From Eledone cirrhosa (Eukaryota): a stretch of 64,000 nt of DNA. Shown in pieces: positions 1-64,000 of the stretch. The notes below the pieces were generated by a model. The model did not search any database. It saw only the letters and a list, made by a program, of their open reading frames with translations, and was not told where the DNA came from. Each line of letters opens with the position of its first letter. Position 1 is the first letter of the stretch. Where the stretch lies: positions 113,398,001 to 113,462,000 of the forward strand of contig OZ024741.1 in assembly GCA_964016885.1 (NCBI GenBank), given 5' to 3'. Position numbers and translations under genes: made by a program.

Positions 1-143
1 GAAGAAAATAAATTTGTTGAAAGCACAAGTGAAGCCATTTTTTCTTCCCCCCTATCTTAATATACCTAACTGTACCAAGGATTACACACATTTTCCAATA
101 TATATATATATATATACAATACATTAACAGAGAAAACCTTAAG

Positions 144-189
<46 letters not shown>

Positions 190-773
190 TATGTATGTAT
201 ATGCCTATATATATGTAAATATTCATTGGCAGCAAGACCCTCTCAAAGTGTAACAATATGTTTATATATATATATATGTGTGTGTGTGTATATATATATG
301 TATATATATGTATATACACATATACACACACACACACATATATATGTAGGTATATATATATATATATACATATATATAGGTATATATATATATACATATA
401 TATAGGTATATATATATATAGGTCTATATATATGTATATATATATGTATGTATGCATATATAAGTACAGATTGGAGGTGACAAAAAAAAAAGCTAGATAA
501 TTACTCACCAGAGTACTTGATACTAGGGCTAGTAGAATGGGTGATATGGAAAATTTCGGGACCCCGACAACTGAACTATGGCTGTTTCGACAGCTAGATT
601 TGACCAGTTCGGATCTAGCTGTCGAAAGAGCTGGAGCTCAGCCATCGGGGTCCTGATATTTTTCATGTATATATATATGTATATGTTTGTATGTATATAT
701 GTATGTGTATGTATGTATGTATGTGTATATATGTATGTGTATGTATGTATATATATATATATCTATCTATGTG

Positions 774-814
<41 letters not shown>

Positions 815-1173
815 GCATGTATGTATATATATATATATGTATGTATGCGGAAGAACTCATAAGTGTCAACAGCCATCCAAAAGTGTGTAAATATGTATAT
901 ACACATGACTGATTGGCACAATTTGCATATTAGTAGACTGGCTGATCAGTCAGATCTGCATATTCAGATCCACTGATCAGCCAGATTTGCATATCAGCAG
1001 ACTGTATACGAGTGATAAATGGCCGGCTTTGCCAAGTTCAAATAAAAAAGAAAATTTCTCTCTAAATGGCTGAATACAATAAGTGTAATCTGCTAATATG
1101 CAAATCAGGCTGATCAGTCACTGTGTATTTTTGAAAATAGCATATATTTTCACTATCTCTGACAGTTTCGCAG

Positions 1174-1239
1174 GTGAACAGTGAGCTGTACTAATGAAGG
1201 GTGATACCCAGAAACATTAGTGTCTGCAGTTCTGTTCAC
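1174..1239 (+). ncRNA. Type-I HHR with a core mutation (CTAATGA)
   Basis: gtgaacagtgagctgta CTAATGA agggtgataccca GAAA cattagtg TC tgcagttctgttcac; ~15-bp helix I. Confidence 0.7.
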
Positions 1240-1394
1240 ATGCCAACATAAGAGCAAGAATGAAGGGTTCATTCTACTAACATGGCTATAAAATTGAGGC
1301 TTGTTTGCATAATTGCAAACAAATCGAATGTTATTATTAATATTTGAAAAACTCAGATTACATTTATTATATATATATGTATACATATATATAA

Positions 1395-1461
<67 letters not shown>

Positions 1462-2287
1462 TCTGTATATATATGTATATATATATTATATATGTATACT
1501 TATATTTGTGTGTGTGTATTTATATATATATATATATTTCTCTACCTTCCTCTCTGCTCCAATCCAATATATCTCTGTAGATTATCTCTGTGAGGCATTG
1601 AATGTTCATAATTCTTAACACAGGTGATTCTTCATTATCTCCTAGCACATTCTCATTCTTATTTGTTTGATTAGATTGTTTGTCGAAGGCACCTGCACTA
1701 AAAACAAACCTGTGTGCTTATTCAAAAACAAATCGATGCATTACCCCCTTATATATACACATATGTGCATAGCCCACAACATTGATAACAACTATCATAA
1801 CAATAACAACAACAGCAAAGGACTGTTGAATCACAAAAGAAGATAAATAGAAATAACAAAAACACATATCCATGCATTGATTAGATTTTATAGAGAATCT
1901 GCTGCATGTCAGGTGACTGGTTCTTTACATATGTGCTGTTGATTCTTAGTGCTTTTGCTGATAAAGTTCACATGGGTCCAATATGGAAATGTGTGCATAT
2001 ATATATATCTCTCTATATATATATATTCAAATATATATATATGTATTTATGGCATATATCCATGAACATTCATATATGGATGTACAGAATCTCTCTCTAA
2101 TATGTAATAATAGTAATAATAATAATAATGAAAATGATTGTGTACAATGCTCTGGTGCACTACGAGTTTCTCTCTACTATATATATATATATATATATAT
2201 GCAAGCGTGGAAGATGGTCGTTAAACGATGATGATGATGATGATGATGATTATATATATATACCTGTATGTATATAAAATATATGGA

Positions 2288-2520
2288 TGTTTACTCAGTT
2301 TACTCAGCTGTAGAAATGAGATGATAGGGACTGGGGTCCATATCATTCCACTGCAAAGTGGTCATGGAGGTGCCACGGCAAAAAAGCACCCAGCACTCAC
2401 TGTAAATGAGGTTGGTGTTAGGAAGGGCATCCAGCTGTAGAAATCAAGCCAGAATCAGTTCCCGTCCCACCCTTGCAAGCAGGGAAAAAGCGGACGTAAA
2501 ATGAAATGATGATGATGATG
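2288..2520 (+). mobile_element. 5'-truncated SINE family A copy
   Basis: Matches 22700-22930. Confidence 0.85.
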
Positions 2521-2560
2521 TCATAAGTAAATTTACATATAGAAGTAGGGATTCTCTGTC

Positions 2561-2594
<34 letters not shown>

Positions 2595-2596
<2 letters not shown>

Positions 2597-2880
2597 TTTC
2601 TGAATTTGTTTAGCAAGATTCTTTATCTGAAAAATGTGTTGAAACCGATATTGTTATACTTTGGGAGGGTCATGTTGCCCATAAGAAACACACGCACCAG
2701 TTGCTTTCACACCAATTTATTATAAATTAAATTTATAAATTTCCGGTTGGTTGGTTGGTTCCATAACCAGACGGTTGTTCATATATTGTCAAAGTTCTTT
2801 CGTCACACATTCTGTGACCTCTTCAGTGACTGGCGATTCTTTTCTTTGTTTTGTGCCTCTCCTTTGTTCTGTCCTACACC
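2595..2880 (-). mobile_element. Pseudo-LTR fragment of the same Penelope-like family
   Basis: Reverse complement closely matches 54430-54628. Confidence 0.8.
2788..2830 (-). ncRNA. Minimal type-I HHR of the Penelope-like pseudo-LTR; the copy at 54459-54501(+) has GAAA changed to AAAA
   Basis: gtca CTGAAGA g gtcaca-gaatg-tgtgac GAAA gaac TT tgac. Confidence 0.7.
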
Positions 2881-2881
2881 A

Positions 2882-2947
<66 letters not shown>

Positions 2948-3588
2948 TACATACTGAAACACTTTTTATGTGTGTAAACTTGAATCTTTATGGGATGATG
3001 GAATGCAGTTGTTTTGTATTTTCTCTCATTTTTGCTTTACATTTTTGTTGATCATCTTTAGTTCTCCTGTATTGATATTGCTTTTGTATTGGAAACACAC
3101 TCACATATAATTGTTTCTGCTTTTGGCACAAGGCCAGCAATTATCCCAGAACATCACTGGTACTTTATTTTATCGACGCCGTAAGGATGAAAGGCAAAGT
3201 TAACCTCGGCGGGATTTGAACTCAGATCATAAAGGGCCGTAACTCTGTGTCAACGCATGGCGTCCGACCTTCTACCAATACCGTCAATCCACCGCCCTAT
3301 AATGATATATAGGTGTGCACATACATATACTCATATCAACATGTAACTCACACAAATGTATATTTATACATATTGCACTGAGTGCTAAGCAACTGAAGTA
3401 TATTATAAATTATATCTGTATATACAGAATAGACATAACCAAGTCTTCATGAATGTGAATATATACTTACATACTCTTTGTATATAGACATCATCATCAT
3501 CATCATCATTGTTTAACGTCTATCTTCCATGCTAGCATGGGTTTAGACGGGAATTGTCCCACTTGAGGCAAGATTGGTTGTCTCACTC

Positions 3589-3631
<43 letters not shown>

Positions 3632-4410
3632 AATAATATTTGACCATCTATCAACTTCAGAACCAGGCTCAATTAGACATGGTGATAATGTTTTTTAAAA
3701 AATCCCATGCTCTTAACCATGCCGACTAACACACAATGTAAAATTAAAGGGAATTATAAACTCATAGGGAGGCAGTCCTTTAGAATAGCTACATCAAATG
3801 CAGCTCTGTTTCCATATCAATACATTACAGTGACCTACACATGGATTACTTAATGGGTTATTTGAACACATTGAGTCATGCAGAGCTTTATGGTGTCATG
3901 ACATAACCATTGCACCACAGAAATACATATTATGTAATAAAACAAGTTATGAAAAAACCCTTTATGAAAGTCTGGGGACCAACAGGACTTAGATGGGTAA
4001 ATTGGAAATATACTAGCAGATGGAGACCTCTCTGGTTCATTGGATTTAAGGGGGGTGGATGGATGAGATTTTGGGACCATACTGGCATGTGGCCATTATC
4101 TTCTCCATGTTCATTTTATCCCGCTTGCTTGAGAAGGTGAGTCTTCTGCAATATGACATTGCTAATCATTTCATATATGTATGAAATGACATACTAAATA
4201 TGGCAAATGTAAACTAGATGGAACTGATAGTTCTTTAAAGGATAATGTTTAGTAAATGAGTGATATTCAGAAAAAGAAAATAAATAATATTTGTACTACC
4301 ACCATCACTGTCACTGATGCACAGAAAAGTTTGAGTAACTAGAGGAAAATAAAAATGAAGAAGACTCAGAGAAGGTTAAAATATTCATTGAGAAGGTCAC
4401 AGAATGATAA

Positions 4411-4615
4411 TTAACCCTTTAGCATTTACATTATTCTATATTTCTCATTGTATTTTCATGGTAAACACTTTATCTCACATAATATCAAATCTATGAGATT
4501 TTGATATTATTTACTTTGAGAACAATAACTTAACAGCAGTATGAGCAGCCAGTTATGGCCAATTTGAACAGAAAGAGGTGAGAGAATTATGGCTGGTTTA
4601 AATACTAAAAGTTAA
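4411..4615. mobile_element. piggyBac-type MITE
   Basis: TTAA-CCCTTTAGCATTTA ... TAAATACTAAAAG-TTAA. Confidence 0.55.
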
Positions 4616-5849
4616 ATAACTAACTTAGAAATGGATTAGTTACCTGACTAATAATGGTTTCTGATTTAGGCACAAGGCCAGCAATTTTGGGTGATGGGGT
4701 AAGTCGATTAAATTGAACCTCGGCGGGATTTGAACTCAGAACAAAGAGGACAGTAACTCTGTCATGAAAGAAGTGGTTGTATCTGAATGTTTGAGTGCAT
4801 ATGTGTATATGTGTGTGTATGGCAGGTATGTATGTTAAAACAAGTGTTTAAAAAACCATAGTATTTGAAACATTCCAACATTAACTGAGTAAACACTCAA
4901 TACTGGTGTGTAATGTGTAGAATTATATTTTTGAAGAAGAAAAATGATAGTGATTTTGAAGTTTTGTCTTAGTCACTTCATCTGGCTGCCAGATGAAGTG
5001 ACTAAACTGAAACTTTAAAGTCACTGTCATTTCTCTACTTAGAAAATAAATAGATAGAGAGATATTGAGATAGAAACACAAGAATATATGTATATATGTA
5101 TATATATGTATACAACTGGAACCGTCGAGCAAACTCTACGTGAGCTGTCCATCTACTGTGTGTAATATTCATATTACAACACTACGGAAAATAGTATATA
5201 TATATGTATGAATACATATGTTTACATGTGTGTGTTTATGTGCATAAATGTATTTTGAGAGTGATTTCTACAATCCCTTTAACCTATTATATTTTAAGAG
5301 AGTAAAAATAATAAATTGAGTTCTAAAAAAATTCTATATCCATTGGCAATGAAAAAAATCTCAATGGAGATGAATTTGGCTCCTTTTTATGGTGTTATAT
5401 ATCTGTTTAAATTACATTAGGGATGTATAGTTTGCTATAGCTAACCCTAACCCTACCTACCAATCTTTTCAATAAACAAAACAGCAGTCAGGAATGTTCC
5501 TTCTATACTCATATATTAAATATTTCTTGTCAATTGTATCATCTTCCCCCAAAACATTTTTTTTTTAATCCCTTGCCTCTTATTTCTGTTTCAAAATCTT
5601 CCCTTGCCTCGTTCCTATCTCATTTATTTACCTGTAAGCCGTACTATTCTTTCATCTCATCTTTGTAAAATTAACTCTTTAGATATAGTCATATCTTTTT
5701 CAATTTTTATTTTGTCTCTTTGCTTTACTCTGTGTTATTTTGTTTACTTTAGGTAATGCTTCACATCATTGGTGTTTTATTGACAAATCCCTACACTAAT
5801 CATTTACAGCCTTTCCACAGCAGATATTTATTATTTTCTTTCATTAAAT

Positions 5850-5850
5850 T

Positions 5851-5901
<51 letters not shown>

Positions 5902-6275
5902 CATATATATATATATACATATATATGTATATACATATATATATATATATATATAAAACATATATATATATATATACATATATATGTATATACATATATA
6001 TATATATACATATATATATAACATATATATATATATACATATATATGTATATACATATATATACATATATATATATACATATATATATATATAACATATA
6101 TATATATGCATATATATATAACATATATATATGTATATACATATATATAACATATATATATGTATATACATATATATAACATATATATATGTATATACAT
6201 ATATATAACAGATATATATATACATATTATTATAACACATATATATAAATATATATAACATATATATATATATAC

Positions 6276-6326
<51 letters not shown>

Positions 6327-6330
6327 ATGT
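5850..6330. repeat. Compound (TC)n/(TA)n/(TACA) microsatellite, representative of dozens in the window (e.g. 9385-9575, 22345-22540, 59955-60270)
   Basis: Direct reading. Confidence 0.95.
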
Positions 6331-6706
6331 CTGTCATGCTTGCATTGGTTAAACAGACACACACACATACATATATATTACATTCTCCAAACAGATATTT
6401 TTTGTGGAGAAGAGTGAAGATTTCTCTCTTAAGATTATATGATACTAATATTCCAGACTCTCCATTTTGTTTCACTCTTCTTTGTTGCTTGAGTTAATGC
6501 TCTATCAATTTGTGCTTCACTTTATTACAACTACTTGCTCTAAGTTTATGACAAATGTTACTTAAGTTTACGATAACCTTCACTTTACTTTATAGCAAGC
6601 ACCTTTTAAATTTATTTCAAATTCTACTCATATTTCACTCTGCTTTATTTCCATTTTCTTACTTCCTTTTCCTAAATGTTATATATTTGTATCTTTTATA
6701 TATGTG

Positions 6707-6755
<49 letters not shown>

Positions 6756-7479
6756 TTACATACACACATACATACACAGACACCCTCATATATATATATA
6801 TATATACATATATACAATATAATATAATAATAATAATAACAATAATAATTTGTTTTTCTTCTCCATGTTTCAGAAGGTATTTATCTATACAACTATACAA
6901 CCTCTACTTTCGAAATTTCAGAAACGCCATCATGAAATGATTTCTATAGATATATACATTATAAGCTTTAATACTTCTATCTCAATGATATACTACTTGA
7001 ATGGCTAATGTACCATTTTACAGATATCATCAGTTATGCACATTGAAACTGATGCATACACATCGCATTAAACTTAGTCTTAACACTGCTTTTCTATATA
7101 ATATTCATTAGTTTCATATTTATGACACTTCAAGGTGGTGGAATCTTTTTCTAGTTGATATTTAGTTTAACATATGTGCCTGTATTATGTGTATTCTTTT
7201 AGTAACTTTATTTTATTTACTGGTTTCAATCATTGGACTGTTCTGCATCTATGATGGGAGCACTGATTCAAGAATTAAAATCACATTGAGCCCTGTATTT
7301 ACTTCAGTCTAGCACAAAACTTATTTCATCGATCGCTAGTTCTTTAATGACAAAGTTACTTTTTGACATAAAATGATACAATTTGTTACACTGGCTTAGA
7401 CCATTTACTATAAAGACAGGTAAACACACATCGATTCAAGGTATGAGAGTTCAACAGTCAGTTTAGTTCATTGTCTTAT

Positions 7480-7700
7480 GTTATGTCTCAAATGGCACTT
7501 CAATCCAGCTGCTGATTTACACAGCAATCCGCATTTGGTGAAGGTGACAGGATCTCAAACAGAGCAAGCTGGAATGTCTGACCCAGACTTTGGTGTTAGA
7601 TCTTATCTCACAGAGGTGGGCTAAACGAGATTTCTCAAAGTTCTTTATACCGTTGTGGCTGACAGTTCTCCATATTTTACAGTTGGCAGTCATGGCTTAT
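7480..7700 (-). mobile_element. C-terminal fragment of a BovB-like RTE with C2H2-type remnant
   Basis: Manual translation: WRTVSHNGIKNFEKSR... and CGLLCKSAAGLKCHLRH. Confidence 0.5.
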
Positions 7701-8216
7701 ACTAATAGATTTATGAAATCATACTAACACAAGATGCTTTGTGCACTTGTGGCAGTGTAATACCATGCTACACACTTTCTTACTCAATGATAACTGAAAT
7801 GAATTCCAGAGACAGAGATTTAGTAGTGTGGTGGTAATAATCGAACAAATTAATTAGGGTTATCAAAAGATTTAATATAACTAATATCAACCAATTAATA
7901 AATGAAATCAATTATAAAAAAAATATCAAAAATATTGATATATACCCAAATCTACACTGGTTTTACCGATACCAAACTCTTTGTATCAGATATTCCAACA
8001 GTCAGTTCTATAACAACTTGGAATTGGCATAGGATCTTCAGTAAATTTGTCCAGTAAACAACAAAGGGAAAAACAGGAAATGTTTTCAGGTACCCTACAT
8101 GCTAACAGGAATTAGCTCTATTTTCAGGTGTCTGACAATGACTTGAAATCAAGTTGTTGTACCTTTGCTTTGTTTCAAATATACCTAACTGTACCAAGGA
8201 TCTCACACATTTCCCA

Positions 8217-8314
<98 letters not shown>

Positions 8315-8490
8315 TTCAAGAGAAACCAATCTTAAAGAGAGAGATGGAGATAGTAGAGGAGATATGAGAGGAAAGATTGGTGAGTTAGTTAGAAGCCAAA
8401 GCGTAAAGGCATGTGCTCAATGTGCAATATGCAGTAGAAAGCAGCTAGGTGGCTGGGTTCATGCAGAAGTTAGGTGCGCAGAGCTGGAAA

Positions 8491-9570
<1,080 letters not shown>

Positions 9571-9575
9571 TATAT

Positions 9576-10141
9576 AAGTATATATACATACATACGTATA
9601 TGTATACAGACGTACAGTAGTATGTATATATATACATACATGCACACATATATATATGTACGTATGGGTTTACCGAACATTTATTATAATGTTCGGTTTG
9701 TTTGTAAACAAACAGCCCGCATTAAGCCGTACAGTGTTTGGGAACCATCGTTGCCCTTTTGTTCAACACTGACAAAGGAACGATTAACTAGTTTCAAGCT
9801 TATTAGCTATCGTCAGCATCGTATACCTTCCTGTCAGATGATTGAACGTTTGAAAGTATATACTTTCCTTATGCATATTAACGGCTGAGCACCCTAATTT
9901 GCATATCGAGTGAGTTAGTCGGCCGGGCGTACCAAAAACGATAAATGGAAAAGAATGAAATGAAATTTCATTTCTCACTCTTAGTACAGCTGATACTTAA
10001 ATATAAGTATGTATACGTACATACATATATGTATACAGACATACAGTAGTATGTATACATATATGTATGTACGTATACATACTTATATTTAAGTATCAGC
10101 CGTACTAAGAGTGAGAAATGAAATTTTATTTCATTCTTTTT
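9576..10141 (-). repeat. Same repeat family: ~1 unit on - plus fold-back (arms ~9948-10037 / ~10052-10141)
   Basis: Sequence match to the 48-49 kb units. Confidence 0.9.
9781..9821 (-). ncRNA. Minimal type-I HHR, first helix I pair mismatched; a further copy at 48377-48417(-) has a TTGACGA core
   Basis: cgatg CTGACGA tagctaataagctt GAAA ctag TT aatcg. Confidence 0.65.
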
Positions 10142-10809
10142 AAAGTGACTGACTGAAAGAAGTGCTGAAAATGAATGGGGAGAGAAGTAGAAGGTAAAGA
10201 CTAAGAAAGTCATGACTAAAGGCTGATGTTGCTGTTATCATTGTTGTCTAAACTTGCTATACAATCAATCTCAATGTACTTTTTAAGAATTTTAGATTGA
10301 TTTTTTTAAGTACAATCCCTCTAACCATTTCAGGGGCAACACTTTCACTATTTTGTCTGTTGGAATCACTGAAGGTATGAGACTTAGTAGTTTGCAATCT
10401 TGAGGTTGTGATTTTGATTCCCAGACTGGGCAATACATTATGTCCTTGAGTATGACATTATATTTCACAATGGTCCTTTTGTAAGGACACAACCCATCAC
10501 CTGGTCCAAGAATTGAACTCACAATCTGCTGATTGCAAGCCCAACACTCCAACCACTAAGCCATGTGCCTTCCCACACACACACACACACGCACACAAAT
10601 ACCTGCATGCACAAAGATATAAACAGCATTGTTTATTTAAGAAGTTGGGCTTGTGGTGATTGTGTTATTGGAGTTGTTGATGGTAGTAGCAACAGTGATG
10701 GCAATGAGGGTGAGGGTGATGTTTGTTGTTGTGGTGTTGGTCATGGTGAAAGGAGAGTTGTTGGTTGTTGTGGTGGTGGCAGCCATAATGATGGGTGAGG
10801 TAATGGAGG

Positions 10810-11100
10810 ATTGGGGTGATGTATGTTGCTGTGGTGGCAGCAGTGATGGTGGTTGTGTTGGTCATGCTGGTGGTGTTACTGGTTGTTGCTGTGGTGGTAG
10901 CTGTGATGGTGGTTGTGTTGGTCATGGTGGTGGTGTTACTGGTTGTTGCTGTGGTGGTAGCTGTGATGGTGGTTGTGTTGGTCATGCTGGTGGTGTTACT
11001 GGTTGTTGCTGTGGTGGTAGCTGTGATGGTGGTTGTGTTGGTCATGCTGGTGGTGTTACTGGTTGTTGCTGTGGTGGTAGCTGTGATGGTGGTTGTGGTA
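10810..11100. repeat. 60-bp GT-rich minisatellite, ~4.5 copies
   Basis: Lines 10861, 10921, 10981 and 11041 are nearly identical. Confidence 0.95.
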
Positions 11101-11331
11101 GTGGAGGTTTTAATGTTGCATACAATGAGTACCAATCTATAGTAACATATGAAATAACATCATGTTTAAGGAAATGTGATGTGGAGTTAAAACTGTCTTT
11201 TATCTTCTAGTAAAACAATAGAACTAAGTAATCAACAATCCTACATTTCTCAAGTGCCAATATGGTTTGGTACTGAGATCAACAAAAATAATAATAATTG
11301 TTGATACATGTGCATATATGTATGTTTTTTG

Positions 11332-11366
<35 letters not shown>

Positions 11367-11438
11367 GCATGTGTGTGTCTGTGTGTGTACATGTATCTAT
11401 GCAACTATATGGGGATATGTAGACATATATGTATATGC

Positions 11439-11469
<31 letters not shown>

Positions 11470-11955
11470 CACACTTATATATGTATGTGTGTGTATATGT
11501 ATGTATGTGAGTGTATGTAATGAGTTATTTGTATTGTTGTTATTCTTATCTTTCTTAACTCATCTTCTTACAATTTAACTTTAATATTTTCCTTGATCCC
11601 ATGACCCTCTACCATCTTCACTATGCCAGTTAGCATGCTTAAAACAATTTCTTTGCTCCTCTCTTATTACAGATTGCTTCAGTAATCTTAGATTAAATCT
11701 GTTGTGTCTGCTTCTCCTTTTCTTTCTTTTTTATTCTCTTATTCTTTTTGTTTTACTTGTTTCAATCATTAGACTGTGGTCATGCTGGTGCATTGCCCTG
11801 TAGGATTCAGTCAATCATATTGGTCCCATCAGTAATTATTTATAGATTCTTTTGTTGAATTTCTATGTTATTGGACATAATTAAACGATAAGTGTAATCG
11901 TAGACACGTACACACATATAAATATACACAATACATGCACACATGCATATATATG

Positions 11956-12280
11956 TCTTAGTTGTTAGAGTGTCAGGCTTACAATCATAAGGTTGTGAGT
12001 TTGAGTCCTGGACCAGGCTGAGTGTTGTGTTCTTGAGCAATTCACTTTATTTTATGTTGTTCCAGTTTACTCAGCTGTGGAAATGAGTTGCGATGTGACT
12101 GGTGCCAAGCTGTAATGGCCTTAGCCTTTCCCTTGGATAATATCAGTGGTGTGGAGAGGGGAGGCTGGTATGCTGGTCTTCCACAAACAACCTTGCCCAA
12201 ACATGTGCTTCAGAAGGCAATTTTCCAGATGCAAATACCATGGTCACTCGTGACTGAAAGGGGTCTTTATCGGGGAGGCA
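11956..12280 (+). mobile_element. Degenerate tRNA-derived SINE; related degenerate copies at 10375-10565 (two heads, inverted), 35930-36200 and 44165-44340
   Basis: tRNA-like head plus TTCTTGAGCAA body. Confidence 0.65.
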
Positions 12281-12960
12281 TAACAAGCAGTTCCCTCTAT
12301 AATTGGAACATTTTCTCTTGTCTTCTGTTTTTAAAATTTGCATTATCACACTCCTGATTGCCATTGCTTTCCAGAGATCCAGACCACCCAGCACACATGA
12401 GTCAGCAAGAGAACACCATCTCTATTTGTGGGTTTGGAAAGTACTAGATTGGTGACTGGCAAAACCACAATATGGTGAGAGAAAGAAATAAGAACCATAC
12501 TGCATCATCCTTTGTGTGGGTTAACAAGGGATGTGTTCAGGCGTTTGGTAGAGAGGCCTGTTCAAAAAATATATTGCAGTCTCCATTTCATGCCACAAAA
12601 TCAGGCGATGGGCCTGCAACCTGTCTTAGGAGGTGTGGAATGGACACACAAAGATTGTGTATACTGAGACCTCAAAGAGGGCTTGGAAGGGAGAAAACCT
12701 TCAAATAATTGAAACAGTTTATTTTATTAGATATGGCTGTTAAAGAGTTAGGATGGTAACATAACAAAAAGTTCTTGCAGAAAATTATGCTGGAAGATTT
12801 TAACTTAAAAAGGAATCTGTTAAATTAAGTGATTTTGTTTTATAGAATCAGAGGGATTTTGATGAGTTGGAATCAAAAGAGTTAACAATGCTACTACATT
12901 TTACCAGTCTTAGCTGTTATTGTTGACATTTAGGTAAGCTTTTATCAAGTAGACCTATGG

Positions 12961-13740
12961 TTAACCCTTTCATTACCAAAGCATCTGAAACTACCATACT
13001 AAACCGTTTATTTTTATCTAAAACTTTCCATCATAATTCTATATAAGTGCCTTAGTTAAGTTATGTTCCAATCACCAACTTGATAATGTTAGTTATATTA
13101 CTAAATTTTTCAAAATGCTTCTTTATTTTCAAAATTATTTGAAAATCATAGGCAGTGTCTTTCATTAGAAATATGGTCACAAAAGGATTAAAGAAATTCC
13201 AGTCTTGATCAACCTGTCTTTCTTTCAGATATATAGTGCATCCAAGACTACATTATTTAGTGGGTCCCCTTTTTTAACGCTTTCATTACCATATTTCTAA
13301 TGAAAAACACTGCCTGTGCTTTTCTAAATAATTCGGAATTTGGAAGGTTTAGTCTTGTTAGCTTTCTCATTATTAACTTGGTGTTTGTAGGATGGTGGAT
13401 TGGCAGTATCGGTAGGGTATCAGGTCATGCTTTGCAGCTTACAGTTGCATCCCTTTACGTTCTGAGTTCAAATCACATTGAGGTTAACTGTGCCTTTCAT
13501 TCTTACGGAGTTGATAAAATAAAGTACCAGTAATGCACTGGAGTCAATTTAATCGACTTTCTCCTCCCCAAACAGTTGATGGTCTTGTGCTTAAAACAGA
13601 AACCATTATTAACTTGTTGTTTGAAACATCAAAAAATGATGATAGAATGTTTTTGTGTAAATTTAAAGACTTTAAGAAACAGTTTTATATTGTAGAACCA
13701 GATGCAGTTTCAGGTGGTGTAGTATCAAAATAGTCTAAAG
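12961..13740. mobile_element. Two inverted copies of a TTAA-flanked MITE (12961-13191 and 13274-~13740, the second interrupted by a SINE); related copies at ~25945-26195 and ~43760-43882
   Basis: TTAACCCTTT...AAAAGG(G/A)TTAA termini; shared internal ...AAAATCATAGGCAGTGT...AGAAATATGGT. Confidence 0.55.
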
Positions 13741-14052
13741 GTATTTGGTGCGAATGACATTAGAAATATATTCATGAAAGGGTTAATAAATAAATATGTT
13801 TCTCAGTACAACATTCAGAAAGTAGAAAGTAAACAATACAAACCAAACTAAAATGATCACAGTACATAATGTTATAGGTTTGTGGCAGTAGGATGAAGTG
13901 GGGGATTCTTTGCTCATTTCTTTAGTTGTTTTCTATAGGTTTATGAAAAATACATTCCAAGAAGCAGCAACTTATGTTTACAAGCAAATCAAATAAACAC
14001 CCCATACTTTTTTCTCTTGTAGTATGTGTGTATATTTCTGTGTTTGTGTAAC

Positions 14053-14122
<70 letters not shown>

Positions 14123-14452
14123 TAACATATGTGTGTATGTGTGCACATGTGTGTTATATGAGTGTTTGTCTGTAGTGGCACAAACACACACACACATATA
14201 TATATACATATATATATGCACACACATAAATGTATGTGTATATGGATGACTTTGTATAGAATAGCATAGGTAAACATACATATATATATATATATATTGC
14301 TATATATTTTTTGCTTGGAATTTTCATTACAAAAGTACACTAGTTATATAGTTACATATATATATTATTTACAATTTAAACATACACACTCACATTCACT
14401 GACACATACAACTAGATATATAAATATATATTTGTGTGATGCTTCTTCATGT

Positions 14453-14512
<60 letters not shown>

Positions 14513-14627
14513 TGTGCATATACATGTATGTATGTGTGTACATAATCAATTATTCAATACATTTGGGAGCAGGTATATATATTGTCCTCAAGCATATTTT
14601 ATCTCCATCAGTATTTCCTTCACTGTG

Positions 14628-14659
<32 letters not shown>

Positions 14660-16271
14660 TTGTATATACACTCTCTCACTATTGTAATTACCAAGTCAAA
14701 TTCCTTCCATCAGCCTTGTTAATTCTTAACTTCCATCTTTTTTTTCTTTCTTAGAACACTTTTTTTTCTTTTGAATGAAAGACTCTCTTTTTCTTTCTTG
14801 TAAAACTCCTCTATTATTATTATTATTATCATTTATTTATTTATTTATTTATTTCACACACACACTTTCACATATATATATATAAAACACATTTTTTCAC
14901 ATTTCCTTTTCTTTCATATCATTCATGTTCTCAAACAGCTTCTCATTTTTTAGCTTGAATGTTATTAGATTTCCTATAACAATACTATCTGTAGAGAATA
15001 AAACTAAATGAAAATGATAAAAACGTCAAACAAAAACACAACAAGCAGTAACTATTCAAACTGAGTTTATAGTACCTTGGGTTTTGTACTAGTTACTAGC
15101 TTTGAGAAATAGACTGAGCCTTAACGCTGAATTTGGCTTTGACTATCAATTCTAGTTTATAAAAAGTAGTAGTTACTAATTCAGCCACAAGATTAGCAAT
15201 TTAATTAAACCAAATCTAATACTTGACTGGTGGTTTGTTTCATCAACCCCTCCTCCTCGAAAGGATGAAGCCTGAGTTGGTTACCCTTGCAGAATTTGAA
15301 CTAAGAACATAAAGAGCCAGAACAACTCCCCACAGCCCAGACATTTTCTTTATCTTCTAAACACAGTACTGACGAGAGACGAAATCATGAAAGTGAAATA
15401 TCTGCTATTATTATTAAGGAAAGATATTAATTACTTTGAAAAAATATGTTGATTAAATTCTTTATCCATGTGTTTTGGTTCAACATTTCATCCCTGCTGT
15501 TGCTGTTACTACTACTACTACTGACAACCCTCTCATCTCCATCATCTATGTCACGTTTCTTCATCCAAACTTTCACCTTCTTCTTATCTATAAGAATGGA
15601 ATGCCAAGACTATTGACATATCAACAATGGGAAGGGTGTTGAGCAAAGAAGGAAGGAACAGTCCAAGGAAAAATATATATATATTAAAGAATTTGTGATT
15701 ATCTCCTTCTGTCAAAAAAAAAAAAAAAAAAGAAATGTAAATAAGTATACATGTATATCAATGTTGCTGCTATGGAGGATACATCTTTCTCTTCCTCTCA
15801 CTTTCTCACTCAAACTTTCTATTTCTCACTCTTCTCTCTCTTTCTCACTCTCTCTTTCTGCAAATTTTCAGTCAAGCGTTCAGACCTTTTCTTTCTACCT
15901 TGAATAATATATATATATGTATATAGATAAATAGATAGGTAGATAGATAACATCATCATTTATTGTCCGCTATCCCTGCCAGCAAGGGCTGGATAGGTCT
16001 TCTCAAACCAAGACAGTTCTGAACCCCAGATAGGATGTGGCTCTGCAACTCATTTACATATCTACCAAGTTCTACCAAGTGCAATTTTATCATGGTACCT
16101 GCACTAGAGAGGTTGTCATGTCTTTGGCACAACTGGAAGGTCCTCCATATTCATTGCTTGGCAAGCTTTCTATGGCTTGGTGCTTTTCCTATTGCCAACC
16201 ACTTTACAACATATACTGAGTGCAGTTATCATGTAGATCACCAACACCACGTGATGTTGTCATGTTTAGAC

Positions 16272-16572
16272 CAGTCATGGGCAACCTACAGCCTGTGGGC
16301 CACATGTGGGCCACAAAGCTTTCAGAATGGCTCACCTAAATGAAATCTTTCTGATTTTTTTACCCTAAATTTTCAGTCGTAATTTATCTTTCTATCATTT
16401 TTGCGATCGAGGAAAACAACATGTACGAATTTTGAAGAAACAAATCAAAACAACCTGAGTTACTGCCATTTTTTAAAAATGTGGACACGAGTGTAAATTA
16501 GCGCTTGTGATCCACCTGATGATGAGCCATATCCCATGCAGCCCAATTCTCGAAAAAGGTTGCCCATGCCTG
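16272..16572. mobile_element. hAT-type MITE
   Basis: TIRs CAGTCATGGGCAACC / GGTTGCCCATGCCTG; 8-bp TSD GTTTAGAC / TTTTACAC (6 of 8 match). Confidence 0.8.
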
Positions 16573-17744
16573 TTTTACACACAACTGAAAGGTCCTCCCA
16601 ACCCTTTGATTTGCAGGAATGCTAGAGCTGGATGCACTTCCTGTTGCCAACCATCTTACAGGTTGTACCAAGTGCATTTCATGGCACCAATACTAGAGAA
16701 ATTGTTGGGACCATGGCTAATAATTTCTCTGAAAAGTCACCTATGCTCTGTGGGTGTTAGGCATGACAAGAGGAGAAGGGAGATTATTATGAGGTTATGG
16801 ATGTATAGCAAATGTGGTGTAATTTGATAGGGTGATGAGTGAGGAAGGATGACTTTTGATAGCACAAGAGGAGTGGGAATGTAATCATGGTGAGAATACT
16901 TAAGCAGAGATACTGGATGGTGTGGTCAGTAGCACAGGGAAAGGGGTGGTGTAGTAATGGAAAAAGTACCCAAGGAGTGATATAGGAGAGGAAATGGATG
17001 GGATGCACAGGGTTAGATAGAGTAATAACAAGGGTGCAATAATGAGAGTATCTAAGGACTTTTAAGGGAGTTGTAGATAAGAAGTGATACTAGATGATGT
17101 ATGGATGGAGTGGTGAATGGTGTGTTTAGTGATAGTGAAGATAATTAATAGGAAGTGCTAAAAGTAGAGGGGACATGAGAATAAGACAAGTAACATTGTC
17201 TTCATTACACAGCATTGTCTACCCTCGCTGTTCCTTGTCATCTCTGTCATATGGTTTAATTTCTTAAAGTCATTCTTCACTGTAGTGTCCCAAGTCTTCC
17301 TGGGCCTGCCTCATCCACGGGTTACATTATATATATATATATCTTTTTATACATTTGAGGAACAAATTTGTAGCGGGGGTGGTGTTTGTGTCATTCCAAT
17401 CAACAAATCATGGTGTAATTAGGAAAAAAGCACTCAACAACCTATGTATATTTCCAATTCTAATGATGCATTGCATAAGCATTACAAGGATCTGAAGGCA
17501 GCATGTCAGTAATTGTGTTATAGCATCATGATGTAACAATGGCACCACAGAAAGGTGTATTATGGTTATTTAAGTAATAAAAGGAATTATGGAAATCTAG
17601 GCTTCATATTTTATAATTACTGTATATATATATATATAAATGTGTATATATTATGTATATATATTATATATCATATATATATATATATATATCATATATA
17701 TATATATATATATATATATGTGTATACATTATGTATTATATATA

Positions 17745-18565
17745 TCATCATCATTTTACGTCTGCTCTTCCCTGCTCGCAAGGGTGGGACGGGTCTTATT
17801 CAGCACAGCATCTCTCCACTCGTCACGGTCCTTCGTCATCTCCACCGTGAGCTTCAACAATCTGAGGTCTGTTCTCACCACCTCCCCCATGTTTTTCATT
17901 GTCTACCTCTACCATGTCTTCCTTCAACTGGCATTTCCTGGCACTTCTTCACCCATCGGTCATCCTCCATGCGCATCACATGTCCATACCACCTCAGTCT
18001 CCTCTCTCGCACACTACATTCTATCCCTCTCAGACACAGCTTCTCTCTCAACACATTCATGCTGGGTCGTTCACGCACATTGACACTGCACATCCAACGG
18101 AGCATGCTTGCCTCATTTCTCTCCAGCCGTCGCATATCCTCTGCAGTTGCTGCCCATGTCTCACTACCATGCAGCATCGCGCTCCTCACACAGGCATCAT
18201 ACAACCGGCCTTTTGTACGCAGGGAGAAACCCTTCTTCGTCAGCAGATGAAGCAGCTCCCTAAACTTCTTCCAATCCGTCCTTATTCTAGATACTATAGC
18301 CTTGGAACACCCCCCTCCCATGCTAATCTGATCTCCTAGGTACCGGAAGCTATCCACCACTTCTATAGCACCCTCCTGCATTTGAAAAATGTGTCTATCA
18401 ATGCAACTTCTACTGTCTAATTCCCCTGTACATCTACTGTATACATATTTCTCCCTACCTGTTAGTTTGCCTGCTATCCCGCTACATATCTTGTGTACCC
18501 AGGATCTGCATTATATGCATTTTATAGAATTTATGCCAGTTCCTTTTCTGCATATCGAACATCAT
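17745..18565 (-). mobile_element. RTE LINE 3' fragment, second subfamily with short 3' UTR
   Basis: ORF 17896-18381 (FRYLGD, MLHGSETW, RRLRWYGHV); ends ...GACGTAAAATGATGA. Confidence 0.9.
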
Positions 18566-18998
18566 ATATAATAATACATCATATATAATAATAATCTACT
18601 CATCATATATAATATATATATATATATATATAATATTTCTTATACTAAATGACATCTATGAGATCCATTCAGAAAGTCTTTATATGGTCATTTGGGCTAT
18701 TTGTGTATATGGCTCTGTATAAAGAACAGCCACTTAGTTTATCTTTGAAAGCTATATAACCTATCCACACATGTGTACAAATATGTGTCTATACATATAT
18801 ATGAATATGTATGTATATATATGTGTGTGTTAGTGTGCATACTAGAGAGGACTAGAGAGCTATGATGGCTTAATGAAGACTAAGTGGTTTCCATTCAAAA
18901 TTTTGCCTGGTGACAAAGCTTAGGCCATTATTTACTTAACTCATTTGATAGCACACAGATTTCTCTCTCACATCCTTCATGCCCATATACACGTCACG

Positions 18999-19029
<31 letters not shown>

Positions 19030-21249
19030 GCAAACACACACATTCACACACAGCTACTAATGTTTTTATATACTACACACCACACATGCACACATTCATG
19101 CACAACTACTGATGCTTTTATGCACACACAGACATACACATACATATACACCCTACCAACCACACTCACCCTACACATAACACAAATACACACACACAGA
19201 CACACACACATACATACACACATACAAACGTACAAGCATACATTCAAGCATACATACGCACACATAAAGACCATAAAGATATAGTTACTGATAGGTAGGT
19301 AACTGCATTAAAGCAATATGGTATTTCTTTCTATTTATTACTTGAGTTGCTGGTACTATCTCTCAGCATTCTATTTCAGTAGCTTAACCTATAAATACAT
19401 AATTGAATACTATGTTAATGCTAACACACAATAATACTATCAACACCAATACCATCACCAACCCCCTATCACCACTAAAATTATCATAGTCACCACCGCC
19501 ACCACTATCATCATCATCATCATGCTAAATTGTCTACAGTTATAATAATGAAATTATTGTGTAAAGTGCCCAGGTGCACTACAACTATACTGACATCATA
19601 ACCATTGTCATTTTCCTACTATTATCATTGTCATCACCAGTCACTTTCATTATCATCACTATCATCACTATCATCCATATCATCATCATCATCATACACG
19701 CTGCTACATTCTCTGTAGTTATAGCCATCATCACCAACAATTTTATAATCACCATCACCACTACCCTCATCCTCATCATAAGCATAATGAACATGTCCCT
19801 CATCATCACAGCCACTGCACCACCGCCCCCACCACCACCACCACCATGCATGCTGCTACTATATATAACTTTTATAGCCTATTGATAATGACTGGATCAA
19901 TTTTGTATTTTTAACTTATTAAAATATAATGGGAACAGCAACTGAAATTAGTACTATTTTAGCATATATTCTAATACTTCTACACACATGCACAGTTACA
20001 CACACACACACACACACAGTCACACTTTTGTCGTGACACCTACTCAACCACTTTACAGTGTGGGCCGGGCACGTTTTGTCATGTCGCCATCACGTCTACT
20101 TTACAGTGTGGGCTGGAGGTTTCACTATATGTATATATATATATATATATATATTGATATATATAATGATAAACTTAGGAAAATCAAAAAAGGGAGCACA
20201 AGACAACAAATGAAAATAAGGCAAAACGAAAAACAATTCTTTAAGAGGAAAACTTTAAAAAAAAAAAATAAATAAAAATACAAGAAACAGAACTACATGG
20301 CCATCAGCCATTGAGATGGACTTTTGTACTACTGGTCCAACCAGGGTAACCACATCTGACACAAGCCAAACGCTGTCCAGTGGAGGAAGAGACCAGAGAC
20401 AAAACATTAATTTATAGCAATTAAGCTATACCAAGTACATACACACTCACATACGTATGTATGTGAGTGTAAGAAAAAGAAGTTGAAAATACAGTTGGAG
20501 TTTTTAAGAAGGTTTATTTATAATTGTTTCTACTATAGGCACAAGGCCAGCAATTACCCAGTGCATTACTGGTACTTTATTTTATCGACCCCCGTAAGGA
20601 TGAAAGGCAAAGTCAACCTCGGCGGGATTTGAAGTCAGATCGTAAAGGGACGTAACTGTGCTGCAAAGCATGGCGTCCGACCCTTTACCGATACTGCCAA
20701 TCCACAAGAAGGTTTATTTATAATAATTCATAACTTTATCCCAAGTTTCATGATTTTCAAAAGTTTAGGAAAAATGAAACGAGAGAAGATAAATTGTGAA
20801 GAAATATAAATATTAATGTGTTGATAGTGTACAGTTACAAAGGTGGTTAATTATAATCCTAGTGTCAAAGATAGTAAACTAGTGAATGATTAATGGCAAT
20901 CAAACTATTTTATGCATATATCATTTGTATTGTAGACGAAAATATGGTGTGGTGTACCCTCGACTGGCATCACAGTCCGCCTCATCCCTGCAAGGCCCCC
21001 CCCCCCCAAAAAAAAATGTTACTAGTAACCGAATATATTCAAATAATGAAGGGAAGGCAAAATTAATTAATTAATTAATTAATTCGAAGCTCAAAGTATA
21101 AAACCAAATTTATTCGACCTGTATGTTGCTCAAAGGATCACAGGTGGTTAGTTGATGGCTTAATGCAAACCAGACAATGCTAACAATACTAACGAAAATG
21201 ATATGATGATAGATAACACATTACATATTCTTCTTTTTCTCCATAGCGC

Positions 21250-21935
21250 AGTATAAATAGGGGAAGACTCAAGAACAGAAGAGGACTTACAAAGATTGGA
21301 AATAAATAAAGCTTGCATACTTTGATGGATGTGTAATAGTAAAATATATGACTGGCAAAGTATAAATGAACTAAGAGAGAAACTGGACATAAGATGGATT
21401 AGATGCAGTGTGCAGGAGAGGATATTGTGTTGGTATGGACATGTGATGTGTATGAAGGATGGCATCTGTATAAAAATGTTCAGAGTACTCAAAGTTGATG
21501 AAAGCTATGGAGTATGAAGAACTAGGAAGACTTAGAATGAGGTAATAAAAGCAGGACCAACATCTCTGGCATTATGCAGTAATACAGAAGACCTGCCTTC
21601 CCCTGTGCATGGGTTGAGGCATACATCTATTATTGCACCTTCATCTCCCACATCCTAACACCCCACCCACATCCCTAGATTTACCTCCCAAATCCACATG
21701 GATTTCCCCATCCAAGTCCCAAGCCCACACTGTAAAGTGGTTATGTAGGTGTCACAACAAAAGCACCTAGTTCTCACTATAAATGTGGTTGGCATTAGGA
21801 AGGGCATCCAGCCATAGAAATGAAGCTAGAATCAGTTCTGTATGAACAAGACACAGTTACTTGATCTGACTTCTCTCACAATACATCTAACCCATGCTAG
21901 CATAAAAAATGGACATTGAAAAGTGGTGATGATGA
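21250..21935 (+). mobile_element. Degenerate RTE 3' fragment
   Basis: ORF 21329-21517 (WYGHV) and 3' UTR motif. Confidence 0.8.
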
Positions 21936-22351
21936 TATAAAGAATGGTGTGCTCATGCACAGATATGCTATAGAATTGCTTATAAAATAGGGTAAAGACC
22001 TTTAAATATATATAGGCATATATATATGCATTTGCATATGCACACACACATCATATATAATATAGATTGTGAATATGCTCACATGCATATGTTCGATAAA
22101 TACATATTTGTGACACTTCCCATAGGAATGATGTGTAACGGACACCTTGTATCTTTGTACAGTGTTAAATGCTTTTAAGGGAAGTATTCGTCCTGCTGAA
22201 GTATATCTCACTCTCTATTGCTACGTGTCATGTGCGTGTGTGTGTGTGTATATATACACACACACACACACACACACATATATCATCATCATCATCGTTT
22301 TAATGTCCACTTTCCCTGCTGGCAATGATATATATATATATATGTGTGTGT

Positions 22352-22445
<94 letters not shown>

Positions 22446-22486
22446 ATGTATGTATATATATATGTATGTATGTATATATATATGTG

Positions 22487-22529
<43 letters not shown>

Positions 22530-22585
22530 GTATGTTTATGCATGAGTGTACCACCTTGCACTGCACTGTTTATGATTATATATAT

Positions 22586-22930
22586 GGAGGCACATGGCTT
22601 AGTGGTTAGAGCATTGGCCTTGCAATCGAATGGTTGTGAGTTCAATTCTCAGACCGGGTGATGTGTTGTTTCCTTGAGCAAGACACTTTATTTCACATTG
22701 CTCCAGTATAATCAGCTTTAGAAATGAGATGATAGGGACTGGGTCCATATCATCCCACTGCAAAAGTGGTCACGGAGGTGCCACGGCAAAAGAGCACCCA
22801 GCACTCACTGTAAATGAGGTTGGTGTTAGGAAGGGCATCCAGCTGTAGAAATCAAGCCAAAATCAGTTCCCGTCCCACCCTTGCAAGCAGGGAAAAAGCG
22901 GACGTAAAATGAAATGATGATGATGATGAT
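22586..22930 (+). mobile_element. tRNA-derived SINE family A (tRNA head, CORE-like body, RTE-type tail)
   Basis: A box TGGCTTAGTGG, B box GAGTTCAATTC, TCCTTGAGCAAGACACTT body, (GAT)n tail; other copies at 29135-29447, 54656-55041, 2288-2520. Confidence 0.9.
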
Positions 22931-23182
22931 ATGGGATTTTCTGTATATTTACTTCTGTGTCATTGCGTATGATGCGATACAAGTTAAATAATTCTGTTGG
23001 TTTATATATGAATATATGCTGTATTTACTTTAGTGCTACAATCTGTGATTTTATATGAGTTTGTGTCTATTTGCTTGTGTCCATTTTAATGTGATTATAT
23101 GTGAATGTATGTGTGCATTCTCATCTGCCTGCAAACAGGGGTTATGAATATGTGTATATTAACATTTGTGTCTCTGTGAATA

Positions 23183-23234
<52 letters not shown>

Positions 23235-23294
23235 CACACATATTCACATATATATATATATTCACACACATATTCACATATATATATACGTGTG

Positions 23295-23364
<70 letters not shown>

Positions 23365-26300
23365 CTGTGTGAGTGTGTGCATGTATTTGTTTGTGTCTGT
23401 ATGATTATATCTGAATTTATGTGTGTGCTGTTATATACTGCTCTGCATGCTTAATATAGTTACTTGTATATAGTATCATTGTTGTCTCTCTGTGTGATTA
23501 TGAGATTGTGTATGCATGTGCCTCAGCATATATTTTTATTTCATTTAATGTGAACAGATGTATGGGCATACTCTGTCAGAAGTGGTTGTGGTTGTGATGG
23601 AAATGGATTCAGTAATGGTGATTGTAGTGATAGTGGTGTAATGCTGGTAATGGCTGTGTCATTAATTATGCTTTAATGGTAGAAGTGGTGATGGTGTCAG
23701 TGATAGCAATGATGATTGTTGTTGTATCAGGGATGGTAATGCTAATGGTGGCACCAAGCCAGCATGGTAGTAGGAATGGTGTTGTAAAAAAATGGTGTAG
23801 AAATAACTGGGAGGAGGGAAAAGTGAAAAGTAAATTGCAAAGGTGATGGAAGTTATTGATTATTTCCGAAAGTATCCTGGTAATTATCTAAAACATTAGA
23901 CTTCTTCCTTTTATATGACTTTCATTTAACAGGAATCAGTCAATTTTGTGCACCATTATTCTCAACACCTCAACATTTTGATCTCAAAACATCATGCATT
24001 TGTCATCAGGTAATTTTTCAAGAATAGAAGTTTTATAAATAGAATCACAGTTCAAACACATGTTTGTACATGGAACAAAATAAATTGATCTCTGTCAATT
24101 TTGATGATGAGTATTCCAGTTGTTTGATCAACTAAATTGCATACTTATTGAATTATAGCATAAGTTGCTGAGTATTTCAAAGAGAGCTGTACCATTAATC
24201 CTTTTGGTAACAAATCACCTAAAACTACCCCTCATTCTACAATAATTATTGAAAACTATAGGTGGTAAAAGCATCACACATGTTACCAAATCATCGATTG
24301 TGGTTGATGGCTGTGGTAAATGGGAATTCTAGATGAACATTAAAAAAAATAAAATATCCAAAATAGAAATAATCTTTTTTTTAATGGAAAATGGAAAATT
24401 AAATGCAAATTAAAATTATATTATGTGAAAATTATTTTTTGTTAAAATGTATTGTCTAAAGTGTCAACAGCATGTTGCATAAAATGTATATTGTGTGTAA
24501 AATATATTAAAATTATTCTCAATGAATAGAATATTGTGTAAAAAATATATTGTATGAACATTATATTAATTGAACAGCATATTGTGTGAAAATATATTGT
24601 AATATTTTAATAGTGAATTAAAAACATTTGTAGGGAATGTTTTTAAAATATTAAAAATTTTAAATTAACGTTTATTATGTGAAAAATTTTATGAGAAAAA
24701 ATGCTAAAAGGAGTCATTAGAAAGATCTAACTGATCATTTTTATCAACAAAATCATATAAGGAATGGATATAACTTTATATTGCTCAACTAAGTTGGTTG
24801 ACACCTTTCATTTGCAATATATTAAGCATATTCTAGAGTGGTGGATTGGCTGAAGTGGTAGACTATCAGATAAAAAGCCATAGCAGTATTTGGTTTGGCT
24901 TTTGACATTCTGAGTTCAAATCCTGCTGAGGTCATCTTTGCTTTTCATGTTCTAGGGTCTATAAAATAAAGTACCAGACAAGTACTGGGTCTGACATAAT
25001 CAACTTTGACCTTCCCTAAATTTTCTGGACTTTTCCTAAATTAGAAATCTATATATTAAGCATACTCTAATATTAAAAAAAATTTACTTTTTTGTATTTT
25101 AATTTGGGGAGGTGGAAAAAAACCCAAACATTTTTTTTACTGACCCTCTTAAATTGGTTGCTATATTAACGTTTTGATTATTAAACCACCCAAAACTACT
25201 CTTAGCTCTACGATACAGAACTCTTTTTTTTTGTTGTTTTTAAGTATTTATATTGATCTAAAATCATTTCTGAATAGTTTTACTCAAGAACCTTAAGTCA
25301 TGTTTCAAACATCAGATAAATAATGAGAAAGTTATTTATATTACTAAATAGCTCTAAAGACCAAAGATGCTTCGTCCTCAAGGAATCATCCTAATTTTGA
25401 CAACCAACAATTTGAAAATAATAATAAACAACCTTCGGCCTCCAGGATGCATGGTAGATTTCTGAGACTTATTTTAGGAAAAAAGTAGTGTCTTCGACGT
25501 TGGGAAATATGGTACCTAAAAACAATTAGTAGGAGTTTTCATTAGAAATATAGTAATGAAAGCATTAACAGGAATATGTCTTACAAAATCCTTTTTATTG
25601 AGAAGAATTAAATAAATACTTTCTGAATAGATTGTAGAGATTCTTTTGCAAAGGACCAGAAATCTTAATGGAGAATTTGGGAGGTAAGACCTCCTACAAT
25701 TCATGCAATATATGAAGGCTTTATTCTGATGGGAAAAATAGACTCATCTATAAACTCCAGCTATAATTTTATGGATCTTCTTTACTCACTTTCTTTCTAT
25801 TGCTACTATAATATTTCTGCTCTTCAAAACTAGATTATACATCAACTACTGAGGTACAAGCTGAATAAGTTTTCATAGGGGGAAGTGTGACTTGCAGTGA
25901 CTATGGTTTTGATTTCCCTCTTTGGCAGAAATAATAAACAATTTGAAGCCTTTTGATACCAAATTTCTTGAAACTGCCCATGGTTCTATGATACAAAGCT
26001 GTTTCAAATGATACAAAGCTGTTTCAAATTGTTTATATGTAAATTTAAATTCATAATTTTATGTAAGAACCTTTATTATGTTCCAGGTACTACATCAATA
26101 ATGAGAAAATTACTAAACCCCTCAAAATTCTTGACTACTTTAAAAATGCTTATAGGCAGTGTGATTATTTAGAAATGGGGTCATAAAAGGGTTAAAGAAT
26201 ATTCATTTTGTTATTAAATATCAAGTCATACATGATAAAACAGACTTATGACTCACCAAAGGCATTCTAAAATGTGATCACTAACATTTCTTTTTATTAC

Positions 26301-27167
26301 TATAATGTGGTCTAGGTTACATTATCTGATACATAATTTTTTAAAGATGATAGAATATTTTTAGTGAAATATCACTGCTATTACTAGCAGATAAAGCAAT
26401 TACGTAGACACAACTTTATAGTCGTGATATTTGATTGTCTCCATAGTAGACTTTAGTAAGATATGAACATGTGATGTAAATAAACCTAGATACAAAAGAA
26501 TATAGAGTGTAGGATTCAGTTGTATTTTTACTGGCCCCATAATACAAAGTTTTTATTTTGTTTCTACTGTATTCCCTTTAAAATAGGTGCACCATATCCT
26601 GCTGGATACTGTGTATCTATTTCTTTCGAGATGGCTAAAAGGGTTAGTACCAGGAAGGCCATCAGGCTGTGAAACATTGCTTCAAAAAGGACCCCATGAT
26701 TAGTATGAAATCTATTATAAGGTCCGGAAATCTAGCACTTGTTTTAGAAGGGAAAATGACTGTGATTGTTATTATTGTTGCCATGTACCTAAGCTATAGT
26801 TATTTAGTTCAAATGGTCATGAAATTTACAGACTTCTTAAATATTTGATAATGTTGTTTGTATACAAATATTTTTTGTAATGTGATTAAAAAAAAACAAG
26901 AGATTTTATGAACCATCTCATGAAAAAAAATATATATGTATATATACTAATACTACAATATCATTGTCTGAGATCTTAAAGATTACTTTCTTTTTTTTTT
27001 TGTTTTGCAATATTGACACTCTATTGACAATGTTCATATCATTTTCCTCTGGCAGAACAAAACTTTGGTTAATTGAAAATTATTAAAAAAGTTTCACCAA
27101 ACAGTATAGTCCAGCAACAATTTTTTCTTTCAATTCTTATCTCAATTCTTATCTCAATTCTTATCTC

Positions 27168-27366
27168 TGTAGAGAGAGATATATAGGTAGAGAGGGGACA
27201 GATAAAGTATATGTGGTGAGTGAACTTTTGGTTTTGTAGTAGTAATCTAGGAATTGTACATAAATGGTAACTCAGTACAATTCCTAGATTACTACTACAA
27301 AACCAAAAGTTCACTCACCACATATACTTTATCTGTCCCCTCTCTACCTATATATCTCTCTCTACA
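27168..27366. repeat. Palindrome, 92-bp arms, 15-nt spacer
   Basis: Direct reading. Confidence 0.95.
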
Positions 27367-27665
27367 TCCATTACACTCTCTCTCTCTCACCTTTGACCTA
27401 CCTCCCTCTCAACATCTATGAACCTGCCCTCTGGGGCAATAAATAATTCCGACCTCAACTATCTAAGCATCTCTCCAAAAGTAACTAATAAAACCCCTAC
27501 CATAACATTTTGATTAAGATATCTACAAGCCATTCTCTCCTACTTCTCCAACCCCTGCATATCTTTCCTTCTCTCTCCTTCTTCTCTACTTTTCTCTCTT
27601 CCTGTTCCACTCTATCTTCCCCAACAACCCCACTTAAGGGTTTTTACATTGTACATTTACCATTC

Positions 27666-27777
27666 TGCTCTGAGGAAACAGTGGTCACAGCATTGGATAT
27701 TCGAGTTCAGCAAATACTTGTGAATTTGCACGTAGCGGAACTAGGCTGCAGTACCACTGTGGAAACACTTGTAAGCA
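27666..27777 (+). ncRNA. Type-I HHR with long helix II insert
   Basis: tgct CTGAGGA aacagtggt...accactgtg GAAA cacttg TA agca. Confidence 0.75.
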
Positions 27778-27824
27778 CACGGAATAAATTACCTTTTTAT
27801 GATGTCTACCTGTTATTATTCATT

Positions 27825-27913
<89 letters not shown>

Positions 27914-28169
27914 TATATGGTAGATATGGATGCAATTCAATTCAAGCACTCAACATCATGTTACTTCTTCAAAATAAGGATGACAGAGTATAATGAGGAA
28001 ATTGCAAAGTTGTAGATGTTAGGCCATGATACATATTTCAATGATGATCAGTATAGTGATTTCATCAGAGAGTAAAATTGAGTAAAAGTTTAAGTTTCTG
28101 AGGCAATTATATGTGCAAGGGAGCAGACTAAAAACATACAAGACTCTTTAACATCTACTTCACATTTTC

Positions 28170-28265
<96 letters not shown>

Positions 28266-28350
28266 AAAGTTATATTTAAATTGTTGGGTTAACAACGAGT
28301 AAATATTTATAACTGATATAAAAGCACTCAACAAGTATTTGGAGTATATT

Positions 28351-28700
28351 TATGATATTAAATAAATGGAAACTATATTTATAAAACCATATTTATTTCA
28401 TTATATATATTTCAGGGATATCATATTAACAATATGTTATGCCTTCATCAGACAAAATACAATATAAACAGTCTTATAAATAAATAGATATGACATACCT
28501 TTCAATCGACTTGCATTCCACTGCCAAATCAACTTCCCAAATGCAAGTCGATTGAAAGGTATGTCATATCTATTTATTTATAAGACTGTTTATATTGTAT
28601 TTTGTCTGATGAAGGCATAACATATTGTTAATATGATATCCCTGAAATATATATAATGAAATAAATATGGTTTTATAAATATAGTTTCCATTTATTTAAT

Positions 28701-28706
<6 letters not shown>
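28351..28706. repeat. Palindrome, 167-bp arms, 22-nt spacer
   Basis: Direct reading. Confidence 0.95.
28600..28661 (+). ncRNA. Type-I HHR; mirror copy at 28396-28457(-)
   Basis: ttttgt CTGATGA aggcataacatattgttaatatgatatccct GAAA tatata TA atgaaa. Confidence 0.7.
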
Positions 28707-28744
<38 letters not shown>

Positions 28745-29134
28745 ATTCAGTGAATTACTGGTGGTGGTATGAGTACTCAATGCACAGGCAGAGTGTATAT
28801 ATTAAGAAAAACGTTGAAGTTTCATTTACATGTATTTAGGTTTTTATTGTGTATTGAACTGTCATATGCATTTCCCAGAGGATTGACTCCTGGTCACCTA
28901 TAGAGATTATGGACCCAACTCCAGTATCGATCTGCTCTTCACACTGGTGATTTAGTATATTTTTTCTTGAATCACCAGTCTGGAGAGTATATTGACACTT
29001 GAGTCAGGTTCATAACCCCTGTGAAACACACATAGCAAGTCAATACATAATAGCCTAAATATATGTAAACAACATTTTTTTCATTTTTCTTATATATATA
29101 TATATTTTCTTATATATATATATATATTATCAAT

Positions 29135-29447
29135 GGAGGCATATGGCTTAGTGGTTAGAGCATTGGCCTTGCAACCGAAAGTTGTGAGTTCAATTCTCAG
29201 ACCGGGTGATGTGTTGTTTCCTTGAGCAAGACACTTTATTTCACATTGCTCCAGTTTACTCAGCTGTAGAAATGAGATGCGGTCCCTATCATTCCACTGC
29301 AAAGTGGTCGTGGAGGTGCCATGGCAAAAAAAGCACCCAGTACTCACTGTAAGTGAGGTTGGTGTTAGGAAGGGCATCCAGCTGTAGGAATCAAGCCAGA
29401 ATCAGTTTCCGTCCCACCCTTGTAAGCAGGGAAAAGCGAACGTAAAA
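29135..29447 (+). mobile_element. SINE family A copy
   Basis: Close match to 22586-22930; lacks the (GAT)n tail. Confidence 0.9.
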
Positions 29448-29458
29448 GAAGGAGATCT

Positions 29459-29531
29459 GGTTCCATGGTGTAGTGGTTATCACATCTGCTTAACACGCAG
29501 AAGGGCGTGAGTTCGAAAATCGCTGGAACCT
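29459..29531 (+). pseudogene. tRNA-Val(AAC)-like sequence, probably a retro-pseudogene
   Basis: GGTTCCA/TGGAACC acceptor stem, D arm, TCTGC-TTAACAC-GCAGA anticodon arm; G53-C61 pair broken, discriminator T, no T4 terminator, followed by (TTA)n. Confidence 0.7.
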
Positions 29532-29544
29532 TCATTTATTATTA

Positions 29545-30490
29545 TTCCTCTTATGCTCAGTCTCTCTCTCAATTCGTTTATGTTTGCCATTCACATATAT
29601 TACTATTACACATACATCGGAGCATGCAGGCTTCGTTTCTTTCTAATCTACACAAGGCTTCTACAGACAGCACCCAGGTTTCACTACCATCTAACGTTGT
29701 TGTTTGTATACATGCATCATACAGTCTGCCTTTCATTTTGAAGGGAAAGCCTTTTGCAGCTAGCAGAGCCAGTAGGTCCTTGAACTTCTTCCATCCCATT
29801 CTTACCCTAGCTATTATAATTTCCGAACACCCACCTCCGCTGCTAATTTGGTCACCTAGGTAGCAGAAGCTGTCTACTGTTTCTACAGAGCCCTCCCAGA
29901 GTTTGGTGGTGCTATTTTCCTGTGGTGGTTTGCTGCTTGCTCTCCCAGCGCAGCTGCTACATGTGACGCCTACATTCTTAGTTAAGCTTCCAGAGATCCC
30001 ACTACATCTCTTGTGTACCCATTGTTTGCATTTGGGGCAGAGGATGGAGTTCCTTCCTACACCTTTCCTACATACTGAGCAAGGCCATTTCCCTGGGGGG
30101 ATCTGGGTTCTGTTTTCTCATCTACTTACGAGGACCTTAGTCTTTGTTACGGTGACTTTGAGACCCTTTCTTTCTAGTCCCTGCTTCCATGTTTGGAATG
30201 TTTTCTCTAGTTCTACCATAGATTCAGCTATAAGTGCAAGGTCATCCGCATACAGGAGTTCCCATGAGCATCCGGTCTTAAACTCCTCCGTTATTGCCTG
30301 CAAAACTATGTATGCTAAATTCCTCGCTATAGTCATTGCTAATCAAAACTTTGCTGACTGCTCCCCTATACATGGCTTGTGCAGCTTTCACAAGCCATTC
30401 ATCTACTCCTAGTATTCTACTAGCAGCACCATATTATAGTATGGGAAACTCTGTTGAAGGCTTTTTCCAGATCGACGAATCCCAGATATA
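29545..30490 (-). mobile_element. Degenerate RTE internal fragment
   Basis: ORFs 30118-30336 (LLYADDL) and 29578-29799. Confidence 0.85.
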
Positions 30491-30656
30491 TAGGAAATGA
30501 GTAAGGACCCCGATGGCTGAGCTCCAGCCATAGTTGAAACGGCTGGAGCTCAGCCATTTTTTCCTATTATCCACTCTACTATTCTAAGTATTGAGTACTC
30601 TGGTGTGTTATGGTTCACCTGGTATCTTACCACACCTTCTTTGATATATCATCATC

Positions 30657-32371
30657 ATCATCGTTTAACATCCATGTTCCACGCTTGCATGGGTTTGGAC
30701 GGGAGTTTTCCCACTTGAGGCAAGAGTGGTTGTCTTGCTCGCATAGGACTGTCTGGCGGGTTTTCTACAGTTGGATGCCCTTCCTAACACCAACCACATT
30801 TACAGTGTGGGGCTGGGAGGTTTTTACCGTGTTGCCTACACGGCCACATTACAGCATGGACTGTCTGGCGGGTTTTCTACAGCTGGATGCCCTTCCTAAC
30901 ACCAACCACATTTACAGAGTGGGGCTGGGAGGTTTTTACCGTATTGCCTACACGGCCACATTTACAGCGTGGACTGTGTTTTTTTTTTTTGTCGTGACAC
31001 CTACACAATCTCATTTGTTTCGGCCTGGATTTTGTGGTATCAACATAACTTTACATTGAAAGGGGCGGTGTGGATGGGGTGGGGGTGGTGGGACGGGGGT
31101 GTATTTTGTATTTAAGTAAGGCGGGTCTTCTCTATTACTGAGTACCGCCAAAGGTCTCGGTCCAGTGACATTGTCTTGGAGAGGTGTAAGTGTGTGAGGT
31201 CGGAATTTATCAGCTCGTTCCAGGTTTTTCTGGGTCTGCCTACTCCGTGGCTACCGTCTATCTTTATTGCCCTGCACTTTTCTATACAGCTGTCGTCTTT
31301 CATGCGCATCACGTGACCATACCAACGTAGCCTTCTCTCGAGTAAACAACATCTGATCCCTCTTATTTCTAATTTTTTCCTTAGTTCGTTTATGCTTTGC
31401 CATTCGCGTATATTACTATTACACATCCAGCGGAGTATGCAAGCTTCATTCCTCTCTAGTCTGCGTATATCCTCTGCACACAATACCCAGGTCTCACTGC
31501 CATGTAACATTGCTGTTCGTATGCAGGCATCATACAACCTGCCTTTCATTTTTAGGGAGAACCCTTTAGCGGCTAATAGTGGTATAAATTCTCTGAACTT
31601 TTTCCATCCAGTTCTGACTATAGCTACTGTACTTTCAGAGCACCCTCCCCCACTGCTGATTTTGTCACCCAGGTAACGGAAGCTGTCCATTATTTCTATA
31701 GAACCCTCTGCGCAGTTGAAAGAGCTAGTATTTGTGGGCACTTGCTGCTACTTATTGCACCAGAGCACCGGCCACATGTAAAATCTGTGTTCTTAGTTAG
31801 CTTACCTGTGATCCCACTACATCTTTTATGCACCCATACTTTGCATTTGGGACATAAAATGGAGTTTCTACCTACGCCTTTCCTACACACTGAGCATAGT
31901 CATTTTCCGGAAGGGACCGGCGCCTTATTTTCTTTCCTACAAACTAGAACTTTAGTCTTAGCCAGGTTAATTTTAAGGCCTTTTGATTCTAGGCCGTGCT
32001 TCCATGTTTGGAATTTTTTCTCTAGCTCGGCCATTGATTCAGCTATGAGCGTTAGGTCATCTGCGTATAGGTGTTCCCATGGGCAGCCGGTCTTGAACTC
32101 CACTGTTATAGCCTGAAGAGCAATAATAAATAGTAGGGGGCTAAGAACAGAGCCCTGATGGACACCAACTTTTACGCTAAACTCTTCACTATATTCGTTG
32201 TTAATTCTAACCTTGCTGACTCTTTCTTTATACATGGCTTGTATAGCTCTCACAAGCCATTCGTCAACACCTAGTTTTCTAAGAGCCCACCAGATAATGG
32301 AACGGGGGACTCTGTCGAAGGCTTTCTCCAAGTCGACAAAGGCTAAGTATAGGGGTTTACTTTTAGCTAGG
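30657..32371 (-). mobile_element. 5'-truncated RTE LINE, same subfamily as 55888-59050; frameshift near 31742; duplicated segment in 3' UTR
   Basis: ORF fragments 31900-32331, 31696-31890, 31112-31741 closely match the 816-aa ORF; (CAT)n tail. Confidence 0.93.
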
Positions 32372-32447
<76 letters not shown>

Positions 32448-32448
<1 letters not shown>

Positions 32449-33095
32449 GGTAGCCACGGAATAGGCAGACCCAGAAAAACCTGGGACGAGCTGATAAATT
32501 CCGACCTCACACACTTACACCTCACCAAGACAATGTCACTGGACCGAGACCTTTGGCGGTACTCAGCAATAGAGAAGACCCGCCTTACCTAAATACAAAG
32601 TAAAACCTACTACAGTCAGTAGGCATCTCTAACAAAATACACCCCCGTCCCACCACCCCCACCCCATCCACACCGCCCCTTTCAATGTAAAGTTATGTTG
32701 GTGCCACAACATCCAGGCCGAAACAAATGAGATCGTGTAGGTGTCAGGACAAAAAACACATAGTTCACGCTGTAATGTGGTCGTGTAGGCAACACGGTAA
32801 AAACCTCCCAGCCCCACACTGTAAATGTGGTTGTTGTTAGGAAGGGCATCCAGCTGTAGAAAACCCGCCAGACAGTCAACGCTGTAATGTGGCCATGTAG
32901 GCAACATGGTAAAAACCTCCCAGCCCCACACTGTAAATGTGGTTGGTGTTAGGAAGGGCATCCAGCTGTAGAAAACCCGCCAGACAGTCCTATGCGAGCA
33001 AGACAATCACTCTTGCCTCAAGTGGGAAAACCCCCGTCCAAACCCATGCAAGCGTGGAACACGGACGTTAAATGTTGATGATGATGATGATGATA
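32448..33095 (+). mobile_element. RTE 3' fragment, head-to-head with the preceding copy across a (TA)n tract
   Basis: GSHGIGRPRKTWDELINSDL coding end, 3' UTR, (GAT)n tail. Confidence 0.9.
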
Positions 33096-33481
33096 TATAT
33101 ATATATATATGTAGGCATTTATGTATAAATGTGTATGGACCCATAACTTGCTAGGGTGTCATAAGGGTACCATAGTGACATACGTACCCGCATTCGAAAC
33201 CTGATAGAACTCATCCCTTATCCAAGTCTAAACAGAGCATATTTCTTTCAGATAAGGAAAGGGAGAGGTAGAGAGGATGTGATAAAGAGATATAAGAAAG
33301 AATCAATCCCTGTCCTAGACTATTATATTTTTTTATCAACCTCGAAAGGATGAAAAGCAAACTGCCCTTAGTTGACATTGAACCCAGAGTACAGAGAGCC
33401 AGAACGGGTTGTACAAATCATTTTATCCAATTTTCTACTGATTCTGCTAATTTGCTGCATATATATATATAATATTTATTA

Positions 33482-33645
33482 TATCTGAGTTTTTTTTATA
33501 TTAATAATAACATTCGATTCGTTTGCAATTATGCAAACAGGTCTCAATTTTATAGCCATTCTACTGACATGGCTATAAAATTGAGGCTTGTTTGCATAAT
33601 TGCAAACGAATCGAATGTTATTATTAATATTCGAAAAACTCAGAT
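33482..33645. repeat. Palindrome (~75-bp arms, 9-nt spacer) of the 900-1370 family
   Basis: Right arm matches 1270-1370. Confidence 0.85.
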
Positions 33646-33803
33646 TACATTTATTGTATTCAACCATGTAGAGCGGAAATTTTCTTTTTTTTTATAAATA
33701 TATATATATATATAAGCAGAAGGGATATTCAATTTATTGGTAATTCAACAAATATATATGTTTATAACTGATTTAGAGCACTCAACAAGTTTTCTGGAGT
33801 ATA

Positions 33804-34151
33804 ATATACAATGATATTAAATAAATGGAAACTATATTTATAAAACCATATTTCTTCTATTATATATATTTCAAGGGTACCAAAATCTTGGTACACTATC
33901 ATCAGATAAAATACAAAATGTTTTATAAATATTTGACATGACCAAGGATAAAATACCTTAACGGTTCAAGTTATCCCTGGATATCTTGAACCGTTAAGGT
34001 ATTTTATCCTTGGTTATGTCAAATATTTATAAAACATTTTGTATTTCATCTGATGATAGCGTACCAACATTTTGGTACCCTTGAAATATATATAATAGAA
34101 GAAATATGGTTTTTTAAATATAGTTTCTATTTATTTAATATCACTGTATAT
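33804..34151. repeat. Palindrome, ~170-bp arms, centre near 33977
   Basis: Direct reading; a few mismatches. Confidence 0.95.
34044..34100 (+). ncRNA. Type-I HHR; mirror copy at 33855-33911(-)
   Basis: tt(t/c)at CTGATGA tagcgtaccaacattttggtaccctt GAAA tatata TA atagaa. Confidence 0.7.
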
Positions 34152-34309
34152 ATATATATATATATGTTTGTGTGTGTGTGTGTGTGAGGTTCAATCTGGG
34201 GTAACCACAGTAAGGAAGGTACTCAATACATAGCAGATGATTTCCTTCAAATGAAGCAGTTATAGTCCTGTAGAAGCCATTTCTCCCACTCCCTCTCTCC
34301 CCCCCTCCC

Positions 34310-34380
<71 letters not shown>

Positions 34381-36329
34381 GTTATAATGCAATAGTTCAC
34401 TATTTTCATTGGTAAAATGAGATAAGCCCAATGCACATTTTTACCCTTCGTTTTTCAGGAGTGAACAGTTATAGTTGCTGAGCATTTATAATTCAAATTT
34501 CAATAAGACCAAGGATTAGTATTATTATTATCTATTTATACTTCTATGTTCATTTCAACACAGTTAAGGTATTTCATCAATTGTGGAGAAAAACAAATAT
34601 TATCAGTTAAGTTATTCCATTATAGGTGCCATATTCAAAATATTCTCTTCAGGAAATATAATTAAAAAAAATAACAGTAAATTGATTAGCATCATAAGAC
34701 AAATTATCAAGAATAATACATGATTCAAAGTACTGTGTGTTCAAAAGAATGGCATTTATAAATGCAAAAGCATAAGCTTGTTTATATTTTTTTAGACATA
34801 TAAAAATAAACAAATATCAATGTTTTTCCACAAATATGTTATAAATATGTTAAAGCTGTTAATTAGTTACAGCAGGAGTTGTTAGAAAGGATGTTTTTAT
34901 GAGATAAAATTGCAGTGCTTATAATTTTTTAAACTTTTTACAGTAGAAAGATTTGAAAATGTTTAGAAAATATTTTGTTAGTTAAAAACTAATACAAATG
35001 TGAAGTAAGATTGCATTAATGCAGTAAAAAAAATTGTTTCTCCGAGATATATACTTCTGAAAGCATATATAGACATTTACCTATTATTTTTCTAGTCAGG
35101 TTTTAAAGAAAGCATTACATAATAGGTCCGATTCATAAAAAAATGTTTTCATAAGTATTCATTCATAATAGCATTATTGAGTATGGCATCTATAATGGAG
35201 TAACTTAACTGATAATATTTATTTTTTCTCCACAATTGATGCAATCATAGATGTATAAATAATAATAATACTAATCTTTGGTCTTATTGAAGTTTGAATA
35301 ATATATAACAAAATTTTATATAAAAATGGTTTCTCCAGGACTAGAACAGTTTCATACAAATTTTGTTGTATACACTCTACTAATGTATTGAGTACCTTAC
35401 TTACTGTGGTTACCCCTAATTGAACCTGGGACTCACACATATATATATAACTAGATGAATTGTCATGGAAGCTATGTTAGTAGCGAAATAGAATGTTAAA
35501 CTTAATACACAACTAGCACAACCTAACAACAAGGAAAGAGCAAGTCGCCATCCATGGCTAATCTGTTTCCTGGCTACTAAAGAAAGCCTGATATTAACAA
35601 TAAAAAACATTTTTAGATTTAGCAACAGTACATCATCATTAAAAGAACATCATTCCCATGATTTTTGTCTCCTATAAAATAGCAATAACTGCCACCACTA
35701 ATAACCACTTCATCTAATAGAGAAGTTTAAGAAAAATCTAGAAACATTGATGTACCAAGGAACTTTATTGTTTTATACTAAATATAAAGGACTAATAACA
35801 AATACAAAAAAAAAATAATTGGAAAGCAATTTCATAAAAAACATAAACTTGAGTACAATGTTTTAATATGTGTTTACGAGAGATAAAAAACACTGTCTTC
35901 CACATGTATGTTATTGTGTATATATGTATGGTAGCCTATATCTTATTAGTTAAGGTGTTCAGCTCACAATTGTAAAACCATGAGTTCAATCCCCTGTGTT
36001 GTGCTGTGTCCTTTAGCAAGACAGTTTATTTCATGCTGTTTCAGGCCACTCAGTTGGCAAATTGAGTTTTTATTCTAAATTCAAAGTGCAATATTTGCCA
36101 TATCCTATTCTATGATGACTCTCCCTGTGAACTACATTAAGAGTATACATGTCTGTAGCATACAATTTAATTTCTCTAGCAGGCTGTTTCTTTGATCAAA
36201 TCAATTAGAACAAATATGGTACTAGACAACTATTCAATGTTTATTTGTCAATAAATAAACTTTTAAATAATCCTCAGTGGATACAAGCATGGCTGAAGGA
36301 TTGAGAAGGTCACTTTGCAATTATGAAGT

Positions 36330-37110
36330 GCTACTGCATGAGATCTTTGGTTAATTTCACTCAAGTAACAAAAGCTGTTGACTTCTTCCAGAGAGCCATC
36401 TGAGCATTTGACAGAACTAGTTTAATGTGGGCTCTTGCAGCTCTTGTGCACCTGCCAAATTCAAAATCTATCACTAAATTTCTTCAAAGTTAATCAAATG
36501 ATACCACCAATATTTACACAAGCCTCCAGGTCATCATGAAAGGAGATGATTATATCAACAAAGGGTTCCAGACACTCTAACCTGACAAGGATCTCCTACA
36601 GAGCAGCTCTGTTCACCGTATCAAAAGGCTTTTGTTTAATCCACAAATACCTGATACAGGTTCTGTTGTTCTTCATAACACTTTTCTTGAATTTGATGTG
36701 CTGTAAAAATCATATCTATTATACTTCTCTGGGGTTGAAAGCCACATTGTGATTCTGGTAGGATGAGGTTTGGTATTTTATTACTTAGTTTTGAAAGCAT
36801 GAGAGTTGCAAGAATTTTCACTATAACACAGAGAAGAGCTATTCCTCTTTAATTTCCACATTGCTCCAGCTGGTCTTTGGTCTTGTATAAAGGCATCATT
36901 ATTGCATATTTCCAATCCTCTGGTACTTCACCCTCTCGTAATATTTCCAAAATTAGTTCATGCATGATTTTTCCTAGTCTTTCAACACCATATCTGAAAA
37001 TTTCTGTGAACAATCCATCCATTCATACATCTTTATCTAAACTAAGTTTCTTGATGCCAATATATCCATCTTCAAGGCGAGGTGGATCATTAAGAAAAGG
37101 ACTGTGAGTC
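36330..37110 (-). mobile_element. Degenerate RT fragment of a different (BovB-like) RTE family
   Basis: ILPESQCGFQPQRSIIDMIFTAHQIQEKC...VFVD. Confidence 0.75.
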
Positions 37111-37534
37111 TCTGTTGAATATATTGTTAATAACATTTTGGTCAACCTAAGAATCTCTATTTAATAAATCTTTGAAACCCCCCCCCCCCCTCCTCATCAC
37201 CATCTTTTAGCTATGCTATCCATGTCTGTTAGTAGATTTGAGCCAACCTTGGATCTGAGTGGTTTTAACTTAATAAAATGTGGTCGAAAGGATAATGCAG
37301 ATTAGATTATAGATTTCAGCAATACTTGTGCATGGGTTAATAGTCAGTAAAAGCTTGCAAAACAGTGCAAAGACTCTCACCTACAAGACCAAGAGATCAT
37401 ACATACACACACACACACACCCTTATATATATATCTTCATATGCAAATGAGATTAATCACCTCATTTACACAGACGAGAAAAGTATATATTCTCGCATGT
37501 CTGTCTTCTAGTCCAGCAGTCGCAAGCGGTGGGA

Positions 37535-37587
37535 GGGACCGTCCTGACGAATGCCAGTTAAGCCTGAAATGCATAGATGGTTGTCCC
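37535..37587 (+). ncRNA. Minimal type-I HHR
   Basis: gggaccgtc CTGACGA atgccagttaagcct GAAA tgca TA gatggttgtccc. Confidence 0.8.
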
Positions 37588-39625
37588 CCTTGCTTCTCCT
37601 GGACATCACCAGAGGGCGTTAGCCCCCCCCTCCCCGGTGTTTGCATAGCTTCGGCTTCCTAAAACCGTATTTCTTTGGAGATACACAATATTTATACATA
37701 ATGTATAAAGCTATGCTTGAAGTGAAATCCTATTTCTTCTTTATATATAATATATATATATATATATACACACACATACATACAAACGTACATACATTTC
37801 ATAATATTGATATATCCATTTTTTAAAATAGTCTCCATTTAAATAATCTATTGTTGTTAATTTTTCACCTAATGTAAACATTTCATTATAATTCACTTTG
37901 AATCATGTCTGTTTTGAATCTTTTATACTTGGTTAAAGAATTCTTTAGGTTTCTTTGTATTTCATTCACTTCTTTTGGTTATGTATTTTTTACTTCAATT
38001 TTGCAATATCTTTACTGCAACACCAAAGATTTTATTATTGGCTTGTTGCATTTCCAATGGCACATAGCAAATTGAAATACCATATGTATAATTTCCAGAC
38101 ATTTTATGTCCACAGTCCGCACAAAGCCATTAGAAAAACAAAATCAACTTCTTAGATACCACATAATACTTTACATCTAATTATTGTAATAAAAAAATAA
38201 AAAAGAATGGTGAATAAGAATTTTTAATGTTTTTTGCTTTCAATGCAATTATGTTATATTAATTGTTTCTACTTTAGGCACAAGGCCAGCAATTACCCAG
38301 TGCATTACTGGTACTTTATTTTATCGACCCCGTAAGGATGAAAGGCAAAGTTAGCCTCGGCAGGATTTGAACTCAGATCATAAAGGGACGTAACTATGCT
38401 GGAAAGCATGGCGTCTGACCCTCTACCGATACTGCTAATCCACCGCAATTATATTATATTAATGAAATGAAATTGACTTTAGTCTGGAATCAAAATCATA
38501 TACCAGGTTTGCCCCGAAACTATATCTACTGAAAGAGTTGATTTTACATATAGATGTATGATTGTCCCACCCTTGCAAGCAGGGAAAAGCGGACGTAAAA
38601 TGATGATGATGATGATGATGATGATGATTATGTAAATATCTATGTTTATATAGAGAATTATTTGATAAGAGAGGTTAGTGAACTGAGAAACAATATGAAA
38701 TATCTTTAGGTTTTGATGAGAAAAAATATCTAACCTTTTGAACAGTGACCACCTTGCAAGAAATATAAGTGAATCTGTGAAATATCAGATGTTTCCTTCA
38801 TTGCGTAACATCCTAACACATTTACATACTTTTTTTTTTTATTTACTCTTGCCAATACAGACTTTCCTTCGCCCCAACACTTACACTTAAAGTCTTTTCA
38901 AATTACGTTGGCTATTCTCGGTTACCAAATACCGTTTATTCACAACTTTTCAACAACAACACCAACAAAAATACATTGATCTGTCTAATAGTTGTAAAGA
39001 AGACTTGGCAGTGAAAAATGAAATGTAATCATTTAGAATATCTTGGTTTAACAATACTCCATTAATTTACATGGCAACATGCACATTCATCTTTCACACA
39101 CTACATTATATTGAACATGATGGCTACAAACACAGCAATGTGTTATCATTCACTGTTTAGGAATCAATGATTTATATTAGCTATTGTTAATTTGCTAGTC
39201 TCTGCCATTCTGTCATTTTATAAGAAACATCATCAAGAAATCTTCACTATAGAGTTTTGATAGTTCCTTCAATTTTAACATTTTGTGTTGCATAAAACTA
39301 TGCTAAAAGACATTCAAGAAAAATACAAAATAGTGTTATGACTTCATCACATTAAAAGTTGAAGTCTTCACTGTAATACTGCAAATTTTCACTAGTAAAG
39401 GTTATTATAAGCATATTAATGAACAAACTTGTTTCTATTTATTTTCTGCAAAATCGTTACAGGATAAGACTTAATCAAATATTCATGCTTTTTCTCAATT
39501 TTATTTTCTGTTCCTTCCTCTTTTCATTCTCTATCTTTCTGTTTCATCTTTTATTTCTCATATCTTCTAATAAAGGACTAGTGTCTGAAACATACACACT
39601 TTTCTTACTATATCAAATGTTAAAC

Positions 39626-41365
39626 CACAGGTTCTCAACCCATTTAGGCCAAACGCCCCGCCCCCTTTTGTCCCTCGAAATCACGAAATGCCCCCCTACC
39701 CTATTTTTCCATTTTTCAATATACTACTGATATTGATATCAGTAGATTACTAAAAAATTGATTAACAATATTCCAAAGATACCATTGCAGGCAGCTGAGA
39801 GTATAAATACATTCCTTGAAAGGAAATATATAAATTAAAAAAAAAAGGAACATAAATGTTCTTTTTTATGAATAAGGACCAGTTGAATTTGTTATATTCC
39901 CACCAGGCGATACCAGCTATTTTGAACATTTATACAAGAGCAATTCTGTCTATCAAAGAGTGCTCTTATCTGGAAGAAAGTGGCAATTACATCATTTCAA
40001 AGCTTTCCAATTTTCCCTTTAATGAAACAGATGGAATAAATGTTCATATCTAACTTGATGTCCCCTCTGCTTTGTGAGCTTAGAGACCACGGAAGAGGTT
40101 TCATGACCACACGGTGGGGTATATTTATTAGTAAATGGTAAAATATATACAACAAATGAGTAAGTGAATTGTAGTAGATGGTTTCCAGTCCAGTCAGACT
40201 GCAACTACAAATAAAAAAAATTATTAGTTTGCTTTGTAACAATAGCATATCCAAGTTTTCGAATAAATCAACTTACTTTAACTTTGGCCTCATTTCAATG
40301 AGACCCTTGAACTTTATGGAGGTTAGCTAACTCTTTGATGTCAGGCTGGATTTTCGTAAGATGTAACCGGAGATCTCCACGTGTAATTACATTGTAGCAG
40401 TTGCGAGCCTTACTGTGCAGTCTGGAAACAGCACTAAACCTCCTCTTGACTAAGTATGAGCTTGGAAAAAGCAGAGCAAATCTCTTAGCCTCTGCATGTA
40501 GGTGTGGAAATCAACGCTGAATTTCCTCTTGCATCCAAAAAAGGGGTTCACTTATTTTGGGAAATCTAATTTTGATCATGTCATCTGCTTGAAGTTCAAC
40601 AAATTCTTCCTGAAATATAACGTCCAAATCATCGACATTAGCTATGAAGGGATCTGCTATCCACATTGGGATGTCCATCGGCAAAAGGTCGACAAACTGT
40701 TCTCTCATGTTGTCTTGTAGTGCACGGAGGTGAGCGGTATAAATTTGGAGTTGGTCATCGCTTACAATGTTTTGAACATTGGCGACACTAGGAAAATTAT
40801 AGAATTCCTGTCAACAAAGATTCCTTTTGATGACATTCAATTAGGCCAGGAATGTTTTCACAGCACTCCTTGCTTTAAGCAAGGTGGTCTTCTTCCCCTG
40901 CAAAGCCAAAATGACGCTATTGTATTTGTCGAAGGTGTCGGTGAGGTAGGTGCAGTCTTGCCTCACATCGAGGGTTTTCTTGTACAGTTTTGTGTTGTGT
41001 CCTCGCAGAAACTCAATGATAGAGTCAAACAGTTCAAAGAAGTGAGTAAGGCACTTGCCCTTTGAAAGCCACCTCACTTCATTATGAAGGAGCAACTTGA
41101 CGAATTCTTCGTCATTATCTTGGCACAGTTGCCGGAAAATTCGATCATTGAGGGAATGCCGTTTGATAAAATTGATCACATCAATGGCCACCTGCAAGGA
41201 TTTGCTCAGTGGCTCACTGAGTTTCTTTGCAGCCAAGTGTTGTTGATGAATGACACAATGAACAACAAATACAGATAGATTTTCTCTCTTCAGAAGAGTG
41301 ACAAAACCCTTATGTTGGCCGACCATTGCTCTAGCGTCGTCCGTAGCACATGATACAATGTGTGT
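39626..41365 (-). mobile_element. hAT (Buster/Charlie-like) transposon, 3' part with degenerate transposase
   Basis: ORF 40841-41326 (HCVIHQQHLAAK, HNEVRWLSKG) and 40511-40708; TIR-like CACAGGTTCTCAACC at 39626 preceded by TGTTAAAC (nnnTAnnn). Confidence 0.85.
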
Positions 41366-41590
41366 TGTATTTGGTCCTAGAGGTATGTATTACCTGCCTG
41401 TGTGTTATAGGTAGTCCTAGATGTATGTATTATCTGCTTATGTATTGCATGTGATCCCAGCTGTATGTATTACCTGCTTGTATTACCTCCTTATGTGTTG
41501 TATGTGGTCCTAGATGTGTGTGTGCTACCTCTTTATGTGTTGCATGTGGTCCTAGATGTGTGTATTACCTGCTTACCTCTATTTTTACCT
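41360..41590. repeat. Degenerate ~40-bp minisatellite (~5 copies) at the hAT truncation point
   Basis: Repeated GGTCCTAGATGT.TGTATTACCTGC. Confidence 0.75.
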
Positions 41591-41657
41591 CTATTTTTTG
41601 CATACATACATACACACGCACATACACACACATGCACATACACACAAACACACACAA

Positions 41658-41722
<65 letters not shown>

Positions 41723-42452
41723 AATATTGAATATTTGGTTGAATAAGGGTTTTATTGGTATTAACTAATATCTCATCTATATATATATAAATATTAATTC
41801 TTTCAATGTTACAATGTTAATTTTCTTGATTGCCCTCATATATTTTGTTTGGGTATCATCAATACTGTATCAAAATGAGTATGCACTAATTCAGCATTTA
41901 TCCCTGTTATTATTGATCAAGTCAGAGAGTGACAAGTTTGAAAAGGTATATAATGTCCTTATTCATTATAGTAATGTATTGATCTTGTTCGTACTTATTG
42001 TTGTGGCTATACCCTATGGCCACATACTACACCTGGTTGGTTTATTCATGTGAAAAAATGAACAAATACCTGCTGACAAATGGACCACCAGACTCACTGT
42101 GAAAACAACTGCTAGGTGCACTTATGACTTGCTTATGCATTTTGCAATTCGTTATGTACTTTTCCCAGGGTCTGAGAAAAATCGAGAAAAACTTTCAATA
42201 GGTTTATCTATTTGAGATGGCCCAGGTTAGTCTCCTACCTGTTCATATTTATCGTTGTTGTAGCTATACATGATGGCCACTTGCACCTGGTTGATTTATT
42301 CATGGTGTCCCACTTTTTTAATTTTGTGTTTACTCTGGACGGAAAATGTGTTAACTTTTCACACCATTGAGTGCTTTGTGACTGCCACAACAATTTGATT
42401 GGTATCTACCCTGCTGCAGATACAACTTCGATTTATACAAATATATAAAGCT

Positions 42453-42731
42453 TAAAGTCTGTCTTAAGCCAGAAGGCTCATTTGGCAGGAGCTTATCTCG
42501 GTTCCATGATGTGAAGCAACTGAGAGTACAAGACCCCCCCCCCCCACTGGACAGGACACCAGTTCATCACAGGGTTCACCCCCAGCTATTGCTGGCACTC
42601 ATTTTCAGCTGAGTATACTGGAGCAATGTGAAATGAAGTGTTTTTCTCAAGAACACAACACGCAAACTGGGAATCGAACCCACAACATTATGATCGTAAG
42701 TCCAGCACCCTTACCACTAGGCCACGTGCCT
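42453..42731 (-). mobile_element. tRNA-derived SINE with a different (Meta-SINE-like) 3' half
   Basis: A box TGGCCTAGTGG, B box GGTTCGATTCC; body ...GGGTGAACCCTGTGATGAACTGGTGTCCTGTCCAG... Confidence 0.75.
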
Positions 42732-43079
42732 CTCTCTCTACACACACATATATATATATAATCATCAGATATTGAGTTAGAAACTCGTAATAGTCTCTTA
42801 CAATTAAATAGCTCCAAGAAAGAATTTTTTCTGAGCCGTGTAATATAATTGAATATACAAGAGAGATAAACACAAATATAAACATACATGTGTTTGAATT
42901 ATAAAGGACCAAGTTCACTAGGGTAAAAAAAAAAAAAATACCAGCCAGGTTTACACGACATTTAACCTGGCTGCTATTTTTAGCAGCGTATGTTTATGAG
43001 ACACGCTAGGTTCCGAAGCCATGTGCTCACACTATTCAGTCTTCTGATATACTTAGAAGTGGAGGGATTACTAATTTTT

Positions 43080-43158
43080 ACACCCATTGAAGAGCAGAAA
43101 ATTGGTGATTTCCTTTGCTAAATCATTTGTGAAACAGCTCCCATAGCTGTCTGGGTGT
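43080..43158 (+). ncRNA. Full-size type-I HHR with C3U core
   Basis: acaccca TTGAAGA gcaga...tttgt GAAA cagct-cccat-agctg TC tgggtgt. Confidence 0.75.
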
Positions 43159-44349
43159 TGCAGGCAGTTAGTTGCCCAATATAGGTTTGTTCTTCTTTTT
43201 CTTGATTTATATGGCAAACCATATTGTTATAGTTAGTATTTTTTTCACCCTAGTGAACTTGGTCCTTTACAATTAGAACACATGTATGTTTACATTTGTG
43301 TTTATCTCTCTTGTATATTCAATTATATAGATAATTGTTTCTACTATTGACACAAGGCCAGCAATTACCCAGTACATTACTGGTACTTTATTTTATCGAC
43401 CCCGTAAGGATGAAAGGCAAAGTTAACCTCGGCGGGTTATATAGATAATCATCATCAGTTGGTGCCCATTTTCCCTGTAATCTATCACATCATTTATCAT
43501 TAGCTTGGCCCTTGAATAATAATTTTATGTATGAATTGTAGTTATGTTATATTCCAAATACAATGATTTCTGATTTAAGTTAGCAACTTTGTGGGAGTGA
43601 AATGTCGATTATATCAACCCAGTACTTCACTGGTACCTTATTCTAACAACTCCAGAAAGATGAAAGAGAAAGTTAACCCCTGTAGGATTTGAACTTAGAA
43701 TGTAAAGAACTGGGACTAAATACAACAAAGCAGTTTGATCAATTCACCACCCTCTTTCACCAGTTTAATAATAACAAAATTTATTATATTACTACAGCCC
43801 TCCAAATTCTTGATTGTTTTCAAAATGATTTGAAAATAATAGGTTGTGTGCTTTGTTAGAAATATAGTAATAGGAGAATTAAAAACTTCAAAAATTGAAT
43901 AAATTGGTTTGCTGAGAGGAAGAGTGATGTTTTCTGATGATTCTCAGTAGATAGATTGGAAGTATTTATTTATTTATTTGCATCAGAAAACACCATACTT
44001 TCTTCAACAATGTGTACTGGCTACATCATTAGACATTTCCTCTTCCTCACAGCAAACTCATTAATTAGACTTTTAAACAGGTTATACTCATTAATTGCTG
44101 ATGCAATGCATCACTTGTTTCTCTAAGGTTTATTTTATTATAATCTTACTCTATCATTCCTTGTGAAGGTGTGCAACCTAGTGGTCAGGATGTTTTGCTT
44201 AGGATTGTACGGCTGTGAGATCAATTACTGGCAGTGTATTGTGTCCTTGAGCAAGACACTTTAATTCCATTGATTCAGTCCATATAGCTGGCAAAAAGTA
44301 GTTGTATCCGTAATTCAAAGGGCCTTTTTACGCACTGTGTCATATGCAG

Positions 44350-46195
44350 GAAAATGTAGAGAGGGGGGTTGTTAAATATAAGTTAAGAAAGGTCCTACAG
44401 GATGCTTTTGATGAGAGAGGGGACAAGCTAGGTTTATATAACATAAAGGAAAACTGAGGAGACTTGTGGCTAAAGTAGAGCACCTGCCAGACTGAGGGTG
44501 ACATGGTGGAAGAACAGCTCCCTAGATAGAGCCATTAAAGCTAAGAGACAGGAATAGAAAGACTGGAAAAATGAGGATAGCAGAGACCAGTACCAAATAG
44601 CTGAGATAGAAGCTAGACGACAGGTATATACAGCTTAAAGAAAGGCTGAATAAAGATAGTTTGCCAACATTCTGAGGCAAGAGGATGAGAGATGCAAAGT
44701 GTCCTGCTTTGCAAGGCAGTGTGTTAGTCTAAAATTGATGTTGTGGGGGAAAATTGAGTTAGAAATGACACCGGTGTAATTAGCACTACTTATGCCCAAA
44801 AGAAAGAGGCCTGGAAATGTTACTATGAGAGACTGATGAATGTAGAGAATAAATGGGAGGAAGAGAAACTACCCCAAATCTACCCAACAGAAAGACCAGC
44901 CATTGAAGTTGACAGCTATAGGGTTCAAGAAGCAATCAAAGAGATGAAAAATGGTAAAGCTGCGAGATCATCTGAGATACTTGCTGAGATGCTAAAAGCA
45001 TTGGGAGAAGCAAGATTTGAAATAGTAATACAGGATGGTGTCAATCCAATGACTGCTGCAGTAGTACAATCATAAATTACTACTAGGGCAAAGGTGATGT
45101 TCTATAAAGAACAGAGAAGCTGTCAGCAAAGTGAGAGTAGGAAGTGAGTTTAGTGAAGAATTCAGGGTACAGGTAGGGTGTATCAGGATTTGGTTCTTAG
45201 CCCACTACTATTCCTTATAATTCTCCAGGTTATAACAGAGGAGTTTAAAACTGGCTGCCAATGAGAACTTTTATATGCAGATGATTTTGTCCATTAAACT
45301 AGAAAATAAGTTCTGCCTCTGGAAACAAAATTTGGAATGAAAAGTAAACTTACCCAAAATCTAAATTGCTAGTGAGTAGAGGAGAAGATAGGACACTGAT
45401 TCCTTCAGGGAAGTGGCCCTGCTCATTATGTAAAGGAATAGGCATAAATCCCATACAGTGTACAAAATGTAAATCTTGGGTAAACAAGAGATGTGGTGAG
45501 ATAATTGGTATACTAACAGAAAGGGGAAAAGCATCAGTAATATAAACCTCTTCAAATAACTGGAATGGTCCATAGAAGGGGTTGGTAGCTTCTGCTATCT
45601 AGGTGACTTAATCATCAGTGCAGGGGGTGCTCTGAGAGCATAATAACTAGAATAAGGATAGGATAGAAGAAATTTAGAGAGCTACTATCACTGTTAACAA
45701 TGAAATATTCTCCCTACATTCAAAAGGACAACTGTATGATGCCTGTGTGCGAAGTGTGATGCTGCATGGTAGTGAAACATGGGCTGTGACTGCAGAGGAC
45801 ATACATAGACTAGAAAGAAATGAAGCAGCCATGCTTCATTGTATGTGCAATGTAAGCATGAGAGAAAGGCAGAACTTGGACAAGATGAGGGGGAAGCTAG
45901 GTTTAAGAGGAATCCAAGGAGGTGTGCAGGAGAGAAGACGACTGCATTGGTATGGAGATGTGATGTGCATGGACAGTAATTGCTGGGTGAAGAAGTGCCA
46001 GGAAATCCCAGTGGAAGGAAGCTGCAGCAAAGGCAGACCAAGAAAGACCTGGACAGAGGTTGTGAGAGCAGACTTCAAATTGTTGAGATTCACAGAGTAG
46101 ATGACAAAGAAACACGACAAGTGGGGAAATACCATGCTGAAAAGGACTCATCTGACCATACAAACGTGGAAAAATGGGCATAAAATGACAATGAT
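44350..46195 (+). mobile_element. Old degenerate RTE LINE
   Basis: ORFs 44836-45075 and 45747-46100; many stops and frameshifts. Confidence 0.85.
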
Positions 46196-46803
46196 ATATA
46201 TTTATATATATATATATATAACATTTTCCTATGTATATGTATATATATATATATATACATAGGAAAATATTTAACCCCGACGGCAGAGCTCAAGCCGTTT
46301 CGACGGCTATTCCTGGACTGTCCAGAAATAGCCATCGAAACGGTTTGAGCTCTGCCGTCGGGTTAAACATTTTCCTATTACCCACTCTACTACCCTAAGT
46401 ATTGAGTACTCTGGTGCGTTATGGTCCATCTAGTTCCTTACCACACTTCCTTCGTTATATATATATACATATATGTTTATGTATATATATGATCATCATA
46501 TGTCTATTTTCTATGCTAGCATGGGTTAGATACGTTGTCACATTTCAGACGAGTCAGGAAAGGTTATCGTGTCTTGCTCATACAGAACTGTTTCTGGGTT
46601 GGTTTCTATGGTTGGATGATCTTCCTAACACCAACCACATTTACAGTGTGGTCCGGGTGCTTTTTGTAATCACACCAAAACAGCAACCTTACAGTTTGGA
46701 CATGGGATTGGGGTGGGTGTGTAAGGTGTGGGAGCAAGAAGGGTGGGGTGTTCAGGATGTGGATGCGGGTGTTAGGGTGCTGGAAGTATATGGAAGGGGT
46801 ATA

Positions 46804-46850
<47 letters not shown>

Positions 46851-46939
46851 GTGTGTATATATATATATAAATGTAAGTATGTATACGTACATACATATAT
46901 GTATACAGATGTACACTAGTATGTATATATACACATACA

Positions 46940-48233
46940 ATGAAATTCCAAACATGGAAGCATGGCCTAGAATCAAAAGGCCTTAAAGTTAACTTGTCTA
47001 AGACTAAAGTTCTAGTTTGTAGGAAGGAAAACAGGGCACCAGTCCCATCTGGGAAATGGCCATGCTCAGTGTGTAGGAAAGGAGTAGGCAGAAACTCCAT
47101 TTTATGTCCCAAATGCAAAGTATGGGTGCATAAAAGATGTAGTGGGATCACAGGTAAGCTAACTAAGAATATAGATTTTATATGTGGCCGGTGCTCTGGT
47201 GCAATAAGTAGCAGCAAGTGCCCACAGAATACTAGCTCATTCCATTGCACAGATGGTACTACAGAAATAGTGGACACCTTCCGTTACCTGGGTGACAAAA
47301 TCAGCAGTGGGGGAGGGTGCTCTGAAAGTACAGTAGCTACAGTCAGAACGGAATGGAAAAAGTTCAGAGAGCTTATACCACTATTGGCCGCTAAAGGGTT
47401 CTCTCTAAAAATGAAAGGCAGGCTGTATGATGCCTGCATACGAACAGCAATGTTACATGGCAGTGAGACCTGGGCATTGTGTGCAGAGGATATACGCAGA
47501 CTGGAGAGAAACGAAGCTTGAATGCTCCGCTGGATGTGTAATAGTAATATACGTGAACGGCAAAGCATAAACGAACTAAGGGAGAAATTAGAAATAAGAG
47601 GGATCAGATGTTGTTTACTCGAGAGAAGACTACGTTGGTACGGTCACGTGATGCGCATGAAAGACGACAGCTGTATAAAAAAGTGCAGGGCGATAAAAAT
47701 AGACGGTAGCCACGGAGTAGGCAGACCCAGAAAAACCTGGGACGACTTGATAAATTCCAACCTCTCCAAGACAATGTCACTGGACTGAGATCTTTGGCGC
47801 TACACAGTCATACAGAAGACCCGCCTTGCCTAAGTACAAAGCGAAACCTACAGTCAGTAGGCACCTCTAACAAAATACCCCCACCACCCCACCCGTCCCA
47901 CTACCCCCACCCCATCCACTACCCCCCTTAAATGTGAAGTTATGTTGGTACCACAACATCCAGTCCGAAACAAATGAGGTTGTGTAGGTGTCACGACAAA
48001 AAAACACACAGTTCACGCTGTAATGTGGCAGTGTAGGTAACACGGTAAAAACCTCCCAGTCCACACTGTAAACGTGGTTGGTGTTAGGAAGGGCATCCAG
48101 CCGTAGAAAACCCGCCAGACAGTCCTATACGAACAGGACAACAAATCTTGCCTCAAGTGGGAAACCTCCTGTCCAAACCCATGCAAGCGTGGAAGATGGA
48201 CGTTAAACGATGATGATGATGATGATGATGATG
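46940..48233 (+). mobile_element. 5'-truncated RTE LINE inserted into a 429-bp repeat unit
   Basis: ORFs 46940-47521 and 47522-47788; flanks 46870-46938 and 48234 onward are contiguous parts of the repeat unit. Confidence 0.9.
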
Positions 48234-48593
48234 ACATGCACACATATATATATGTACGTATGGGTTTACCGAACATTTATTATAATGTTCGGTTTGTTTG
48301 TAAACAAATAGCCCAAATTAAGCCGTACTGTGTTCGGCAACCATCGTCGCCCTTTTCTTCAACACTGACAAAGGAACAATTAACTAGTTTCAAGCTTATT
48401 AGCTATCGTCAACATCGTATACCTTCCTGTCTGATGATTGAACGTTTGAAAGTATATACTTTCCTTATGCATATGAATGGCTGAGCAGCCTAATTTGTAT
48501 ATCGAGTGAGTTAGTCGGCCGGGCGTATCGAAAACGATATGCATAAGGAAAGTATATATTTTCAAATGTTCAATCATCTGACAGGATGGTATA

Positions 48594-48634
48594 CGATGCT
48601 GACGATAGCTAATAAGCTTGAAACTAGTTCATCA
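48594..48634 (+). ncRNA. Minimal type-I HHR (UU site)
   Basis: cgatg CTGACGA tagctaataagctt GAAA ctag TT catca. Confidence 0.75.
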
Positions 48635-49022
48635 TTCCTTTGTCAGTGTTGAACAAAATGGCGACGATGGTTGCCGAACACTGTACGACTTAATTTGGGC
48701 TGTTTGTTTACAAACAAACCGAACATTATAATAAATGTTTGGTAAACCCATACGTACATATATATGTGTGCATGTATGTATATATATATACATACTACTG
48801 TACGTCTGTATGCATATATGTATGTAGGTATACATACTTACATTTAAGTATCAGCCGTACTAAGAGTGAGAAATGAAATTTCATTTCATTCTTTTCCATT
48901 TATCGTTTTCGGTACGCCCGGCCAACTAACTCACTCGATATGCAAATTAGGCTGCTTAGCCATTCATATGCATAAGGAAAGTATATACTTTCAAACGTTC
49001 AATCATCTGACAGGAAGGTATA

Positions 49023-49063
49023 CGATGCTGACGATAGCTAATAAGCTTGAAACTAGTTCATCA
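49023..49063 (+). ncRNA. Minimal type-I HHR (UU site)
   Basis: Identical to 48594-48634. Confidence 0.75.
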
Positions 49064-49479
49064 TTCCTTTGTCAGTGTTGAACAAAAGAGCGACGATGGT
49101 TGCTGAACACTGGTATGTCTTAATTTGGGCTGTTTGTTTACAAACAAACCGAACATTATAATAAATGTTCGTAAACCCATACGTACATATATATATGTGT
49201 GCATATATGTGTATATATACATACTACTGTACGTCTGTATACATATATGTATGTACGTATACATACTTACATTTAAGTATCAGCCGTACTAATAGTGAGA
49301 AATGAAATTTCATTTCACTCTTTTCCATTTATATATATATATATATATAATACTATTTATAGTTATGTATATACTATAAACAACTATAAACAGGAAAGGT
49401 CAGTAATTTCTACTACCTTATTACCAGTAAGAGAAATAGCTCAATGTAAGAACATCAGTTGTTTTACAGAGCAGGAAAA

Positions 49480-49943
49480 TAAAATTAGACAATTATCAAA
49501 GTTGTGTTCAAATCACTTAATAGCTGACACTCGTTTCTTCCAAATTTTCGTTTGAAATCATCGGAGCATTATCAATGTTTGTACATATAATTAACCTCCT
49601 ATTCAACTGAAGAATCATAGAGATACATATATATTGATGTTGTGAGTAACAGTTTCGTATTTATAGGGTGTACTGGACGCGACATATATAAAACGAGAAT
49701 TATACAATAATTCAAATTAAAAACACAGAGTTTTATATATGTCGCATCCAGTACACCCTATAAATACGAAACTGTTGCTCTAACATCAATATATATGTAT
49801 CTCTATGATTTTTCAGTTGAATAGGAGGTTAATTATATGTACAAACATTGATAATGCTCCGATGATTTCAAACGAAAATTTGGAAGAAACGATTGTCAGT
49901 TATTAAGTGATTTGAACACAACTTTGATAATTGTCTAATTTTA
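49480..49943. repeat. Palindrome, ~215-bp arms, 35-nt spacer
   Basis: Direct reading. Confidence 0.95.
49852..49905 (+). ncRNA. Type-I HHR, CCGATGA core; mirror copy at 49518-49571(-)
   Basis: taatgct CCGATGA tttcaaa-cgaaaa-tttggaa GAAA cga(t/g)tg TC ag(t/c)tatta. Confidence 0.65.
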
Positions 49944-50904
49944 TATATATATATATGTAAGCAAAAGGCATATTTAATTTGTTGGTACCCTTGAAATATA
50001 TATAATAGAATAAATATAGTTTTATAAATATAGTTTCCATTTATTTAATATCATTGCGTATTTATATATGTATATATATTATATATATGTATATATATGC
50101 GTATATATATATATGTATGTATGCATGTATACACCTGTATATATATGTATATATATATATATATTATATATTATATATGTGTGTATGCATGTATATACCT
50201 GTATATATATATGTGTATATATATTATATATATGTATATATGCATGTATATACCTGTATATATATATATATATATGTATGTAAACGTACATACATATATG
50301 TATACAGACGTACAGTAGTATGTATATATATATATATATATATACATGCACACATATATATGTGTACGTATGGATTTATTTACAAACACACCGAGCATTA
50401 TAATAAATGTTTGGTATATCCATACGTATATATATATATATGTGTGCATGTATGTATATATATACATACTACTGTACGCCTGTATACATATATGTATGTA
50501 CGTATGACCCCTTAGCCTTTGTCAAGGCAGAATTCTAGGAGAAGGAAAACTCTGATATAACACCTGCAACCCTGATGGTATCCAATGATGTTGACTTGTT
50601 CTTCTTTTTGGTAAATATCATCTTGGTTAAGAGAGTGGGACTGGCTTTGTGCAGTGCCTTTGCTCACTATAAAAGCTTCACGGCACAGGCATTGCTTTAT
50701 ATCTGGAGATCTCTCTGCACTTGTCGTCACATGGTACCATGGGCCCAGCACTATGTGTCAGTAATTGTCACAAGTGTAGTGTTTGTACCAGAGTTTTCAA
50801 GTCGCTGGCTGGACTAAAAAGTCACACTCGTTCAGCGCATCGGTAGGGGTTCTCCTACATGGATATAAAGTAGTGGCCGTACTCGAAAACGAGTTGGCAG
50901 CCAC

Positions 50905-51416
50905 CATGTACGTATACATACTTATATTTAAGTAACAGCCGTACTAAGAGTGAGAAATGAAATTTTGTTTAATTTTTTCCGTTTATCCTTTTCGGTGCGC
51001 CCGGCCGATTAACTCACTCGATATGCAAATTAAGCTGCTCAGCCGTTAATATGCATCAGGAAAGTATATACTTTCAGATGTTCAATCATCTGGCAGGAAG
51101 GTATACGGTGCTGACGATAACTAATAAGCTTGAAACTAGTACATCGTTCTTTTGTCTGTGTTGAACAAAAGGGCAACGATGGTTGCTAGACACTGTACGG
51201 CTTAATTCGGGATGTTTGTTTACAAACAAACCGAGCATTATAATAAATGTTCGGTAAATCCATACATACATGTATATATGTGTGCATGTATGTGTATATA
51301 TATATATACATACTACTGTACATCTGTATACATATATGTATGTACGTATACATACTTATATTTAAGTAACAGCCGTACTAAGAGTGAGAAATGAAATTTT
51401 GTTTCATTTTTTCCGT
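50905..51416 (+). repeat. Same repeat family: ~1.15 units (period ~434); rearranged fragments at 50275-50505
   Basis: GTACTAAGAGTGAGAAATGA occurs at 50941 and ~51375. Confidence 0.9.
51106..51146 (+). ncRNA. Minimal type-I hammerhead ribozyme
   Basis: cggtg CTGACGA taactaataagctt GAAA ctag TA catcg; 5-bp helix I, palindromic helix III loop. Confidence 0.8.
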
Positions 51417-51671
51417 ATATATATATCATCATCATCATCATTTTACGTCCGCTTTTCCCTCTTCGCAAGGGTGGGATGGGTCCTATTCAGCACAGCATCT
51501 CTCCACCTATCACAGTCACTCGTCATCTCCTCCGTGTACTTCAGCGATCTGAGGTCTGCTCTTACCACCTCCGCCCATGTATATACCTGTATATATATGT
51601 ATATAATATTTATATATATATATGTTATATATGTATGTATGCATGTATATACATGTATATATATGTGTATA

Positions 51672-52722
51672 TCATCATCATCATCATCATTGTTTAACGT
51701 CCATCTTCCACGCTAGCATGGGTTAGACAGGTTTGTTCCATTTGATGTGGGAATGGTTGGGAGACCATGTCTCGCACGGAAGCGTCTCGGCCAGGTTTTT
51801 TTACAGCTCGATGACCTTCCTAAAACCAACCATATTTACAGTGTGGACTGGGAGCCTTTTCACCATGTCTTCTACACACCCACATTACAGTGTGGACTGT
51901 TGTGTCATCGACACAGTAGACGGAACAGGAGAATGGTGTACATTGAGTTAAGAGGTGCCTACTGACTGTAGGTTTGTATACAATGGTAGTTGGGTCTTCT
52001 GTACAACTGCATGGTGCCAAAGGTCTTGACCCAGTGTCATTGTCTTAGAGGGGTGTAGTTGGGCAAGGTAATTTTTGTTCACCTTGTCCCAGGTTTTTCT
52101 TGGTCTAATTGCAGTTCCATCAATTTTCATTGTCCTCCACTTTCTTATACAGCTGTTGTCCTTCATATGCATCACATGGCCATACCAACACAATCTCCTC
52201 TCAAGAACACAACATTTGATACCTCTTATGCTTAGTCTCACTCTTAGTTCATTTATGCTTCACCTTTTGCGCACATTACCATTACATATCCATTGCAGCA
52301 TGCAAGCTTCATTTCTTTCTAATCTCCACAGGTCTTCAGCACACAATGCGCATGTCTCACTACCATGTAATATCGCCGTTCGTTTACATGCATCATACAA
52401 TCTGCTTTTCATTTTTAGAGAAAAAACCCTTGTGTATAACAGCGGTATTAGCTCTCTGAACTTTTTCCATCCCGTTCTAACTCTGGCTACTACACTTTCA
52501 GACCACCCTCCTCTACTGCTGATTTTGTCACCCAGGTAATGGAAGGTGTCTACTATTTCTATAGAACCATCTGGGCAGTTGAAGGAGATAGCATCCAGTG
52601 GGTCCTTGCTACTTACTACACCTGAGCATCGGCGATATATTAAATCTACATTCTTAGATCGCTTACCTCTGATCCCACTACATCTTTTATATACCCATAG
52701 TTTGCATTTGGGACAACATAGA
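51672..52722 (-). mobile_element. Degenerate RTE 3' fragment
   Basis: ORFs 52260-52760 and 51948-52241; (CAT)n tail. Confidence 0.85.
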
Positions 52723-52746
52723 ATGTATATATATATATATATATAT

Positions 52747-53062
52747 AATTGAATAAACAAGAGAGATGAACACTAATATAAACATACATGTGTCTGAATC
52801 CTAAGGACTAGGTTTGCTAGGGTGAAAAAAATACTAACTACAGCAATATGGTTTGCCATACTTAATTTAAAGTAGTAAAGGTGTTTTCAGGCAGTTGCCC
52901 AATATAGGTTTGTTATTATTTCTCTTAATTTACTACTTTAAATTAAGTATGGCAAACCATATTGCTGTAGTTAGTATTTTTTCACCCTAGCAAACCTAGT
53001 CCTTACGATTCGGACACATGTATGTTTATATTAGTGTTCATCTCTATTGTTTATTCAATTGT
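52747..53062. repeat. Palindrome, ~130-bp arms, ~49-nt spacer; same family as the 42770-43330 inverted repeat
   Basis: Direct reading. Confidence 0.9.
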
Positions 53063-53133
53063 ATTACGCGGCTCAGAAAAGTTTTTTCTTAGAGCTATTT
53101 AATTGTAAGAGACTACTTTGAGTTTCTAACTCA

Positions 53134-53208
<75 letters not shown>

Positions 53209-53343
53209 GTATGTATGCGTGTATTTACCTGTATATATATATATGTGTATGTGTGTGTTCCAAAGTGATTGTTTTGGTAAAAAACAGGAGCAAGCAGGAC
53301 AAACTCTCAGCAATCATAGTTTGTAGTTACAATGGAGATTTAG

Positions 53344-53655
53344 TATAAAAATAACCAAAATAAAAATGATGATGTTACATAAATTGTTTAATCATTACTA
53401 TTATTTCCACAGTTCTCCCATGCAATCAAAAATCTTTCATGTATTTGTTGTAGTTATGAGAACAGTATCCTCAGATGAAATCCTATTTAGCAGAAGGACA
53501 TGTATCACTAAATAGCATTTCTTCTGAGGATACCGTTCTCATGACAACAACAAATGCATGAAAGATTTCTTGATTGCATGGGAGAACTATGGAAATAATT
53601 AAAACGATTAAACGATTTATGTAACATCAGCATTTTTATTTTTATTATTTTTATA
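53344..53655. repeat. Diverged palindrome, ~147-bp arms, 17-nt spacer
   Basis: Direct reading. Confidence 0.85.
53392..53478 (-). ncRNA. Type-I HHR; degenerate mirror copy at ~53520-53605(+)
   Basis: tcat CTGAGGA tactgttctc...gagaactgtg GAAA taatag TA atga. Confidence 0.6.
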
Positions 53656-53843
53656 TACATATATATATATACACACACACACACACACCTGTATATATAT
53701 ATGTATGTATATGCCTGTATATACACATATATATATATGTATATGCCTGTATATATATATATATATATGTGTATGTGTGTGTGTATGTATATGCATGTAT
53801 ATATGTGTATATATATATATAAAAAAAAACCTAATTAGTATAA

Positions 53844-54620
53844 CACCCATCTCAAAGATCCCTCTGTGCTGATAGGAAATGCATAGTCTGCAAGCTAAAC
53901 CTGCAAACTAACTGCAAAACTAGGAATGTAGTATATAACATAAGATGTACTGCGGGACAGTGTAGGAATAAAAATATAACATTCATTGGTGAAACAGCCC
54001 GTAGCATAATAGAAATTATAAGTGAACACCGACGGGAACTCCAGGATGGAAAAAACTTATCAGTACTGCACCCACATGCCAAAATAGAACATAGAGGTAC
54101 ATTAGAGAACATAGAGATATATCCACACTCAGAAAAGATGCTATGCTCAGACAAATCAGTGAGGCAGCAAACATAATCGAACTCCGACCAAAATAAAACA
54201 GAAAACATGAGTGGAATAGCAACATCACCACTAGTAATTAAGGACAAAATGAAGATACACATAAAAACCAAACTAACAAAACAAATCAGACACACACAGA
54301 TAGAACAAACAACCAACTAATGACAAGTAAATAAACACATAAGTAAATAAATAGAAACACACACACACGGATGCAACGCATGCGCAAACTAAGCACACAA
54401 TACACAAAAACGAGATGGTGTAACACAGAACAAAGGAGAGACACAAAATAAACACCTAGTCACTGAGGAGGTCACAGAATGTGTGACAAAAGAGCTTTGA
54501 CAATATATAAACAACCTTCTGGTTATCGAACCAACCAATCAACTGGAAATTTATAATAAATTGAAGTGAAATCCAACAGGTGCGTGTGTTTTTATTGGCA
54601 GCATGATCCTCCCAAAGTAT

Positions 54621-54628
<8 letters not shown>
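53844..54628 (+). mobile_element. Penelope-like element 3' fragment: Cys linker + GIY-YIG endonuclease (frameshifted) + pseudo-LTR with HHR
   Basis: Manual translation from 53844: [10 protein letters not shown]...NVVYNIRC...FIGETARSIIEIISEH...; after a frameshift near 54120 RQISEAANIIELRPK*NRKHEW; HHR-like motif at 54459. Confidence 0.85.
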
Positions 54629-54652
<24 letters not shown>

Positions 54653-54655
54653 TTC

Positions 54656-55041
54656 ATCATCATCATCATCACTGTTTTACGTCAGTTCTTCCACATGGGT
54701 TAGACGGGTTGTCCTGTTGTGGGCAGTGTCCGGTCGGCTGACCTTGTCTTGCTCATATGGGAACTGATTCTGGCTTGATTTCTACAGCTGGATGCCCTTC
54801 CTAACACCAACCTCATTTACAGTGAGTGCTGGGTGCTTTTTTGCTGTGGCGCCTCCACGACCACTTTGCAGTGGAATGATATGGACCCCAGTCCCTATCA
54901 TCTCATTTCTATAGCTGAGTAAACTGGAGCAATGTGAAATAAAGTATCTTGCTCAAGGAAACAACACATCACCTGGTCCGAGAATTGAACTCACAACCTT
55001 TCGATTGCAAGGCCAATGCTCTAACCACTAAGCCATGTGCC
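54656..55041 (-). mobile_element. SINE family A copy with an alternative LINE-derived tail
   Basis: Same head and body; tail matches 61975-62090. Confidence 0.88.
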
Positions 55042-55211
55042 TGTAAATATGTATATATATGTGTGTGTATGTCTGTATATATGTATGTATGTATATTCCT
55101 GTATATATGTATATATATATAGGCAGTATGCTGGTTGAGCACTCGATGCTCACGCAGAGCAGAGTAAAATAGAGTGTAATTCTCTAGAATCGGGGACAAA
55201 CTCATATACTA

Positions 55212-55281
55212 AACATATCTGACGACCTTTCGATTACAGTTAGGTTTGAGCTGATCGATAGAGAAACATATGTAATATGTT
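55212..55281 (+). ncRNA. Minimal type-I HHR, intact core
   Basis: aacatat CTGACGA cctttcgat...atcgataga GAAA catatg TA atatgtt; perfect 7-bp helix I. Confidence 0.85.
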
Positions 55282-55345
55282 ATTAAATATGGTATGATGC
55301 AACACTGAATACTTGTTCTTTATCATTATAGTATATGTATAAAAA

Positions 55346-55534
55346 GGGCGGTGGATTGGCAGTATCAGTAGAGGGTCGGACGCCATGCTTTCCAGCATAG
55401 TTACGTCCCTTTACAATCTGAGTTCAAATCCCGCTGAGGTTGACTTTGCCTTTCATCCTTACGGGGTCGATAAAATAAAGTACCAGTAATGCACTGGGTA
55501 TTTGGTGGCCTTGTGCCTAAAGTAGAAACAATTA
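55346..55534 (+). mobile_element. SINE family B (~190 bp); other copies at 3108-3297(-), 4652-4760(-), 9107-9263(+), 13391-13610(+), 20521-20705(-), 24838-25048(+), 33320-33455(-), 38261-38446(-), 43332-43436(-), 43562-43750(-)
   Basis: B box GAGTTCAAATCC; shared ...TTTGCCTTTCATCCTTACGGGGTCGATAAAATAAAGTACCAG...GGCCTTGTGCCTAAAGTAGAAACAATTA. Confidence 0.88.
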
Positions 55535-55537
55535 TAG

Positions 55538-55571
<34 letters not shown>

Positions 55572-55829
55572 CATGTGTGTGTGTGTGTATATGTGTATAC
55601 ATGTATTCATGTGTATATATATGCACGGGGACATAGATATAATTAGGCTGGATACCCAATTGCGCAGTTCAACCACTGGGAGTGAAGGACCCCTAGCCTT
55701 TGTCAGGCCAATCTTCTAGGAGAAGGCAACTCAGGAAACTGGGATAACTCTGACATAAAACCTGCGGCTCAGTAGTTACCAATGATGTTGATCTTTTCTT
55801 CTTTTTAGGTTATAGCTACTGTCACTCTG

Positions 55830-55883
<54 letters not shown>

Positions 55884-55887
55884 AGTA

Positions 55888-58800
55888 TCATCATCATCAT
55901 CATCATCATCGTTTAACGTCCGTATTCCACGCTTGCATGGGTTTGGACGGAGGGTTTTCCCACTTGAGGCAAGAGTGGTTATCTTGCTCGCATAGGACTA
56001 TCTGGAGGGTTTTCTACAGCTGGATGCCCTTCCTAACACCAACCACATTTACAGTGTGGGGCTGGGAGGTTTTTACCGTGTTGCCTACACGGCCACATTA
56101 CAGCGTGAACTGTGTGTTTTTTTGACGTGACACCTACACGATCTCATTTGTTTCGGCCTGGATGTTGTGGCACCAACATAACTTTACATTGAAAGGGGTG
56201 GTGTGGATGGGGTGGGGTGGTGGGACGGGGGTGTATTTTGTTAGAGATGCCTACTGACTGTAGTAGGTTTTACTTTGTATTTAGGTAAGGCGGGTTTTCT
56301 CTATTACTGAGTACCGCCAAAGGTCTCGGTCCAGTGACATTGTCTTGGTGAGGTGTAAGTGTGTGAGGTCGGAATTTATCAGCTCGTCCCAGGTTTTTCT
56401 GGGTCTGCCTATTCCGTGGCTACCGTCTATCTTTATTGCCCTGCACTTTGTTATACAGCTATCGTCCTTCATGCGCATCACGTGACCATACCAACGTAGC
56501 CTTCTCTCGAGTAAACAACATCTGATCCCTCTTATTTCTAATTTTTTCCTTAGTTCGTTTATGCTTTGCCGTTCACGTATATTACTATTACACATCCAGC
56601 GGAGCATGCAAGCTTCGTTTCTCTCTAGTCTGCGTATATCTTCTGCACACAATGCCCAGGTCTCACTGCCATGCAACATTGCTGTTCGTATGCAGGCATC
56701 GTACAACCTGCCTTTCATTTTTAGGGAGAACCCTTTAGCGGCTAATAGTGGTATGAGCTCTCTGAACTTTTTCCACCCAGTTCTGACTCTAGCTACTGTA
56801 CTTTCAGAGCACCCTCCCCCACTGCTGATTTTGTCACCCAGGTAACGGAAGCTGTCCACTATTTCTATAGAACCCTCTGCGCAGTTGAAAGAGCTAGTAT
56901 TTTTTGGGCACTTGCTGCTACTTATTGCCCCAGAACACCGGCCACATGTAAAATCTATGTTCTTAGTTAGCTTACCTGTGATCCCACTACATCTTTTATG
57001 TACCCAAACTTTGCATTTGGGACACAAAATGGAGTTTCTACCTACGCCTTTCCTACACTCTGAGCATGGCCACTTCCCGGAGGGGACCGCCACCTTATTT
57101 TCTTTCTTACAGACTAGAACTTTAGTCTTAGCCAGGTTAATTTTAAGGCCTTTTGATTCTAGGCCGTGCTTCCATGTTTGGAATTTCTTCTCTAGCTCGG
57201 CCATTGATTCAGCTATGAGCGTTAGATCATCTGCGTATAGGAGTTCCCATGGGCAGCCGGTCTTGAACTCCACTGTTATAGCCTGGAGGGCAATAATAAA
57301 TAGTAGGGGGCTAAGAACTGAGCCCTGATGAACACCAACTTTTACACTAAACTCTTCACTATATTCGTTGTTAATTCTAACCTTGCTGACTGTTTCTTTA
57401 TACATGGCTTCTATAGCTCTCACAAGCCATTCATCAACACCTAGTTTTCTAAGAGCCCACCAGATAATGGAACGGGGGACACTGTCGAAGGCTTTCTCCA
57501 AGTCGACGAAAGCTAAGTATAGGGGTTTACTTTTAGCTAGGTACTTCTCCTGTAGTTGTCGTACAATGAAAAGAGCGTCTGTGGTACTTTTTCCTGACAC
57601 AAACCCGAACTGCATTTCATCTAGATCAATTCGCTCTCTGATTAGTTGCGCTATTACTTTTTCCGTGACCTTCATGACCTGGTCGATTAATTTAATGCCT
57701 CTATAGTTACTCCTATCTAGGGCATCTCCTTTACCCTTATAACAGTTAACGATGATGCTGTTACGCCAGTCCTTCGGAACAGCCCCATTCTGTATGACTT
57801 GGTTGACTATCCAGGTGACCATGGTGTGTCCCACTGTACCAGATGCCTTCAGCATCTCGGCAACTATTTCCGAAGGCCCAGCCGTCTTACCCGTCTTCAT
57901 ATCTTTGATTGCCTTACTTATTATACTACCCTCGACTAACACTGCTGGTCCCTCTATTGGGTCGATGCGGGGGAGACTGTCTTTCTCCCATTTATTCTCC
58001 TCATTTAGTAGCCTTTCATAGTGACACTTCCAAGCTACCTTCTTATCAGCGTCGGTGATGGCAAGTACGCCGTCATCATTAAGTACACACTTCTCCCCGA
58101 CAATATCACTGTTTTCCTTGACACATTGCCTAGCAATGCTGAACACCTCACGTTTTTGGTCCTCGCGTTGTAGAACATGCTTGAACTTTCTTTCCTCTGC
58201 TTCCCTTCTTGCGAAGTACACTTGTCTCCTAGCTTCCCTCCTGGCCACTTGATAGTCTTCTCTACTTCCCCCATCCCGCCATACTTTCCAAGCCTGCTTT
58301 TTGGCCTTAATTGACCCCTCCACCTTACTGTTCCACCACCATGTTACTCTCCTCCTGCCAACAGGACTGCTCCAGCCACAGACTTCGTCTGTCGCCATCA
58401 GCAGGTTTGCTTTCAGAAATTCCCACTGTCCCTCTATATTGTCCGACTCTAAATGCTCTTCCTTACTGTCGAAAGCATCAAGTAATATGCTTTGAAATTT
58501 ATTTTTGGCTGTGGGGTCCTTTAGCTTCCATATTTTTCTCCTGAGGATAGTCCTCTTCTGTTGTCTAGTACGTCTCGTCCTGACTATTAGGTCGCTAATT
58601 ATCAGTCTATGTTGGAAGGTGCATTCTTCTTGGGGGAGGGATTTAGTGTTTACAACAGTCACTCTGTCACGTATTCTGGTAAGGATATAATCTACCTGGC
58701 TGGTATGTTCCCCTGATCTGTAGGTGATCAAGTGATTGTCTCATTTTTTGAAGTTAGTGTTGCAGATAGTTAGGTTATTTGCGTCACAGAATTCCAGGAT

Positions 58801-59050
58801 TCTGGAGCCTTCCTCATTTCTAGTACCAAACCCATAGCCTCCATGGATTTCGTCGTAGCCGTCACAATGTTGTCCAACGTGACCGTTTAGGTCGCCTGCA
58901 ATAATTATATAGTCACTGTCGGTTATTTGGGAGGTAGTGAGCATCAGTGTCTCATAGAATCTGTCTTTTATAGTGCTGGGCAGTCCGGATTGGGGTGCGT
59001 ACGCGGATATTACTGTCACCGTAGTTCTATTGAGGACAAGTCTTATTTTA
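55888..59050 (-). mobile_element. Near-complete RTE-clade LINE, 5'-truncated within the AP-endonuclease domain; long 3' UTR and (TGA)n tail
   Basis: EN motifs ISAYAPQ, IIAGDLNGHVG, SQVDYIL; RT motifs YRGIKL, QFGF, FVDLEKAFD, VHQGSVLSP, YADD; RTE C-terminus RRLRWYGHV...GRPRKTW; (CAT)n on + strand at ~55888-55910; both ends abut (TA)n. Confidence 0.95.
56281..58731 (-). CDS. RTE ORF (EN C-terminal part + reverse transcriptase + PHD-like finger), 816 aa; continues upstream in the same frame to ~59050 across one TGA at 58741-58743
   Basis: ORF track; the frame reads ...NTNFKK*DNHLITYRSG... Confidence 0.9.
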   Translation of the reverse strand: MITYRSGEHTSQVDYILTRIRDRVTVVNTKSLPQEECTFQHRLIISDLIVRTRRTRQQKRTILRRKIWKLKDPTAKNKFQSILLDAFDSKEEHLESDNIEGQWEFLKANLLMATDEVCGWSSPVGRRRVTWWWNSKVEGSIKAKKQAWKVWRDGGSREDYQVARREARRQVYFARREAEERKFKHVLQREDQKREVFSIARQCVKENSDIVGEKCVLNDDGVLAITDADKKVAWKCHYERLLNEENKWEKDSLPRIDPIEGPAVLVEGSIISKAIKDMKTGKTAGPSEIVAEMLKASGTVGHTMVTWIVNQVIQNGAVPKDWRNSIIVNCYKGKGDALDRSNYRGIKLIDQVMKVTEKVIAQLIRERIDLDEMQFGFVSGKSTTDALFIVRQLQEKYLAKSKPLYLAFVDLEKAFDSVPRSIIWWALRKLGVDEWLVRAIEAMYKETVSKVRINNEYSEEFSVKVGVHQGSVLSPLLFIIALQAITVEFKTGCPWELLYADDLTLIAESMAELEKKFQTWKHGLESKGLKINLAKTKVLVCKKENKVAVPSGKWPCSECRKGVGRNSILCPKCKVWVHKRCSGITGKLTKNIDFTCGRCSGAISSSKCPKNTSSFNCAEGSIEIVDSFRYLGDKISSGGGCSESTVARVRTGWKKFRELIPLLAAKGFSLKMKGRLYDACIRTAMLHGSETWALCAEDIRRLERNEACMLRWMCNSNIRERQSINELRKKLEIRGIRCCLLERRLRWYGHVMRMKDDSCITKCRAIKIDGSHGIGRPRKTWDELINSDLTHLHLTKTMSLDRDLWRYSVIEKTRLT

Positions 59051-59564
59051 ATTATATATAAGTATATATATATAAGTATATATATATGTATATATATATA
59101 TATACAGAGAGAGAGATACATATATTTGTGTGTGTGTTGAAATGGATTGAGGCGGTGCAGTCCCAATTGATTATAATTGGAAATAGACAGTGTGATGCGA
59201 GAAGAAAAATAACCTGATATTTGGTAGACATGTTGACAACTCTAAAACATATTTCAGTCTTATTAAATCTTCTCTCTGAACATGATTGAAGAATAAATCA
59301 AATAAATCAATCAAGATAAATAAAAATATAAAGGTTTGAGCTTAATAGTTCTCTGAATCTTGACTACTACCAAGTTAAAGAAATGCAAGTCATTTCATTG
59401 GAAGATGCAAGGTAGTCAGAAATTTTCGAAATTATTGTCAGTCGTTCTCCGATACTTTGAAAAAAAATTAATATTTGTTATTTCTTTGATTACCAATATT
59501 ATGAGGTGTTTAAAACCACGACACTATTTTTTACGATTATGGGGTTAGCAAAGAAAAAAAAAAA

Positions 59565-59606
<42 letters not shown>

Positions 59607-59967
59607 ATGTATGTATATATTACTTTCGCAATGAATCATATGATATAATCATTTCTTTTTCCGAAGAAAATATAATTTGTGTAAGTACATGTATAAATAT
59701 TTACATATGTTTTACAAGTATGTTTATAAAGTGTTGCAAGTGTATGCTTGCAAATACATCGATGACAGACTTCATAAACCTATATTTACGTTTTTCTGAA
59801 GAAAATTGGTACATTTCCAAGTAGTCAGTAAGAAATGTTATAAATAATTGTACTCCTTTGACAACTTAATGGTAGAAATATGCTTGCTAGGAGGATAACA
59901 TACAAATTCTACATCTGAAATATCTAATGTAAATAATAAAAAATATTTATAAATGTGTGTGAGTGTG

Positions 59968-60002
<35 letters not shown>

Positions 60003-60489
60003 TTGTATATGTATATGTTTGTGCATATACATGTATATATATGTATATATGTGTATATGTATATGTGTGTATATATGTATATATGTGTATATATGTGTAT
60101 ATATGTATATATGTTTATATATGTATATATGTGTATATGTATATATGTGTATATGTATATGTATCTATGTGTATATATATGTGTGTATATATATATATAT
60201 GTATATATATTTATATACATGTATGTGTGTATATATATATACTATACTATATATATACTATATGTATATGACTGTGCTCTTAAGGAGATTTATTCCCATT
60301 CATATAGTTAAGAGTTCACTTTGTGACACCTTAGGCAAGTGTCTTTTGTTATAGTCCCATGCTGACTGATGCCTTGTTAGTAAATTTCATAAGGGAAACT
60401 CCATGTGTGTGTGTATCTATCTATTATGTTGAAGGTTTTAGTCTTTATATCATGACTATGCTTTGAGTGATGCAAAAAAGAAAGAAGCA

Positions 60490-60975
60490 GTGAACTCCTG
60501 TTAAGAGAGATTATTGAATGTACATCCAACAAAGAGGCCAGCTATAAAATTTAACATCAATTAGAGAAGCCTGCTGAACCATATGGTATATTTACTGAGA
60601 TGCTTAAAACATCCAGCATGATAGGTTACAAGCCAGTCAGACATATAGTTAATCAAGTAGTACAGGATAGTGTCACACCCAATGACTAGCACAATTGTAT
60701 TATAGCAAACTGCTACAAGGTCTAAGGCGATGCACTAGAGAGAGATAACAACAGAGGTGTTAAATTGATGGGCCATTTCATGAAAGTTACTGAAACAGTT
60801 ATAGCATAACTGTTTTATGACAGAATCAAGTTAGATGAGATGCAGAGGTAGGGGTACTATTATATCTTCTTCTTTTTTGAGAAAACTGCAAGTGAGAGAA
60901 GTATTTCGCTAAGAGTAAGCCTCTGTACCTAGCATTTTTTTTTATCTAGAGAAGACCTTTCACAGGGACCTCTTC
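60490..60975 (+). mobile_element. Degenerate RTE RT-region fragment
   Basis: Nucleotide similarity to the EMLK...NCYKGKGDAL...LYLAF region of the intact copy. Confidence 0.7.
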
Positions 60976-61539
60976 ATTGTAACCCAGTATCATAGTCAAA
61001 TGCGCCCAGTACATTTTGTAAAGTGTTTGGTGTTAAGAATGGCTTTCAGTCATAGAAACCATGCAAAAAAGGGTTAAGAGGACCCTTCAATCATGGCACA
61101 TAAACATCTCTAGTGCTGTTGCCATGAACAATGTGCTCAGTACACACTGTAAAGTAGTTGGTGATAAGAAAGACATCCAGCTGTAGAAACCATACCAAGA
61201 GCAGGTTGAGAGGACTTTTCAGTTGCATTAATGGCACAACATCTCTAGTGTTGGTGCCATGATAAAACGCACTCTGTACATTCTGTAAGAAGTTTTTGGC
61301 ATTAGGAAGTGTATCCAGTTATAGAAACCAAGTCAAAATGGAATGTATGAGCAAGTCATGGTCACTTGACTTCTCTAGCATCAGTACTGGTAAACCCATC
61401 TAACTAATGCAAGCTTGAAAAATAGACATTAAACAGTGGCGATGTGATAAATATATATATACATATATATGTATACATACACATATATATATGTATATAT
61501 AATATATATGTATATATATAAATATAAATATATATATAT

Positions 61540-62090
61540 TGTGTGCAGAAGAGGAGATTACATTGGTATGGGCATGTGATGCCTATGAAGGCTGACAGCT
61601 GCATAAAAAGGTGCAGAGCACTAAAAGTCGATGGACGCCTTGGAGGGGGGGAGACCCAAGAAGGGATGAGGTGATAAAATCTGATCTTGTCCAATTGCAC
61701 CTCTCAAATGTGATGACAGAGGACTGAGACCTCTAGCATTACGCAGTAATACAGAAGACCCGACTTCCCATGGGTACAAGCCAAAGCCAAAGCATATAGA
61801 CAGTATGCCCCACCACCTCCAACTGTAATGTATAGGTGTCACGACAAAAAAGCACCCAGTCCACACTGTAAAGTGGTCGTGTAGACGCCATGGTAAAAAA
61901 GCACCCAGTACTCATTGTAAAGGAGGTTGGTGTTAGGGAGGGCATCCAGCTGTAGAAATCAAGCTAAAATCAGTTCTGTATGAATAAGACATGGTCACCT
62001 GACCTGGCATTGCCCACAACAGGACAACCCGTCTAACCCATGCTAGCATGGAAGAATGGACGTAAAACGGTGAGGATGATGATGATGATG
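61540..62090 (+). mobile_element. RTE 3' fragment with (GAT)n tail
   Basis: RRLHWYGHV; 3' UTR motif GGTGTTAGGGAGGGCATCCAGCTGTAGAAA. Confidence 0.8.
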
Positions 62091-62559
62091 TGGGTATGTG
62101 TGGGTGTGTGGTGAGAGAGAAAAAATATTTTGTAATATTATATATAACATTAATTTTTACCAGGAACCTTAAAAAGTTTTCTATGTTTTTCTGTTTCACA
62201 CAAAATTTCTTTGTCGATTGAATAAAATTCAGACATCAGTAATATTTCTTTTAACTTCATTAAATAGAATAAAATGAATGAAATATAGTGGAACAAATAC
62301 AAAAATTGATAATTACAAAAACACAATTTAAATATGAGTAATAATTAAATAAATTGTCGGATATAAACAGAATTAGGAGAAATGATAAATTAAATAAATT
62401 TCCAAACAAAAAAGATGAATTAAAAAAAAATATTAAAAAATGAACAGTAATAAAAGCAACAATCAATTTGTCTCGTAGAAGTTGTTAATAATATTGTTGT
62501 ATAGTCGTGATAGACATGGCCATGGGGCTTAGGAGTTCACTTTGTAAGCATGTTACACC

Positions 62560-64000
62560 TACTTTACAGTGGGGACTGAGGGATGTATGAAGGAGGTACT
62601 GGGGGATTGGTGAGGTGGATATAGGGTAGAGCACTTATCTGAAGAAGGGTGGAGTTATATGGACAGAGATGAAGGTGAATTAGGACGTGGATGGTGCATG
62701 GAAGGGGGAGGGATGTGGATGAAGGATGGGATTTAAAGTTAGATGTTAGGACATGGGAGATGTATGAAAGGAGGAGAGGAAAGTAGTGTATACAAGATGT
62801 ATGCTTCAACCCATGCACATAGGAAGCTGGTCTTCTGTATTACTGCATAACACTAGAGATATCAATCCTGTGTCATCGTATTTGAGAAGTACAATTGTGC
62901 AAGGTCAGCTTTTATCACTTCATCCTGAGTCTTCATTAACTTTGAGAGCCCTGCACTTTTTTTATACAGCTGTCATACTTCATATGCATCTGATACCTCA
63001 AGTTTCTCTGTCAGTTCATTTATGCTTTGTTCTTCATGTATATTACTATTACACAGCCACCGGAGAATGCCAGCTGCATTTCTTCCCAATCTTCACTGGA
63101 CCTCTGCACACAGCACCCAAGTCTCACTACCATGCAACAGTGATGTTCATATACATGCATCATACAATCTGCCCTTTATTTTGAGGGAAAAACCTTTTGA
63201 AGTTAGCAGCAGTAGTAGCTCTCTGAACTCTCTCCATCTCATTCTCACTCTGGCTACATTATTTTTGAACACCCATCTCCACTGCTAATTTGGTCGCCCG
63301 GGTAATAGAAACTATCATCTACCTCTACCAAGCCATCTGGGTATTTAAAGGAGCTAGTATCCTGTGGGCTCTTGCTACCTACTGCACCTGTGCAACAACC
63401 ACATATAAAATCTGTGATCTTTGCTAGCCTACCTGATATCCAACTACATCTCTTGTGTGCCCATATTTTGCAGGTGGAGCATAGGATGGAATTTCTACTC
63501 CTTCCTTTCCTGCACACTGAACAAGGCCATTTTCCCAAGGGAATCTGGGCCCTGTTTTCCTTTCTACATACTAGGACTTTGATCTTTGGCAAATTGACTT
63601 TAAGACCTTTTGATTCTCAGCTTTGCTTCCAGATTTGGAATTTCTTCTCTAGTTCTGCCATAGATTCAGCGATAAGGGTTAGATCATCTGCATACAGGGG
63701 TTGTCATGGGCAGCCAGTCTTAAACTTTCTGTTATAGCCTGCAGAATGATAATAAACTGTAAAGTGCTAAGAATGGAGCTTTGATGCAATCCTACCTGCA
63801 CACTAAATTTTTCACTGTAGTCGTTATTAATTCTAACCTTACAGACTGTTCCTCTATTCATGACATATACTGTCCTAACTAGCCACTCATCTACTCCTAA
63901 TTTTCTAAAAGACCACCAAATAATCCACAAATGCTAAGTAGATGGGTTTGCTTTTAGCTAGGTACTTCTCCTGCAGTTACATCACAAGGAAGAGAGTATC
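62560..64000 (-). mobile_element. Degenerate RTE LINE, runs off the window
   Basis: ORFs 63254-63592 and 63679-63930. Confidence 0.85.

Follow-up and report, generated by a model that had tools for sequence, protein, structure and literature searches.

Newt satellite 2 is a tandem hammerhead repeat with an internal snRNA-type polymerase II promoter (PMC2220036 and PMC6765202, in excerpt), and the schistosome Sm-alpha repeats, in which a promoter and then a hammerhead are found in each unit, use polymerase III and require tandem copies for propagation (PMC6765202, in excerpt). Metazoan non-LTR retrozymes have a type I hammerhead in a tandem non-coding unit, a structured predicted circle, and Penelope-like elements alongside (PMC7229834, in excerpt), and insertions of the Penelope type take the form of partial tandems, contain 5′ inversions and target microsatellites (Craig et al., in excerpt). 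A plant LTR retrozyme has an LTR promoter according to the excerpted literature; a 2020 review states, in its accessible part, that retrozymes of plants and animals seem to be devoid of promoters (PMC7761336), and the word 'promoter' is absent from the accessible text of a 2026 preprint on animal retrozymes (bioRxiv 10.64898/2026.07.22.740005). In the top-ranked literature, which included few subscription papers, we found neither a published snRNA promoter in invertebrate retrozymes nor a description of the snRNA boxes of the present lineage. The newt promoter is said to consist of an octamer and a PSE (work of Coats, Zhang and Epstein in 1994), and the polymerase III promoter of Sm-alpha is reportedly tRNA-derived.

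Four sites in the window, i.e., the whole stretch of 64,000 nucleotides analysed here, from a 3.0-Gb genome rich in (TA)n, are, judged from their sequence, copies of non-LTR retrozymes, with units of 323–467 nt, a type I hammerhead, and partial tandems with 5′ inversions in (TA)n. The repeats carry the boxes of the host's snRNA genes at the same spacing, and each repeat is therefore predicted to be likely to drive its own transcription. Like newt satellite 2, they are tandem hammerhead units with an internal snRNA-type promoter, in this case a predicted one, but they differ from it in the invertebrate host, the compact TATA-box promoter, the use of the host's own snRNA grammar, and the existence of at least six families. 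The polymerase III promoter of Sm-alpha contrasts with the external-type snRNA promoter of these repeats. Hammerhead type, tandem unit, predicted circle and Penelope-like company are shared with the metazoan non-LTR retrozymes, for which, however, no promoter is described in the excerpts available (PMC7229834; bioRxiv 10.64898/2026.07.22.740005); the units reported here reach 467 nt.

Copies of the module in the window

The initial annotation had placed an octamer, a TATA-like word and a hammerhead core in series at 37441, 48940, 51023 and 1098, and all four instances were found there. The octamer is followed by A(A/T)AG(T/C)ATATA after 39, 38, 38 and 39 nt, respectively, and by the core after 103, 88, 88 and 93 nt, the value of 103 nt being due to a 4-nt insertion in the copy at 37441, which belongs to a family (A) with a spacing of 99 nt. 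The TATA-like word lies inside a small inverted repeat in each instance, as had been claimed. Type I stems I–III are present around each core; the cores are nevertheless partly decayed, with CTAATGA at 1191 and a stem II mismatch at both 37544 and 51111. These stems were recovered by a pattern-and-stem scan and by folding, whereas an Rfam scan of the window reported no hammerhead at the gathering score and none among the best 150 of 274 matches at E ≤ 1. The stem III loop is short and palindromic in families A and B. Of 12 octamers in the window, five belong to a module, one more than had been listed; two minus-strand copies of family B, with an octamer at 9904 and a mutated octamer at 48500, and a 5′-truncated family B copy with its core at 48599 were likewise absent from the earlier list.

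The family A copy (37435–37744, plus strand, as are all of its parts) is just under one 323–324-nt unit long, lies between (TA)n runs and has a single hammerhead. Its TATGCAAATGAG (37440–37451) is identical to the box at −77/−78 of a host U6 gene (L031) and of the MRP gene (L082). At octamer +16, the place of the host U1/U2/U5 TCAGT, stands TCACC (37457–37461), a weak match in family A (p 0.09 alone), followed by a hairpin (37475–37495) with the TATA word in its loop (TATATA, 37484–37489). The start is predicted at 37515–37518, where A37518 corresponds to the family A start and A37515 would, through the 4-nt insertion, come to lie at TATA+31. The type I hammerhead (37537–37582) has CTGACGA at 37544, GAAA at 37566, a palindromic stem III loop and a predicted cut after A37575.

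Family B is represented by a partial tandem with a period of 429 (48537–49332, plus strand; cores at 48599 and 49028), in which the octamer at 48940 is followed by TATA at 48982, a predicted start at A49012 and a predicted cut after 49058. A 5′-inverted copy adjoins it (48234–48539, minus strand), with the octamer mutated to ATACAAAT at 48500 and the core mutated to TTGACGA at 48412. Two more family B copies are found at 50968–51421 on the plus strand (octamer 51023, TATA 51065, predicted start A51095, core 51111) and at 9564–10148 on the minus strand (octamer 9904, TATA-like word 9866, core 9816). The family C copy (1089–1360, plus strand) has its octamer at 1098, TCAGT at 1114, CATATA at 1141 and the mutated core CTAATGA at 1191, and is preceded by an inverted 5′ part (890–1092, minus strand) with three tandem octamer-plus-TCAG blocks (992, 961 and 928). 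This block is triplicated in family C, with a period of 33 nt in other copies, and only its last repeat precedes the TATA. Inverted fragments of the 3′ part of family C, which contain neither promoter nor hammerhead, are located at 33480–33700.

Boxes shared by the families

Six families (A–F) share TATGCAAATNAG, YCAS at +16 and YATATA at +40 to +43 (the first TATA of family C is 45 nt from the octamer), so that octamer and spacing, whose conservation in family consensuses the initial annotation had set as a test, are indeed common to all six. Two module parts are added to these, i.e., the YCAS core and a pyrimidine-A start. The latter is found 55–58 nt after YCAS, at TATA+28 to +31, in all seven families (A–G), a pyrimidine-A within a 4-nt window being common by chance (an estimated 0.5 or so per family). 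Mean pairwise identity across the six families is 1.00 for T plus octamer and for AG, 0.73 for the YCAS core and 0.91 for YATATA, compared with 0.28–0.49 in the flanks. The invariance of the octamer is in part built in, because it was used to find A, B, C, E and F, whereas D, E and F were identified without searching for the flanking T, the AG, the core, the TATA or the start base.

The instances had been assigned to three different families, which do not look like separate inventions. The families are colinear with one another; in the downstream part, B, C, D and E can be aligned at 60–70%, A and F weakly. The module is therefore most likely conserved by descent, and the families most likely constitute one diverged clan. 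Family G, a 310-nt satellite (L185 and L188), has an intact hammerhead, CCAGT 27 nt before a TATAAG in a hairpin, and pyrimidine-A at core+56, and it has no octamer. Two old loci (L353 and L354) have a perfect TATGCAAATNAG 104–107 nt before a degenerate hammerhead and no core or TATA at clan spacing; they are excluded from the six-family count and represent perhaps another decayed family.

Two hairpins are predicted in the module, one with the octamer in its stem and YCAS at the loop, the other with the TATA in the loop. The octamer strand of the first stem is fixed across families and its partner strand drifts. Folding of the promoter region beats that of shuffled sequences in A, B and D (z −2.1 to −3.8) but not in C and F (z −0.2 and +0.8).

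Promoters of the host snRNA-class genes

The host genes for U6, U2, RNase P, MRP, U6atac, U1, U5, tRNA-Sec and U3 were extracted from this genome, each with a polymerase class that we presume from general knowledge and not from this animal. All seven intact promoters of the polymerase III class (U6, two single loci and one array; U6atac, one; MRP, one; tRNA-Sec, two; loci L031, L032, L033, L082, L083, L359 and L360) contain TATG(C/G)(A/T)AATNAG, a TATGCAAATNAG-like box at about −78 whose ATG lies at −76 to −79, and a TATA at −30/−31, with 46–48 nt from octamer to TATA; the start is a G preceded by T in every case. At 14 other single U6 and nine U6atac matches that were examined there is no octamer at that place, and these look like retrocopies.

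In the U1/U2/U5 class (L061–L063, L093–L098, L135 and L242–L248) a YCAGT stands at about −57 and AATTAAA at about −89. All 14 distinct promoters have YCART at −55 to −58 and none has the octamer; TATA is found at −28 to −32 in 13 of them, mostly 25–27 nt from the core, and an AATTAAA-like word at −88 to −91 occurs in 19 of 22 copies. The U3 genes combine features of both classes: their two distinct promoters (L362 and L363) have ATGTAAAAT at −74/−73, TCATT at −57/−56, TATA from −32/−31, 42 nt from octamer to TATA, and the AATTAAA word at −104. The U1, U2 and U3 transcripts start with A after a pyrimidine in 11 of 11 promoters. In the RNase P gene (L081:1435–1860), TCAGT lies about 32 nt before the TATA, or at −66 counted from the model start; the octamer is missing and the gene ends in a T9 run, so that it fits neither class.

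Comparison of the repeats with host promoters

The same boxes thus stand upstream of the genome's own snRNA-class genes, in agreement with the original reading of the module as a promoter. A matrix built from the seven host polymerase III boxes scores 15.3–18.4 bits in families A, B, C, E and F, and no equal score occurred among about 600,000 shuffled positions. A perfect octamer-NAG marks the polymerase III genes here and is missing from U1/U2/U5. The vertebrate snRNA octamer is a distant enhancer. The octamer of the repeats had been equated with that POU/Oct site; in the host polymerase III promoters it lies at about −77, and it may belong to the proximal element.

From octamer to YATATA the repeats have 40–43 nt, equal to U3, as against 46–48 nt in host polymerase III genes; from YCAS to YATATA they have 24–27 nt in all seven families, the host polymerase II value being mostly 25–27 nt. 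The YCAS match is strong in B, C, E and G and weak in A, D and F, and the p value for core plus TATA ranges from 1.5e-5 in C up to 0.04 in F (0.015–0.04 in A, D and F). The repeats accordingly combine a polymerase III box, the octamer distance of U3, and the U1/U2/U5 core at the U1/U2/U5 distance. With U3 they have in common an octamer-like box at −74, TCA at −57, TATA at −32 to −27 and an A start, whereas U3, of which two distinct promoters were compared, differs in its imperfect octamer and in the AATTAAA at −104; read by eye, an AATTAAA-like word is absent from the 30 nt before the octamer in six families. In A, B, Bv and D the first 213–329 nt downstream of the predicted start are free of runs of four or more T, as a polymerase III template would have to be, and family G has a T4 at +66. 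In Drosophila the two promoter classes differ by 4 nt in spacing. In insects, one factor binds both classes, and specificity is set by sequence and fixed spacing (PMC1761439, in excerpt).

We consider the module to be real and selected, and most likely a promoter; leaving aside which polymerase reads it, this function is very probable. The spacing and the start base favour polymerase II over polymerase III, as neither the 46–48-nt spacing nor the G start of the host type 3 polymerase III genes is found in the repeats.

Abundance and enrichment

A genome-wide pattern of octamer followed by hammerhead core gave 33,807 matches, compared with 27 for the reversed control. Copy number inflates these counts, and the families are the independent units (six with the full module, and these related). 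About 20 of 100 listed genome-wide matches are outside the clan, 15 being an unrelated coding repeat and about five others. A sample of 105 evenly spaced 10-kb stretches (1.05 Mb) contained 106 octamers, 23 of them with YATAWA at +41 to +44, as against about two per other offset; these 23 comprise 21 clan copies and two microsatellites. The 21 copies per 1.05 Mb extrapolate to about 60,000 genome-wide, which implies tens of thousands of dispersed candidate promoters.

A strict hammerhead scan of the same 1.05 Mb yielded 78 sites (three in a shuffle). The enrichment of the octamer at fixed spacing, suggested earlier as a check on all genomic hammerheads, is seen in 16 of the 78, which have an octamer within 250 nt upstream, at 87–100 nt in 15 of them; it does not extend to the remaining 62, i.e., AT-rich pseudo-LTR-like families, the 310-nt satellite (G) and truncated copies. 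None of 136 pattern matches from metagenome (at least 117 stretches) and viral (19) collections had a hammerhead fold together with a TATA at the right place; one (L455) has hammerhead-like stems and no TATA at +38 to +50. As these collections are poor in animal DNA, the result is uninformative with respect to other animals.

Unit and insert anatomy

Unit lengths are 323–324 nt (A), 430 nt (B), 466 nt (Bv), 466–467 nt (D) and 310 nt (G). Among 2,196 first-look candidates for family A in the genome, the 30 best loci show a circularly permuted 323–324-nt unit, to which an inverted partial copy is usually joined at the 5′ side. The longest array consists of about 30 D units on C1, and no tandem copies of families C, E and F were seen. 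Tracts longer than one unit make up 23 of 55 in family A, for which the loci had been chosen as best full-length matches, and nine of 16 in family D; 37 of the 55 A tracts and 12 of the 16 D tracts run into TA repeats. Each family has two AT-rich sites, adjoining (TA)n, at which its 3′ ends are concentrated. In A, 26 of the 55 tracts end at +240 to +259 and 19 at +280 to +299; in D, six of the 16 end at about +357 and eight at about +432. Family B has clusters at +335 and +380–399, its counts being mixed with microsatellite matches and subfamily breaks and used only for these two clusters.

Folded as circular monomers, the units are predicted to be more stable than 30 shuffles each (z −7.5 for A, −7.6 for B, −6.7 for Bv, −10.0 for D and −4.9 for G), the predicted fold being a stable, self-paired circle with a free hammerhead. 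The only open reading frames are low-complexity ones of 67–112 aa in families A and Bv. A conserved peptide beginning at the ATG of the octamer was also considered and is ruled out, the frame being stopped after eight (B), 15 (D) and 28 (C) codons.

Elements encoding a reverse transcriptase with a C-terminal GIY-YIG domain are abundant in the genome, and the insert anatomy of the clan fits mobilisation by such Penelope-like elements. Penelope-like pseudo-LTRs likewise contain promoter and hammerhead in a partial tandem, with 5′ inversions and microsatellite targets (Craig et al., in excerpt). They differ from the clan in that the hammerheads beside RT/GIY-YIG open reading frames in this genome lack the octamer, and none of 50 GIY-YIG loci had clan sequence as a terminal repeat of its open reading frame. 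At L305:3200–3720 (minus strand) a hammerhead lies 3′ of an RT-plus-GIY-YIG open reading frame, with CCAAT words and TATAAAA 75–84 nt upstream; by its sequence this layout is the mRNA-type promoter arrangement of an autonomous element. The same hammerhead also follows open reading frames in L301, L306, L309 and L317. At another locus (L087) a U6atac retrocopy abuts an inverted family C copy, a junction that might reflect template switching by the same reverse transcriptase.

Proposed cycle and alternative readings

Our preferred reading, to which we assign a probability of about 60%, is that each unit carries host snRNA-gene promoter boxes before its ribozyme and that these drive a polymerase II start 14–27 nt before the hammerhead core. 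The boxes, their spacing, the match to host promoters, the tandem units and the insert anatomy were read from the DNA, and the later steps are deduced. The host snRNA factor (SNAPc and TBP, perhaps with a POU protein) would bind TATGCAAATNAG-N5-YCAS and the TATA; transcription would begin at the pyrimidine-A 55–58 nt after YCAS and read through into the next unit, a start 14–27 nt before the core keeping proximal stem I of the first hammerhead intact. Two hammerhead cuts would then free a 323–467-nt monomer that holds the whole of the next promoter and would be ligated into a circle. A Penelope-like RT/GIY-YIG protein may nick (TA)n, prime on an AU-rich site of the circle and roll round it, and this reverse transcription would leave partial tandems with 5′ inversions, in which a promoter again precedes a ribozyme. 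The idea, put forward in the initial annotation, that a tandem or circular template would regenerate the promoter is consistent with this insert anatomy. Copies with a single hammerhead, e.g., that at 37441, could be transcribed but would be unable to give rise to a circle.

A U6-like type 3 polymerase III promoter, most transcripts of which would stop at the T-runs of the unit end while rare read-through gave the circle, is in our view an unlikely identity for the module. It would explain the perfect match to the host polymerase III box and the late position of the first run of at least four T (213–329 nt after the start in four units), and one of the two 3′-end clusters of A and both of D are at, or within 10 nt of, a T-run. 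Yet the octamer-to-TATA distance is 4–5 nt shorter than in all seven host polymerase III genes and equals that of U3, the predicted start base is A and not G, and the T-runs between the hammerhead and the next promoter would block copying of the promoter. The T4 at +66 in family G also speaks against it, as do the 3′ ends of A at +247 to +256 and of B at +335, which precede any run of four T and so appear to follow AT-rich priming sites. Still less probable is the proposal that the two hairpins serve the circle as RNA elements, e.g., for recognition by a Penelope-like reverse transcriptase, with transcription supplied by read-through from outside. In most families YCAS and TATA do lie in a hairpin loop or at its edge, and the extended stem I starts before the predicted transcription start; A, B and D surpass their shuffles in folding of this region, which most host promoters do not, and retrozymes seem promoter-less according to a review (PMC7761336, in excerpt). 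This proposal nevertheless leaves unexplained both why 12 nt match boxes that lie, untranscribed, ahead of the host U6, MRP and tRNA-Sec genes and why the spacing and start base are those of U1/U2/U5/U3; C and F fold no better than shuffles, the octamer stem is constant on one strand only, and hairpins in the promoter region are expected anyway, since the whole circle is structured. The initial annotation had offered the hairpin as an RNA element in place of a promoter; an RNA-level role is probable, but as an overlay on the promoter and not as an alternative to it, because the structured circle includes the promoter sequence, and because the octamer side of the stem stays constant, the opposite side drifts and most host promoters do not fold.

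The loops of families A and B begin with AAGTAT, which we take to be like circovirus-type nonanucleotides, so that the TATA hairpin might be a rolling-circle DNA origin (a nonanucleotide loop of the HUH type) of a DNA element. The part conserved across six families is YATATA, however, there is no TATTAC nick site, the insert anatomy is Penelope-like, and the module was found in none of the 136 metagenome and viral matches; a DNA origin is largely refuted and very remote in our estimate. We give equally little credence to a module that is neutrally inherited ancestral sequence or chance in AT-rich DNA: the families are related and TATATA is very common in the genome, but box identity (0.73–1.00) is far above that of the flanks (0.28–0.49), and the boxes match host promoters.

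Implications

By its sequence, the clan is the newt design in an invertebrate, with lineage-specific boxes, and newt satellite 2 is the precedent. The predicted polymerase II promoter contradicts the model, stated in the accessible part of the 2020 review, in which retrozymes are transcribed by read-through and without a promoter (PMC7761336). As the boxes are named and the start base is predicted, transcription of animal retrozymes becomes directly testable, and the approach is transferable to other animals: the snRNA promoter of the host is derived first, and the retrozyme unit is then scanned for the same boxes at fixed spacing. The snRNA promoter grammar of the lineage, with its U6-type and U1-type boxes and spacings, is useful for expression of guide RNAs or circular RNAs.

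We propose only tentatively, and with more doubt than belief, that animal retrozymes in general may be transcribed from captured, lineage-specific snRNA promoters travelling inside the RNA circle, the clan being the invertebrate case. Were this so, the clan would have joined the octamer box of polymerase III genes to the core spacing of polymerase II genes, its sequence would have been shaped both as DNA promoter and as RNA hairpins, and some 60,000 snRNA-type promoters (extrapolated) would be spread over the genome; the abundance of retrozyme circles in all tissues would be explained, and the newt case would be the rule.

Other features of the window

Inverted pairs of AT-rich type I hammerheads without the octamer occur at 28290–28720, 33790–34160 and 49490–49950, with cores at 28451 (minus), 28606 (plus), 33905 (minus), 49564 (minus) and 49859 (plus), and probably derive from the pseudo-LTRs of Penelope-like elements in (TA)n, of which they would be remnants. 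A tRNA-like match at 29459–29531 (51.8 bits in the E-value scan, missing from the gathering scan) adjoins a repeat and is possibly the head of a SINE. The window further contains a perfect 246-nt inverted repeat with a 3-nt loop (8612–9106) and a G/T-rich, possibly coding, 60-nt tandem repeat of 4.6 copies at 98% (10824–11099).
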